Shown: one piece after another, positions 1 to 64,000 of the stretch | Layout of the letters: each line of letters starts with the position of its first letter | Numbering within the stretch: position 1 is the stretch's first letter | Assembly: GCA_020536535.1 (NCBI GenBank) | Contig: JAHLWZ010000828.1 | Coordinates: 1 to 64,000, forward strand | Source: Pelomyxa schiedti | Lineage: Eukaryota; Protista; Evosea | DNA: 64,000 nt | Direction of reading: 5' to 3' | Notes under the pieces: generated by a model | Databases searched by the model: none | Told to the model about the DNA's origin: nothing | The model's input: only the letters and a program-made list of their open reading frames with translations | Translations under genes and position numbers: made by a program

Positions 1-728
1 TTATTTAGGTTATTAATCAAGTTGGCACTATATTTACTCGCATTGATCATTACCCTACCCTTACCCCACTGATGCACAACCCTACCCAACTCCTTCTCCA
101 CCAAAACGGGCCAGGCCTGGCTAATAAACCTGGTGAGACATGACATGGTGACTGCAGGGGCATGCACAGGGCAAAAAAAGATTACAGCACACAGCGCTCC
201 CAGGTAATCCCTTACCCTAGTACTAGCAGTGCTTCAGTTGGTTTATCTTCACTGATCGGACGGGAAGTGGAGTTTACCAACTAATATGGCCGTAACCAAA
301 ACAATTGGTGCCAGCATCGCTTTTGTTCAGCATTTCGTTCTTGATATTTCTTATTTCTGAGAGCCTTTCAAGACACATTGCATAGCCGTAGGTCTGGTGG
401 CTGCCAACGCAGAGGTGCTAAGATCCAACTCAGCAAGTTCCAAAAAAATTTCGAAAAAAAGAGCTTGGAGGTGGTACCTCTTTCAATGTATATCATCAAT
501 GGCTGAGCTAAAATACCCAGAATTACTTCCAAAAGTCACTCCACTTTCTGACAAGGGCCACAGTATTCACATCTATTTTGTGTTGTTGGTCTTAGTGATT
601 TTTTGTCTTATTTAGGTTATTAATCAAGTTGGCACTATATTTACTCGCATTGATCATTACCCTACCCTTACCCCACTGATGCACAACCCTACCCAACTCC
701 TTCTCCACCAAAACGGGCCAGGCCTGGC
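1..728. repeat. Direct repeat 1-121 = 608-728 (period 607 bp); terminal unit of a tandem 5S rDNA array
   Basis: The first 121 nt recur identically at 608-728, and the 5S gene lies between the copies. This fits a 607-bp tandem unit whose previous copy is cut off by the window start. Confidence 0.85.
180..297 (-). rRNA. 5S rRNA: 5S rRNA gene (118 nt), divergent sequence, followed by an oligo-T Pol III terminator
   Basis: Reverse complement reads GGTTACGGCCATATTAGTTGGTAAACTCCACTTCCCGTCCGATCAGTGAAGATAAACCAACTGAAGCACTGCTAGTACTAGGGTAAGGGATTACCTGGGAGCGCTGTGTGCTGTAATC. It keeps the 5S hallmarks ACGGCCATA, CCGATC, TAGTACT (loop E) and CTGGGA...GTGCTGTA; helix I pairs GGUUAC with GUAAUC; T7 follows immediately (173-179). 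Confidence 0.93.
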
Positions 729-740
729 CCGTTTTGGTGG
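705..740. repeat. Perfect 36-bp palindrome at the array/unique-sequence junction
   Basis: CCACCAAAACGGGCCAGG|CCTGGCCCGTTTTGGTGG is its own reverse complement. Confidence 0.95.
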
Positions 741-930
741 TTGCGTCTTTGTCTTTTGTGTTTTTTAGCACATTCGCCCACATTGTAATATTCCTCATAT
801 CTGGGGTACTATTTGTGAATGATGGTGAGTATGTATGTGGGACTGTGTATGCAAGGAGGACTGAAGACAGACAGGGGTTGTATTTGGTACCAATAAAACT
901 TTTAGTGGAAATAAACGGAAGGTGAGGGCC

Positions 931-3900
931 ATGGCTACACACAATAATCCCGCCTTTAAGAATATATTCCACCTCCACCGACAAGGAGGAGAGAAGGCAT
1001 GCGTTGCCGCCGTGAATGAGTCCATCGCCTCGTGCCCTTCGTGCTCCCCACGTGCCATCCCTACGGAAGCAACAGCGGTTGGACCCCTCGGCTCCACTGT
1101 CGGAGCCACGGCAGACGCCAGTGTTGGCGTAGCCACGGCCGCGGCGTGCTCTCCCCACGACGTTGCACAGCAGCAGCAGCCGCAACAACGGAGGTGCGAG
1201 TGCTGCGCGTGGGTTGTGCGGCCGAGGCGTGCGGATGGCGAGACCATACTGCACGTGGGTGTGCGGGAGGGGTGGGACCCAGCCTCCGTCTCCCTTCTGT
1301 TGCGTGCGGGGGCGCGGCCCAATGCAACGAGGGGTGACGGATGGACGCCTCTGCACACTGCTGTGCTATCTGCCAACTCGCGTTTGGTGGTGTGTATATA
1401 TGTGCGCTTGTAGTTTGTGGACTGCTTTTGGAATTACCTTCTGTTTTTTCCCTTTTGGTGAATTGTTGTATAGCATTGGGCTTTTGCTGTTGTTTGTTGT
1501 TTACTGGTGTCCGAATGTTCCTAGAGTTTGCTTCTTGATGCTGGGGCCAGTGTGACTATACGCAATGCCTGTGGCCTTTCTGCCATTGATTACATAAACG
1601 AGAGCACCCCACCAGATATTGAAGCGCTTCTGAGAGGTGCACCAAGAAAGCAAGTGCCGTCACTTCATTTGTGTGCAAGGAAAGGTGGTGAAACGGCCTG
1701 CCTAGAATTGCTTGCCTCCTTCACAGCATCACAGCTCCACGATAGCGATGAGTCCATAGATATCGAGGAACGCAAAGTGGACGGGGAAACACCACTACAT
1801 GTTGCTGTTACAAATAAGTGGCACACTATGGTACGAAAGCTGCTCGAGTTTGGTGCGAATCCAAACAGTAAAAGGGGGAGTGATGACTGGACACCACTGC
1901 ATATTGCTGCATCCCAAGATGACGTAGTAATGCTAGAAACTTTACTGATTGCCGGCTCTGATCCCAGCATCGAAAATAAGAGAGGAAGGACTGCAGCTAC
2001 TTATATCAGAGAGTCCTCAGAGGCTCAAGCACTGCTCCCTCTCTTGAGTGGGGCACCCTGGGAAGTTCGCAACCAATCACTGATTTTACGACCTGACTTC
2101 AGCCACGGAAGTAATGTTGGTGATCTTGCTTTACATGTTGCACGTGTTACGAGTGGCGTTTTTGCAGTCCCACTGATGCAACTCCCCTTTTGTGCAGCAT
2201 TAACTCGAGCACTCCGAGGAAGAGTTCCGGCCAGTGCTCGATTGGGGTTACCTTTTGAAGGCAGAGAGGTTGACAGTCTCATGCGATGGCTACTTGATCC
2301 CGCACAAACTCAACTTTATCCACTTGCGTGCCACTTGTACCCAGACCTGGTTGGGGGGCGTCCATTGTCTGTAGTCAGCGTATTTGTTGTGTGCTGCTAT
2401 GGCGATGGGGATGTAGAAAATACTCATGGGGGAACTCCTGGAGGAAATCAACCAAGGCACACAGATGACTCTGATATTACTCTGAATGTCTGCATTGAGT
2501 CACAAGACTTGATAGGAGGCGAACTGCTTTTCGATGATGGAGTAACTGCCAACCACCAGCTAGGTTGCTACAATTCCAATTTTCTTTACCGAAATAACAT
2601 CCCGTGCTAGGAACGTGTCTATTCTTCCCTGGAACCTCCAACCACACTGTATTTCCTGTCAGGTAATGTCCATCATATAGAGGTACCAAAAAAACCTTTG
2701 AGTGGAAAAGGTCTGGAAGAAGAACAAATGTTATAGCCTGGCTGAGAGTGACTAAACCAGGATGTTTCGTCAGCGCAAGGCCTAATTTGGACTCTCTTCC
2801 ACTTCCTGTTCTTGTTTATATCCTCTCGTTCATAACTACCCCACGAGAACTTGCCAGATTGTCCATGGTCCGTTTTTCCCAAGCAATAAATTATAGCAAA
2901 CACTAAAATAGGTATGTTGGGCATTAAGAACAGCCAGCATCGAATCAGAACTATGGGAGCCATTTGTGAAAACTGAATTTCCATCAATCTTTTCCTCTGT
3001 GACTGGCTCAGCTAATTGGCACCAGGTTTACCTTCAATGCTGGGAGGGAATATCTGGCTTTGCTGCAGTTATCAAAGGCCCTATAGACTATACCCCGCCT
3101 GTTACTCGTCCGGGCGCAATTGAATGCAAGGTAATCGTTTCTTATTTATTTATTTTGAGCCTCCTAATACTGCAGATCGTTGTGCTTGGAGACACGGGAG
3201 TTGGAAAATCTTCCTTTGTGATTCAGTTTATCCAGGTAACTTTCTTTGTTGGTTTTTCCTTTAACCTCTTGATAGAGTCATTTTATCGATTTTTACGTAT
3301 GCTCCTTTACATCCTGTAGATTATCTGATTTCTTTTCCCTCTTTCATTTTCCATAAAAACTTTTCAGGACGCAGACATTGAAGACTCGTAAGTGCAATTA
3401 ACATTGCTTCCCCTAAACGCATGAGCACCACAACGCACAAAGCGACAAATGCATTAACCCACCACCACAACACACCCAACAGCTACCGAAAGCGAGTTAC
3501 CATAGACGGAATATCAGGGCTACTCGACATACTGGACACAGCCAGTTGGGATGATCCCGAGTCAGACTTCAGTGCGATGCGGGACCAGTACCTCCGTACC
3601 GCGGGAACCCTGGTCCTGGTGTTCGACATCACCAGCCGCCGCTCCTTTGTCTCGCTGGGCCGCTACCTCTCCCGCGCCCTCCACGCCCACGACGACGCCC
3701 CGTGGCTCCCGGGGGTGCTGGTTGGTACCAAGGACGACCTCAGCGACCACCGCGAAGTCCCTGCGGCAATGGCCAGGCAGGCCGCCCACGCCTGGGGCAT
3801 CCCCTACTTCGAGACAAGCGCCAAGACCAGGCACAACGTGGACGAAGCCATGCTGGCTGCTGCCAGGTGCTGGATGAACGGCCCTCCCTCACACCTCAGA

Positions 3901-3969
3901 GCTGCAACTCACGCTTCGTCTGGCAAAGGTAAGAGAAAGCACAAAGGTGAGCAGTGCTCTGTGATGTGA
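931..3969 (+). CDS. Multidomain protein: ankyrin repeats + 2OG-Fe(II) oxygenase + F-box + Ras-family GTPase-like domain + CAAX (about 837 aa, 9 exons)
   Basis: Exons 931-1389, 1525-2563, 2611-2662, 2711-2867, 2912-3130, 3176-3235, 3276-3296, 3368-3387 and 3483-3969 join through GT-AG introns into 2514 nt without stops. Motifs: ankyrin GETPLHVA and WTPLHIA; HTDDSDITLNV...SNH...SGRRTNVIAW (HxD..H..R); F-box LDSLPLPVLVYILSF...LARLSMVCWAL...LW; GDTGVGKS, TKDD, ETSAK; C-terminal CSVM. Confidence 0.85.
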
Positions 3970-4130
3970 GAGGTTCCCATTTGGACACAACTCTTGACTC
4001 ATAGTGTGCTTGTTGTTGACAACAAGCTTTCTTCTTGGAAAACATTTTCGTAATTTAGAAATTCTATCCTATTTGGTTGTGTTTGAATTAGCGTAGTTGC
4101 ACGCTAAGGAACTTTACGGGAGAGACGTCG

Positions 4131-7100
4131 ATGCAACAAGCACCAGGAGGGAGACAGACGGATGGCACGAATGACTCCTCACACGCAGAGGTATTTTTTT
4201 TGTTTGTTGTGGTTGGTGGTGGTGTTGATTTTGGTGGACGCAGGAGGAAGAAGATGCTCCTATGGCGACAACGTCATCGAGTGCAACTGCAACTACAGCA
4301 ACAACGGAGCCTATGATGACGGGTGGATTCGTCAATATAACATCACTACCTTATATTCCGGTTTCCTTTTCTCTTATCTCCTCCCTATAGTTACAGTGGG
4401 TTTTTTTTTTTTTAGGATGAAGAGGATTTGCCATATGAAGAGGATGTTCTCCGTAATCCATATTCATTGAAGAGTTGGTGGAGATTTATTGAATTCAAAC
4501 AACACTGCCCTCCCCGTGTGATCAACCTCACTTTCGAACGTGCTTTGAGGTCATAACCCTTTGTGGGATTGCTCAAAACTGAAACTATCCTAGAGAACTT
4601 CCTGGGAGTTACAAGATTTGGTTTATGTATCTACGCACGCGTGTCCAACAAGTACGCGGTAAATGCATCACAGACAAGGCTTATGACATTGTAAACAACA
4701 CATTTGAACGGGCCCTAGTCTTCATGCACAAGGTAGTTTCCAACAGGCACAGAGCTTAAGGCTGATGTTTTGCCAATAGATGCCCCGAATCTGGGTAGAA
4801 TACATCAAATTTTTAATTGAGCAGAAGAAAATCACACGTACACGTCGAACATGTGATAGAGCACTTCGATCCCTTCCAATCCTCCAGCATACTACAATCT
4901 GGAAGATCTACATCAAGTGGGTGAAAGAGATAAATGTACCTCTGACGATTGTTCGAGTCTATAAACGATATCTAAAGGTAAATTATACCTCACATATAAT
5001 TAAAATATAACTCTTTTTAGCTCGAGCCTGAAAGCGTTGAAGATTACATAGATTATTTAGAACAAGAGGGTTCAGTCTCTGCCAATTAAATATTTCATTA
5101 AGTCTGGCAGGTTTTTTCAATGAAGCTGCTGTCAGGCTTTCGCAAATAGTTGAAGATGATAAGTTTGTGAGCCAAAAAGGAAAATCCAAACATCAAATGT
5201 GGATGCAGCTCTGTGCACTCATTTCCAAACACCCAAAAGAAGTAGCTACCTCACCACATACCAACAATTAACTTGGCTCCAGATAACAAGTCTAAAAGTG
5301 GAGCCTATAATAAGAAATGGAATCAGGAAGTTCACAGATGAAGTGGGGAGGTTGTGGGTCAGTCTTGCTCAGTACTATGTGAGGCTTGCACATTTTGAAA
5401 AGGTCTACATATTCTATTGTATGATGTGGGTTGATCTCGAAAGGCACGAGACATTTTTGAGGAAGGAATGGATTCTGTGACAACTGTTCGTGATTTCAGC
5501 ATGATCTGGGATAGCTACACCAAGTTTGAGGATAGGCTTCTCACAGCTAGAATTAACAGCTCTCCTCAAGAAGTCGGTAGTTCTGCAATGATAAAATAGC
5601 TTGTCTTTCACTAAAATTCTTTGCAGCGGAGGACCCAGAAGACCTTGAAGAAAAAAATGCCGATTTCGAGTTAAGGGTGGCGCGATATGAAAACTTGGTG
5701 GCCAGGCAACCACTTTTGATAAGTGGTGTTCTTTTACGTCAAAACCCGCACAATGTGTATCAATGGCACAAGAGGGCGAAGATATACAAAAGTATGGATA
5801 ACATCAAAAAGGTGTGATGTCATCTTGCAGAATTTGTACATACTCACTTACCACAGATGGTAAAAACGTATTCAAAGGCACTGGCCACTGTTGATCCCCA
5901 AAAAGCGACTGGTAAGCCGCACCTCCTCTGGGCAGCATTTGCACGATTTTATGCCAAACGTGGAGACCATGACTCTGCCTGCACGTAATTTTCCTATTCA
6001 TTGTACCTTACTTCTTACTTGTGAAATTTACAGTATCTTTGAGAAGGGTATTCAACAGAAATTTAAATATGTTGATGACTTAGCTTCTCTGTGTGCTATG
6101 TTTCCATTTTGCGTTGGTCTCTAACATTCCTAGGTGGTGTGATTACATAGAGATGGAGATACGACACCAGTACGAAAATAATCTACTATTTTAAATGCTA
6201 ACTCATTTGTCAGAAACTATGATGTAGCGCGAAAGCTGTGTCAACGAGCCACCACATCACCCCGAAATGCCGCTGTTGCTGTAAAAGTACTGGTTTGTTC
6301 TTCTTTCGTAAACTTATGTCTATGTCTATAGGCTGGCCACGGGACTCAAGATGGTGACAATTCTGTTCACAAGTGGCTGTTCAAGTCCATAAAACTGTGG
6401 CTGCTTTATGCTGATCTCGAAGAAAGTTTTGGTTGTTAAGTATCCAGCCATCCTACACTGACGCACAAAAAATATGTAGGCACTTTTCAGTCAACAAAGG
6501 CTGTATATGAGAAAATTCTGGACCTGCGAATAGCAACACCACAAGTCATTCTCAATTTTGCTGCTTTCCTCGAAGAGCACAAATACTTTGAAGAAGGATT
6601 TAAGGTTGTTCATCTATCTCCTCCAGAAATTTCTTATAGTTTCTGGCCAGGCATTTGAAAGAGGAGTTAATCTATTCCACTTTCCTCACGCACTTCCCAT
6701 TTGGCTTACATACCTTACCAAATTTGTTGAAAGATATGTATGTTAGTGTGTTCCTCCTGTAAAAGAATTCATCCTATAATAAAGAGGGGTCAGAAGCTCG
6801 AGAGAGCCAGAGACTTATTTGAACAAGTTTTAGAGAAAGTACCAGCAAAAGATGCCAAGGTTTCTCTGTTGTTATTTTCAGTTACATGTGTCATAACCAC
6901 CCCTCAGATTTTTTATATCATGTATGCTGCCTTGGAGGAGGAATTTGGATTGGCACGGCACGCCATGGCTGTGTATGACAGGGCTACTAGAGCCGTGCAT
7001 GACGACGACAAGTATAAGGTTAGAGTGCAATCATAGAGATTCCTTTAACACACACCCAGATGTATCTTTTCTACATTGCCCGAGCCGGGGAGTATTTTGG

Positions 7101-7797
7101 TATTATGAAGACACGAGAAATTTATCAGCGGGCAGTAGACTCTCTCCCAGACAAGTACGTGAAAGAGATGTGCCTCAGATTTGCAAATATGGAACGTCGT
7201 CTTGGAGAAATTGATCGAGCACGTGCGATATACACCCACGTTTCCCAGTATTGTGACCCAAGAGTATGTTTCTAGCATTTATTTCAACTAAATAATAAAA
7301 TACACCTTAAAAAAAAAAGCTTGATCCCAAGTTCTGGGAGACCTGGCGTGAGTTTGAGGTGCAGCATGGTAACAGCGACACATTCCGTGAAATGCTACGA
7401 GTGAGAAGGAGCGTTCAAGCGTTGTACAATACCCAAGTGAATTTTGCGGCAATAGAGTTGGCTGCGCAAGACCAAATTGCACAGACCGAGAAACGCTCAG
7501 CCGGTATCTGTACTTAAAGCAGGACAAGCCCATTCATACTTACACAACACAAGCTACACCCATGGAACAGCTGGAGAGGGAAGCAAAGCAAGCGGATGCC
7601 GCCGAAGCACCCAAACCTACAACAGAAACAGAACCGGCTGCACCAAGGCACAACCTGCAGTTTGTTTCGTATGTCACTCTCCCCAGTGTTCACCACCAAC
7701 AGACCTAACTACCACAAAATTTAGGGCCACATCCACCAGTTCCAGTAACGCGTCCAATCCCGAAGCTGTGGACCTCGAAGATGACAACAAGTCCTGA
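4131..7797 (+). CDS. SYF1: Pre-mRNA splicing factor SYF1/XAB2 (HAT repeats), multi-exon
   Basis: [87 protein letters not shown]. Start codon approximate. Confidence 0.93.
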
Positions 7798-7926
7798 TAC
7801 TCCGTTAGATAGCAGCACCATGACCAAGAGAATTTTCTTGGCAGAATATTCCAATAGAAAACAGTGTTTTTAAGTGCTCGCTCACCTTCATTCTCTTTTT
7901 TTATTCAAGTACTCGTAGAAAAGCAG

Positions 7927-10126
7927 ATGCGGGGAGCGACAGCCAAGTTCGAGGGGTTCAAGCTGAGCAACAACGTGTGCGGTCCCATAGGTGTGATGCA
8001 GACGGGAGACCATGCCGCACTTTGCAGCATGCTGCTACAGCCCACAATAACACCTGCACCTACACCTACAGCACCACCAACAACAACAACAACAACAACA
8101 AGTACAACGGCAACAGGGAGCAGCAGAGTCAACGGCAGTGTGAAGTCGCAGTCGTGCGCGAGGGTGACATCGCAAATGCAACACAACGCGGTGCAGGTAG
8201 GCAAGGGGACCAGCAGGGGGGCAGCCGTGGGCTGTTGTTGCTACTACGTGGATGCCAACATGTGTGTGATACGGGCTGTCCTGGCCCCCTGTGGGGGGGG
8301 CACAACCGGCGTGAGTGGGACAAGTTGCGCCGCCACCTCTGTAACTGGCAGTGCTACTGGTAATGCTGGTGCCAGTGTTTGTGTGACTGGAGATGGGAAT
8401 CAGGTAATGGTGCAGTGCATTGGCTGGGATTGTTGTATTGCACTTGTGCTATTTGTTCTTATGGTGAAGAAGGCGATGATGTTAACTTGTGCTTAGATTA
8501 ACTGCACTTTGGAGCACTTGTTTACAATGCCAAAGCCGACTCTCACCGCTACTTCCATGGATGCATGTGTCTTGACGGTTGTTGGCGAGGACAATCTCTT
8601 TATTGCTTCTGATGGGTAACTAAAACCCATACCGACTTTTTTTCCAAAGACAGACTAAGTTTCTTTCAGATGTGGCTCTTTGTTTATTGCGGAAGGAAAC
8701 TCATCATATAAAATAACTACACTGCAACCCCTTGCTGGGATCGAGTTCGTCATCATTGATGTTGTGAGGACGACGGACGGTGCCCTGCTAATACTACTGT
8801 ATTCTGTGCATGACTCGCTATTTGAAAGTCAGACCCTTGGTAATGAAATCAATACTCCGAGCACGACGAAGGAACCCACAAACACGACTGAGACCAGTTC
8901 CCCTGACCAACTTGCCTGTCCTACAGAGTGCGTAAATCGTGGAATTGTTTCAAAGCCCTCACTAAACATAGGAAAAGGGCTCGCATAGACTTCAAACCAG
9001 CACACTCTACAACAGAAAGCAGCTTAGAAGGTCAACCATCAACCTCTCACGCCCCTAGCACCCAGCACTTCAGATCGGGGTTTAAATTACACCTGCTGCG
9101 AGTATCCCGAAAAGAGGTTTGTGGAACGAATATTGAAAAATGTACTAATTCCCCAAAAACCAAACCATTTCTTGCACCAATATAATTAAAATGAATAATA
9201 AAAAGAAAACAGATTGAGACTCTTGTACAGGACAATGAATTCATTATTTCTGGGCTTACTTCTTTGTGGAGTTTTTCACCGCTAGTTCATGCACAATTAT
9301 CTTCTTTGGGCAGTTTGCTTGCTGTAATATCTGAGACCCCATACCAAGATGTATGTACATTCCCCGCACTTTCTTCATCTCCGTTCTTAATCTGTTATAG
9401 GGATCTGTCAAGGTGCCTGATGACACCATGGAGAAGACCAACATGGAAGATGAAGACGAGGACGAGGGTGAACGTGATGACTATGAGGATGACGACGATG
9501 AATTTGACACTGTTTTGAATAAAGGTTGCAGCTCTGAGAAGGTAATAATGACGTAGGAAAGTTCCCTGAGTCCACTCAAAGATAACACTAGGTTATGTAC
9601 GTAAATTGCTATGCTGTGGATTTCAGCACAACATCTGGCTCCCTTATTCTTTCAGGTGACCCGCTTTGCGTGGGTGAAGTATACAACGTTACACCGGACG
9701 TTGACTCTTTTGTAGTTCTATGCAAAAATGGGAAGGACGTGAATGTACTCTACTATCCTTTTGTTGTCGATACTGAAATCTCTCCAGGTAGTCAAGTACG
9801 AGTTTGACGAAACCAACATGACAGTTACGGCTCTGGATATCGCAACATTCCCCGTTCTATCCTATCTCTTCAACGGAAAGCCCAACAAGCGCTGGATGCT
9901 GATAACACCGGATCAATCGCATGCTGCCGTTGTTGAATCACAGCGTTATGTATACATATACCAAAAACCTCTTCCACTGGAACGCTGGGCACCACACCAA
10001 GTACTGCAGCACCATACCACTTCATCGAAGGCTGAGTTTATGGGAGCAAGGTTGTTTTTGGTTGGGGCTATCAAAGTGCTGCTGGTCCTTACCACTTCCG
10101 AGATTTTGACTTGGGCTTTGTTGTGA
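7927..10126 (+). CDS. NUDCD1: NudC domain-containing protein 1-like, multi-exon, with a Thr/Ser-rich insertion
   Basis: N-terminal AKFEGFKLS and C-terminal PDQSHAAVVESQRYVYIYQKP...LLVLTTSEI resemble NUDCD1 as I recall it. Start uncertain (7820 or 7927). Confidence 0.7.
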
Positions 10127-10216
10127 AAGAAAAAGAAAAATTTTCAAGTGGCCAAAGTCACTTTTTTGCTCCCTCACCACAGACATAGCACACAAAATAC
10201 ACTTTTCTACACGGGC

Positions 10217-11284
10217 TTACACATCCTTCTTTTGTGACTTGCGGATAAGAGACTTGTGAATGTGAGGAATAACGCCACCTCCAGCAATCGTGGCCTGAAA
10301 GTCAAGTTAAAAGCAATCATTTTGCATCACTAGGACTACCTTAATAAGAGTATCGAGTTCTTCATCACCGCGAATGGCGAGCTGTAAGTGGCGAGGCGTG
10401 ATACGCTTCACCTTAAGGTCTTTTGAGGCATTTCCAGCAAGTTCCAGCACCTGTGAGAAATGTTGAAAAGAAATGTATTTACAACTGAAAGGATATTAAC
10501 CTCGGCAGTGAGATACTCCAGAATGGCCGCACTGGATACTATGAGAAAAGAATTTATTTGATTTCGGTAATATACCTATACACAGCGGCAGTAGCACCAA
10601 CTCTTCCGTGAGAACTTGCCTTACTCTTGAGAAATCTGTGAATACGCCCAACAGGAAACTGTTTTGGAGGTCAGTTAAGCGCAAACCACACCAAAGAAGT
10701 GCGTACCTGGAGCCCAGCTCTTTGTGACCTGGAAATTGGCTTGCGCGGCTTGCGTAGAACCTCATCATAATCCTCAGGGTCGTCGCGAGAAGAATGACGG
10801 CGCTGCCTCTGTTGTGGTTGCTGCTGTGGGCGATGTTGCACCTGCCTCTGTTGGTGTGCCTGCTGTTGTTGATTGTGGGATCGCTGCTGCTGTTGCGGCT
10901 GCTGTTGGCGGGGCTGAGCGACCGCCGTAGTGCCTGGGACCCTCGAAACAGGCATATTGTGGTACTGCTGTTGCGCCGCTGACTGAAGGTGTTGCATTCC
11001 TGGCTGGACTGCCTGCGACAACTGGGAGAGCAGCTGGGGCGGAGCTTGCGACATCAACACCTGAGACTGTTGCTGCGTTGCACTTATTTGGGATGGCGAG
11101 CCTGGTTGTTGCGATGGTGGACCCTCCAACACCTGAGACTCCATTGATTGCGATGGGGGTGGTCCTTCCAACACCTGTTTTTCGTCATGTCGATTTTTTT
11201 TTTTTTAAATTTTAATTTTTTGAATATTTTTTTTGGTCAATATTGCGTGTGGATGGCGATTACGGAACGTACTTGTGAAGCCAT
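10217..11284 (-). CDS. H2A.Z: Histone H2A.Z with an SQ/Gln-rich N-terminal extension of about 140 aa
   Basis: Spliced core: SRSQRAGLQ|[27 protein letters not shown]|[11 protein letters not shown]|[37 protein letters not shown]|[25 protein letters not shown], diagnostic of H2A.Z. Exon 1 is ATGGCTTCACAA (11284-11273), spliced to 11174. Confidence 0.95.
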
Positions 11285-11435
11285 TTAGTCTTTAATCGCG
11301 CTTGTCGCTGGTACCGGTGTTACGTCTACTAACCAACTGAGGGTTGTTCTTTTTTAATTTTTCTTTTTTAAAAAGATTGATATTTCCATCAATTCTAGAT
11401 CTGCACCGAGACTGAGGAACCAGGAGGGGCGGGGT

Positions 11436-14400
11436 TCAATTCCAGCCACTGGGAAGAATTTTTCCATCCGCACCCACAATCATGTCCTTGTATGCCACTG
11501 TTTGGTAATTGGGGTTGTGCTCAGGAGACTCTAGCACACGCCGCAGGTGAGCGTATGAATTGAGCCTGTCGATTGCCCAACCTGCGTCACTAGACGCACT
11601 GGGCAACAGTGACGTAATGGAGCAGAATTGCAACTGCTTCTTGAATTTATCTCCTAGTATAACGCTGAGTAGGGCTTGGAACGTGGACCTGTTTTGTGAT
11701 TGTTATTGCTGTGAATGAAGTGTGAATGTACCTGTGGGACACAATGGCCATCCGCTTATAAGTTCGGGATAATTTCACAATGCCTTGGTAAACCCGGTCA
11801 CACATCGACTCCCAATTCTCGAGAGTGATTTGTTTAAACACCTTCGGTGATGATGTTAGAAAATCTAGGGGAATTTGTGACAAAGGATAAAAACCTTCTT
11901 GTAAGTCGAATCAACAAGTGGACCAGTTGTCATAGTAGGATCCAATGCCGGAACTCCTTTCCTGTTAGTAACACTCATAAATTCCGCAAGTGCCGGTTCT
12001 ACTACATATTTTACGTTCAATATCTCCGCAATGATCTTTCGAATGTCAGTGACTTGTTCCAGGGGGAAAACCAACCTTCGCAGTGTGGAGTGCCCGTGTG
12101 AACGGGGAGGATACAATTACATCAATATTCTCAGTTTTCAATCGAAGAGCTAAATCTTCAGCTTGCTTGATGCCTTCATCAGAAAGTGGAGGGTCATGGG
12201 GGTACGTGGCTTTGGGAACCCATGTGAGATCCTCATAGTCAACTCGGAATCCATGCCTTTTTTCTTTTTAACTGCCCAAATAAAATAACTAGCTGAAAAA
12301 TATCTAACCTGCACAAGAAAATGGCATGTCTACTGGTGAATTTGCTATGCATTTCTTCAAACATTCTGATTGCATTGCGCAAACCGAAACAGAACATGTG
12401 ATCGACTTTGCCAGAGTTTTCTTGTGCTCGGCCAAGGTCAATTAAATACACCATAGGTTTCTGCGGTTCGTTGTCCAGTGAATCTATGAACAAGTTAACT
12501 TGACTTCGGGATTTAGGGGGTTAACCATATACAAATAAAAGCGATGCAGCTCGAAATCTGAACTCCGTCTGTGTTTCAAGTACAGGTTTTAGTTCTCTTA
12601 GCCTTGCAAGCCATTTTGGAATGAGTTCATATCGGTATGAATTTGTTTCTTTGTCTTTAATAAATTCCTGATTTAAGTTAATTTCGTAAGTGTAAGGGCT
12701 TCCCACTTTGAGGAATGCTATAATGTCTGTGTATGTCTGCACTGCATGCCGTGAAATAGTGCCTCCTGTATACCCAGCTACTCTTGTGCCTTAATGGCAT
12801 AAGGAAATAATCAACCAGAAGTTCATTCACCATAAGGTTGGCCAGGAACTTTGAGCATATCACTGGGTTCCCCAACTTTCAAGTCCAGGACTCTAGGTTT
12901 GAGGTATCCCTCAGTGACATTACGCATTATGATGTAAGGTACACCAGACATCATCACATGATCATACATCTTTGGAATAAACTTCTCTAGCTCAGGTAGT
13001 TTATCCCTTATTTGGTTATAGATGCACCATTCATTGTTCCCTAGGGTTTTGGGTCAGTTTGTTTTCTTTTTTGGCAACAAGGCAAAAACCTGATACAAGG
13101 GGCTTATAAATTCGATCACCACAAAGGAGCATCCCCCCATGACCAGCTACGCCTGCAAATGCTTCCATGGGAGGATGAGATGAGGTTGTCGATGTAGTAA
13201 CACTAGTAGTGGAACTTGTCGAAGTCTCACTGCTGGTTGGGGTGCTTGTTGGAAGGGTCGTTGTTGCTAATGGTGTTGTCGTGGCTGTTGCAGCAGTCGA
13301 GGAGGAAGGTGGTGCGATAGGAACTTCAGATTTGTTTGTGGATTGTGCAATAAACAAGTTGTGGCGTGAAACATGTTCTGTTATGGCATTTGTTTGCTCA
13401 TCAGCTACCTGCACTGTGTTACGAGTAGTGACGAAGAAAAGAGCTCACTCTTTCAACAGCTTGGCTGAGTAAGGTGTGTGTTTGCAAGTAGACACGACAA
13501 TATTTGGCTGCACTTTTCTTTACTTTTGGGGTGGACGTTGTTGTCGGAATATGTGTCGAAACCCACTCAAACATTTTCATGTAAGCTGAGTCATAGACAG
13601 AGTCACGATTTTCTGGAGATACCTCATACCCTAAGCAAGCAGTTAACTTCAAGAAATGAGGTAATAAAACAGACCAAATTTTCTTCCATTTACTGACACA
13701 TGTTGCTTATACGTTGGGGAGTTTCGTCTGTAGTTAATGATTACTTCCAGAATGCTGTCATACTTAGACAGCCACGCTTCTACGCAAACCGTTATAGAAC
13801 AACACGGGCCAAGCTGAAGATTGTGAGAATAACTTCACTCACCTTTCTTACTTTGACAGATTTGACTTTGAGGTCACAATCAATATCATCAAAGAACCAG
13901 GATATCAGATCAAGGTCGTCAACAACTGATGAATAGAAGACCTTTTTTATTTTGGTTTTTCCTCCCACTTACTTGGCATTACGCACTTCAATAATATCGT
14001 CTGTCACAGGTGTTGTATCGAGGGATTCAATAAGAATCGAGGGCACAGTGCCTAATACTTCATGGAGGTATGCCCTGGCATTAGAAAACTCCCGATCAAA
14101 TCTAGAATCGTAAGTGGGAAAACAGAAAAAAAAAGTTATTTCATCCACCGTCTGTGGAAGGCTACAATAAGAAGAGTCTCCTTTGCATCTGCAACGCCAC
14201 ATAAAACCGGGAGGTTTAGCAGGGGCTTTTCTGAGACAATTGTTTTTTTATAGTGTCTCAAGCATTTCTCTGTAAGATCTGGCTGCTGTACATAGGGTGT
14301 GCAAATGTAGACACAGTTGATGTCTGTTCTCAACAGAAGACGGTCCAGCTATCATTTGTTTCAGCAAACGGATTTTGGTAGGTTTAAATTCATTTGTTAT

Positions 14401-15795
14401 ATACCTCAAGCTGCGAATTTGTTCTAGAGGCTACAGCAACAACTTCACAGCTTGGGACCTTGGGGAGAATATTTTGGAGCACATGAGTGCCAAAGTTACC
14501 TGCGAAAATTAGAGTGGAGAGGGTATGTATCTGGGCAAACCGGTTCCAATCTGAAGCAGACGTAAATTTGGACTGGACACGGTTTGTGTGGTTTTTAGAG
14601 ACTCAGACACCATATCCATTATGCGTGCTGTTGCAATACAGTGCTCAGGTTTGCATAGGCGGGCAATTGCCTAAAGAAAAGTTTTAAACTTGTCATAAAG
14701 CAATGAAAGAAACCTTTCCCTGGGAAATGGCTAAAAAGTGGTTAATCTGAGCTGCTAAATTGTCTTGAATCATTTCAGGGGTAATCAAGTGCTCGTTTGA
14801 GGTGCCATCCCGAAGTTGGAGAATAATTTTGGGCATTTCATTACTGGGACAGATAGGAGACTGTAAAAGTGAGCAAACTAAAGGTAAATGGTAAGATACC
14901 TTCAATATAATTCGAAGTCCATCACCATACTCAAGATGCGATGTAAGGAGGTGTTCATACACAGCGGAACCCACACGAACAGGAATATCATCATTATGAA
15001 GAGCAACAGCAACAGAGAGGTCGAAGAATGTTGATGTGTTGACCACTTGTTCACAAGTGCCAGCAGTCTCTGGTACATTGTGACAAATAGTGATTGTTGT
15101 GGGATGGTTTTCGTTCACGAAGGCAGTAAGGTCAGAAATGATTCTCAGAAATCTGGCATGCCAACCACAAACCAATTCACAGTCTTGTTGTTGACACGCC
15201 TTATATTTTTTTTTTAATAAAAAAAATGAGGGAAGATGTAACACACTTGGTAAACGGCCCGAACAGACCCACTTAAAAGTGAAAGAGGTGCATCAAAGCA
15301 GAAGATAAAAGAAGATATCTTGCAGTAACTCTCAACAGCAGACAGTCGATCCTCTGGGTTTTCAGCAAAAATAGCCACTGCGTCGTAGCGGCCACCCTGT
15401 TCTATCCATAAGTTCGAAACAATAAAAGCAAAACAAGCATAGCACGGACCAGAACAGCTGCAGTTGCATCGGCCATAGTGGTGAACACCGTCACGCCTGT
15501 CAATCCACGCGTTCCTTCGTTCATAGACGCGGAGTTTGCTTCAGCGACAACTACATGTACCACCTATGTCGTCAATGAGCGTTCTCCCTCCGTAACCCAT
15601 CCGTTGCACAAACAAGCCGACACACACAGGGGATGGCTTCATCCCAGACAGCAGTCTAATCAGCAGCAAGCCCCGCGGCCCACCACACGGCCCTCGTCCC
15701 ACCACGACGCAGCACCTGCACCCCGTCGTCCCCACCGCCGCCGCCGTGCTAGTGCTGGTGCTGTAGCTGTCCCCGGTCGCCAGTGCCGCACTCAT
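11436..15795 (-). CDS. Four-domain protein: Gfo/Idh/MocA (degenerate) + Gfo/Idh/MocA (IolG-like) + inositol polyphosphate kinase (IPK) + histidine phosphatase
   Basis: Spliced reading gives LLQIGT|GNFG, VSEKPL, AFHRR|FDREF (inositol dehydrogenase-like); then GVAGH, PRVLDLKVG, AASLLFVY, YLIDLG (IPK); then FLCR|HGFRVD, SSPFTRALHTA, EPALAEF, IVSH (histidine phosphatase branch 1). In-frame splice junctions were traced between all four domains. The 5' start (15795 or 15476) is less certain. Confidence 0.8.
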
Positions 15796-15848
15796 CCTTT
15801 CGTTTTCTGGTTTTTTTCCCTGAAGGCCGCCAAAGCCGAAATTGCAAT

Positions 15849-17312
15849 ATGCGGGGAAGAGGGGGCCGCGGCAGGAGTGCGAGCGGAGTGGGTCCGCACG
15901 ATGCGGGAAGCAGGGGCAAGCGGGGTCGGCCAGGGGAAGAAGGCGGCAGGGGGGGTGGCGAGGAGGACGGCGTCGCGGATGTGGTGTCCAGGGAGGAGCT
16001 GAGGAAACGGAGGCCGATATACATGGATGCGTTCACCTCGTTCCGCAGGGAGATGGGTATGGACGACGAGGCCGCGGGTGCTAATGCGGCCGGGGAGCCC
16101 ATCCAGGGGAAGGACTTGGCAAGGCAGAAGGAGAAACACGAGGCGGAAGTAAAACGGCTAGCACAAGGGACAAAGCAGGAAGCAAAGGAGGACAAGTCTG
16201 TACTGGTCGCTAGAATTCCGGAAACTGCAACTCCGGAGGAGCTGCAGGCTTTCTTGTCTGTAAAGGCTGGACGTGTCAGGTACTTCGGCTGTCGTTGTGA
16301 TACATGGCTTATTCTGATCTCACTCAAACTCAAGGACGGTTACATTCAAGTACAAGCGGAAGAAGAAGGGCGAAAAAAAGTTCACTGGCACGGCAGTGGT
16401 GGAGATGGCCAAGTTGCAAAGTGCCTATAAAGTATTCTCAAATCTCTTCCCTATTCCAAAATTTAGCACAACAAAACGCAGGCTGTGGAACTGGATGGTC
16501 ATAGCTTCCAAGGCGCATTACTAAAAATTAAGAGGATGGACCCAACTTCTACAAAGCTTAAGAAACTGCATAATGCCCTTGTCGACGAAGAGGCCAGTAT
16601 TTTTGTTGGCAACCTGGCCTTTGGAACTTCTGAGATAACTCTACAAAAAGGTAAGGCCCACCTTTGGCATAGAAAACAAACACGCTTACATTACTATTTA
16701 GTTTTTAGTCGATATGGAGATGTGATCCGAGTCAGTTTGCCTCGAAACAAAGTAACCAAGCATCCCCGTGGATTTGCTGTTGTAGAATTTGCCGGTGCTG
16801 CCAGTGCCAAGCATGCGGCAATGAAACACAACGGAAAGACCATCGATGGAAGCCCCGTTGTTGTGAAAGTCTACACCGACCCCCACGACGAACCCGGGGA
16901 GCAGGTAACACATCAAGTAAGGCGGCTAGACAACATCGCAAGTGAACCCTTGGCAACAGGATCATCAGTGAAAGAGGCAGCACCAAGTGAGACCTCCGAT
17001 GTGAGTGACAGAGTTCTGGAGCTGTTCACAGGGCCAACCAGAGGCAGGGGTCGTGGGATGGACATGGGGAGTGGAAGGGGAAGGGGAACAGGGAGAGGAA
17101 GAGGAAGAGGAAGGGGAATGGGAATGGGAATGGGAATGGGAATTAGAGGAGGATTTGCAACTGCAGCAGGCAGAGGCAGAGGCAGAGGCAGAGGAAGGGG
17201 TACAGGCACAGGGACCAGGGGAAGAGGACGAGGCACCAGAGGCAGGGGCCGCCGAGGAAGCAGCTCTGCCGACGGACCCTCACCCCCAAGTACCAAAAGA
17301 AGGATGGTATAG
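15849..17312 (+). CDS. Two-RRM RNA-binding protein with a C-terminal RG/GRG-rich tail (nucleolar-type)
   Basis: SVLVARIP...KFTGTAVVEM (RRM1), SIFVGNLAF...HPRGFAVVEF (RRM2), (GRG)n and (GM)n repeats, terminal basic NLS-like TKRRMV. Confidence 0.85.
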
Positions 17313-17437
17313 CCACTCGACCCACACCGCCAAGTTTTAAAACAACCTGCAGTTTTCTTTATGAGAAGAGCTACCACAAATAAAACAAAGAGAAAAAACA
17401 AGGAAAAAGCAACGAAACCCAACCAAAGCAACCCCTC

Positions 17438-19155
17438 ATGGCCCAACCAACAGCAAGCGTTCCCGCTGCCACAACAAGCAACACCCCAGCCGCCGCAGCT
17501 ACGCCAGCTACAGCGACAGCGACAGCAACAGCGGCACCAGCGCCGGTGGTGGTTCGCGTGAGCAGGGCCACGGTTGGGGCGCTGGGCACATTCGGGTCAA
17601 CGGGGGTGGAGGGCGCACAGGGCGTTGGGACGGCGTCCCCGCATGCCATTCTTGTATCCCCCAAGCCCGACGCTTTCCCTCGTATCAACCACGTAACTTC
17701 CCTTCCTATTTATTACTTAAACCACTTGTACTGGCAATAATGTTCGTTAGATTGCTGAAGAGTTCCCGCCGCACGTAACTTGCAGCCCAGACGAGTTTTT
17801 AACGAGGAGTGAGAGCAATCCTGAACTCCGAAAACAACTTAAGAACAAGGTTTTATGGCACTCTTGTCCACCCAGCGATTTAATGTGCACTGTTCTAGGT
17901 ACGCAAGTGTGCCGGGTGTGGCAAACCAAATGCTTTCACCTTGACCAACTGTAATGCATGTGGTGCCTCTCTAGCGTCAGTGCCGATTTCATTCACTGAT
18001 AACGTTTTCACAGCATTCATGTGTGTGAATATTGAATATTTGTGTGGTTTCTGACTGAAATAGTTATGGAATCGAGAAGGGTGCCTTCCCTTTCACTATT
18101 TCTATACGCAAGCAAAGCGAAGGCTTTATCACGTTTGACGATTTACTGTCCTTGTCCCCCTGCCATGTGAACTCCATTCCCACAACACAGTAATTTCCTC
18201 AAAACCTATTCTATGGGAGGGTGCAAACGTAATTTTTACACTCAGGTTTATCCCGGATTGGCGCTACCTTCTTCGAAGACCAGCTGAGGGTCTTGCCTTA
18301 ATTAGGCAATTACACTCACATTCATCTTCTGTTGCTGTTGAGCAATTCCTTGCCAAGTAGCCACTTTATTTCATACCGGCACTCATTTTTTCCAGTCCGG
18401 AGTATCGTTCTCGTGTTCTTAGCCCTGCAGCCAATAAGATGTCTCCTGCAGAAATTATCGCCCACACTGCTTGTGGATTCAATTATCCCCCTTCCCAATA
18501 CCAGCTTCATTTGCAATTTATTGTGCCACCATTGATGCCATTTCAATATTACATGTACTTGATTGGGAACCATTTCACAAAAGGGAGATTCTTCCCGTAA
18601 GTAACATTTGTAGGTTCCAACAACTAAATCTACAAATATAGCTTTGAGTATGTTGAGGCTGTCTTAAAGTTAAACGAGGTATTCTATCAAGTACGATTAG
18701 TGGTACTAATGAGCTGAATAAGGTTTATCCAGTTGATGATGACACTCCAATCGAGACTATAATGGCGCACTTTGCTACAAAGGGTGTTGACTATGACAAG
18801 ATTCACCAAGAATGCTACGACAGGTTTTTCCCTCGCAAAGGCCACATTTCCATTACAATCTTCTCACTAAACCCGAAGGTATGGAGCAAGCCACAGACTT
18901 CTCTCCAACTGGCTCCCGGACTCCTTCAATGGTTTTGTTGCCAACAACAAACTGTTCACGTTCACAGGCCCTGATCCCGCCAACCCGGAAATTCTCACGG
19001 CCCAATTGGATGCGGCAGGGGACCCCAAGGCCATCCAAGCCGCCGACAAACTAGCACTCCAGAACTTTGGCAGACCCTACAAGACGGCAACCGCCACATC
19101 GGGCACATACTACGCCCACGCCAAGTCTTTCCCTGGCGGCATGGCCATGTGGTGA
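17438..19155 (+). CDS. Uncharacterised protein with a CxxC..CxxC zinc ribbon and a HIT/DcpS-like motif
   Basis: RKCAGCGKPNAFTLTNCNACG, HVNSIPT, YIPDWRYLL and GFNYPPSQYQLHLQF (18475-18522); the last exon ends PGGMAMW*. Confidence 0.7.
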
Positions 19156-19228
19156 TGCCACATGCCCGCACACGAGATATAAACAGAAAAATTTCTCGTC
19201 TACCTCGTTTTTTCCACCATTGATTGGC

Positions 19229-21055
19229 ATGCAACTTGGGGGTGCGGCTGACGTCCTCCTGTTCGAGTCGGTCTGGGGGCAACAGCAGAGGCGCACGCAG
19301 GGGACCGGCGGGTGCACGACAGGGGAGGCCACCAACAACCGGGCGCAGGGGGAGAGCAGGGACGGGGGAGCGGGAGTGAAGGCCCTGCTGTGCTTTGAGA
19401 GCAGGGAGTTCGCTGCGTGCGTGGGCACGTGCATGGAGGCCCTGGCCCACGACCCCAGGCACGTCGTTGGCCTCTTGCTTCTGCGCTTGCTGTGGCGGTG
19501 GCAGCCCTGCGTCGTCCCACAATCCTGTCAGCACTCCATTCCCCCGCAATTGTTAATTCTCCAGCGGGACTGCACGGCCTCGGATCTGCGCTACGCGTTG
19601 GCCTCCATCGCCCGGGCGTGCTCCCTGTCTTCGCCCTCGTATTTGTCTTCGCCTTCGTCTTCGCTGTCATCTACATTATCGTCGTCATTGTCGATATCCC
19701 CGTCACCGCAGCCGCAATGCAGAAAGGCAATTGTGGGAGACTGTGGGAACGAGGACATCGAGGAGCTGATGTCTCGGTCTTGTTGTGAGGCTATGGATTT
19801 AGTTGGTGTTTTTGCCTCTGCTGTGATTGTATTGGCAGCCATTAGATACTTTGGAGTGGGGGGAATCAGGCCCAACAGCGCTGAAGCCGCGAAGTTGTAT
19901 TCAGTGGCAGCCAGTTCAAAGCAGCAGCACCCTGTGGCGCTGTTTAATCTCGCCGTTCTCACAGCAATGGGTGACGGTGTGGAGAAGAACAATGCCGCTG
20001 CAAAAACTTTACTTGAAAGCGCAGCCAAGCAATCTCATGTGGGTGCTCAGTACCATTTGGCTGCGATTTACTATTCTGAGCGCAACTTCCAAGGTGCAAT
20101 TGTTCTCTATACGCAGGCTGCTGCCCAGGGGGACGACAATGCCTTGTGCAGTCTGGCTCGCATGTATAGGAGAGGCGATGGAGTTTTGAAAAATGTTTGC
20201 CTCTGCGCTGCTCTACTTCAGCGTGCAGCTCAGCAGGGAAATGTTGATGCATGCATTGACCTGGGCCAAATGTATTTTATAGGGGAAGGTGTTGCAAAAG
20301 TCAATGAAAAGGAAGCACTGCGGCTATTCAGAGTTGCAGCCGACCAGGGAAACGCCGGAGCACAATTCAACCTTGCCCTCTTACACAGTAGAGGCGAGGG
20401 AGGCCTGGTGCGTGACAGAAGGGAAGCGTGTAAGTTATACAGCCTTGCAGCCGCTCAAGGACATGCCAGTGCGAAAGTAAACTTGTCTCAGATGACACAC
20501 TACTACACCAGCGGAACTGTGCGCGGAGGTGCCTACGTACCACATGAAAAACTAGTGCATGCCTTCTATCAAAGTGTGCAAGAGCTGCGGAAAAGCCTCC
20601 CACCCTCCCCCCTGAAGGTTTCGGCCTTTATTCAATCCCTGCAGTTGGCTGCACAAGGAGGCGATGGTCAGGCACTGTGCAAGATAGCCACATTACATCT
20701 GATTCAGAACAACGGAGTCATTCCATACAACCCGGTTCTTTCAGCACAACTCTACTCACAGGCCTCCGACCTCGGACATGCCCCTGCACAAGTTCTGCTA
20801 GGTGAATTGTTTGTTCATGGTGGCCTGGATTCTGCCTTTGCCTACGATGAAGCCAGAGCTGCCCGCCTGTTTGCCCTTGCGACAAACAAGGGGGAAACCA
20901 GAGGACAGGCCAATCTGGGTTGGATGTACCTCTGTGGTGCTGGTGGGTTGGTTGTGGACTTGGCAGAGGCAAGGCAACACCTCACTAGTGCTTCGAGGAG
21001 AGGGGACATGAGGGCAAATGAAGGGTTAAGGGAATTGGACAGCTTAATGAGCTGA
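19229..21055 (+). CDS. Intronless Sel1-like repeat protein
   Basis: One ORF with repeated A..G...AQ..LG..Y..G.G units of about 36 aa (e.g. QGNAGAQFNLALLHSRGEGGLVRDRREACKLYSLAAAQ). Confidence 0.92.
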   Translation: MQLGGAADVLLFESVWGQQQRRTQGTGGCTTGEATNNRAQGESRDGGAGVKALLCFESREFAACVGTCMEALAHDPRHVVGLLLLRLLWRWQPCVVPQSCQHSIPPQLLILQRDCTASDLRYALASIARACSLSSPSYLSSPSSSLSSTLSSSLSISPSPQPQCRKAIVGDCGNEDIEELMSRSCCEAMDLVGVFASAVIVLAAIRYFGVGGIRPNSAEAAKLYSVAASSKQQHPVALFNLAVLTAMGDGVEKNNAAAKTLLESAAKQSHVGAQYHLAAIYYSERNFQGAIVLYTQAAAQGDDNALCSLARMYRRGDGVLKNVCLCAALLQRAAQQGNVDACIDLGQMYFIGEGVAKVNEKEALRLFRVAADQGNAGAQFNLALLHSRGEGGLVRDRREACKLYSLAAAQGHASAKVNLSQMTHYYTSGTVRGGAYVPHEKLVHAFYQSVQELRKSLPPSPLKVSAFIQSLQLAAQGGDGQALCKIATLHLIQNNGVIPYNPVLSAQLYSQASDLGHAPAQVLLGELFVHGGLDSAFAYDEARAARLFALATNKGETRGQANLGWMYLCGAGGLVVDLAEARQHLTSASRRGDMRANEGLRELDSLMS

Positions 21056-21117
21056 CCAATAAAGTAAAGGGGAACTTGTAGAAAGAAAAAACAAAAGCCA
21101 ATTTTTTTTATTTTAGT

Positions 21118-22981
21118 TTAATTCTGAAGGTCCTTAAGGATGGCAACAACCCAGTGGAGAAGCTCTGCACCACTGGCGATCTCACATATCTCGCTGGGAG
21201 AGTGTGGGTTCTTGACCTCAGGGCCAATGGAAATGGCCTCACAGTTGGGAAGCTTTTCAAGGAAAATTCCGCACTCAAGGCCGGCGTGAATGGCGTAAAC
21301 GCGGCAAGCCTTCCCGAAGAGGGTGGAGTGAGTGGCTTGCGCTACTTTAGCAAGGCGAGAGGTAGGAACTGGGAGCCAGCCGGGATATTTGCCGGTAATG
21401 GAGAGACTTCCACCAACAAGGTCGGTGATAGCTTGCATGTGCTGCAGGCAATTAGAAGAATAAGGGGGAGTAAACGCAAACCTGCTCGATCTCATGCCAC
21501 TGGGAGTCACGAGAAGTGCGAGCAAGTCCAATGGCCTTGAAAGAGTCTTCAGTCCACTCGACCAGGGTTGTTGCCATAGAGGTCTCAACAAGCCCGGAAA
21601 TCTCGGCACTCATGCGCATTGGGTGGCAAGGAGCAAGCTTCCAAAGGTTGAAAATGGTTCGCGAGTGTTGGCGAGTCAAAGGAATGGGGGCTGTGTCAAG
21701 TGGCTTGATAACAAGGTGGATGCCTGTGGGTTCCTGGGTCTGGTACTCCATCTGTTATAGCCCAAATGTTAAAAACAACAAGATGTACTTAAATATCTTA
21801 CTTCGAGCATCTTAGACACAGCAATAACCTCAGCCTTGAATTTGTCCACGTTGGCAGCTGGAACAACAACAGTAGCGTCACAAGCACGAGGGATAGCATT
21901 GCGAGCTGATCCACCAGTCAGATGGGCAAGGGAAAAGCCAGTATCCCAGGCAGATAGAAGCATTCTGGCAACAAGCTACATTGTGTTGGGTCAGTGGTCG
22001 GTGAGGAAAGTCGGTACCTTGAAGGCGTTGGCTCTGTGAAGGTGAATATCTACCCCAGAGTGCCCACCACTGAGGCCAGAAACAGAAACGAGGAGGGGTA
22101 CACCATCAACAATTGGCTCCCTCTTAATTGGGATGCTAATTGCAATGTTGGCACCGCCAGCACTCCCAAGGCAAAGAGCATTCTTATCTTCAGAGTCCAG
22201 ATTGATTATGTACTAAAGTGCAATTTAGGACTCATAGGAAACATTTGCGGGCCAACCTTGGTCTTGGGGCAAAGGAAAGACGCCTCCAGTCCCTGAGCTC
22301 CAGTTGTACCAACTTCCTCATCCTCCGTGCACAAGAATTCAATCTTGGGGTGAGGAATGGTCTTGTTCTCAAGGATTGCCAGTGCGGTGGCAATTCCTGT
22401 AAAAAGCCTTAGTTACTAAATCCAACAAAGACTCGAAATACCCATTCCGTCGTCAGCACCCAAACTAGTTCCCTCGCTTGCAAGCCACTCGCCCTTGATA
22501 ATTGGCCACACAGGTTCAGTCTGAGAATGACAAGTTAAAAACAAAAATACTGTAAAATCTCAAAAAAATAGGCCGCAATTAACAAGAAATAGAGTAAAAC
22601 AATAGGAAATAAGTCAAACGCACCATCATATCATAAGTAGGACGGACAGATGGGTCATGAGCGCCAACAATGTCCTGGTGAGCTTGAAGGCACACAGTTG
22701 GTGCACTCTCGTATCCTGGAGACGCCGGCTTAACTATTTTAATGTTCTTGGCTGCGTCAATCGCGTATTCAAGTCCCCATTCCTTCGCAACAGCAGCCAA
22801 TTTGTTTCTTATCTAGCGTGCCGTTAGAAGACTCAAAGTAAAAAAAAAAAAAAACCTGAGCGGTGTTGCCGGAGGTCCTGGGAATTTCGGTGCACCACAA
22901 CATCCATTTCCAGAGTGCCTTGGGCTCAGGAAGTTGCTCCAACAAACGTCTGCATCTTTCGGTCTGGAGTTCAGTGGCCAT
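21118..22981 (-). CDS. pepD: Aminoacyl-histidine dipeptidase (PepD, peptidase M20), multi-exon
   Basis: IPRTSG, LQAHQD, GTSLGADDG, TEDEEVG, INLDSED, GGSARNAIPR, IHAGLECG, SIGPEVKNPHSPSE. Confidence 0.9.
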
Positions 22982-23298
22982 TATGATGACTTGCCCCTTT
23001 GTGTTTTTCTTTTTTTTTTGTTGTTTTTTTTTTTTTTTTTCGCCTGTTGACTTTTTTTTGCTCTTTTTGTGGCTTCAGTTTTCAAAAGACTCTTATGAGA
23101 AAGGGAAATTCCAACGACTCTTGACCCCAAGAGTGATCCGAGTCGTCGCACCCCCGGCAACTAACGGACAATCACCCCAATTACCAGGTTCCCCCTTCCC
23201 CACAATGTCTCCTCAATCGACATTTGCATCCAGACAATCACTCAGTGGTTGTAAACCGCGAAAGAAAGGGGAAAAAGGGCGTCGGTTGATTGGGGCTC

Positions 23299-24757
23299 AT
23301 GGCGGCTACTAGACCAACAGGGACGGGTGGGGGACAGGTTGTGGAGCATGTGGTTGGTACGGACGTCTGTTTCCACGAAGCACTGCCCGAGGGTCGTGTG
23401 CGGTGCCTCGTGTGCTCTCACCAGTGTGTGATACCCCCAAATGCAACTGGTGTGAATGCCATCTTTTTTTTTTTTTTTCCCCTTTTCCTAAAACTTCGTT
23501 AGGTATTTGCTGTGTGAGGAAGGTTGGGAGCCTTTAGTCTTTCTTATAGTTTTATTCCCCTTGACTTACGATAATATGTAACAATACCGTAGAATGAGGG
23601 TGGGTCTCTGAGATTAGTTGTGTATGGTTCTGCCAAAAACGCTAATGGCCATGACCCAATTGAAAAAAAGCCCGTAAGTTTGTTGGAAAGTTTGATGATT
23701 AGTTAGTTATGCCTGAAGCTCTATCACGTTTTGCCGGGATCCAGAACCTTCTCTGTAGCCACAGTTGGATGTAACTTTGCTTGTTCTTTCTGCCAGAACT
23801 GGGATCTAAGGTGAGAGTGCTCTCTCTGAAATTTCCTACTTAGATGATTCCGTAGTCAATGTGCAAAGGAATTAAAGCTGCAATTAGCGCGTGAAAACAG
23901 AACTGAAATGCTTGATGTTGAGGTATCCAGTATGGGCTATCATCTCCTTCCTGCTGAACTGGTTGCTAGAGCACAAGCTGTAAGCAACCTGAACATTCCC
24001 AACTCACAACTTACAACGTAAAGGCCAATGTCAAAGTCATGGCTTTCACTTACAACGAGCCCACAATATTTTTTGAGTACGCACTGGATACAGCTGCTAT
24101 TGCCAAAGCGAAGGGGATTAAGTGCATATTCAAGAGCAATGGTTATGAGAGTGCTTTGGCCGTGTCAAAAATGGTTGGGCTCATAGATGCTGTCAATGTT
24201 GACTTGAAGTCTTTCCGTGATGAATTTTATCGAACTCTATGCAAAGCCAGAGTGCAGGTTGAGATTTGGTGTTCAAACATTCAAGTATAAAATATAACAA
24301 AGCCAGTGCTCGACACTATTGCGCGTCTGAAGAGGGCGGGAATCTGGGTTGAGGTCACAACCTTGATAATCCCTGGAGAGAATGACAGCGACGAGGAGGT
24401 GAGGGCAATTGCAGATTTTATTGCTAGCGTGGATCCCAACATCCCCTGGCACATAACTCCCTTCCACCCAGATTACCAGGTAAAAAGCTCTCCCCAATGC
24501 CAATCCTCAATGATCACCAGATGACTGATAAACCACGCACGCCTATTTCCACGCTGACACGAGCGGGAGACATAGCAAGGGCCGCCGGACTGAAGTTTGT
24601 ATACAACAGGGGCGCAGGAGGCAATACTTTGTGCAGTGGGTGTCACTCCGTTCTGATTTCGAGAGAAGGTTTTCAGGCCTCAGCCACTGAGACATTTGAT
24701 TCCAATTCCGGCGTATGTCGCTCTTGTGGGGCACATATCCCTGGCGTGTGGTCCTGA
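23299..24757 (+). CDS. AmmeMemoRadiSam-type radical SAM enzyme (PFL-activase-like), multi-exon
   Basis: VRCLVCSHQC, HDPIEKKP|LYH, GCNFACSFCQNW (CxxxCxxC, 23767-23802), AFTYNEP, NVDLKSF, WVEVTTLIIPGEND, PWHITPFHPDY, TLCSGC...CRSCG. Confidence 0.88.
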
Positions 24758-24835
24758 CCCAGACTTACGAAACAGCCTTTTGTTTTTTTAAAAAAAGAGT
24801 TATTTATTCCAAATAAAACCAACAAAAAAAACGAA

Positions 24836-25989
24836 ATGGCGGCAATAGATAGTGGCACAACAGCACAACCAGCTATTGTGGCCCTAGAGGCCACTGCACA
24901 CCATTGCACTGTCGTTGCTGACGATGGTCTTGTACAGCTCAACTCCCTTTTTTTACTTGGCACTTACTGAGGCACAGTGCACATTGCACTATTGGGTTTA
25001 TGGCACAGGGCCTAGTAGGTTGTTATTGATTGAGGGACTGGAAGGAGCACACTATGGATGGGAAGAGGTTTGATTCCCTTTGTGTTTTATTGTCAACACC
25101 TACACTCTGGTGTGCTAGTTTTAACAATGTACCTTTTTTGCTTCTCATTAACAACTTGTGTTTGTTTTTCTTGTGTGATCCACTACATGCACCAGCAAAT
25201 CGTTTTCTTTTGTAATTTAAGAGATAGTGGAGGGGCTCCTGTCTTCTCTGTTATTGGCATGGATAACCGAGGAATTGGGAGATCAACAGCCACAGCCGGG
25301 CCTTATACTACCACAATGCTTGCAAAGGATGCTGTTTGTGTGCTAACCGATTGTGGATGGTGGAGCTCTGGCAGTATTCACGTTGCAGGCTTCTCGATGG
25401 GGGGAATGATTGCCCAGGAATTATTCGCAATTGATCCCATGAAGTTCCTCTCTGTATCACTTGTGGCTACTTCAGCAGGGGGCGGATACTTCTGGTCATC
25501 ACTGCCTACACTTTCCGGTATTCTGGCTGTCGTGAAGATGAGTGCGGCATCTTCCCCAGAGGAGAAAAGGAGGCACCTTATCTCCATGATATTTTCTGAG
25601 CGCTTTATCGCCGAAAATAAGGTATGCAACTCAAATTAACACACAACACCTCATATTCCTTTCAGGAGCTCGTATGGAGAAAGATAACGAACAGAGAGAA
25701 GCTAAACGGCCCCATAAACCCAATGGGATCCAAGGGACAAACAGACGCCGTACTACACCACAATGCACTAGAAAAACTCGTCAACGCTGCCCACAAGAAT
25801 CCGGCCACTCGGATACTTATATTATGTGGTTCTGCTGATATTGTTGTTCCACCCGGCTGCTCTCAAAAAATGCACCAGGCACTAGGGAAGGGGTCTAGAT
25901 TGGTTATTATTCCTGGGGCTGGGCACCACATCAACGACGAGTGTATTGAAGCTGTAAACAAAGTTCTATTGGAAACAATTACAGGATAG
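24836..25989 (+). CDS. Alpha/beta hydrolase fold protein
   Basis: DNRGIGRS, HVAGFSMGGMIAQE (GxSxG nucleophile), GSADIVVP (Asp), GAGHHI (His). Confidence 0.9.
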
Positions 25990-26084
25990 AAACAAGGAGT
26001 TTTCTTCTTTTTTTCTTCTCTTTTGCCATACACTACTTATAAGCCAGGGTCAAAATTGATAAATTGGATTTACACTCACACTAT

Positions 26085-27413
26085 TCACACAGACTCCAGA
26101 AGTAACCTCTTCACTCTATCTTTTGCCCCAGCATAGCCCTCATCAGCAGCTAGCTTGTAGAACCTTGATGCCTCTCTTAGGTCCTTCACAACACCCCCTT
26201 TTCCAGCTTCATGGGTTACCCCAATGCTGTAATATGCAGCAGCTAAACCCTGGGATGCTGCCAGCCGGTATAACTTAACAGCTTCTCTGATGTTGCAAGG
26301 TAGTCCACCCTCCCCGTTCTCATAGCAAATTCCGAGGTTTCTTTGTGCCCAAGGATGTGAGTGATCCGCTGCAAGCCGGTACAGTCTCACGGCATCGGCT
26401 GTACTCTTGGGCAGTCCACCTTTTCCATACTCATAACACAATCCCAAGTTATTCTGTGCCCTTGGGTGCCCTTGGTTTGCAGAGAGTGTGTAGAGCCTTA
26501 CGGCTTCATTGTCATCAACTTGCAGGCCTCCTTTTCCGCGCTCATAGCAGAATCCCAGGTTGCATTGTGCTCTGGGGTGCCCCTGTAATACAGCGGCGCG
26601 ATATAGCCGAACTGCTTCCACTACATCCTTTACTAATCCACCACTCCCACTTTCATGGCATACGCCCAAGCAGCATTCCGCTTCTGCTAATCCTTGGGCT
26701 GCGGCCATGGTGTACCACTTGACAGCTTCTGTTGTATCCCGCTTCAGGCCCCCATCTCCATTCTCATAGCAAATCCCCAAATTGCATTGAGCACCAGCAT
26801 GTCCCTGAGAAGCGGCAATGCGGTACAATCCCACGGCTGACGCGGTGTCCTTTTCCATGCCCTCACCTTGGTATAGGAAGAAGCCAAGGAAATTCTGTGT
26901 TGCGGGGTCTCTGTAGAGAATTGCTATGCTAAGAAGCCAGACTGCTTGAGGCAGATTGACAGGAGAGTTTCCTGCTCCAAAATAATGCATCCTCGCCAGT
27001 AGAAGTACAGCAACTTTTGCAATCACCAATTCAGTAGTCAGCTCCAAGGGTGGTTGGTTGGAAGAATCCACATTAATAGCATTTATTGCTGCAGACTTTG
27101 CAGTAGTAGTGGGGGACGGAATAGGCATACATGCAAGTGGGAGAAGGGGACTTGCCGCCCTCTCCATGATTGAAGTTGTGTTCTGGAGGACTAAGGGTGA
27201 ACACGTTTGTATTTGCTTTTGCCACATAGATTTGGTAGTCTCGCGGCCTTCTTCAGGAAAGAGACTTGGTCTGTATCCACACATGCTTTGCATGAGAAGG
27301 ATTGCGACAAGATTGTAGCTCCTAAGTGTTGAGGTACCATACAGTGACATGCAAATTTGGTAGCACTCTTCCAATTTACCTTCACCATATAGTTGCATTG
27401 CCTGAAGAGACAA
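26085..27413 (-). CDS. Intronless Sel1-like repeat protein (six regular 37-aa repeats plus divergent ones)
   Basis: GHAGAQCNLGICYENGDGGLKRDTTEAVKWYTMAAAQ-type repeats in one 442-aa ORF. Confidence 0.93.
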   Translation of the reverse strand: MSLQAMQLYGEGKLEECYQICMSLYGTSTLRSYNLVAILLMQSMCGYRPSLFPEEGRETTKSMWQKQIQTCSPLVLQNTTSIMERAASPLLPLACMPIPSPTTTAKSAAINAINVDSSNQPPLELTTELVIAKVAVLLLARMHYFGAGNSPVNLPQAVWLLSIAILYRDPATQNFLGFFLYQGEGMEKDTASAVGLYRIAASQGHAGAQCNLGICYENGDGGLKRDTTEAVKWYTMAAAQGLAEAECCLGVCHESGSGGLVKDVVEAVRLYRAAVLQGHPRAQCNLGFCYERGKGGLQVDDNEAVRLYTLSANQGHPRAQNNLGLCYEYGKGGLPKSTADAVRLYRLAADHSHPWAQRNLGICYENGEGGLPCNIREAVKLYRLAASQGLAAAYYSIGVTHEAGKGGVVKDLREASRFYKLAADEGYAGAKDRVKRLLLESV

Positions 27414-27430
27414 TAACTCTTAAGTGTTGA

Positions 27431-28503
27431 TCAGATTTTAAATAAAAGAGGGTTTGCAGAGGGCTTACCTGTATCTTCACAACAGCCAACCCCCATCATC
27501 GGCCCTTGACTGCAACTTTGAGTTGGTGGTATACTGGATTGTGTTGGTAGCCCTGGGTAGGTGTCGTCAATCTCCCTAAGGCCCACAACTAAAGCACCAC
27601 TCTGTGAGTTGTGTGACACTGACGTTATGAGAAGTGTGCACGGTGCAAGAAGTACAGAGCTCCTGGGTCTCCCCAGTTGAGATAATAATCTGGCATGAGA
27701 ACATGAAATCACAAATATGATGCCGTTCTTAGGGGGCTGTATGCGATGAGAATAAGTAAGTCTGAGCAAGTGGTCACCTGCGCAGAAAGCTGGCCACTGT
27801 CATGGGTTGTAGTACAAGTTGTAAAACAGTGCCATACCAACTTTGTCCCAACAACAAATGAGCCATTGGGAGGCATTACACTGGGAAATACACACTTGTA
27901 CACAACACCATTGTTTTCTTTCCATACATCTAGACTGCATAACGCCGATTCCAAGTGAAAAACAAAGTGCAACCAGGCACTTCGAAGTTCGTTTTGTTGT
28001 GTAGCTTCCACTTGCCAGTCGTGTGACAACAAACAAAGATTGATTTTGTTGTACACCTTGTTGGCCTCTTCAACACCAGTACCATAACTATCTGTATGGT
28101 TTATTTTTTTAACATGCATTAGTACATACTGCGAGTATTAACATTATTTAACCTACATAATAAGTACATCGCTTCCCCAACATACCATAAGTGTAAAAGA
28201 GTAAAGCGAGGGCGGGTTCACGACCCATAATAGTCATAGCATAGGCTAAAGCAGGGGGGTTGCTGGTCACATACAGCCCCAACTCAGCCACCACGTCCGC
28301 ACAACTCCACTCCCTCGCTGTCTCCTGCACTCCCCCCGCCTATGTTCTCTGTCACCTCTCATGCGAAAAAAACAGCAGACAAAAAGAAAAAAAAAAACCC
28401 CACAACATACCCTGAAGTTGCTCGGAAATAATGTCTTTGTGTCAGAGATGGTGCCGCCTATGGGCACCAGCGCGTGCGGCGGCAGTAGCCACTCGTCTAG
28501 CAT
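27431..28503 (-). CDS. Uncharacterised multi-exon protein
   Basis: Spliceable coding-like segments (MLDEWLLPP...SNFR|AGGVQETAREW...LLFYTY|DSYGTGVEEANK...). No family recognised; boundaries uncertain. Confidence 0.4.
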
Positions 28504-28604
28504 CTTGTCATCGAATTTCAGGGTTTTGATGGGTGAACGAAATTCATGCCAAACAAAAGCAGAGAAAACTACAAAACATTTTTACAGGAGTAACATCAAA
28601 ATTG

Positions 28605-31099
28605 TTAAAGTAGCGACTGTGGCTGTGATTGTGGCTGCTGCGGTGGTGGTTGTGACTGTGTCTGATCGGCCGGTACTCCTGTGGTGGTGGTGGATATCTT
28701 GGGTCTCTTTGGTGGTGGTGCTTGGGCTTGGGTTTGGGTTTGGGTCTCGTTGAGAACACCTTGGGTTGAGTTAGCTGTATTGACTTGTTGGTTTCGGGCT
28801 ACACACTTCTTGGTGCAAAAACAGGAGGTGCCATGGGAAGGTTACTCGTGGAGCCTTCTTCATCAGAGCTTTCGTAGGTCCCTAAGTCGTGGAGTTACTT
28901 GGGGAAAGACTAAATGTGTACAACTTGGATCAAGGTCTGAGGCATCTTGTCTGTTGTCGAGTACTACTGCACCTTGGTTCGTGTTTGGTACAGCTTCTGA
29001 CACAACATGAGTGTCAGAATTAAGCGGCTCCTGGTGCGATGCAATCCCGCAACCATTTGTTGAAGCACTAGCTACCGAACCATAAACATCGTCGTCATCC
29101 TTATCCTCATTAGCATCATCAACCTCATCCTCTTCTTCTTCCGAGAAGTAGCCCAAGGTGCAATCCGTTTCATATTGCTGTGTGGAATAAGATTTGGACA
29201 GTAAAGAACTAAAGAGATACTGGAGGTGGGTCGGGTGGCACTGAACCCTGAGCCAACTTGAGGTGATGCAAGATGCAAGACCGGATTTCTTCAAGGAACT
29301 GACGTGTGTTAAGGTTACTCATTGTCTGGCTTGCTGGAATGTGAAGCAGAAAGTCCGGAGAAAAATATTCCAGGTACTCGTTGTATGGGAGCTCTGCACA
29401 AAGTGACGATAAAAAAAAAAAAGATGGAAAACGTACCACCTTGTGGTAGTTCAATTCCGAGTGCCACAGCTGTTTCGTTGCACCAACACCTACAACAAAA
29501 ATTAAACATAAAATGGGTGGGGGAAGGGGGAGGAAAAAAAAAAGTACCTTGCAACATTTCTAATTGTATAGCCACCACCTCCTACAAGAAGAAGTGGGAC
29601 ATTAAACGACTTGACAAATTTGACACAATTTGCGTGACCGCTCAGACTCAAATTGAAACACCCAAGTCTGTCTCCTGTTAGGGAATCGGCTCCACACTGC
29701 ATCACAATAGCTCCTGGCCGATACGTGTCCATAATTGTTTGTATGATCTACTATTTGTTACATGTACTTGTGGGAATGGAGACTATACAGGTTTAAAAAT
29801 GCTTTCATAACTCTCATCTGTGATACCGTCCTTCAGAGGGGCGTTGACTGCAAAGTACTTGCCTTCTCCAGCCCCAAAATCCTGGTGGAAGAAAAAAAAA
29901 GAGTTGAATTTTTACAAAATTTTAATCTCGTAGGTTACTTACAGAGATATCACCTGTGCCAGGAAAGTAATCACCTAGTAGTGCCACTAAATTATATGTA
30001 GAAACTGGGGTAGAATACCAAATTTGTGGAAACTGACTGTCATTACTCGATTTGTTGTATAAAAAGCTTCTTCCACACCATCTCCTAACCATTTGTTAGC
30101 AGGATGAAACAGGTGCAGGAATGAACCATGATGAACATCAATATCAATATATAATACACGAGCATGGAATCTACGCATTTAGTTAGCAGGAAAGATGCCA
30201 CATGGGGAAAACTTGAGGAGTTCAAGGATTGCTAGAACAATATCATTGACATAGCAAAACTAGATTTGTTTTTCAGTCATGAGATTTTATACGAGCAAAT
30301 TACCCCGGAAGCCTCAGATTTCTTTGCATGATGGAGACCTCCAGCCCAGTTTATACATATGTCTGCAGCACCTTGATTTAATTTCATGGCACCACTAATG
30401 GAGCCCCCTGCTGCAATTTGACATAACTGAAATAGGCCATCAAAGATGGGGCAGTCCTCTCCGACATTAACTGCCATGTAGGTTAGAAGGCTTGATTCAT
30501 GTAACTTTTTCAGCTTACAGTTTTGAAGTTGGGAACTGTAATCTGAAGAGTTTTCTAAGGTGATATTTTTGAGGAAATCCTGTAGTCAAGTCAGAGGGAG
30601 TTAAAAAGAATTCGCGAACAATATATTCGTCAGAATGAAACTTGGTCATTTGAAGAGAGGTTGCTCTCCACGGTCGCTGAAATTGTTTAGCTTCAATTTG
30701 GAGGGGAAGAGCCGTACAACTATGGACATCTTTCTGTACATCCCATAGTGCAGCAGCAGATTGTGTGTCATCCTGATTCGGTGTGGTTTCATTGGGTGTC
30801 CAGTTCCATAGCTTAGGCAGTGAGATATAGAAAAGCAAGCAAAGGAGCATACTAAAAGTTACCAATGTCACCTGCATAAGTTGCGAAGTGAATAAAAACA
30901 ACCAAAAAAAAAAAAAACACCAACCATCGTAAAAGTAGCAAACACGTTGCTTTTGGTCTTTAGATACGTGGGACGCGTCGTAAATGAGAGCGTGGCCGCC
31001 GTCACTCGTTATCGTTGTATGCGTTGCGACCGCAGTCGCCATTGCTCCCCCCGACGTTGTCGCCGCCGGCGCACTCGCAGGTGTTGCACCCGACAGCAT
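28605..31099 (-). CDS. HDAC1: Class I histone deacetylase (HDAC1/Rpd3-like) with an acidic, low-complexity C-terminus
   Basis: [56 protein letters not shown]|[37 protein letters not shown]. The 3' end is ambiguous (28863 or 28605). Confidence 0.95.
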
Positions 31100-31315
31100 C
31101 ACCAAAGCCCCACTAATTTTACTTTTTGTCCCATCTCTTATCTGCAGCACCCAAGTTGCATAATTTGTTTTTCTGTTGAGCCGGTGTGGCGAGTGCCTTT
31201 TGAAGAGCTAAAGCACTAATGGTGACTAATTGCCGCTATGGTGCTAAACAACAGATAAAAATAATAGAATAGCGCTTCCCCTTGATCATACGCGACACCT
31301 CGCCACAGCCGGTGA

Positions 31316-33040
31316 TCAGTCCAGAACCTCGTCGAGGAAACGGATGGTCGGGCCACAGAGATGGGGCGGAAGAGGGACATCGGCAGGGTGCTCACGCATT
31401 TTCATCCAGTCTTGCTCATACCGGAACGTATACTCGGTCCCCGTGTCAGCTTCACTAGGCTTGTGTAGCATGATGACTGCAGTGTCAGAGGATGACAGGA
31501 CAAGCATAGGGAACCAGCCTAGCCACGGAAGCAGACAACTCATGACTATTCTTGGCATTAGGAGCGGAAGGAATGTGAAAAAAGGGGGGCGTACTCCCTC
31601 CGACTATGAGTGGTTTTTCTGGAACCTTTCTGATCTCTCTCCATCCAGCAGGGTCGAACCACTGACTTTGTAGATAGGCTTTCCACTAGGAGCAAAATTT
31701 AGATGTGCCAAATAGGAAAGTTTCATACTGGCAGGAAAGTGGCTGGTGTTTTTTTAAATACGGCTGTTGTTGGCACTACCATGCCAGTTGACGCAGTTTC
31801 AGTGTGCGGCCATAAACGATGGCAGTCATTGTATATATGTATCCATTCGTTCCATTTGTTGCTCCAGCCCTGAACTTAGGGTTAGAATTGATCTTGAATT
31901 AAAGTTAAAAGTAGAATAACCTCGTAATGAATCAGAATTTGTTGTTTATTTTTGCTGGTGTCTATAATTGTACTGCCATACCATTTATCTTGGGAGTTAA
32001 GGGATTTTGAGTTAAGTACTATAAAAGTGTTGAAGGATACCCACGGTGTCCATCACTAACTTTGCAGTTAGAAAACTAACAATAGTCTTGGATTACCCTC
32101 GAGTGTTTGGCCGATGCGGGGATCAACCAAAATGAAGTGTTGGAATTGCAGTACTCGCAAGGGCAACTGGAATTTAACCCACTCAGAATAGTCTTCAGAT
32201 AGAGTCTCATGCGTTTCACCAGCACCAAAACCCTCATGGGGTGTTTCTCCTTCAGACCCAATGGAATGAGCCAAGAAAGAGGATAAAGTAAAAGATACTC
32301 AGATGAGCCAGCACTTCCTTCTGCTTTTGAGCAAAATCCTGGCGACCTGCCCTGCAAGAAATATTAAAGTTTCCAGGACATCGTTTCGAGCTAAATATCA
32401 AAATTAGATGGAAGGAAAGGTTGATATTCCTATACCCGCTTGTTGGAGAGACTGGTTCCTTTCGGTTATCATGCCAAAAAATGACGGGTGAAGTCTTAGT
32501 AGAACCATTATCTAGAGAAAAGGAAGAATCCCGAGGAGTCGCAGATATCAGTAAGAGAAAGTGCTCATCCTGGCCGCAATTTAAGAACAGGGCAAAAAAA
32601 TAGGTGAACAAACCTTTGCACAGACCCTCAAAATGCCTTTAGGATGGCTCGGAAGTTCTACCAGCTCCCCCACACGCGGGAATTCATGCAGCCTCCTAAA
32701 ACTCCTCCTCCATCCAAGGATGGTGATTTCACTGAATCCGTGATACTATCAAAAAGAAAGAAAAAACGTAACGTGGAATGGGAAAAAAAAAAACATACAA
32801 AGAAGCACAAGTAACGCCACACGTCCTCAGTGTCCAGAGTGGTCTTCATTGCCTTAGACATGTTCATCAGCATCACTGCGTCGTGCCACGATACGTATGA
32901 CAGCAATGGCACGAAACACTCCCCTATAAGCTGCGAAATCGGCCTCGTCTCCGTGTTAACTTCGCCCACTGGAAACACTCAACATAAGCATAACTTGCGT
33001 TGACATAGTCCATACCGCGGGTTTCGCCCTCGATGGCCAT
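31316..33040 (-). CDS. F-box protein with a C-terminal MBT/Tudor-knot-like barrel
   Basis: LIGECFVPLLSYVSWHDAVMLMNMSKAM...VWRYLC (F-box-like); spliced PRIGQTLE|VMDTV|DKWYGSTIIDTSKNKQQILIHYE|GWSNKWNEWI (MBT/chromo-barrel-like). Confidence 0.6.
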
Positions 33041-33159
33041 TGAATCACCCATCTTCGAGGTTTCCTAACGCCTGCAGTTTTGATGTTCAAGATCTTCGCC
33101 GAACATGTGTTTTCGGCACTCGTACGGGTCCCTGCCAAATACCAAGGTTGGGTCGTCTG

Positions 33160-34130
33160 ATGTCGAATATCTGCTTCTACTGTTTCAGGGACTTTGGTGA
33201 TGATGCAGCGCAGATGTGCGGCCACCTGGGGTCGTGCAAGGCTAGTCTGTTGCGCAGCAAGGCTGATGTGTTGATCACACGGCATGGCAAACGGCAGGTA
33301 GGTGTGTCTCCGTGCTAGTTGTTTTATTGGGAATCGTGTAGTGCCAGTGATGGGGTGGTTGCTTGGCTTTTCTTCTGAAGAGTATCCAATATTGATCACG
33401 TATAGACTTGTTCAATGCCTTGAATGTGGATGATGTACCTGGCAGTGCCGCCACTAGACTTGAGACAAGAAAAGGGGTTATTTATCTTGGTTCTTTCTCT
33501 TCAGCCAAGGTATTACTTGCCTGTTCTACTGCTGCAGAGTTGAAATATATTGCGTGTATTATTAGGACACTGGGTTTTTGCAAGTCCGTGATGTGAGAGG
33601 AGTTCTCAATGTCGCGGGCGACTGCCTGATAACAGCAAAGGTTGTGGTGACTACGATGCTCTCTGAGTGCTGACACATGTTTAGATTAGCGGGCTTTATG
33701 ATCATTTGTCAATAAAATGGCTCCAGCTTCCTTGTGACGATAGAAAAGACTTCCCTCTTGACACGTTTTTCACCCAAGCTTTTACTTTCCTTGGTTGCTG
33801 TTTCCTCTCGATTCTCAAAACCTAACAGCCACCAAACAACAAAAATCAGACACTATGCTGGACTCAGGGAATAATGTCTTGGTACATTGCAGTGCTGGCT
33901 ACAGCCGATCACCTTCCTTTGTTCTTGCATATCTCTTGCACTCACACTGCTACCCAACTCTGATGGAAGCGTTTGAATTTGTTGTTTCCAATAGGCACGT
34001 CTGCCCCAATTTGGGGTTTCTGGAGCAACTTATAAATTGGGAAAATACAACCACTGGCACTAATTCCATCACCATGGCCGCAGCCCATGACATGCACCCC
34101 GAGTGTGTGCATAGACTGGCCTTAACATAG
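33160..34130 (+). CDS. Dual-specificity protein phosphatase with an N-terminal C2HC zinc-finger-like motif
   Basis: CFYC...GHLGSC; IYLGSF; GVLNVA; VLVHCSAGYSRS (HCxxGxxR); CPNLGFLEQL. Confidence 0.88.
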
Positions 34131-34164
34131 GAAAAAAAACAACTGTTTATCTTGATTTTTCGTT

Positions 34165-35078
34165 TCACCTCCTCTTTGTGTTGCTCTTCTTAGAGTCTTT
34201 TGCGTTACGTGCCAAGATGACAAGAACCCTTACAAAAATATTCACAAAGTCTGCAGGAATGTTAAGAATTGGCGATGGAAAGAAGCAAGGATTACCAAGG
34301 AAAAGGGAAAGGGCATGACCAATAACATCATAATTACCACTGAAAGCCCGCTCGATGATGAGCTGAGTGTCAAACACGACGAATCCACAGAAGAGAAGTA
34401 AGCCAAAATAGAGCTCCGGCCCAAAGAGTCCAGGTCCGAAGATAAACCTCACAAGTGGCATCAGCAGGAGAAGTGTGAGGCCACTTGACAATACTCCCTG
34501 AAGGTAAAAAGATGATCTTCGGCGTGCATAAAATGCTGACAGAGAAAAGCACCCAAACACAGCAACAGTGCCAAGAAAAGCCACAGCCAAAATTCTACAA
34601 AGAAATATTCATTAGAAAACAAAACTAACAAAGAATGAAACACCCACTGTGGAGCAACTGCCAAAAACAAGTTAACAAGCGGCCCCAAAGATGATCCCAT
34701 GAAGAACCCTTCTCCGAGCAACAGGCCCAATCTAGCAGTGAAATCAAGTGAGTGCCTTGTCGATGCAATAGCCATAGTGAACGCCAGTGCTCCAAGGAAA
34801 GAAAACCAATGAGGCAATATCTTTGTTGTGTTGGTAAATTCAGTCATTTTCGACATTTCCAGAAAATATTATAGTAGAACACACATTGAGGAAAGCAGCC
34901 CCCGCTGCTATCGCGACAGTACCAGACAAGCACAAATACACATTCACCAGGTGCCGCGACACCCTCTTGTCTCTATGCAATAAGATCAAAAAAAAAAAAA
35001 AAAAGCAATTAGGGACACGCACAAGTCACCAGTCTCGAACAACGCTGACGTGTTCACCTTACGAAATATATTCTCCAT
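34165..35078 (-). CDS. BI-1: Bax inhibitor-1 (TMBIM6)
   Basis: HLVNVYLCL, GSSLGPL, AFLGTVAVFGCFSLSA, VFDTQLIIERA, HALSLFL|DFVNIFVRVLVIL, basic tail. Confidence 0.92.
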
Positions 35079-35187
35079 TGTCCTTACGCGTCTCTTTACC
35101 GTTGGATAAAAAAAACAAAATTGGTTTGACGGGTTGGCTTTTTCTTTTATATCCTTGTCAGCAGAATCTAACCTAGCCTCTCTTACG

Positions 35188-35930
35188 ATGTCTTATCAAC
35201 CCTCTCGTATGTCAGCAGGAGATGTTCCGACAAATAGTAGGTAACAAAAATTTCCGTTGTACCTTGTAAGGCTGTGAGACAAAAAAAAAACGGACAAGCA
35301 ACAAACAGTGAAAGAGTTCGTGGACGCAGTGCTTGACACGCGCCCAGAGGATAAAAGAGCCGAGTGGGTAGCCACTCTGGAACGTGAGGAATACCGCAAC
35401 GTTCAGGACTTGCTCGATGCACCCTCTTCATCCTGGGATGCCTTGGCCCTGCCCCTCGCCATTAAGGACGCCCTACGCAATGAGCTTAAACACAACCCCG
35501 GTACATTCTCTCCCACATTCTCCTTCTCCTCCCACCCATACCTCCACTGCACACAGGAAGACCCAAGGTCTATCCCAGCGATCCCCCTCCACCCCTCGTG
35601 GCGGTTCCTGATCCCGACACGCTCGCGGGGATGAAGGCGGAGGTCACCACCAGAACAACACCGGAAGCAGCGCACAGATGCTCAAGCTCGCGCCACGTGC
35701 GCGTCCGCTACTGTGGGTACCAGGCGTGGTTCTACGGCTGCGCCTTCTGCTTCCTGTTCCCACCCCTGGCCTTCATGCCCTTGTGCGTGGACGGCCTCAA
35801 GGACGAGCGCGAGGTGTGCGAGGACTGCGGCCGCACGACTCTCTGGCGGCACTCGTGCAGCGGCCGGGTCGTTGGCGGGTGGCAACCAGAGCGCCCCTGC
35901 CACGGCTTATGTTCCTGTCACATCGACTGA
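35188..35930 (+). CDS. SAM-like domain + LITAF-like membrane zinc-ribbon protein
   Basis: EWVATLEREEYRNVQDLLDAPSSSWDALALPLAIKDAL (SAM-like); WFYGCAFCFLFPPLAFMPLCVDGLKDEREVCEDCG (LITAF-like hydrophobic segment + CxxC). Confidence 0.6.
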
Positions 35931-36125
35931 CGGCGTGTGCCTGTGGTGCATGCTGTTTCGTTTCACTTCTGTACAGACACAACGCGAACGAGTTGTTATT
36001 TTTTTTTGTTTCTCACAGCTTTCAGTGCCCCGGGTTGCGGTACGGCGCAGCAGAACAAGGCACTCCTCTTTGTGTCTGGAGTGGGCACCTCCTGAGATTC
36101 CAGAGTTTTTAAATCTCGTCATCAA

Positions 36126-39100
36126 ATGTCGGGTGGTTGGTGGGGAGGCACATCGGCTCCCAGCGGATACAACACGTGGACACCAACAACAGCAGATCAA
36201 GTTTATCAGCCCAATCAGTTCTACCCCGTGACCCAAACACCCCAACAACTACACACGCCTCTAGCCAATGACAGCAACAGCAACCAGTACGCCTACGCAT
36301 ACCCCCAACAGCAGCAGCAACAGCAACAACCAATCTACACTCCTGTAATGCAACAGCCGGGGGCACCCCAAGACTACCCGCAGTTGCAATCGCAGGCCTA
36401 CAATTCATCGCCGCCATATCTACAACCTGGTGTTTCTCAGTGTGTTGGACCACCCCCACCCCCACCTTCGTATGACGAGGCAGTGGCTTCCCTGGCTTCC
36501 AGTTCTGTTTCTCTTTCTCTTTCTAGCTCTTGTTGTTCTTCATTACTGAGCTCATCCTCTTGTATGGGCACTCCGGCTGCTTACCAGACACCACAGTGTT
36601 TACCAGCAACACAGACACCAACTTATGGGACCCAACAAGAAATTCAGGGTGGTTACCAAATCACACAGTCCTCATTACCAAGCTATTTATCATCTCAACC
36701 CCCATCACAAATTCCCCAAAATATTACAGGAACTCCACAACGCAGCACAATGCACTACAATCAAATGTCACTTACACAGTCCTCACAATACATATCTCCA
36801 ACGTATCAGACAATACAACAGCAGCCACAGCCTTCATATACGCCTGTTGCGAGTAACTCTGTTTCGAATTCTCAATATTCTACACCTTCTCCCGATCCGG
36901 GATATCCATCCCTCCAACCTTCCCAACCACCTTCTTATACTGATTCCTTGAGAACGGGAATCGTTTTGGGAAACGGTTGTATGCATTTCCCTCACATAGA
37001 TTTCTTTGTGGATTCGATCGGCTTTAGTAAGTACACATGATTTTAATTCTTTCCAACTCTGGTTAGCACAAGGCAACAACTTTATGCCTGAGCACATCAC
37101 TTTGATGAAGGCTGGTACTCGTGTGGATCTTTATAGTAGGAACAAGAAGATTAGTTCTTCAATAATGTCTTTGAGAGCTAATAGCTGGTTCATCGACTGT
37201 GCAACAACTTCAAGTAATCTGCTTTTTCCCTTTATCGCACTCATGTTTCTCAGTTGCTATAACGTCAATTAAGGAATTGCGGAAAGGACAGAAAACAACT
37301 GCCTTTATCAACAACAGGAACAATACAGTACTTAAATACATGTCTCGCCTCACATAACATTCGCACAGACTGCGTCATGCTCTTTCTCTCTTGTGTACTG
37401 CGAGTGGAATAAACTGTTAACACTTGATGTAGTTGTTCCATCAGAAAGTGACTTTACAGCCTGGACTAGTGGAATCATTCATTTAGTAACTTCCCTAAGT
37501 GGGGAGAGCTCTGAGTATGTCACTTGGTAAAGAGGTACACTTACTCAAAGGTAGTTTTCACCGTCTAGAATGGGATCAGGCCACACAACCAGTAAATGCA
37601 TCTCAGTTAAGAACAATCCTCATGAATTTGAACTTCAACATTTCTGTTGCAGAATTCAGAGACCAAATAACAGTATCTAGCCCCTTATCTTTTGAAAACT
37701 TTTTTCCCATACCTTTCTCTAGACCTTGGGTTTATCAGCTGATGGACCTTACACGTTCACTAATTTAACTGCTTTGATCTCGTCACTGAAGTATGTCCCA
37801 TTCGTTATTTTCCCTTCTTTTTTCTTTCTTTTTTTTTTCCCCTAGGCTGCGGTCTGAGATCTCTGCACTTTTCAACACATACTCTAATGGTAAAAAGACC
37901 CTAAATTACGATGAACTGTCGCTGTTCTTCACAAGGGAGCAACAGGTTTTTACATACATTTTCTGTAACTATGACTCATTCCTCAGAGTTCTCTCACCAT
38001 GCAAGAATTTCAAAGAATTCTTTCTCAATACGAACCTTCAACAGTATCACCTAATCTCTTAATTGGCAGTAACCTTTTCAGAGTAGGGAGCTCTCTATTC
38101 AAGGCTTTGACGCAATGATGACCAGTAACTCCAATGAAGTTTTCGATACAACTAAAACTATGTATTGGAGCCATTTTTATCATTATTTCTCTAACATCCA
38201 GCAGACAATATATGCCTGAGGATTGCCCTCTTTCATATTATTGGATAGCCAGTTCACATAATACATATTTGGAGGGACACCAGCTCCAAGGAGAAGTGAG
38301 TACAAAGTCAATTTACCATAAACTGTAACATATTGTCTTAGTCCTCACTGGAAGCCTATCTTCGGGTATTAAAGTCAGGATGCCGATGTATTGAAAGTAT
38401 TTCTGAACACCTTCTTCCTGTGATTAAAAGTATGAAATCCTGCAGTTGATACCTGGGACGGCGAAGATGGTGAACCAGTCACCTACCATGGATATACATT
38501 GACTACTAAAGTTAAATTCCTCGATATCATGGTAGCCCTCCGCGATTACGCTTTCCTTTTCACTCAGTAGTCCAGAACCATCCCTACTACCAACTAATGA
38601 ACTCTCCAAGGTGCCCTCTTATTATCTCACTGGAGAATCATTGCTCACTTCCCCAACAAAGGAAAATGGCACAGTATTGGAACGACAATATTGGAGGTAT
38701 TTGCATTCTTTGTATTGCGTCTAACAGTCAACGCAGCTGTCACAGCTACGCCGATACACCTCACCCAAAATGAATTATGTCAGTGCCTTCCAACTCTCAA
38801 AGAATTGAAAGGCAAAATCTTACTTAAAGTAAGCTGTACTCTCTTTGCTGGTAGTTTAACAACTGTATAGGCCAATGTAAGAAACGAGTCACTCTCTGCC
38901 TCAGTTATGTCAGTTTCCAGTGAATTATCATCCTTGACGTATCTAAAAATTGCCAATAAATCAGATATCCCACAAGATCAAAGTAAACCTTCATTTTTGT
39001 TGTGCTTACTGCTGAAGTATTTAAGCCTCTATGAAAATGATGAATGCCTACGAAATTCTTAATCTTAGTGAGACTGCCACTCAAAACCAGGCTACAAACA

Positions 39101-39991
39101 TCCTTTCAAATTTCAATATGCTACACATGACACGAATTTACCCAAAAGGGACAAGAGTTGGTGAGAGCAAACCTACATTCTTTTATCTTATTGTAATGGG
39201 ATAGATTCATCAAATTTTGATCCCACACCGTTCTGGGGTCTTGGATGTCAAGTAGTAGCTTTGGTTACAAAGCAATCTTGATCAACCAGGGAAACTAATA
39301 AGAGACTAGAACTATCAAACATCATCCGAACCTATATGGATTAATACAGGACGATTCAGAGAAAATGGAAAATGTGGCTACGTTCTAAAACCAGTGCACC
39401 TCAGAGTTTCTCAGGAACCCCAAAATAAAGTTCGCAGGTTATCCATAACAGTATGCTTCCGGAAGTACTTCTTTTATGTCTCCCAAGCCATCATTTAGAT
39501 TATAAGTACGAGACAAATCCCTCTAAACAAAACTGTGGGAGCAACTATGTTTGTCACACTCAAAGTTCATGAGGAACTTCCAATTGGTGCTTCTTCACAG
39601 ACTGTATCTGAGTATAGAACAAGAAGCATTGGTACCCCCGTTTCCCGCGTTCAACTACTTATTAGAAGATAGAAAACAACCTAAATCCGGTGTGGAACGA
39701 AACAGCAAATTTCGGCATCCAGTGCAGCAGCACAGCCGTACTCATAATCAGACTGGATAAAAACGATCGTATTGGGAAATCAAGGTTCCTTACCTTTCTT
39801 TGCTCCATGCCATTCACCCTTCTTGAAGGATTGGACACTACGTTGTCCCCGTGGAATGTGCGCTCTTTTTCTCCTCTTCCATTCTAAAAACAAACTCAGG
39901 TATCAGAAGTGGAGTCCGTTTCGTTCCTCTCTTGGACGACCTATCGTCTCCGATTCCTTTTGCGAATTTGCTATGCCGCTTCCAACTCTGA
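36126..39991 (+). CDS. PLC: Phosphoinositide phospholipase C (delta-like: PH, EF-hand, X, Y, C2) with a long Pro/Gln/Tyr/Ser-rich N-terminus
   Basis: [26 protein letters not shown]|[53 protein letters not shown]. Confidence 0.93.
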
Positions 39992-40013
39992 ATAAAGAAA
40001 TCACGTTTGTTCC

Positions 40014-43000
40014 TTATTCTGATATTTCTAGAGGCCAGTGAATGGTAATGAATGGTGCAGGAGGAGAACATTGGTCGGGCTCCAGCACAGAAAGTACAAA
40101 ACGAGTGGATTCCTTGGTGCGGTTGCCAAAGTGGGTTGTAGCTACCCCAAAAACAGTGACGGGAGAATTCGGCTGTCGACACCCGAAAAATCTCACAATG
40201 GCTCGGTATTCTCCTGGTTGAGCTTGCTTGATGGAATACACAATCGGGCCATGGGCCTATTTTAATTTATTTGTTTGCTTTGTGTAGAACTCCAAACCTT
40301 GATTTCTCTTGACATAAGACCCCCTGAACTTGTTATATTCCTCATTGAACAGCAGAGCTCTCCTGAAGGCTCAACTATAACAAGTTCCATATCCCACTCA
40401 ATATCAAAAAATATAGCAACCCGAATGTCAAGCTCAAGTAACAACGGGCACGCGATTGCTCGGCTTACTATTTCAAAGTTGGTCGAGGAGGGAGTGGAGA
40501 GAAAACATACCGGAAAAGACCTTTGGTACTTCAGAGGTCAAGGATAGAAGGGAATGCGCCCGAGAAAACTCTGTTACTGCAGCAATCTCAACTTGATTGT
40601 ATACTGTATCCCACACAGTGTTAACGATTCTCTGTAATAGTAGAACGGACTTGTCCATGTTAGCCAGGACCTACAAAAAGAAGTAAACAGAGCTTTTAAG
40701 TAATTGAATGCACTTGAACCTGTGCCAGTGGCGAATTGTAGGAAAGAGCAACGCACAGTAAAAGCAATGCTGAGGGATCAGAGATGGCTAGGTCACATAG
40801 TCTTTCACATACTTCAATAGCCCTGGCTGTCATTCCCCAATGAAGTAGTACAAATGTGGTCATCCAAAGGTAACTGGGACTTTCGCAGTTGCATTCCAGG
40901 ATTGTTGAGAGGTGGAGATAAGCTCTCTCAGTGTTTCCAGTTTCAAATATATCACAGGCTTCTACAACAATAGCGTGTGGTGAGAAGCCACACAGAGGCA
41001 GTTGATAAGTGTATGAAATGGGGGTGACTGGCAATAATCTAACCCTGGGGCGTTTTGGTGTCTTCAGAGTCTCCAAATCATTTTCCGCGGGTCTTTCTGC
41101 AGATAGGCTTCTACCAGATCTCTTTCTATGGGGCGGAGACACTGGTATTGTAGTCGAATTGTTACCCTCTGGAGACACTTCTGTACTGGGCCTCATATGC
41201 CTGGTTTTAGGGTCATAATATGCGGTAGTTGGATCCATGTTCAACAGGTATTTGGAGGTGTCTTCTCTTATTCGCAGCTGTCTAACTGACAAATGTGACT
41301 CCATGGTTGGCACAAATGGTTTGAAAGGGGCATCAACAGTCATTTTGCATGGAGAAAACCTTTCGTCTAGTTTTGCAGCAGCCATTTCATGCATAAGGTA
41401 TCCCCCAGAGCTGTAAAAGCCTTCCCACCAGGTGACATAAGACTGCCACCAGTCACCAATAATGTCCACTTTCTTTTCCTGAATATGGGTTTTTAATGCT
41501 TCCTGCTTCATCACCAAAAGATGGTATTGTGCACGAAGCTCTGGCAGTGAGGAAGGGGGAACCAAGTTATGCTTCACATATTGCTCCAGGGTGTCTAGAA
41601 CAAGAAACGAAAGGCCAGCTCGCATCACGCCATACTTGTGTGCAATTGTCTGCATCAAGTGATTGGAAGAACAATTACTGGAGTGGAAGTCTATTTTTTG
41701 TGATCCGTAGAGGAGAGAAATGATGGGAGGCCCCCTTTCAGGGGATTGATTAACAAAAGTGATGGAATTCAACACCTGAGAGCAACAGGTGGTTGTAACA
41801 GTCACTTCTCGAATTTGTGGGATCCAAGAAGAGATCTTTCCAGTAAAGAGGAGAGGACTTGTGACTGTTTGAGATTTCGGATAAATCTGGACTCGATGAG
41901 GTGGTCCAACAGATAGTGATAAGGTGCAAGTTCTACCAGCAAGTTCTTCAAGCTCAAAAGTGTTGGCACCACTAATGTTAAAGCATGTCCCGCCATTCGT
42001 GGAGGTAATCTTGTGTAAAAAGGAGAAGTTTGCACTTGGCTTGGCAGAAAATGCATGGAGAGGAAAACTGAACGAGGGTCGGTCAGGCAAAACAGCAGGG
42101 ACAGACTGAATCCCGTCCGTAAACAGTAATGAAAACCTGGCTTTCTGACTTTGCAGTTCACTGTTGAAAAGGAAGCGGAAGTCAGTGCCTCCAGCAGGTT
42201 GCACTTTCGCAATGAGCTGCATGATACTTGTGGCTGAAGCTCCACAGTCATATAAAACAGGAGGGCGCAAATTTATGTCGAAGAAATATAATGTCACAGA
42301 GGTTCTTTCCAGTATGTGTGCCAGTATTCTTGACAAAACTGCAGCTTCCTTTTCTGCTTCTGGTCCACTGTGGCTGCTTGATGTGTCCCAAAGGAGGAGG
42401 ACTGTTTTGTCACCTAACTCCAAAGGAGGTAGTGTGCAGGATGCTAAGCATAACGGATCCACAGAAGCAATAAAAAAGAGTGAGCCATTCTTTCCTACTT
42501 CTGCAACGATATTGGGGTATTGTAGGTTCAGTTTTATCTCGCCGCATAATTGACTCAGGTTGACACAGGTAAATGTTTCTTGTATTTCATAACGATCTGA
42601 GGTACTTGATGCACCATGGTGTGTTATTGCAGGAGGGAATGATAGAGTTGTGACTTGGCCACAGAATACTGTAAGGTGGAATGAAAAGTACATAACATCA
42701 TTTCTAATTCTACTCCCGAAAGAAATGGGCACAAGAAATCCCTTTTGGGAGATAGTGTCAACAAAGGATACTCGAATGACCTTGCCATTCCCGAGATCTG
42801 GAACCCTCGTCGTGAAAACGTTGCTCTGTTCAGCTCCAATACAAATGAGAATTCAAAGCTAAAAAAGAGAATAGTCCTACCTGGTCATGTGCCTCCATAA
42901 AAGAAACGTTTCCTCCACGCCTAATCTCTTCATCGAAAACCGAGCGGGATACAGGCTTGGTTGCCAACACAGCTTCCTTCATGTGATCCACATCCAATCC

Positions 43001-43329
43001 AACAGCTACCACCATTAGTGCAACAAGTAAGTTAACCAACACAGTTATTAGAGGTATCACTATTTACCATATCCACAAACACAAGCCGTTGGAGACAGTG
43101 GGAAAATAAAAGTGCCCTCATCCTCACTCAAACAGTCACCGGCGCTCCCCGGACGCTCGCGCCCATAATCCTCACCCACAGAGCCGCAGTGGCCATCACG
43201 TCTCCCGAACTGCAGCGTGAAAGTACACCGTGAGGCAGGCCCCACGACGGTCCAGTCAATCGTAACCCCTGTTGGCAAGTGCTCAATCCCCCGGCCGTCA
43301 ACGAGGCCAATCGCGCTTGGCTCAAACAT
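40014..43329 (-). CDS. VIT + vWA + helical repeat + DUF2135 protein with an embedded Slu7-like motif
   Basis: EGTFIFPL and [10 protein letters not shown] (VIT), LLWDTSSS and LLFTDGI (vWA), [25 protein letters not shown]...GGLMSREI...[13 protein letters not shown] (DUF2135-like). Slu7-like [33 protein letters not shown] at about 41185-41290. Confidence 0.75.
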
Positions 43330-43366
43330 TCTAAAATTCGTGTTTGGAAAATTCTTGATTTACACA

Positions 43367-46300
43367 TCATACACTCTTTGTGCTTTTGGGAGTGGCAACG
43401 CCACTACAGCCCCACAAGCCAAGATTTTTGTGCAGTTTTTGTACAGGTTCCTCCATCTCTGGGAAAACCTTGTGCATGGAATCATACAACGGGCACACAA
43501 CCAATTCGTTGAAGGCGCTCTGTCGCAAAATTAGTACTTTGTAACAAACACTGCATAAATGAGAATGAGCTAACCTGCATCTTCGGAATGTTACAGTCGT
43601 CCCTTTTCATAAACGGGGAAACCGGCAACCCAAAGCCTTGCTCCTTGTCACCTTGCTCAAAGAACTCGTTCACAACGCGATGTGCCCACTGCTCGGAAGT
43701 CTTCCATTCTCGGGCAGAGTTCGCTAAATCTGCGCACTTGATAAAGAGCTTCAGAGCAAGTAGTCTTGATGCATTATCTCCAAACTTCAACGTATTTCCG
43801 GATGCCGTACTTGACTTCCACATGCCTAGGAGCTCGACGTGCCTGGAATTCTTGAGTTCAATAATGAGAATGGGTTATATTTTACCTTGACATATCTGTA
43901 GCTAATACAAGATTGATAACGAGGGTACGGAACTCGCGGAACCTATTGTATTATGACAATGTCAACAAAGATCGCAATGTGATACATTTCTTTCGAAAAA
44001 GATGTTGTAAAATTCAAATCTGGCTGTTCAAGAAGTTGGAAAGCTGTGCAAGCATGGAAGTTCTCCAAAATGGAAATATCGTTATACGTAATACTGAGTT
44101 TTGATCTAGTGGCTTTTGGGAGGTGAATTTATTTTCTTGCAGACAATGGTTCTGCATACCAATCAAGAAATTGTTGTTAACCCCTTTGTGGCTGTTAAAT
44201 TGTGCCGAACTCCGTCATTTTGCTAACCTGGGTGCTGGATATCGTGGATGATAGCCGCAAATAACGCGGAAAAGTGCTCAATGGGAGTTAACTGCAAATA
44301 ACTTCCACATTTAGTCAGAAACCAATTCATTGCCTGAAGTACTTCGCATGCATGGAACTGGCAAGAGGTAAATGAGGGTACGTATTCGGACAACTTTCAA
44401 AGTAGTACCCTATTGTGGTATGGATTGTCGTTGTAAGCCTGGTCAGCCGCAGAGATGTAGTTTGAGAGCTGAGTTACAGAAATTGGCAGACTATGTAAGA
44501 CCGCACATGAATGCAATATATACGCAGCTGTTTGCGCCAAGACAGGACCTATGGAGATATGAGACCCTTGAAACCTCCGCATTATTTCATTACCCTCTAT
44601 TCCCAGTGGACAGAAATCCCAGTTATTAATTTGTTGGAGCAAGGTTGGGTCGCATTCTCCATGTTGTCTTCAGATGTCACAAAAAAATAGAGAACATTTT
44701 AACATACGAAAGATTATTCCGCCCGATAAATGGTGTTGGCATTGCAGAAGAGGTATTTTTGGTCAATACTTGATCATACAGGTACTCCTTGATATCATTT
44801 TCCAGTTCTATAGGACATTGGAGATCAACCGGTGGCCTACGCACTAACCTGATACATGGCTGTAATCTATACTATACATCTTTCGTGAAGTTATAATGCC
44901 AATAGCATATTCTAACTTATGAACTTCCTTGGCAGGTATACCTGACACGACTATTAAAGTGGAGCCAAACATAATAATGCTCATACATTCTCTTAGCGTA
45001 GTCAAAGTCCGAACCACACTTTCTGCAGGCGTGCTCAGTAAATCTCCTACAGATACTTGCTGTCCAAGTACAGATTGAAGTTGTACATTTTCCTGTTGCA
45101 GTTCGTCATTCACTTTGGCCATTCTTTTCTGTGTGTTTGTTAGGGGAATTACAAAGGGAAGTACAATACTAGTCTCCGAAGTAAAAACAGTGCAATAGAC
45201 ACCAATATAAGAAATACAACTGCTATAAATAAAACGAAAGGCAGCCAAATGACCATTACTGACTCTGACTTGCTGCATTTGTATTCGACTACAAAACCAA
45301 CTCCAGAAGTGGCAAAATCTGTCACAAAAAGAAGCAGAACATGCTTAGAATGTGCTATTACAGGTGCAGCCGAGCTTCCACTTAGTATAGATACCAGTTC
45401 CCCGTAGGTGGCATTTTCATCTGAGAGCCTTATGTTGAGTCCATCACTGCCTTCAATGGAAAAAGTAGTGAAGGTGAAGGTAATGGTGTCGTAATCTCCT
45501 TGTGGTGAAATCAGCCACGCGCAGTACGAATTTGGCGCGTAAGCCATATAGAGTCCTTCAGCTGGATAGTCACTCTGAATAACGCCACTGGGCTCGTGTA
45601 ACTCCACAAGGTTACTGCAACCTCGCGAACAGTCATACCAGAACCTCCCCATTTCACAAATACACGCGGTTTCGTAGCAGAAACCATGACCGCTGCATTG
45701 GTTAGAAAGCCCTTCCACACACGAAACGTTTTCGTATCCACAAGATGTCCAATCTTATGCTATAAGCGGAGGTAATGATAGAGATAACTTGTTACCTTGG
45801 ACATGTATTGCAGAAGAGAGAATAACAAGGTCATCATTGGATTCTCCAACTGAGAGCAGTGAGCAAGGAAATTGTCAAAAAGGTGCACACAAGTTTCAAT
45901 CGTGAGAGTGTAGTCTCCAGGGGGGAAGTGGGCCGGAATAACGTGTTTCCCTGACACATTAAAATCGTCGCTCATAGTTCCCTCTAACTCTAAGAGTTCG
46001 GACCAAGAATACAAATACCTGGATAGAATAAGGAGAGAAAAGTGATATAACTTACCTCCAATCCACTTGTCGGTCTCCTTGGCTTATGCTGTACCACGCC
46101 CATAGCGAAGAATAAAATATCTCATAAGAAGTGGCACTGAATAAAGCACAAATCAGAAAATTTCCACAGGATGTCAACTTACGGGAGAAAGTAAGTCATG
46201 TTCAATCTTTGCTGTGGGCATAGGGTAGTTTCCATTTGGAGCTGCATCCCACACTGGTAACCTGACCAAGGTTCGTTGCATTCACACTGACCAAGCAAAT

Positions 46301-46983
46301 TGTGACAGGTGCCGTGATTTGAACAGTTATTACTGCATCCAGGTGTGTAGCACTCCCAAGTTATAACAAACTCCAAAGTTTGAATATTTACACTGCCAAC
46401 GTTGACTCCAGTCCCGCTTGAAGAATTGTTTGTTTCAAAGGTGAATGCCAACAGCAAGCCAACAGTAGCACGCGTAGTGCATGAAATTCCAACCGAAAAG
46501 AGGGTCTGTAGTTTTGGTACAGTGCCACTGGAAGGCAAACTGACCTCTGTTGAGAAAGAGGCAAGTGTTACTGTATTCGACTGAGACGATATCAGCACCT
46601 GGGTGTAACGAAACTATGAAGAGAGCGAAAGGAAGGCGTGTTATCTTACCACTAGAAGAGACCACAAGCCGAAATTACCTGATAATAACTGGTGGTTGAA
46701 TTTGAGCCATCCCACCACTTGAAAGTGATATCACTGGGATCAGAGAAGTGAGGTGCGTATTGTGTGATATTGCCGGCATCATATTCCACCATCACACTGC
46801 CGCAGTTCAAAACGTCCTGATAGCCCCCGTCCTGAGTCTTCATGTCAAAAAAAAAAAAAGGAAGCAAACTCAACTGGCACCTACCTTTAGTACTTGGACC
46901 ATTGGACACCAGGAACCAGCAGTGAAATGGAGCGAATGCAACATAATAAACACGATAACCGACAACGACGTAATATGCAGCAT
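43367..46983 (-). CDS. Receptor-type class I cyclic nucleotide phosphodiesterase (signal peptide, CUB/EGF ectodomain, one TM, PDEase)
   Basis: Signal-like MLHITSLSVIVFIMLHSLHFTAG; EGF CSNHGTCHNLLGQCECNEPWSGYQC and CSGHGFC...CICEMGRFWYDC; CUB GVIQSDYP...YAPNSYCAWLI; TM VIWLPFVLFIAVVFLILVSIALFLL; NPYHN, HDIQHPG, IKCADLAN, EFFEQGDKE. Confidence 0.85.
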
Positions 46984-47096
46984 GGTTTTGTCACTGTGGT
47001 GGATGGACAGCGGATCTACGCTGTACAAGACTATAAGATGTTACTTCTTTCAGAAAAAGCAGAAGAAAAGAAGGCCCAGATATCAACCAGTTTTCA

Positions 47097-47838
47097 TTAC
47101 GCGTCGTTGGGCGTGCATTTCCGTTTTGATTCTAGGTCTGTGGAAGTGACTGATGTCCCCAAAAAAGACACCACCTTTTCTTTGATGTACAAGGAATTCC
47201 ACGATAACGGTACAGCGGAATTGCAGGGAGGTGCATCATCAGAGTGAGTAGCACAATAACGGTTATAACCACCCAGATGAAGCCCCAAGACTGCAGAACG
47301 CTGAACGAGTGAGATCGTACGAAAGCTTGTTTCTTGGAATGCCGAAGATTCTGATGGTCCGGGTCAAACGGCATGGCAAAGAAACAGTATGCAGGGGAAT
47401 AGTGACATGGTGGCCTACTCAAAGTCTGACCTTTGTAAAAAATGGACTGAGGGTGTTGGCTCACCGTGTTTTTACTTTGAACAGAGACGGAGTACCCACT
47501 AGTTGGTGCGTGGTGAGTTTTAATAATTTTTTAAATTAATTTCCTAATAGCGATGTTGCCTTGTCTGATCAGTTGCGTTCTGAAGTTGGTCTTGCTTTGG
47601 GAGTTCCTGGCACTTTTGATTTTTTTGAGGGAGCACCTCGATGACCATCAGGCACATTGGCGCAATGTGCATTTACATAGATGGGTGGACTTTGTGAAAG
47701 CGTGCAGCGTCCTCATTGTATTGTTTGTGCCCCTACTCTACCTCGAGACCACAGGTTCGCCCATGAAGTGACCTCAGCACAACGGCATGGTACAGTCACA
47801 ACGCTACGTACATTTCGTCTGTATCTGATCACGACCAT
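47097..47838 (-). CDS. Possible small uncharacterised multi-exon gene
   Basis: Coding-like minus-strand segments with GT-AG boundaries (last exon LGLHLGGYNRY...CTPNDA*). I could not resolve a unique model. Confidence 0.3.
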
Positions 47839-47939
47839 TCCATTCTTCTCCGTAGTGATGATATCAACACACAAGAAGAATAGCGGAAACAAGTTGGGCT
47901 CGAACTTTTTTCTCCGCCTTTTTGGAACAACAAACCAAA

Positions 47940-50108
47940 ATGAGTGCGGCACAAACTGCCACGCCGACGGAACACAGCGGTTCCCGTAAGTTCACAGTGC
48001 ACTTGAGGCTCGGTGTGCCCCCGGAGCTGAGATCCGCGACGCAACAGACCATAAAGGGCCGAATACAAGCCAACGACGCCGCGCAGTTGCTGGTCAACGA
48101 GGCTTATTCCGCATTAACGGCCCTCACTGTACCTCATCCTACTACACACGCGTCCGGAACTGCGACAACTACAGCGGCTGCGACAAGTACTACTACTAGT
48201 GCAACTACTTCCTCGGTCAGCAGAGCTGCAAATGGCGGTACGCCGTTGTTGCCACAGATAGACGATGAAAGTGCCCGAGAGTCACCAGAGTGGCGTTGTG
48301 TGTTGGACAGAACAGAACTTAATATTCTTGTGGTTGCTTTGACTGGTATCTTTTTCTTTCTTCCCCTCTTGGTGACTAATCATGTTTGACATGATCCTGC
48401 AGCCCATTTGGACTCTGTGAGGGAATTTAAGTTTGTCGCATCCCATAGACCTGACCAGGTCACGGTTCCACCACCAGATGTTACTGAATTTCGTGTTCCA
48501 AACAGAACTGAGGAAACCATTGTGGTAAGGAACTCCTGTGGCAAACTCTTTTCTCACACAACTGGTGATTTTACTGAAGAAATGGGATTTACTGAAACAA
48601 ATATTCGCGCATTTCATACCGCCAGAAGGATACCCACTGATTCCCCTCTCAAAATGCATTGCCCTAGTATTTCCAACACCAAAAAGAGACAAAAGCAAGG
48701 CTCTTAATGGTGTCTGGCTAGGCAGCTCCGAAAAATTTGAGAAGTTCTCCATAAATAACCCTCTCATCAAACAAGTGAGCAAAGTGGTGAGAAAGCAGTC
48801 AGAAAAAGGGTTGCTGGGCCCTTACACGCAGATGCCAGTTAATGAATGGTACAAAGCCAGCTCTCACTACACATCAGAAGGAAAAACTATGTCTATAATA
48901 TACTGTGCAGTTGTGGTGGGGGAGTCTTGTATGTCCCTACAATAAGTACCATATTGGCCTAATCCTCATTCAGCCAATCGCCTCTACGTGGGAAAAGCTG
49001 AAGGCGCTGGTCTGTTTAGTCGCTGGAAAACTAGTGTCAAAACGGGAACGGCAACACATATTAAAACTATGCACGAAATCGCTGTTGAGGGATATAGAGC
49101 TTCACATGCTAGTAGAAAAGCAGAACAGAAATATCGGGAGGCTTGTGAGCACTTTCAAAGGTGTAAAGTGGCCCTAAATGAAGCCCAAAAAGAGAAAAAG
49201 GCCGCGGAAACTAGAAACGCAGAAGCAAGTACTTTGAAAGCCTGTAAAAAAGCTCTCCGCACAACAGAAGAGAATTTTAACAAGGCAGACAAGGTGAAAC
49301 CAAAAGGAATAATCATTTCCTCATTTCGTATAGGCATTAAGACTTCAAGTTCCCACTATTTTATCCGATTTGACCTTTGTAACGCATGGGCTAAAGGCCC
49401 AAGTTGACCGCCTCTCGGCTGCTCCAGGTACACGTTCTTCACAATACTTTTCGTAACCACACCGCAGGTTCTTTAACGTGTTCCTCTCTTCCCCCACCTG
49501 ACATGCCGGTGTCTGAGGCCAAAGTGTTTTTATTTATCGTGGAATGGGTGGAATTCCCAGAGGAGTTATTGGACTTACGTGAGGATCACTGGACCACAGT
49601 ACTTGGTGCCTTTGGAGAGCAAGGTCTCAATAAAGCTCGAGCAGCCAAATTGTCGTCACTATGCCTTTGCAGTGAGTGCTGTACTATACTGCAGGGAAAG
49701 AAGATAATTGCAAGCAGGTCGAAACCTGCACCGCCCACTACACTGACACTGAACGTACTAGTAAGCGAGACTACATCCACACCAGCGGCACCCATTCCAA
49801 CAGCTCCCGAAACACCAAAACCCACACCAACACCAACACCCACGCCCACGGCAGCAGCAAGTCCTAGTCCAAAGCCGGTTCCTTCCCCAGCCACTGCAAA
49901 AGAAACATTAGTTCCAACGCCAACCCAGCCAGTAACGACCCCTAATGAAGACCCTAAACCACACAAAATCAAAAAAGAACCTAAAGCAAAGAAGGAACCC
50001 AAGTTGAAAGAAACACCCGCCAAGGAAGCGGAATCTGTGCCAAAACCTAAAGTCACCCCCAAACAAAAAGAACCTCCCACCAAAGGACCCGTAACAGAAA
50101 AGAGCTAA
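47940..50108 (+). CDS. Uncharacterised protein with a coiled coil and a Pro/Thr/Lys-rich C-terminus
   Basis: Chain of long plus-strand ORFs joined by GT-AG introns; heptad-like KAEQKYREACEHFQRCKVALNEAQKEKK; (PT)n and KKEPK repeats. Confidence 0.6.
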
Positions 50109-50187
50109 CCAAAATTACACAAGAATAACAAATTTGAGAAGATTTTAGTATTCTTTTTAAAAAAAGTAAAGTTTTGCCAATAAGGCT

Positions 50188-50922
50188 CTAGGAAGATAGG
50201 GACAGCATGAATACGTAGCAGCCTAGTCTCGCACCACCGTTGTTGGGGTCAGTCATGGTGGCAGTGACGCGGTAGTTTCCTACGGGATAGGAGAAAGGTG
50301 TGAGTAACTAGAGGAAAGTGAGGCGAGAAGTTCGTACCGTCAGTGAGCCAGTCGAGGATTGGTGGGGGGAGTGGGATGGGTCCCATGGTAGTCGTGGGAA
50401 GGACATAGGTTCCAGCTGGGTATGGGCACACACAAGGGATGTTGTTCTCCACAAGAAGATCAGGGCACGTGTAGTTCTGTGCAATCTTGTCAAGGATGAG
50501 GCACACATCGTCGTATGTGCAGCTGCCAATGTTGTCGACACAGGGAATGCTGTAGGTGAAGAAGAGTTGTGGTGACCAATGTGGGTAGCTCAAAATGGGA
50601 AATTACTTCATCCAGCCAATCACTTGCTTCTCAAGTTTGAGTGCCAGTGTCATGGCGGTGATTTGCTTGGTGAGCTTCACTGTACCAGACACAGTGACGT
50701 TCTCGCCGAAGGTAATGGGCGAAGGTGATACCTATGGTGAAAAGTGAACAGAGTTACTGAGTAATTGTTGTAACTGGGAGCGAGGGGGTGTCTGGGAAGT
50801 ACAGAGAGGGCTGTAATCTGAATGGGATCACTAGTAGAACCACAGTTGCTGTAAGAGAACGGAATAGGATCTGCAGCCAAAACTGCTGCCACCAAGGCCA
50901 GAACCACAACAAAGGATGGCAT
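50188..50922 (-). CDS. ML-domain lipid-binding protein (GM2 activator/NPC2-like), secreted
   Basis: Signal MPSFVVVLALVAAVLA; FSYSNCG, SPITFGENVTVS, IPCVDNIGSCTYDDVC, IPCVCPYPAGTY, DWLTD|GNY, LGCY. Confidence 0.88.
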
Positions 50923-51111
50923 CTCCGTTTGCTTTTTTTTTTTTTTTTGTTTCTTTCGTGGTTTTTCGGAATGTTGCTTTGATTTGCCCAAAAAATTCCT
51001 TCATTGTGACAAGGTGCAGGTCTCTCGAAAAAGGTGCAAGGCCGAAAGAATTGTGCAAACAAAAGGGTTTCGCTTTTTCTTTTAGTGTTTCTGCTGTGCG
51101 GAAATGGAGGA

Positions 51112-54100
51112 CTATCGTGATTTGGAGACCTGGAGTCCGGTAACACTTTGCATAGTCGGTGAAGACAGTCCGCAAATTGTGCAAGTTGAAGTTGTGTCTG
51201 AAGTGAGGTTTTTGGGTAAGTAGCTGGCCCGGCAGAATGGGCAAGAGACCGAGGGCGTGTTGCGGTAAATTGGTGTAAATGAGATACAGCAAAGGGAGAA
51301 GGGGTTCCGTTCGTCATAGTTCAGTTTGCTGGCATTAGTACTATTTTGCTCGGCCAAACGAATAATTTTTTGAGCCTAGCATTGTCAGAAAGAAAAAAAG
51401 GCAGGAAGAATAATCACCATTGTAGCAACATCAGGCTTTGGATTGAGCTCCAGTAATCTTTTGGCGAAAGACATTGCTGTACCAAAATTCTTGAGTTGAT
51501 ATGCACAATTCATGGCCGAGCGAAGCACGAGGGTAAGGTGGAATAACTACAAGTGTGAGTTCCAAGAAAGAGAGAAAGTTGTAGTACTTGTATGTTGCAA
51601 TGTGTGAAGTAGGCCGCGAGTTCAATTTGACGTGCTGCGTCTCCTTTGGCTTGAGCAATTTCTTTCCGTTTAACCTTTCACAATCACTTTTACAAAACAA
51701 AAAGGAAAGCTTGGTTACCTCCAAAGTTATTCCAATGATGTACTCCCGGCAAATTTCGATCAATTCCTTAAGCTGTTTTTTTTTTTTTTAGAAACAAGCG
51801 CCAGTTGTGGAAGGTTGGTGGCACACTTCATCTACATCTTGTTTCGAATTTACAACAGCTACAAGAATCGATGTAAGTAAGGACTGGAATTGCCCCAAAG
51901 CCTCTGTAAAAATGTCAAACAAACAAACTACATAAGATTTGAGTACCACTGAAGGCTCCCTTTGTGAAACTATTGTAGGCCAATTTCAGCCTCTCCGCAA
52001 GTGGCGCAACACCTCCACTTACACATAGTGCTGGGAGTCCTGTTGAAGCACTTCCTCCTCCATGTGTTGGGTTTAGTTCCGTTGTGTTTCGATGGAGGGG
52101 TGTAGTCATGCCATAGAGTGAGCCAATACCTTACAAAAAATGAGGAAAGGTAATAGACAGGATGAATGCACACCAGGGACAACACAGTGCGAGCCTATTG
52201 CTGCAAATACAAAGTTCTGTTGGAGAGGTGCGAAATTCACAACTCCAACCTGTTCGGTGAGTAGCTAAATACTTGTGAGGTCTTCTGTTCTCATTGTCTT
52301 TAAAATTACCTTCATTGCGCTACCAAATGACGAACTGGCAGCGTGATCAATCGCTAGGGTGCTATTACGGAGCCAGAATTCTCTAGCCGATATTCCTGGT
52401 GTTGGAGGAGAGTAAAATTTGCCGGAAGGCGTTGCAGCAGTCGTTGTGGTTGGTTGAACGTCTGGAATATCCTCAAGTCCCTCAATAACCCAACCATCAC
52501 CCTCTGATGCAACTGGAGCCACAGTCTGAGCTACCTCTTCCTTGATCTCCGGCGCTTCTTTTACACGTTGAGAACGGGAAAAATTGGTATTTCTTACCTG
52601 CAAGCTCCTCAGGTACAGCGGAGTCGGCCCAGCCGCCTTCTGGTTGGTCCGCCGGGGCAGCAGTGGTTGCCTCTGGGGTGAATTTACTGCTTTCCTCTGC
52701 TGCATGAAGTGCATCTTGCCAACCCTTTGCAAAATTATTATGTTATATAGTAGTTTTTAGTATAAAATACTCTAGATACCTTCGAAACAGTCAGAAGTGG
52801 CCAGTTAGAATCGAAGGAACGCATTACAGGCATTGGTGGCAGTAGAAGTGTGGGGGCGGATGGTGGAGTATATTTGGGAACTGTTGAGGACGACGGATAC
52901 TTTGAGTCGAGCTCTTCAACAGTGTTGTGGAGGCCATGTATTTGGGCAACAGTCCTAGCAAAGTTGGGCATATTTGCCACGTCTGCAATAACTGTAAGCC
53001 TATCCTGCAAGTCCCCAAGATATAGTGCCGTATGGAATTCCCCTGTATTTATCAACAAAAACTCTACCGGAAGTAGAAAGCTTACCTTCAACATCGTTAC
53101 GTTTCTTTGCAATAGCAAGCATTTTGGAAAGTTTTTCGGTGTTCCCAGTAATTAAATAGAGGAATGCTAGGCGCGAAAAATCTTTTGTGCGCTGGTATGC
53201 CATCTCCACAACCTAGACAGAAGATAAAAATGATGTGACAGGAAAAAGATTTTGTACCTGATGATTTCCTTGTCGAAGAGCGGCAGCAGCAAGTTTGAGC
53301 CATGACTCCTTATTGTTGAGTGCCTTGGCTGATTCCAGAGCTACGTCAATATTACCACATTCAAGTGCCAGAGTGAATCGAGTAGCATCGTCATGAACAA
53401 ACTGAAGAGCAATCTCAGGGAAGCCTTTGCTCTGCAGGTATCCTAGAATTTTGTTAGTTACGATCTGGTAATACACTGGTAACTCATACAAACACACCAA
53501 TTATGGCCTGGCCTAACAAATTGGCAGATTGTATCATAGACATTACATCTGAATATCTGTGCTGGACTAAAGCGAGCTTGAACAAATACTCGGTAGGATT
53601 AACAGCCACAACCCTATTCTTGCACTCCCTGTCAAGGCAGATAACTTGAAACACTTGTTAGTGATAGCAAGAAATGACTGCCAAGCAACCTTTGTTACCA
53701 CGAATACTGGTTACATAGAGTGGTATATCCAAAGTCCGGACAATCCCGTTGTCTCTGAGGGGCGTCAACAGTATGACTGAAAAGAGGGGAAAACACACCC
53801 ATTTGGAAGTAGGTATTTCAAGTGACTGAGGGTAGAATATAAGAACACCCCATTTTCATCCCATGCACCACTCTTGATGCGAATAATCTCATGTGCAGCA
53901 CAAGTTTGCTCAAGATTTCGGGTGGTAATTACAACCACTGTTATTATGAGTGAGCACTATTAAGGAAGATTTGAACTTACTGTCTTTTGTAAGGAATGCA
54001 ACGTGGGTGTTCTTTGGTTGACTCCAGACAACTGCACGAACACCATTAATAGTTAGCTCAGCTAGACATTTCCTCTGTTCGACGTCGTAAAGAATGACCT

Positions 54101-56028
54101 TATCCTCAGCCCTTAGGAGCACGGTTCCTGCCATTGGGCCAGGGAATAGTTGATCAACTGTGGGGCTAACAGCGTTGATGCGTTTCACTTCCACATTTGT
54201 CAAATCCCTGACAACAAGTTGCTGTAGAGAATTTAATACCATAGGAAAGTAAAATCTTGGGCGAAGAAGCTCACCCTTGAAGCTTTATCCAAAGTAAGCA
54301 ACCGCTTTCTCCCAATGAAAACAGCTCCTAAAACGTTGGACATCCGCTTTGCTTCAACACCTTCAATGTTTCTCCCATCGCGTGGTATAGTGTAAAGTTC
54401 GTAATAACCACCATCGATTTTCTGTAATGCTTAAATGGGCACGTAAAAAAATTTAAAAAAAAAGCCTCACATAGCAAACAACAACAGACGCATCTGCAGG
54501 GCTGTAAGAAATACTACTTGGTTGAGAAATGATTGGTCCGGCAAGAACATTTCTAGAGGAATTCCTAAGAAAAGACGCGACACTAAGTAAAGAACTCACT
54601 TTTTGAGGTGAAGCAAGGGAACGTCTCGAGAGACAGTAAAATCGTACAGTCGCAACACTGAGTTTGCTGTGTAGACCAGTTGTGTAGGAGTAGTAGTAAA
54701 GCCAGGCCGCTCACTGGACAACTTGAACATAACCAACCCTATAACCGTTAGTGCCTGTAACACATCTTACAGTGTCCTTCATACCGCTGTCATGCCCTGC
54801 GGCAAGAAGATTTTGTGTTGGGTGGGCAGCCAGAATCCAAAATCTATCTATGTCCCTGAGGTAATATTGGTACAACAACAAAGTCACATGTTTTTTACCT
54901 CCTTATAGTTTGAAGGCCAATTCTCTTATTTTGATCCCAAATTCGTATTGTCTTATCCTCTGAATTACTGATGACTACTTCATATTTCGGATGAAACAGT
55001 GCACAAGAAACGTTGTTGAAGTGTCCTCGGAAAGTGTCCAGCTCCCAAGCTTTGGTGTCTAGGTAGGAAGAGGAATATTCGTTATGGGATAGATGGAAAG
55101 ATTTATAACTTAAACTTACCACTCATCCTCCAAAGTTTGACTTGCCTGTCATCAGCAGCACTGACAATGAACGGGGCAGTGGGGTGGAATGCAGCCCAGT
55201 TCACACCTCTGTCATGGCCTTCGAGAACAAATTTAACCAAGGCATCTGTACCACCAAAGAGATCTGATTGCAATCTTTGGGCCTCAGTTTCAGCAAAGGC
55301 TTTTGGTGCCACAGTTTTTTTACGAAGGCCTATAGAAATAGCATTGAATACCCTTAAAGAACAGAAATAACTAATCACCTGAAATATCCCACACTCGCAC
55401 AGTCTGATCAAGTGAGGCACTTACAACGATATCTTCTCGTGGATGGAAGCTTGCACACATTACGTAGTGGTTGTGACCAGTTAAAACTCCCACACAGGTC
55501 CTCGACTGCCAATTCCAAATACGAATTGTCTGATCATCAGAAGAACTGAGGATCCAAGGTTGCTCACCAGGGTGGAACTGAGAAATAAGAGTCAAATGAC
55601 AAAACCTCGATGTTCATGGAAACCTGTACAGTCCTTATGTAGTCGAGGTGTCCCTGTAAAGTGAAGAGGCACCTATGCTTCTTGTAGTTCCACACCTTGA
55701 GGTGCACATTGTGAATCATACGGCGTAAAAATGTAAAAATCACAAACCTTTATTCTGTTGTCATCTCCACCAGACACGAAAAGTGGTTGCGTACCATGGA
55801 AGTTAATACCACGAACCGGACCTAGACGTGGTTTGTCACGTGAGGAGGTAATTACAACACAATTTACGCACCAATGTGCTCCTCGTACTTTTGCACAAGG
55901 CACTTAATCCTGTAGTCCCAGAGCTGAATAACGCCATTGTGCAAACTGGCCAAGATCCACGGTCGCGTGTTGTGGAATGACAGACCCTTCACACGATTGG
56001 ACTTTGTTTCGAACTTTGTGTGATGCAT
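51112..56028 (-). CDS. COPA: Coatomer subunit alpha (WD40 propellers, solenoid, C-terminal zinc-binding motif)
   Basis: [90 protein letters not shown]...CPFC. Confidence 0.97.
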
Positions 56029-56269
56029 TGGCAGATGACGATGGCGTCAAACGATGGTGTTTTTTGTTTCTTTTTGCAAATCTCGAGTTTTTTTTTCTTC
56101 TTTATCGTTTCTCCAGCACAATCACCCGGCTCATTTTTCTCTGCTCAGCGTTTATTTTTGGCATCATTTCAGTTGCTGGGGGTGCAAACGGACTAGGGGC
56201 TAGTGTTGTGGCAACAAAAGGCATTTTTGTTTAAGGCCATTTACTTTGGGCATTGTGGATGTCGAAATA

Positions 56270-57137
56270 CTAAGTGAACTTGACCATTTCAACATCAAAA
56301 ATTAGTGGCTGGTTTGGTGGAATTCTGTGTAGTGATTGAGCTCAAAGAGTAGAAGCACGGAAGCTTACGCTGGAGGAGACCCAGTGGCACCATAGGCATA
56401 TTCCGGCTTTATGTAGAAGGTGGCTTTCTCACCAACTTTCATTGTGGCAACTGCCTCGTCCCATCCTGAATTTAGAATTTAGGTATGACTGCATCAATGC
56501 TCTTGTTTAGTGCAAGAAAGTACCTCTGATTACTTCCCTCTTATTTAGTTGGAAACTCAGTGGTTCTCCCTTAGACTGATCGAATACTTTGCCGCTTGGG
56601 AACTGTATGGGGAGGCATGTTAGTTTGATTTCTTGTTGGTGATGCACTGTTTGTTTGTCGGTAGTTGGCATTGTTTTCATGGAACGTGGGGGTTCTTACA
56701 TAGCCCTTGTAGTTGACAAACACAGTGGCCTTCTTTCGCGGAAGTTTCCCCGTTCCCGGTGTGGTAATAATTTTATGGTATCCCTAGCATAGGGTCATTT
56801 CACAAACTCCCAGGAACCGCACCCTCCCCCCGTCTCTTCTGCTGTTCTATTCTATTGACTTTCTCAACACGTTGACACAGAGACATGAATGCCTCGTTCT
56901 AATGTCACACCTTGGGGGCGGCTGCCGCAAGAAGTTGACATGTGGGCTTATGCACTGCCCAGTGCGCTCTCTGGTGTTCCTTCCCACAATACGCGATTCC
57001 GTGGCACGCACTGCAGTTCTATTTCGATTTCCAACGTGGCGTAAGCACGACGGCTGGTTCGAAAAAGGGAAAAAAAAAAACCCCAAACTACACACGAGAA
57101 GCCCTGTCGTCTTATCGCAAACGGCACACTGATTCAT
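56270..57137 (-). CDS. MYND zinc finger + FKBP-type peptidyl-prolyl isomerase fusion
   Basis: [11 protein letters not shown]|[27 protein letters not shown], then [20 protein letters not shown]|[20 protein letters not shown]|[26 protein letters not shown]...|[13 protein letters not shown]. The finger-to-FKBP linker exon is less certain. Confidence 0.82.
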
Positions 57138-57241
57138 TTTTCGTTTCTTCGGGTTTTTTTTTTTTGGCTTTCTGTAACTTTAGTGGTATTGATGGATCCA
57201 TCAATTTTTTTAAAAGAAAACTATAAGTCAGACAAAGGGAC

Positions 57242-58676
57242 TTAAAGGGGGTCTTCAGCGGGTACTACTTTCCAAGGCTCGGTTTTGACAGAGTCCGGTT
57301 CGCCAACAAAATCGCACCTCACAAAGTGGTCATCCTCAAATGCACCAGGGCAATAAAAGCCACCTACGGGTTGGTTAGGAGGACATGAAGGAAAAAAGAA
57401 ACTAAAAGATACCTGATTCGTTTCGTTTGAGGTGTCCAGTCGAACACGTGGGGCAACGGGGAGGCACTCCGTTGAGAAAATTGTAGGCGACACGTCTCTG
57501 CAATTCAGCCTTGGCCCCAGCCACAACACAGTCATTTTCTCTGCATTCGGTTAGTTATTTGTACTGTCGTGGTAGTTATTTGTTAACTGAAGTTTGGCTT
57601 TCAAATCCTTGACAATAAGGCCCTCCAGAAACTTTCTCTGTTCCTTGGATAGCTTTTGCATGGTGCTCTATTTGCTGTGTGAGTTGTAAAATACAAGATC
57701 TTACACACAGCAGGTGGCTGGAACTCTCGTTTAGCAGCAGCAGATTTACTACAGTACATGAGTGGAAGGCAAATACGAAATCAAGTTACGTTTTCCCGCG
57801 CTTCGAGGCTGGTTTTCGAACTGAGGACGATGAGGAAGATTCGCTATCAGAAGATGATGAAGAGGACACAGGCTTTCTCGTGCGACGAGTAGTAGGCTTC
57901 TTTTTCGGCTGAAGAGACGTTAATAAAAATCTTGTGCCGCACCACGGTACCTTTGAGCTAGAAGAGGATTCACTGTCTGAAGATGAGTCACTGTCTGATG
58001 AAGATGAGACAGGCTTCTTCTTTGATGCAGTTCTTTTTGTATGTGAACATTTCTACTACAAGTAAACGAATTCATCATTGAGGAACAGAGGGCTGTTGTG
58101 ATACTGTATGGGACTCCGAGTCTGAGTCGGACTCTGAGCTTGACGAGGGGGCTGGGCGGCGGCCCCGCTTCTTCGGGAGTGTCTTCTTGGGTTTCTTGAG
58201 TGGAATTAGGCACAGGTATAAAAGCACCAACAGAAGCTATTACATCGTCAGAATCGCTGCCAGAGCTCTCTTCCTTTCCTTTTCCTTTTTTCGACTTGCC
58301 TCCCATTAAATCGGTGAGCATATCTTGTTCAGACTTCTTGAGCTTCTTGAACCCCTCCAAATCGCCAAGACTGGTAAGTTTCACAGAACGGGCACGCTTA
58401 TTGGCACCAAAGAAGCACTTAGCGTGGTACCATCTAGTCAGAAGTCAAATTCAAGATAGGTGGGGGAAAAAAAATACTGGGTCATTTCGCCATCACCAAA
58501 AGGACTGGGACCAACTTTCCCGATCCTAAGGGCACCGGAATCGATTGTTTTCTTGCAATTGGTGTCTTTGCATTTTGCGCGTCCAGTCTGCAACAGTCGT
58601 GAGGGATAAGTACGGGATCTTCGGAGGGTTTTTTTTTAAAATGTGACGATCTGGAATAAGTCGCGGTGTACCACAT
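57242..58676 (-). CDS. PARP-type zinc finger + Ser/Lys-rich linker + PADR1 domain; no catalytic domain
   Basis: YSR|..TGRAKCKDTNCKKTIDSGALRIGK...|WYHAKCF (zf-PARP); C-terminal GAKAELQRRVAYNFLNGVPPRCPTCSTGHL...FYCPGAFEDDHFVRC (PADR1-like), then stop. Confidence 0.72.
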
Positions 58677-58979
58677 ACCGACGCGTGTTCTACCACAAAA
58701 GGCATTTTGGTTTCTGATTGGTTTGACCAGAAAAATGTTTACGGAAAGCCAAACCTCAGATCTGGGTCAGGATCTTGCACAAATCGCTCTGTCACTTTGT
58801 TGTCACACGTGCACCAACCTTAACGTTACAGAGGAGGGAAAAAGAATTTTGGTTGCCACAACAGATAGAGGAATCACGCCGAAGAGCTGTTGTCCGTTTT
58901 ATCGAAAGAACAACGAAAAGAGGCGGAGAGAGAAAAAGCCGAACTACCCGTAACAACAAAAAAAAACCAAAACAAAGTG

Positions 58980-59942
58980 ATGAAGAAACGGGCGTCGTTC
59001 GCCGTCCGCCTACTGGTGTCGTCGGCGCTATTTTTGTTGATGGCCCTCCACGTCGGCCTGGTGGCCGCGTCCTCGTCGTCGTCAGACTCGGACTCTTCGT
59101 CGTCGTTGTCCGAGTCCTCATCGTCGATGTCGTCTTCGTCGGATTCGTCGTCTGGCTCGTCTTCGGCGTCGCGCTCCCTGTCTTCCTCCTCCGACTCGGT
59201 GTCGCGCTCGTCTTCGCGTTCATCGTCGGAATCAGTCTCTACGTCTAGTTCCTCGCGGTCACTCTCTTCCTCAGAGTCCCTGTCATCGTCGGACTCTTTG
59301 TCTGTTTCCAAATCACTGTCTGTATCTGAGTCTGAATCGTCGTCGTCTGATTCACTCTCCTCCTCAGACTCTCTTTCGTCATCACACTCACACTCCCTGT
59401 CAGAGTCAGATTCCCTTTCCTCCTCTCATTCACACTCAATTTCCACCTCCGTGTCAGAGTCTGACTCCACCTCTTCTTCACATTCCACATCCGAATCCCT
59501 CTCAACCTCCAAATCCCACTCCATCTCCACGTCCATCTCCGAGTCCTCCCACTCAATATCCCACTCACTATCCCACTCCGAATCCGAATCCCACTCCCAC
59601 TCCCTTTCTAGATCCACGTCTACCTCCGAATCAGAGTCAGAATCCGAGTCCGAGTCGGAATCCGAATCCGAGTCGGACTCACTGTCTTCATCGCGAGATT
59701 CCTCCTCCACGTCAGGCCCATCAGGCTCACCAGCATCGCACTCCTCGTCATCCAGCACGTCGTCGTCCTCCAGCTCGAGCAGCTCTGGGCACCATCACGA
59801 GGCGTGGGTGTGGGCCCTGTTCGGAGTTGGCTGGGGGCTGTTGTTGGCCGGCGTGGTTGTGGCACTGCTGGGGTTCTGCATGGGCCGCGGGGGTGGCTAC
59901 CCGTGGCAGGACAATAGGACTGACTCGCATCTTCGCCCCTGA
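58980..59942 (+). CDS. Intronless type I membrane protein with a Ser-rich (SD/SE/SH) ectodomain
   Basis: Hydrophobic signal LLVSSALFLLMALHVGLVAA, about 240 aa dominated by Ser, TM WVWALFGVGWGLLLAGVVVALLGFC, short tail. Confidence 0.8.
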   Translation: MKKRASFAVRLLVSSALFLLMALHVGLVAASSSSSDSDSSSSLSESSSSMSSSSDSSSGSSSASRSLSSSSDSVSRSSSRSSSESVSTSSSSRSLSSSESLSSSDSLSVSKSLSVSESESSSSDSLSSSDSLSSSHSHSLSESDSLSSSHSHSISTSVSESDSTSSSHSTSESLSTSKSHSISTSISESSHSISHSLSHSESESHSHSLSRSTSTSESESESESESESESESDSLSSSRDSSSTSGPSGSPASHSSSSSTSSSSSSSSSGHHHEAWVWALFGVGWGLLLAGVVVALLGFCMGRGGGYPWQDNRTDSHLRP

Positions 59943-60075
59943 TGTTTTATCTTGTGCTGTTTATTTTAACATTTTTTTTATAAATAAATCCATCTTTTTT
60001 TCCTTGTCACTTTTACACACTACAAACTAGACAATTCCTTTGTGGGTGGGATTTATCCAGCAAAGAACCTTGTGG

Positions 60076-61597
60076 CTAAAGATGCAGCCCGAATGTACCT
60101 TAGAAAACCATTAGGATACAAAATTAATCACGACAAGTACTACCATGATATTCCTCTCCTGCACTCAAAATGATCAAGTGGTCATGGTTGTTAAATGTGT
60201 CTGCCAGTCCTGTCATTGGCTCAAAAGCCACTGCACTCTGGCCCCAATTTTGTTTTGACCCTAAAGGTGGTTGACATTTGTACTTGTTGGGAGAATCACC
60301 AACCTGTGAACAACTGCCACACACGGAAGCTTTGGTCACCCCAAAATGTTATTGTGGTATCTGGAGATTAAGTGAGCAGAGCAAAAAAAATAGATAGAAA
60401 CCTGCCAGGGGGTCATAAATGGTGTGCTGTAGTGTATTGCAAACTTGAGCAGACAATTTTGGTTTGTACTCATCATCGTAGTACGTAGGCAGCTCTGATG
60501 TCCCACCAATTGGGGTCTTCCCGTCAAACAAGTCCCAGGATTCTACCTAATTCTGGTAACAAGAGAAAAATCTAGCTTATGAGACTCACCTGACCTGTTG
60601 GGATTAGGCTGCCGTGTATGGGATCTCCATCACCCATGAGTATGTGGTTCCATTTCGTACATGGGTCTAGTTCAATAACCACTTTGGATACATCGATTGC
60701 CTTTTTCAGTGTTTGTGTTGGTGGTTTGTACTCACAGTTGGCTTACAGGAAAGTAAGGGTGATAACCAAACGACACAGGAAGGGGATCAGCATCCATAGG
60801 GTTGTAGATCTAGATGTGTGAACAGTGGCGTGAAGGGTAAAGTTCCTTACAGTTGCGGAAAGTTGGAACTCTCCAGGTAGAAGGGTGTAGTTTAAATAAA
60901 TGTCGACCGGAAAAGGGTATCCCATAGGTTGCTCTTGCCCAGTAAATGAGTACCTGATAGATGTGAGGAGAAAATCAAGGATAAGAATTGAGAACTTGAG
61001 ATAGACCCAAGCGCCGGTATCATCGGCATTAGTGGACACCACAGTCAATGTTTTGTTGTTAAGGAACCCATGCAAAGCGCAGCACCTGTCATCGTTGCAC
61101 TCATTCCTTACAAGGTAATATGACTCGTGCTGGAATTCATATGTCCCATTGCTAGTTTTGTGAGGGTCATTGTTGGGGCTTTTTAAAGTGGCACGGCCTT
61201 TCCAGACAAACCAAACCAAACCAAAATTCTGGTAAACACATCATCACAAGCAAGAGAGCATAACCACGCACTCCACTCTATTGGCGAAAGGGGCCAAAAT
61301 AGCGCCCATGTAGTGGTCGTCGCCGACCCTCAGCGCCGTCGCGTTGCCCTCGTGCGTGGCAACGACGTGCTTGACAGTTCCAGCCGCGGTGTCCCACAGC
61401 GCCACGTCCTCGACGACGCCCCCAGACTCCCACACGACCGACACCAACTCCTGTGTCTCCACGTTCCTCATCGTCTTCATCCTCAGCGCGTCGGCACCGC
61501 TCCCCATAACGTCATCGGACACCGAGAACCTAGCACACTCCACTACATCCACAAACAACACCGCGCCTACTACTAAATAGACCGACAGGGGGGTCAT
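60076..61597 (-). CDS. Aldose 1-epimerase (galactose mutarotase) family protein with a signal peptide
   Basis: GAILAPFANRV, CALHGF, GYPFPVDIYLNYTL, AVAFEPMT; N-terminal hydrophobic MTPLSVYLVVGAVLFV. Confidence 0.85.
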
Positions 61598-61884
61598 TGT
61601 GAAACCCGCCAAAATTTTTAAAAAGATGAAACTATTTAAGGGAAAAATGAAAAAAGTTTGAAACAACTAAAAAAAAACCAAGCACAGAAGAGCCGGCAGG
61701 CAAGCAGCACGGAACTACAAGTGCATATCACATGGAGCAGTGCATTTGGAGCGGTGGTGCATTTGGAGCAGAGTGGCTGCAGTTTGGTGCATTTGAAACG
61801 ACATCAACACCACACCATCAAAACCCAGAAGGGAACCGGGGTTCTCACCGTAACATGGTTTTGAGCACAAGGGTTTTTTATTTT

Positions 61885-64000
61885 TCAAATGGAAGAGGAA
61901 CAGAGGGAAGTGATCAGGGACTGGAGGGTAGGAGTGGAACTGCGGAACTCGGGGCTGCGATAGACTTGGTGGAAATGAGTGGATATGAAGTGGAGGGTAG
62001 CGGCCTTGAGGGGTAGGGCATCAGTGTCAATTGCCAATTGGAGCAAGTGCACGGCGTTGACAACGTCAATCTGGTGGGTCAGAATCGAAGCACAGGTGTC
62101 CACCGCCTCGCTCAGCATTAGCTGGTTGCCTTTTTTTTGGTTTTAGTTTCTGGAATTGAGGAATTGATGGTGTACACGCATATAGGACTTCTGTTATGTT
62201 CCCTGCGGTAAGTTTATCTCCAAATGTGCCGGTATAGATGAACTCTAGAATCAACCTGAATGTGTTTGCATGATAGCCCTGAAGTTCAATAGTTGTCTGC
62301 GTTATTTCTAATTTGTTTATTGTTGGATGATGTACAAAGCTTATCTTTATTTAGATCGTTTTGAGGGACAAAAAAAAGGGAGAATCGCGGCACTAACCAT
62401 GCATTCCTGAATTCAGCATAGTTGCAAAATAAGGACAGCGGAACGCCAGGATAGACCTATGGCATTCAAATGATTCACCTTCTACAACAAGCGTCAAATC
62501 ACTGTTCTGTGATGTATGAAGAAGTTTTAGTAAGTCCGACTCAACTGGGTCCATGTTTAACAATATACAACTGGTGGCGAAGGTGTCAGAGATTTCAGGC
62601 AGTATGTATGCAGCACCCGCTTCAGTGAGGAATTGTTTTAGCAAGAGGAATTCAGAGTAAGAAAGCGAAGTGGGGAATCTTCCAGTATATATTGCTTCTA
62701 CAAGTTTCTGTGCAGCACTACAGGTAAGTTTACTTCCCATGTCCGCTTCATTGGTACTGCGCAGGGACGCTGTTTGTATGCAGGATCGGGTACAGACATG
62801 AGGGTTCACAGATGCAGACTTGATGTTGCATGTAGACCGTTTTACAAGGGCTATATACAAAAGAGGACAGCGTGAACCAATAATGGCGCTATGAGCACTC
62901 ACTACTCCATCATTTGTATCCAGTAAAAGATCACAAAATATTTTGCTTTCCAGGAGATTGTACATCCATATGGAGGCGGGCCGGTAGCCGACTTGAATAA
63001 ATGGAATATCTCCTTTTATTAAGTCTGTGAGCTATATTTTGTTGATCTGTCTCAGTAAATCACTACCTGTATCAAGGGAGAAACATTTGATTGTCCCTGC
63101 GGGAAATAGCAAAATGGCAAGGTTTGCACTATTTGTTAGACTAAGTGGTGGCTGTGGCGTATTGTCCACTTGTATCTTGCCCGCCCATGACAAACTAACT
63201 GTTTTCTTGGCCTTGTAAGAGCTGTAAGTATCTTAGTTACCTATATCAAATGTCCAAATGACTGCAGATGTTGCAGCAATCGACTCGAGAAGAAATAACC
63301 GAGTTCCAACGACAGTTGTGGCATCAGGTATAAATGGTGGAGGTGCGCTTCCATGACACTTGGGGTTCAGCCACTTATTGTCCCCTGCAAAAGTAAGAGG
63401 CATTTGAAAAAAGTAAACTAATTACGTGGTTGATATTCAAACAACTCGTTTGTTATTACCCCTGACGATTCTATCCCCCCTTAATGAAAGTAAGATGTAT
63501 GGGAAAAGGAAGTCATGAAACCAAAAATCCAGCAGGAGTTGCATGCCACTACAGCCGCGTGGCGGTGGCGACCTGGTGGCAAACTACCAGTAGCTGCAGA
63601 GAAATTAGAGTACAAGGTGAATAAGGAGAGTACGTTTAGGGTTTCGCCATATCATCCGGCCAGTGTCGAATATGTATGTATCGTTGCAGCACAACGGTGT
63701 CCTTTTTCCAAGTCCTCCAAACAACATCAGTTCATTTCCAATAGCCGATACAGTGAAGCCACTGCGAGGGAATGGGGCTTGAGGTGTGGACTCAGTTTTA
63801 AGCCAGCTGCTCCACTCTTTGGGAAACATTTTGTCAAACATAGAAAACACAAAAGGTTATGCCTAACCTGTGTCAAAAATGCAAAAAAGCTGGTCAAATC
63901 CATCATAGTAGAACAGCTTTGCACCAATAGCCGTCAAACAGAAAGCTCCAGGAATGCATTGAACTTGCGGCAAATTTGCCAAAGGGATATCAGTGTGATT
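61885..64000 (-). CDS. Kelch repeats + two BTB/POZ domains (LZTR1-like); 5' end lies beyond the window
   Basis: PFPRSGFTVSAIGNELMLFGG, PGRHRHAAV (Kelch); FCDLLL...SAHSAIIGSRCP and SDLTLVVEGESFECHRSILAFRCPYF (BTB); ILEFIYTG. Confidence 0.88.

What the first reader, a model, noticed from the sequence alone, without database searches (positions are those of the whole stretch)
931..3969. One gene fusing ankyrin repeats, a 2OG-Fe(II) oxygenase, an F-box and a prenylated Ras-like domain
The ORF track shows separate pieces, but nine exons join in frame through canonical introns (2514 nt). Known functions: F-boxes recruit substrates to SCF ligases, 2OG oxygenases hydroxylate proteins in an O2-dependent way (FIH hydroxylates ankyrin repeats; Dictyostelium PhyA hydroxylates Skp1), and CAAX targets membranes. 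Inference: a membrane-anchored module coupling O2/2OG sensing to ubiquitylation and Ras-type signalling. I know of no described protein with this architecture.
Basis: partly seen in the sequence, partly recalled or inferred. Interest (0 to 1): 0.8.

Follow-up and report, generated by a model that had tools for sequence, protein, structure and literature searches.

The report
Ankyrin-hydroxylase-F-box-Ras fusion gene, Pelomyxa
The anaerobic amoeba Pelomyxa schiedti transcribes one gene that joins ankyrin repeats, a lysyl-hydroxylase-like oxygen-dependent enzyme, an F-box and a lipid-anchored but degenerate Ras-like domain, a combination I found described nowhere, though each pairing has known parallels.

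Summary
Nine exons at 931-3969 (+) join through eight GT-AG introns into a 2514-nt ORF. It is identical to GenBank KAH3756262.1, "hypothetical protein Pelo_11897" of Pelomyxa schiedti (837 aa).

An independent RNA-seq contig from the P. schiedti single-cell transcriptome (SRR23919877) matches window 1818-4023 at 100%. Its gaps fall exactly at introns 2-8, so one mRNA carries the last ankyrin repeat, the oxygenase, the F-box and the Ras domain. Exon 4 alone holds both the oxygenase end and the F-box start.

Domain support:
- Ankyrin repeats, F-box-like (31 bits, cut-off 24.3) and Ras (5e-39) pass Pfam.
- The oxygenase fails Pfam's cut-off (19.6 against 27 bits). A family profile does hit PKHD and lysyl hydroxylases (8.8e-6 to 4e-4), with HxD...H...R in register. 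A moderate AlphaFold model matches mimivirus and human lysyl hydroxylases best (Z 16.2 and 14.7).

The Ras-like domain keeps its nucleotide-binding motifs but has lost G12, T35, G60 and Q61. It is probably not a working switch, so "Ras-type signalling" is doubtful. The tail (KGKRKHK...CSVM) resembles K-Ras4B.

Kelch-F-box-Ras-CAAX proteins exist in two other amoebozoans. Other notes of this scan, on other DNA of this genome, report Ras-F-box-Vint genes.

Verdict: a real, undescribed four-domain variant of known themes. Its function is inferred only.

The parts
931..3969 (+). Whole coding region, nine exons: 931-1386 (or -1389), 1525-2563, 2611-2662, 2711-2867, 2912-3130, 3176-3235, 3276-3296, 3368-3387, 3483-3969. 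Product is 836 or 837 aa.
   Evidence: Spliced translation is open. It equals GenBank KAH3756262.1 except for one optional Val at the intron-1 donor. The RNA contig L001 confirms introns 2-8.
931..1227 (+). N-terminal ~100 aa, low complexity and Cys/Ala/Gln-rich, with no recognised domain. It lies in GC-rich exon 1 and is not covered by the RNA contig.
   Evidence: No Pfam hit before residue 100. GC is 0.64.
1228..1980 (+). Ankyrin-repeat region, at least five repeats (residues ~100-305), interrupted by intron 1 (1387/1390-1524).
   Evidence: On the 837-aa protein: Pfam Ank 2.5e-27, Ank_2 2.7e-24. One repeat (136-167) spans the exon 1/2 junction.
2071..2753 (+). 2OG-Fe(II) oxygenase domain of the lysyl/prolyl-hydroxylase type (residues ~336-531), interrupted by introns 2 and 3. 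Predicted iron ligands: His at 2458-2460, Asp at 2464-2466, distal His at 2643-2645. Predicted 2OG-binding Arg at 2721-2723.
   Evidence: Pfam 2OG-FeII_Oxy_3 is only 19.6 bits against a cut-off of 27. Family profile against PDB: 3dkq 8.8e-6, L230 2.3e-4, LH3 4.2e-4, with HxD, His and Arg in register. hhalign against PKHD hydroxylases gives 95.9%. AlphaFold model pLDDT 59.6; VIA-align Z 16.2 to 6ax6 and 14.7 to LH3.
2711..2867 (+). Exon 4: a single uninterrupted coding stretch that holds both the end of the oxygenase (SGRRTNVIAWL) and the start of the F-box (LDSLPLPVLVYIL).
   Evidence: Read directly from the sequence. The F-box-like hit starts inside this exon.
2787..2959 (+). F-box (residues 543-585), interrupted by intron 4 (2868-2911).
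   Evidence: Pfam F-box-like 1.6e-7 to 2.2e-8, 31-34 bits, against a cut-off of 24.3.
3128..3867 (+). Ras-family G domain (residues 642-804), split by introns 5-8 and including two micro-exons of 21 and 20 nt. G1 is GDTGVGKS, switch I is YDADIEDSY, G3 is DTAS followed by W and a 4-aa insertion, G4 is TKDD, G5 is SAK.
   Evidence: Pfam Ras 5e-39. Best PDB sequence matches are K-Ras, H-Ras and RalB at about 1e-24. Motifs were read against a canonical amoebozoan Ras.
3925..3966 (+). Membrane-targeting tail: polybasic KGKRKHK (3925-3945) and CAAX box CSVM (3955-3966). Stop codon at 3967-3969.
   Evidence: Read directly from the sequence. The RNA contig runs through it to 4023.
3970..4023 (+). At least 54 nt of 3' untranslated region.
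   Evidence: L001 aligns up to window position 4023.

Best explanation
Shown: this is one transcribed P. schiedti gene (Pelo_11897). Its 837-aa product carries, in order: a low-complexity head; at least five ankyrin repeats; a 2OG-Fe(II) oxygenase with the full HxD...H...R site; an F-box; a ~55-aa linker; a Ras-family G domain; and a K-Ras4B-like polybasic-plus-CSVM tail. The oxygenase is most like lysyl hydroxylases.

Inferred: the tail is farnesylated and holds the protein on the inner face of a membrane. The F-box docks Skp1, so a Skp1/cullin complex is assembled at that membrane. The ankyrin repeats act as the partner-binding surface and present a bound protein to the adjacent hydroxylase. 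The hydroxylase needs O2 and 2OG, which makes the output oxygen-dependent in an organism that lives without oxygen.

The G domain probably still binds guanine nucleotide, because G1, D57, [N/T]KxD and SAK are kept. It cannot hydrolyse GTP or sense the gamma-phosphate in the canonical way, because G12, T35, G60 and Q61 are all replaced. It therefore acts as a fixed membrane-proximal scaffold or interaction module, like RhoBTB or Rab40 within cullin ligases, and not as an on/off Ras switch.
For: Single gene and mRNA: plus exon 4 holding two domain borders. Ankyrin, F-box and Ras all pass Pfam's cut-offs. Oxygenase: invariant H, D, H and R across the four family members; the profile hits only PKHD and lysyl hydroxylases, and the HTDDSDxTLNV motif lies in register with HHDSSTFTLNV of LH3; hhalign gives 95.9%; best fold matches are L230 (Z 16.2, rmsd 2.6 over 167 residues) and LH3 (Z 14.7). 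G-domain substitutions were read against a canonical Ras and are confirmed by RNA at 100% identity. Precedents from papers: JcdI is an O2-dependent dioxygenase that binds Skp1 through its F-box (PMC9485057); GTPases occur inside cullin ligases (PMC13236570) and fused to F-box or BTB (PMC8358228); AnkB is an F-box-ankyrin protein that works at a membrane through CaaX farnesylation (PMC7830128). From established knowledge: a CAAX box ending in Met is a farnesyltransferase substrate, and a polybasic stretch plus farnesyl targets K-Ras4B to the plasma membrane.
Against: No biochemical step has been tested. The oxygenase fails Pfam's own cut-off. Its structure model is only moderate (pLDDT 59.6) and was built with PKHD sequences in the alignment, so it is partly circular; a first model from three sequences failed (pLDDT 30.6). 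Substrate, residue specificity (Lys, Pro or other) and the role of the ankyrin repeats are unknown. In JcdI the F-box was not needed for the O2 phenotype, so an F-box does not prove a substrate-receptor role. The oxygenase domain has only three detectable relatives among billions of proteins, so conservation of the whole architecture cannot be shown.
Confidence: 0.55

Rival explanations
1. The JcdI-like reading. The protein is mainly a membrane-bound protein hydroxylase. The F-box serves to tie it to Skp1 so that its own level or solubility is controlled (autoubiquitylation or chaperoning), and it does not recruit substrates for ubiquitylation.
For: In Dictyostelium JcdI, the F-box mediates Skp1 binding and lowers JcdI levels, but it is dispensable for the O2-sensing phenotype, which depends on catalytic activity (PMC9485057). 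Here the F-box sits between two non-classical partner domains and is not followed by WD40 or LRR repeats.
Against: Ankyrin repeats are an accepted substrate-receptor type in F-box proteins (PMC9485057). The Kelch-F-box-Ras relatives carry a classical receptor propeller in the same position.
Confidence: 0.25
2. The Ras-like domain is a working nucleotide switch that gates the ligase or hydroxylase, or signals to Ras effectors.
For: The P-loop, D57, TKDD and SAK are kept, and most of the effector loop (IEDSY) is intact. The Nematostelium relative P0047 keeps canonical T35, DTAGQ and NKxD.
Against: G12 is Thr, T35 is Asp, G60 is Ser and Q61 is Trp, with a 4-aa insertion in switch II. These are the residues that sense the gamma-phosphate and catalyse hydrolysis (established Ras biochemistry).
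Confidence: 0.15
3. The oxygenase-like segment is a catalytically dead scaffold, and the protein is simply an ankyrin-type F-box protein with a lipid anchor.
For: The domain is below Pfam's cut-off and very divergent: only three relatives were found among 1.84 billion cluster representatives and 5.8 billion sequences.
Against: All four catalytic positions are invariant across the family and align with those of LH3, L230 and PKHD enzymes.
Confidence: 0.08
4. An annotation or assembly artefact: two or more neighbouring genes wrongly joined.
For: The genome comes from single-cell amplified DNA (PMC8887013), a method that can produce chimeras. Exon 1 and exon 9 are much more GC-rich than the middle exons.
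Against: The independent RNA contig spans exons 2-9 with exact junctions. Exon 4 holds two domain borders in one open frame. The GC shift falls inside the Ras domain, not at a domain border.
Confidence: 0.02

Closest known systems
Dictyostelium JcdI / Fbxo13 (and, from my own knowledge, human KDM2A/FBXL11 and KDM2B/FBXL10)
   Same: A non-haem 2OG dioxygenase and an F-box in one polypeptide. JcdI is amoebozoan, binds Skp1 and has a physiological O2 dependence (PMC9485057).
   Different: Those enzymes are JmjC-type (JMJD6- or KDM2-like), whereas this one is of the lysyl/prolyl-hydroxylase (PKHD/PLOD) type. None of them has ankyrin repeats, a Ras domain or a CAAX anchor.
Kelch-F-box-Ras-CAAX proteins of Nematostelium gracile (P0047) and Luapeleamoeba hula (P0107), uncharacterised transcriptome products
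   Same: The same C-terminal half in the same order: F-box, linker, Ras-family domain, and a terminal Cys-x-x-x (CITN, CLLA). All are Amoebozoa.
   Different: A Kelch propeller replaces the ankyrin repeats plus oxygenase. Their G domains are much closer to canonical Ras. Common origin of the fusion is neither shown nor rejected (AU test p = 0.44). Similarity outside the Ras domain is limited to the F-box itself for P0047 and is absent for P0107.
RhoBTB and Rab40 (small GTPase fused to a cullin-adaptor box), and ARF-family GTPases fused to F-box or BTB
   Same: A small G domain built into a cullin-RING ligase adaptor (PMC13236570, PMC8358228). From my own knowledge: RhoBTB G domains are atypical and non-cycling, and Rab40 is prenylated.
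   Different: Different GTPase families (Rho, Rab, Arf) and different adaptor boxes (BTB for Cul3, SOCS for Cul5). None carries an oxygenase.
Procollagen lysyl hydroxylases (human LH3/PLOD3 C-terminal domain; mimivirus L230)
   Same: These are the best structural matches and significant profile matches for the oxygenase domain. The HxD-S-x-x-T-L-N-V strand, distal His, Arg and an N-terminal P-L-L-S-x-x-x-C motif are all aligned.
   Different: About 20% identity. There is no glycosyltransferase domain, no collagen context and no secretory signal was seen. Substrate specificity is untested.
K-Ras4B
   Same: Best sequence matches of the G domain (about 1e-24). A polybasic stretch followed by a CAAX box ending in Met.
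   Different: G12T, T35D, G60S, Q61W and a 4-aa switch II insertion. It sits at the end of an 837-aa multidomain protein.
Legionella pneumophila AnkB
   Same: F-box plus ankyrin repeats plus a C-terminal CaaX farnesylation motif. It recruits SCF to a membrane (PMC7830128).
   Different: It is a bacterial injected effector of about 170 aa with no oxygenase and no G domain. The resemblance is in architecture only; no sequence relationship was tested.
Ras-F-box-Vint genes of the same genome
   Same: Ras-like domain plus F-box in P. schiedti, said to number at least 14 genes.
   Different: The order is reversed (Ras before the F-box), with a Hint/Vint domain instead of ankyrin repeats plus oxygenase. 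I did not check these genes.

Membership tests
F-box proteins | F-box motif recognised by the family HMM above the curated cut-off | tested here: met
   PF12937 F-box-like scores 31.4 bits (34.2 on the excised region) against a cut-off of 24.3, at residues 543-585.
F-box proteins | Binds Skp1 | not testable with these tools
   Needs a pull-down or co-expression.
Ras family small GTPases | G-domain fold and family HMM | tested here: met
   PF00071 at 5e-39, covering profile positions 1-158 of 162. K-Ras, H-Ras and RalB score about 1e-24.
Ras family small GTPases | Nucleotide-binding motifs G1 GxxxxGK[ST], G4 [NT]KxD and G5 SAK | tested here: met
   GDTGVGKS, TKDD and SAK are present.
Ras family small GTPases | Switch and catalytic residues: G12, T35 (G2), DxxG (G3) and Q61 | tested here: not met
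   The residues are T, D, DTAS and W respectively, plus a 4-aa insertion. No DxxG motif was found in the domain.
Ras family small GTPases | C-terminal CAAX prenylation box | tested here: met
   The protein ends in CSVM, preceded by KGKRKHK. Prenylation itself was not tested.
2OG-Fe(II) oxygenases (PKHD / prolyl- and lysyl-hydroxylase-like) | Family HMM above the curated cut-off | tested here: not met
   PF13640 scores 19.6 bits at E 0.0018 against a cut-off of 27. There was no hit on the exon-2 piece alone.
2OG-Fe(II) oxygenases (PKHD / prolyl- and lysyl-hydroxylase-like) | HxD...H iron triad and the Arg that binds the 2OG C5 carboxylate | tested here: met
   These positions are invariant in all four family members. 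They align with the corresponding residues of L230, LH3 and 3dkq.
2OG-Fe(II) oxygenases (PKHD / prolyl- and lysyl-hydroxylase-like) | Double-stranded beta-helix fold | tested here: inconclusive
   The model has pLDDT 59.6 and pTM 0.63, and PKHD sequences were in its alignment. All top fold matches are 2OG oxygenases: Z 16.2 for L230, 14.7 for LH3, about 13 for Tpa1, OGFOD1 and PHD2. This is supportive but not independent.
Procollagen lysyl hydroxylases (PLOD/LH) | Hydroxylates peptidyl lysine | not testable with these tools
   Only profile similarity at the 1e-4 level and fold similarity are available.
Ankyrin-repeat proteins | Tandem 33-residue repeats recognised by family HMMs | tested here: met
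   Ank 2.5e-27, Ank_2 2.7e-24.
OGFOD2-like oxygenases | N-terminal OGFOD2-like domain (PF25238) | tested here: not met
   Only the relative P0123 gave a weak hit (E 0.019, 15.4 bits against a cut-off of 31). The window protein and P0124 gave none.

The most novel reading that the evidence does not exclude
This is an oxygen-gated ubiquitin-ligase adaptor at the plasma membrane of an anaerobe. When O2 enters, the built-in lysyl-hydroxylase-like domain hydroxylates a protein held by the ankyrin repeats, or a component of its own Skp1/cullin complex. That either creates or blocks a ubiquitylation site, since lysine is the residue that both reactions use. One polypeptide would then turn O2 exposure directly into local protein turnover. 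It would be a convergent, self-contained counterpart of the PHD-VHL and PhyA-Skp1 oxygen sensors, with a fossil Ras domain serving as the membrane platform.
Probability: 0.12. Interest if true: 0.8.

Novelty: new variant of a known kind. Interest (0 to 1): 0.55.

Why it matters
Oxygen sensing through protein hydroxylases coupled to cullin ligases is known in two forms. In animals, PHD marks HIF for VHL. In Dictyostelium and Toxoplasma, PhyA modifies Skp1, and JcdI is itself an F-box protein. In all of these the hydroxylase and the ligase adaptor are either separate proteins or involve a JmjC enzyme.

Here a prolyl/lysyl-hydroxylase-type enzyme is fused to an F-box and tied to a membrane, in a free-living anaerobe that hosts methanogenic archaeal endosymbionts. 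It is a compact candidate for how such a cell detects intruding oxygen.

It also adds to evidence that Amoebozoa repeatedly wire Ras-family domains into F-box proteins. Examples are the Kelch-F-box-Ras proteins in Nematostelium and Luapeleamoeba, and the Ras-F-box-Vint genes reported elsewhere in this genome. That suggests an undescribed class of GTPase-containing SCF adaptors alongside RhoBTB (Cul3) and Rab40 (Cul5).

The oxygenase domain belongs to a tiny orphan family with three other members, all from uncultured or unidentified eukaryote-like sequence.

Tried and rejected
- Pfam, NCBIfam and PDB sequence searches on the exon-2 part of the oxygenase alone found nothing. The domain became visible only with the spliced protein and a family profile.
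- The first AlphaFold run, on a 3-sequence alignment, failed (pLDDT 30.6).
- phmmer of the oxygenase part against 1.84 billion cluster representatives found only the protein itself and one relative. Two further searches added only two more relatives.
- The OGFOD2 lead rested on one weak hit in one relative and was not reproduced in the other members. I dropped it.
- The contig of relative P0002 ends 180 nt after a real stop codon, with no F-box following, so it says nothing about a wider fusion.
- The Ras-domain tree of 98 sequences left the three F-box-linked domains on long unresolved branches. The AU test does not reject a single clade (p = 0.44) but does not show one either.
- Outside the Ras domain, the window protein resembles P0047 only in the F-box itself, and P0107 not at all.
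- There is no paralogue of the gene elsewhere in the window.
- Literature searches for F-box plus Ras or for this architecture found no description of it.
- The full spliced protein was never typed in. All work used window pieces, the RNA-derived P0001 or the GenBank product P0003.
Full report
**What is in the sequence**

The window is intron-rich eukaryotic DNA. Starting from the ATG at 931, nine exons join through eight GT-AG introns of 40-138 nt, less GC-rich than most of the exons beside them, to give an open frame that ends at 3969. The exons are 931-1386/1389, 1525-2563, 2611-2662, 2711-2867, 2912-3130, 3176-3235, 3276-3296, 3368-3387 and 3483-3969.

Two in-frame donors are possible for intron 1, at 1387 and 1390.

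**Identity and transcript evidence**

A whole-library phmmer search with the exon-2 part of the putative oxygenase returned a 583-aa protein at 100% identity (P0001). Its 90% cluster also holds KAH3756262.1, "hypothetical protein Pelo_11897 [Pelomyxa schiedti]", 837 aa (P0003). That record equals my spliced model apart from the optional Val at the intron-1 donor.

P0001 is encoded without interruption on a 1816-nt Logan contig of run SRR23919877 (L001). That contig aligns at 100% identity to window 1818-4023, with gaps exactly at introns 2-8. Its reading frame is open to its 5' end, so it is a 5'-truncated copy of a longer message.

SRR23919866-77 are the single-cell transcriptome runs of P. 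schiedti (PMC10579272). The contig is therefore spliced RNA from a data set independent of the genome assembly.

So are two micro-exons of 21 and 20 nt inside the Ras domain.

Exon 4 (2711-2867) is one uninterrupted coding stretch that holds both the last oxygenase motif and the start of the F-box. That border needs no splicing at all.

A complete ankyrin repeat spans that junction, however (Pfam Ank, residues 136-167). Eight introns is ordinary for this genome, which averages 7.4 per gene, 98% of them GT-AG (PMC8887013).

**Domains that pass the family tests**

On the full protein:
- Ankyrin repeats cover about residues 100-305 (Ank 2.5e-27).
- F-box-like covers 543-585 (31-34 bits against a cut-off of 24.3).
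- Ras covers 642-804 (5e-39, nearly the whole profile). The best solved relatives are K-Ras, H-Ras and RalB, at about 1e-24.
- The protein ends KGKRKHKGEQ-CSVM: a polybasic stretch plus a CAAX box ending in Met. By established knowledge this is the K-Ras4B type of farnesyl-plus-charge plasma-membrane signal.

**The oxygenase**

This was the weak point. Pieces of exon 2 gave no hit in Pfam, NCBIfam or PDB sequence searches. On the spliced protein, 2OG-FeII_Oxy_3 reaches only 19.6 bits against a cut-off of 27.

The domain has very few relatives:
- P0002, 349 aa, on an ENA metagenome contig.
- P0123, 236 aa, from JGI.
- P0124, 235 aa, on a Logan contig whose neighbours (DnaJ-PHD and Kelch genes) look eukaryotic.

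All four sequences share an invariant H-x-D, a distal His and an Arg in a G-[RKE]-R motif (GRR, GKR or GER).

A profile of the family hits, in the PDB, only 2OG oxygenases below E = 0.01:
- PKHD-type hydroxylase 3dkq at 8.8e-6.
- Mimivirus lysyl hydroxylase L230 at 2.3e-4.
- Human LH3 at 4.2e-4.
- PiuC at about 4e-4.

In the LH3 and L230 alignments the family's H-T-D-D-S-D-x-T-L-N-V lies in register with H-H-D-S-S-T-F/Y-T-L-N-V/I. The distal His and the Arg also align. The LH3 alignment extends to an N-terminal P-L-L-S-x-x-x-C motif.

Other supporting results:
- Profile-profile comparison with bacterial PKHD hydroxylases gives 95.9% probability.
- All weak hits in the 5.8-billion-sequence search are PKHD hydroxylases.
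- An AlphaFold model from three sequences failed (pLDDT 30.6).
- A model from ten rows including five PKHD sequences reached pLDDT 59.6 and pTM 0.63.
- Its best matches are lysyl hydroxylases, which were not in the alignment. Foldseek gives TM 0.58-0.70 to L230. VIA-align gives Z 16.2 (rmsd 2.6 over 167 residues) to L230 and 14.7 to LH3, followed by Tpa1, OGFOD1 and PHD2 at about 13.

I conclude that this is a divergent 2OG-Fe(II) oxygenase with a complete active site, of the prolyl/lysyl-hydroxylase class and nearest to lysyl hydroxylases. The model is moderate and partly circular, so I rate the fold test as supportive and not decisive.

**The Ras-like domain is not a normal switch**

I compared it with a canonical amoebozoan Ras. 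The domain keeps G1 (GDTGVGKS), D57, G4 (TKDD, within the [N/T]KxD consensus) and G5 (SAK). The following are changed:
- Position 12 is Thr.
- T35 is Asp.
- G60 is Ser.
- Q61 is Trp.
- Four residues are inserted in switch II.

By established Ras biochemistry, these are the residues that sense the gamma-phosphate and catalyse hydrolysis. The RNA contig carries the same sequence, so they are not genome errors.

The likely state is nucleotide-bound but non-cycling, as in atypical GTPases.

**Relatives of the architecture**

A search restricted to the F-box-plus-Ras half found two proteins that cover it almost end to end:
- P0047 from Nematostelium gracile (Variosea).
- P0107 from Luapeleamoeba hula (Acanthamoebidae).

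Both read Kelch propeller, F-box, linker, Ras, terminal Cys-x-x-x (CITN, CLLA).

F-box-Ras-CAAX is therefore a recurring amoebozoan module with an exchangeable N-terminal part. Whether the three fusions share one origin is open:
- The Ras tree leaves them on long unresolved branches.
- An AU test does not reject a clade (p = 0.44).
- Outside the Ras domain, similarity is limited to the F-box.

Other notes of this scan, on other DNA of the same genome, report a family of Ras-F-box-Vint genes. I did not check them.

**How it most likely works**

Shown: one mRNA, the domain order, intact oxygenase site residues, degenerate switch residues, and the tail.

Inferred:
- Farnesylation and the polybasic patch hold the C-terminus at a membrane.
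- The F-box binds Skp1 and brings a cullin complex there.
- The ankyrin repeats bind a partner that the neighbouring hydroxylase modifies in an O2- and 2OG-dependent way, and that the ligase may ubiquitylate.
- The G domain is a fixed platform.

Precedents:
- JcdI, an amoebozoan O2-dependent dioxygenase that is an F-box protein (PMC9485057).
- GTPases inside cullin ligases and fused to F-box or BTB (PMC13236570, PMC8358228).
- AnkB, an F-box-ankyrin protein that must be farnesylated to act at a membrane (PMC7830128).

The main rival is the JcdI-like reading, in which the F-box regulates the enzyme itself and does not recruit substrates. I cannot separate the two readings by computation.

**Novelty**

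The gene is already in GenBank as a hypothetical protein. I found no paper describing it or this domain set. Each pairing has a known parallel, so I class it as a new variant of known kinds. The interest lies in an O2-dependent hydroxylase fused to a ligase adaptor in an anaerobe, and in the emerging group of Ras-containing F-box proteins in Amoebozoa.

**Surroundings**

- Upstream lies a 5S rRNA gene (179-297, minus strand, 91.5 bits). It sits inside a 607-nt repeat unit whose first 121 nt recur at 608-728 and end in a 24-nt palindrome.
- Downstream, from about 4428, is a SYF1 splicing-factor gene.

Noticed in passing
window 179-297 (- strand); repeats at 1-121 and 608-728; palindrome arms at 705-728 and 717-740: A 5S rRNA gene (Rfam RF00001, 91.5 bits) lies just upstream of the gene. 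It sits inside a 607-nt unit whose first 121 nt are repeated exactly. The second copy ends in a perfect 24-nt inverted repeat (CCACCAAAACGGGCCAGGCCTGGC). This looks like the edge of a 5S rDNA tandem array.
   Followed up: partly
window 931-1386 and 3483-3969 compared with 1525-3387: Exon 1 (GC 0.64) and exon 9 (GC 0.62) are far more GC-rich than exons 2-8 (0.24-0.50). The shift falls inside the Ras domain and not at a domain border. It is unexplained.
   Followed up: no
window 3276-3296 and 3368-3387: Two micro-exons of 21 and 20 nt encode SHFIDFY and DADIEDS(-), which together form switch I of the Ras domain. Both are confirmed by the RNA contig.
   Followed up: yes
window ~4428-5480 (+), probably extending further: The neighbouring gene is a SYF1/XAB2-type pre-mRNA splicing factor (HAT_Syf1 N-terminal domain at 1.9e-26 and middle domain at 4.1e-14), also with short introns.
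   Followed up: partly
P0002 (L002 6001-7050), P0123, P0124 (L003 6001-6708): A tiny orphan family of lysyl-hydroxylase-like 2OG oxygenases with the motif H-x-D-D-[SG]-D-x-T-[LI]-N. It is known only from metagenome or read-archive contigs; L003 carries eukaryote-type neighbours. The organisms were not identified.
   Followed up: partly
P0047 (Nematostelium gracile), P0107 (Luapeleamoeba hula): Kelch-F-box-Ras proteins ending in Cys-x-x-x occur in two distant amoebozoans. With the Pelomyxa gene they suggest an undescribed group of lipid-anchored, GTPase-containing F-box proteins.
   Followed up: partly
one search hit list (P0017, P0021, P0022 and dictyostelid, Physarum and Anaeramoeba entries): Many long amoebozoan proteins join a Ras domain to vWA or Sec23/24-trunk domains, including three from P. 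schiedti annotated 'Ras GTPase'. Multidomain Ras proteins appear to be common in this group.
   Followed up: no

What the first reader, a model, noticed from the sequence alone, without database searches (positions are those of the whole stretch)
11436..15795. Candidate new inositol system: dehydrogenase-like x2 + inositol polyphosphate kinase + histidine phosphatase in one polypeptide
Manual splicing gives one frame through Gfo/Idh/MocA domain 1 (degenerate, FDAPL...CGWHARF), domain 2 (GTGNFG, EKP, FHRRFD, close to myo-inositol 2-dehydrogenase IolG GFNRRFD), a Thr/Ser linker, an IPK domain (GVAGH, PxxxDxKxG at about 12868-12897, ASLL, IDLG) and directly an RHG histidine phosphatase (RHG split by intron 12257-12308). 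The known bifunctional inositol pyrophosphate enzyme PPIP5K/Vip1 uses a different kinase fold (ATP-grasp) and a branch-2 acid phosphatase, and IPK-family enzymes are normally stand-alone. Unusual inositol isomers (neo-inositol polyphosphates) have been reported in the archamoeba Entamoeba, and inositol epimerisation can go through dehydrogenase/inosose steps. Inference: a convergent kinase/phosphatase switch for inositol (pyro)phosphates, gated by or coupled to inositol/NAD(H)-binding modules, possibly handling non-myo isomers.
Basis: partly seen in the sequence, partly recalled or inferred. Interest (0 to 1): 0.92.

Follow-up and report, generated by a model that had tools for sequence, protein, structure and literature searches.

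The report
Amoebal inositol-kinase/phosphatase fusion with dehydrogenase-like domains
This is one real 1147-residue gene of the anaerobic amoeba Pelomyxa schiedti that joins two inactive-looking inositol-dehydrogenase-like domains, an unusual inositol-phosphate-kinase-type domain and a histidine phosphatase; it is conserved across Archamoebae, including Entamoeba histolytica, is named "phosphoglycerate mutase" in databases, and I found no paper that studies it.

Summary
Twenty-one exons on the minus strand (11436-15795; 20 GT-AG introns of 38-64 nt) translate exactly to GenBank KAH3756266.1, "phosphoglycerate mutase" of Pelomyxa schiedti. Pfam, PDB sequence searches and AlphaFold/Foldseek agree on the domain order:
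- Two tandem Gfo/Idh/MocA domains, whose nearest solved relatives are myo- and scyllo-inositol dehydrogenases.
- A Thr/Ser linker.
- An IPK-family kinase, nearest Entamoeba IP6KA and the giant-virus TvIPK.
- A branch-1 histidine phosphatase with no linker before it.

The single-polypeptide reading rests on three exons that each span a domain boundary, a complete Mastigella eilhardi transcript ORF, uninterrupted ORFs on metagenome contigs, and two paralogues each in P. schiedti and Mastigamoeba balamuthi. Entamoeba species carry a 677-696 aa core. Every true database hit to the kinase exon has the phosphatase fused behind it.

Kinase and phosphatase catalytic residues are intact. Both dehydrogenase-like domains have lost catalytic residues. 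The kinase's substrate loop is short and acidic (GEPSD) where TvIPK has the basic RKRK cluster that binds InsP6, so a canonical inositol-pyrophosphate switch is doubtful and the substrate is unknown. The sequences are public but misnamed, and I found no paper describing the fusion. It is a new variant of the bifunctional kinase/phosphatase kind.

The parts
11436..15795 (-). Complete coding region, 21 exons and 20 GT-AG introns (38-64 nt), 1147 aa = Pelomyxa schiedti KAH3756266.1
   Evidence: The spliced translation is identical to P0021.
14584..15723 (-). Gfo/Idh/MocA-like domain 1 (aa 25-322), degenerate: interrupted Rossmann motif VVVGRGPCGGPRG, FDAPL in place of EKP, deletion at the Asp-x3-His site
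   Evidence: The family profile A3 hits inositol 2-dehydrogenase 4HKT at 1.3e-27. hhalign to domain 2 gives 97% probability, E 6.6e-11. AF2 predicts a Rossmann plus beta-sheet fold. Foldseek top hits for the two-domain model are inositol dehydrogenases, though the output does not say which domain they cover. Motif table.
13364..14571 (-). Gfo/Idh/MocA-like domain 2 (aa 327-625): GTGNFG, EKP (Lys409) and FHRRFD kept; catalytic Asp-x3-His replaced by Ser477...Asp481
   Evidence: Pfam GFO_IDH_MocA 3e-07. 4HKT inositol 2-dehydrogenase at 1.5e-07, with the alignment showing tiHDfD against vvDDlD. Family motif table.
14541..14670 (-). Exon (aa 294-336) spanning the last helix of domain 1 and the first Rossmann strand of domain 2
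   Evidence: Exon map. Aligned without a break to M. balamuthi P0024.
13169..13363 (-). Thr/Ser-rich low-complexity linker (aa 626-690), specific to P. schiedti
   Evidence: It appears as a gap in the alignments to Mastigamoeba and Mastigella.
13090..13408 (-). Exon (aa 611-716) spanning the end of domain 2, the linker and the IPK N-lobe (GVAGHGG, IYK712PL)
   Evidence: Exon map. It is one open frame with no stop between the domains.
12332..13168 (-). IPK-family kinase domain (aa 691-912): Lys712, D769-L-K771-V-G, ASLLFVYD, I-D877-L-G-R880
   Evidence: Pfam IPK 8e-20. EhIP6KA 4O4C at 1e-11 and TvIPK 8T8V at 5e-10. Foldseek hits EhIP6KA, IPMK, TvIPK (TM 0.79) and IP3K.
12764..12873 (-). Atypical substrate loop G773-EPSDMLKVPGQPYGTRVAGYTG (split by intron 12830-12790): short, acidic, without the helical insert
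   Evidence: Alignment to TvIPK puts PSDM opposite R132-K135 (contact residues listed in PMC10897400). The AF2 loop has low confidence and no helix. The motif is conserved across the family.
12309..12483 (-). Exon (aa 862-919) carrying the IPK C-lobe (IDLGR, last helix) and the first strand of the phosphatase (RHAIFLC)
   Evidence: One uninterrupted ORF holds both. The junction KF(V/T)xRHA(V/I)FLCRHG is nearly invariant in the family.
11550..12331 (-). Branch-1 histidine phosphatase domain (aa 913-1110): R920-H921-G, R974, E998, H1063
   Evidence: Pfam His_Phos_1 6e-22. PDB sequence hits: PspA, Huf/tau55, Sts, EPPase. Foldseek: Huf, tau55, Sts-1/2, EPPase. Residue table.
12257..12308 (-). 52-nt intron that splits the Arg codon of the catalytic RHG motif
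11439..11549 (-). Conserved C-terminal tail SPEHNPNY...YKDMIVGADGKILPSGWN, predicted disordered, no PTS1
   Evidence: Conserved in subfamily A and, more loosely, in Entamoeba. pLDDT is below 50.

Best explanation
The locus encodes one 1147-aa cytosolic multidomain enzyme of an Archamoebae-specific family. Its working core is a rigid kinase/phosphatase pair. A divergent IPK-fold kinase with an intact ATP-Lys, DxKxG and Mg-Asp is joined without a linker to a catalytically complete branch-1 histidine phosphatase. This pair most likely adds and removes a phosphate on the same small inositol-derived (cyclitol) metabolite. That is the logic of PFK-2/FBPase-2 and PPIP5K, built from different parts.

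The two N-terminal domains descend from inositol 2-dehydrogenases but have lost catalytic residues. They most likely act as ligand-binding (inositol and/or NAD(P)(H)) or oligomerisation modules, not as dehydrogenases.

The substrate is probably not InsP6 or InsP7 bound in the canonical way, because the substrate loop is short and acidic.

Shown: the gene structure, the domain identities, their conservation and the state of the catalytic residues. Inferred: the activities, the substrate class and the regulatory role.
For: Gene model and single polypeptide:
- The spliced model is identical to KAH3756266.1.
- Three exons span domain boundaries.
- A complete Trinity ORF of Mastigella eilhardi (P0029, 1189 aa) is colinear and 55% identical over aa 232-1146.
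- Single ORFs of 1114-1373 aa on metagenome and Logan contigs hold all domains.
- The protein is 44% identical to M. balamuthi g7671 over 1052 columns.

Family census:
- All 7 true hits to the IPK exon among 1.84 billion representatives carry His_Phos_1 directly downstream.

IPK-phosphatase module:
- The AF2 model has pLDDT 79 and pTM 0.78, and the junction is invariant.
- Kinase residues K712, D769, K771 and D877 are kept, as are phosphatase residues R920, H921, R974, E998 and H1063.

Dehydrogenase-like domains:
- The EKP lysine is absent in domain 1 across the whole family. In domain 2, Asp-x3-His has become Ser...Asp in this protein and is variably lost in relatives. Entamoeba lacks the Rossmann half altogether.
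- Both domains are nearest to myo- and scyllo-inositol dehydrogenases.

Organism context:
- E. histolytica is listed with 4 IPK, 0 IPPK and 0 PPIP5K genes (PMC8024741).
- Archamoebae have a dedicated inositol metabolism, with a peroxisomal myo-inositol dehydrogenase (PMC8629394 and PMC8887013).
Against: - No activity, substrate or ligand was tested.
- I saw no RNA evidence for this particular P. schiedti gene. The deposited model comes from Augustus, PASA and EVM.
- The DxKxG Asp and the Mg-binding Asp are not universal in the family: Asn, Thr or Ser replace the first in several members, and His or Ser replace the second in two metagenome members. Some members may therefore be inactive.
- The acidic substrate loop could mean the kinase domain binds something unrelated to inositol.
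- Domain 2 keeps GxGxxG, EKP and RRFD, so residual redox activity cannot be excluded.
- pTM of 0.49 for the two dehydrogenase-like domains gives no information on how they pack.
Confidence: 0.55

Rival explanations
1. One reading: a convergent PPIP5K-like switch that makes and destroys inositol pyrophosphates (InsP6 to and from InsP7/InsP8), gated by the dehydrogenase-like modules.
For: The nearest solved kinases are the pyrophosphate-forming EhIP6KA and TvIPK. E. histolytica is listed without PPIP5K (PMC8024741). The catalytic residues of both enzymes are intact.
Against: In TvIPK the four loop residues R132-K135 are among the nine basic residues that contact InsPs. They align to P-S-D-M in the invariant GEPSD motif, and K76 aligns to Ser. 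The helical insert of EhIP6KA is missing; the segment is about 26 residues shorter. Branch-1 histidine phosphatases are not among the three families a 2026 review names as acting on PP-InsPs, going by its abstract and a term search that found no 'branch 1'.
Confidence: 0.15
2. The kinase acts on free or poorly phosphorylated cyclitols (myo-, scyllo- or neo-inositol, or an inosose). The C-terminal half of dehydrogenase-like domain 2 serves as the ring-binding module, which would make this the entry point of a lipid-independent inositol phosphate pathway.
For: The substrate loop is acidic to neutral. The part conserved in all members, including Entamoeba, is the substrate-binding half of an inositol-dehydrogenase-like domain plus kinase plus phosphatase. 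The nearest GFO relatives bind free inositols.
Against: No known IPK-family member phosphorylates free inositol (my own knowledge, not checked here). This is pure inference.
Confidence: 0.15
3. A true multi-enzyme in which domain 2 is still a working NAD(P)-dependent inositol dehydrogenase or epimerase, coupled to phosphorylation.
For: Domain 2 keeps GTGNFG, the EKP lysine and RRFD. M. balamuthi paralogue B keeps EKP plus the His.
Against: The Asp-x3-His pair is Ser...Asp here. Either the Lys or the His is lost in most members. Entamoeba has no Rossmann half.
Confidence: 0.08
4. As annotated: a phosphoglycerate mutase.
For: Database names only. Membership of the histidine phosphatase superfamily.
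Against: The phosphatase domain is closest to PspA, Huf/tau55, Sts and EPPase. It carries their RHGxRxD-type start (RHGFRVDY), and the one chain named phosphoglycerate mutase among the sequence hits scores only 7e-04. The name also ignores 900 residues of other domains.
Confidence: 0.02
5. Two or three adjacent genes wrongly merged by gene prediction.
For: Intergenic spacers in this window can be about 150 nt. There are in-frame Met codons at aa 311-313 and aa 691.
Against: Boundary-spanning exons, the Mastigella transcript ORF, uninterrupted metagenome ORFs, and colinear paralogues in three genera.
Confidence: 0.02

Closest known systems
Entamoeba histolytica IP6KA (PDB 4O4B-4O4F) and Terrestrivirus TvIPK (8T8U-8T97), small IPK-family inositol pyrophosphate kinases
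   Same: Same fold and the same catalytic Lys, DxKxG and Mg-Asp. They are the best sequence and structure matches to the kinase domain.
   Different: Those enzymes stand alone and have a basic substrate loop or helices. Here the loop is short and acidic (GEPSD), and the domain sits between a dehydrogenase-like domain and a phosphatase.
PPIP5K / Vip1 / Asp1 bifunctional inositol pyrophosphate kinase-phosphatase
   Same: A kinase and a histidine-phosphatase-superfamily domain in one chain, and the logic of a two-way switch.
   Different: Its kinase is an ATP-grasp fold and its phosphatase is branch 2 (acid-phosphatase type); the domain order is the same but the domains are unrelated. E. histolytica is listed as having none (PMC8024741).
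6-phosphofructo-2-kinase / fructose-2,6-bisphosphatase
   Same: A kinase fused N-terminally to a branch-1 histidine phosphatase that reverses the kinase reaction on a small signalling metabolite (textbook knowledge).
   Different: Its kinase is a P-loop fold, not IPK, and its substrate is a sugar phosphate.
myo-/scyllo-inositol 2-dehydrogenases (IolG type; 4HKT, 3EUW, 4MKZ; archamoebal peroxisomal myo-IDH)
   Same: Both N-terminal domains share the fold and are nearest to this clade.
   Different: The catalytic Lys (domain 1) and the Asp-x3-His pair (both domains) are missing. There is no PTS1. The domains are tandem and fused to other enzymes.
Sts-1/2, ecdysteroid-phosphate phosphatase, yeast Huf and TFIIIC tau55 histidine phosphatase domains
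   Same: Closest structural relatives of the phosphatase domain, which shares the RHGxRxD-type start.
   Different: Different partners and substrates; none is fused to an IPK.

Membership tests
IPK (inositol polyphosphate kinase, PF03770) | Profile match above the curated cut-off | tested here: met
   71.9 bits against a cut-off of 22.2, E 8e-20.
IPK (inositol polyphosphate kinase, PF03770) | D[I/V]K[I/L]G motif with the transition-state Lys | tested here: met
   D769-L-K771-V-G773; motif as defined in PMC10897400.
IPK (inositol polyphosphate kinase, PF03770) | [V/I]DF motif: Mg-binding Asp plus spine Phe | tested here: inconclusive
   I-D877-L: the Asp is present and Phe is replaced by Leu.
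IPK (inositol polyphosphate kinase, PF03770) | IPK fold (N-lobe, C-lobe) | tested here: met
   Foldseek hits EhIP6KA, IPMK, TvIPK (TM 0.79) and IP3K, E about 1e-12.
IPK (inositol polyphosphate kinase, PF03770) | Basic inositol-phosphate-binding loop or helices between DxKxG and the GxRxxG strand | tested here: not met
   The loop is EPSDMLKVPGQP, with no helix. TvIPK R132-K135 align to P-S-D-M.
IPK (inositol polyphosphate kinase, PF03770) | ATP-dependent phosphorylation of an inositol phosphate | not testable with these tools
   Needs an enzyme assay.
Histidine phosphatase superfamily, branch 1 (PF00300) | Profile match, RHG, second Arg, proton-donor Glu, second His | tested here: met
   78.7 bits, E 6e-22. 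R920-H921-G922, R974, E998 and H1063 are present. Fold confirmed.
Cofactor-dependent phosphoglycerate mutase (the database name) | Closest relatives and substrate-site motifs of dPGM | tested here: not met
   Top PDB relatives are PspA, Huf/tau55 and Sts. A PGAM chain scores only 7e-04. The domain starts RHGFRVDY.
Gfo/Idh/MocA oxidoreductases (inositol 2-dehydrogenase clade) | Fold and profile match | tested here: met
   Domain 2: Pfam 31.4 bits against a cut-off of 24 and 4HKT at 1.5e-07. Domain 1: family profile to 4HKT at 1.3e-27. Foldseek.
Gfo/Idh/MocA oxidoreductases (inositol 2-dehydrogenase clade) | Catalytic Lys of EKP and the Asp-x3-His pair (Lys97/Asp172/His176 of B. subtilis IolG; numbering from my own knowledge) | tested here: not met
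   Domain 1: FDAPL with no Lys, and a deletion at the D-x3-H site. Domain 2: Lys409 is kept but Asp is replaced by Ser477 and His by Asp481.
PPIP5K / Vip1 | ATP-grasp kinase domain plus branch-2 histidine acid phosphatase domain | tested here: not met
   The kinase is IPK fold and the phosphatase matches His_Phos_1.

The most novel reading that the evidence does not exclude
The IPK-like domain, with its acidic, helix-less substrate loop, may be a kinase for free or barely phosphorylated cyclitols (myo-, scyllo- or neo-inositol, or an inosose). The remnant inositol-dehydrogenase domain would hand the ring to it, and the fused histidine phosphatase would reverse the step. That would make this the unidentified first enzyme and control valve of the lipid-independent inositol phosphate pathway in Archamoebae, including E. 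histolytica.
Probability: 0.12. Interest if true: 0.88.

Novelty: new variant of a known kind. Interest (0 to 1): 0.72.

Why it matters
Inositol phosphate and pyrophosphate signalling is thought to rest on four kinase families, with PPIP5K as the only kinase/phosphatase fusion. Archamoebae depart from this in three ways. They lack PPIP5K and IP5 2-kinase (for E. histolytica, PMC8024741). They also keep a peroxisomal inositol dehydrogenase.

This protein physically couples an IPK-fold kinase, a branch-1 histidine phosphatase and inositol-dehydrogenase-derived modules. It is conserved from free-living Pelomyxa to the pathogen Entamoeba. It is therefore a concrete, clonable candidate for lineage-specific control of inositol metabolism, and the only related sequences found came from Archamoebae or unassigned metagenome contigs. 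It also corrects a misleading annotation that has been propagated across at least eight deposited genomes or transcriptomes.

Tried and rejected
- My first hand-spliced model (1158 aa) was 94% identical to the deposited protein. Two in-frame introns had been missed and three were misplaced. I replaced it with the exact 21-exon model.
- A homology search with the 199-aa domain-1 exon found nothing, because of the tool's length window.
- A profile search with the full-length alignment A1 was swamped by GFO words and scored only 4 proteins.
- A pattern scan of 185,579 prokaryotic species genomes found no relative. The scan uses only two peptide patterns, so it is weak negative evidence.
- A metagenome scan gave only 4 short loci.
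- Peroxisomal targeting: no PTS1-like C-terminus in this protein or its relatives, so a link to the peroxisomal myo-IDH compartment is rejected.
- Literature searches for the fusion found no description. Terms tried: IPK + histidine phosphatase + fusion; Archamoebae + inositol + kinase; Entamoeba + phosphoglycerate mutase; EhIP6KA; the accession EAL51905; and a 2026 review of PP-InsP phosphatases. Subscription papers, such as the 2012 E. histolytica IPK paper (recalled from memory), could not be read.
- The scan's own notebook had no other inositol finding.


Full report
**What is in the sequence.** The region is part of an intron-rich eukaryotic genome. Stop-free segments on the minus strand carry recognisable pieces of three Pfam families: GFO_IDH_MocA (1e-05), IPK (6e-08 and 6e-04) and His_Phos_1 (1.5e-11). 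I spliced these by hand using GT-AG introns of about 40-60 nt and obtained one open frame of 1158 aa running from the ATG at 15795 to the stop at 11436.

A database search later returned GenBank KAH3756266.1, named "phosphoglycerate mutase [Pelomyxa schiedti]" (P0021, 1147 aa). After I adopted its five differing intron calls, a 21-exon, 20-intron model (introns of 38-64 nt) reproduces that protein residue for residue. The deposited models were made with Augustus and refined with PASA and EVM using transcriptome data (PMC8887013). I could not inspect reads for this gene.

**Domain identities.**
- Whole-protein Pfam gives GFO_IDH_MocA at aa 332-412 (3e-07), IPK at 807-904 (8e-20) and His_Phos_1 at 916-1107 (6e-22).
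- Domain 1 (aa 25-322) is invisible to Pfam in this protein. A profile of the family's N-terminal regions hits inositol 2-dehydrogenase 4HKT at 1.3e-27 and myo-inositol dehydrogenase 3EUW. That profile also aligns to the domain-2 profile with 97% probability.
- Domain 2 alone hits 4HKT at 1.5e-07.
- AF2 models both domains with a Rossmann-plus-sheet pattern (pLDDT 77). Foldseek's best matches are scyllo- and myo-inositol dehydrogenases.
- The kinase domain is nearest E. histolytica IP6KA (1e-11) and the giant-virus TvIPK (5e-10) by sequence. By fold it matches EhIP6KA, IPMK, TvIPK (TM 0.79) and IP3K.
- The phosphatase is nearest PspA, Huf/tau55, Sts-1/2 and ecdysteroid-phosphate phosphatase.

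**One polypeptide?** Four lines of evidence say yes.
- Three exons each span a domain boundary: 14541-14670 (end of domain 1 and start of domain 2), 13090-13408 (end of domain 2, linker and kinase N-lobe) and 12309-12483 (kinase C-lobe and first strand of the phosphatase).
- A complete Trinity ORF from Mastigella eilhardi (P0029, 1189 aa) is colinear and 55% identical over aa 232-1146. It lacks the Thr/Ser linker, so the linker is a P. schiedti insertion and not an intergenic spacer.
- Gene callers that do not model introns found single ORFs of 1114-1373 aa with all domains on metagenome and Logan contigs. One of those contigs also carries a Sec23/24 gene, so it is eukaryotic.
- P. schiedti and M. 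balamuthi each have two colinear paralogues.

The AF2 model of kinase plus phosphatase has pTM 0.78, and the junction KF(V/T)xRHA(V/I)FLCRHG is nearly invariant. Both point to a rigid two-domain module.

**Distribution.** The 89-aa kinase exon was scored against 1.84 billion representative proteins and gave only eight hits. Seven are true, and all seven have His_Phos_1 directly behind the IPK domain. No canonical stand-alone IPK reached E 1e-3, so this is a distinct IPK subfamily that appears to exist only as a fusion.

A tree of the kinase-phosphatase region shows two groups:
- Subfamily A: this gene with Mastigella, and M. balamuthi g7671 with metagenome sequences. The Entamoeba clade is sister to this group.
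- Subfamily B: P. schiedti KAH3756802.1, M. balamuthi g936 and metagenome sequences.

The Entamoeba proteins (E. histolytica EAL51905.1, E. dispar, E. nuttalli, E. marina; 677-696 aa) begin just before the EKP-equivalent position of domain 2. They lack domain 1 and the Rossmann half of domain 2. A pattern scan of prokaryotic species genomes found nothing.

**Catalytic residues.**
- Kinase: Lys712 (IYKPL), D769-L-K771-V-G, ASLLFVYD and I-D877-L-G-R880 are all present. Some relatives have Asn, Thr or Ser at the first Asp, and two metagenome members lack the Mg-binding Asp.
- Phosphatase: R920-H921-G, R974, E998 and H1063 are all present.
- Dehydrogenase-like domain 1: the EKP lysine is missing in every family member (E-A/S/P-P; FDAPL here). 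This protein also has a deletion at the Asp-x3-His site.
- Dehydrogenase-like domain 2: GTGNFG, EKP and FHRRFD are kept. The Asp-x3-His pair of inositol dehydrogenases reads Ser477...Asp481 (tiHDfD in 4HKT against vvDDlD here). Across the family either the Lys or the His is often lost.

I therefore regard both N-terminal domains as non-catalytic descendants of inositol dehydrogenases.

**The substrate question.** The TvIPK paper lists nine basic residues that contact every InsP substrate. Four of them (R132-K135) lie in the loop after DxKxG (PMC10897400). In the alignment that loop (GARKRKSH) is opposite GEPSDMLK. K76 is opposite a Ser. Only the catalytic Lys, the Arg after the Mg-Asp and an Arg in the GxRxxG strand are kept.

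The loop motif GEPSD(F/M)x(K/R)...QPYG is among the most conserved parts of the non-Entamoeba members; Entamoeba has the neutral GQTxxxSKMEQQPFG. The segment is about 26 residues shorter than in EhIP6KA. AF2 models it as a low-confidence loop without helices. A canonical InsP6/InsP7 site is therefore unlikely. The substrate could be a less charged cyclitol, or basic residues could come from a neighbouring domain. I could not decide this without model coordinates or assays.

**Comparison with what is known.** The logic of a kinase fused to a histidine phosphatase is that of PFK-2/FBPase-2 (also branch 1) and of PPIP5K (ATP-grasp plus branch 2). The protein is a member of neither, because the kinase fold differs. 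It passes the sequence, motif and fold tests for IPK membership but fails on the basic substrate site. It is not a phosphoglycerate mutase in any tested respect.

I found no paper describing the fusion. A survey that lists four IPKs, no IPPK and no PPIP5K for E. histolytica contains neither 'fused' nor 'fusion' (PMC8024741). Work on archamoebal peroxisomes shows that inositol dehydrogenation matters in this lineage (PMC8629394, PMC8887013), but this protein has no PTS1.

**Verdict.** The sequences themselves are public and misnamed. I rate it a new variant of the bifunctional kinase/phosphatase kind, with interest 0.72.

Noticed in passing
window 11439-11549 (aa 1111-1147): The C-terminal tail SPEHNPNY...YKDMIVGADGKILPSG[W/F/Y]N is almost identical in Pelomyxa, Mastigella, Mastigamoeba and metagenome members and is recognisable in Entamoeba. 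AF2 nevertheless predicts it as disordered (pLDDT below 50). It may dock on another domain or on a partner protein.
   Followed up: partly
L001:2077-5736 (protein P0004): In this metagenome orthologue the called ORF turns into Phe-rich nonsense right after ...VAIVSHR. That is exactly where P. schiedti has its last intron, so this otherwise intron-poor organism probably shares the intron and the gene caller read through it.
   Followed up: no
proteins P0025/P0038, P0026, P0027, P0041 (Entamoeba spp.): The Entamoeba form starts inside dehydrogenase-like domain 2, just before the EKP-equivalent CQVP. It keeps the His of the Asp-x3-His site but has no Rossmann half. E. marina has two copies.
   Followed up: partly
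window 13169-13363: The Thr/Ser-rich linker of about 65 residues is absent from the Mastigella and Mastigamoeba orthologues. It is a species-specific low-complexity insertion with strong GC skew.
   Followed up: partly
window 14404-14436 (aa 358-368, VAVASRTNSQLE): At the end of the second Rossmann strand of domain 2, inositol dehydrogenases have an Asp that selects NAD (from memory, Asp35 of B. subtilis IolG; the PDB entry for the A12K/D35S mutant with NADP appears). This protein has Ser-Arg there and relatives have Thr or Ser. If a dinucleotide is bound at all, it may be NADP(H).
   Followed up: no
window 15783-17312, plus strand: A divergently oriented neighbouring gene begins within about 100 nt of this gene's ATG, in a 60-64% GC spacer. 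Its downstream ORF looks by eye like an RRM-type domain followed by long RGRG repeats; I ran no profile search on it.
   Followed up: no
window 10671-11174, minus strand: The next gene downstream, about 260 nt after the stop codon, has a Gln/Ser-rich ORF that another first-stage note on this window (s1-396665) calls an H2A.Z variant. I did not examine it.
   Followed up: no
proteins P0008 (Logan, 485 aa) and P0007/P0019: Some subfamily-B members have a degenerate phosphatase motif (CRD or CRHA in place of CRHG). P0007 and P0019 also carry an insert of about 150 residues, rich in Ser, Ala and Asp, in the kinase C-lobe after the Mg-binding Asp.
   Followed up: no
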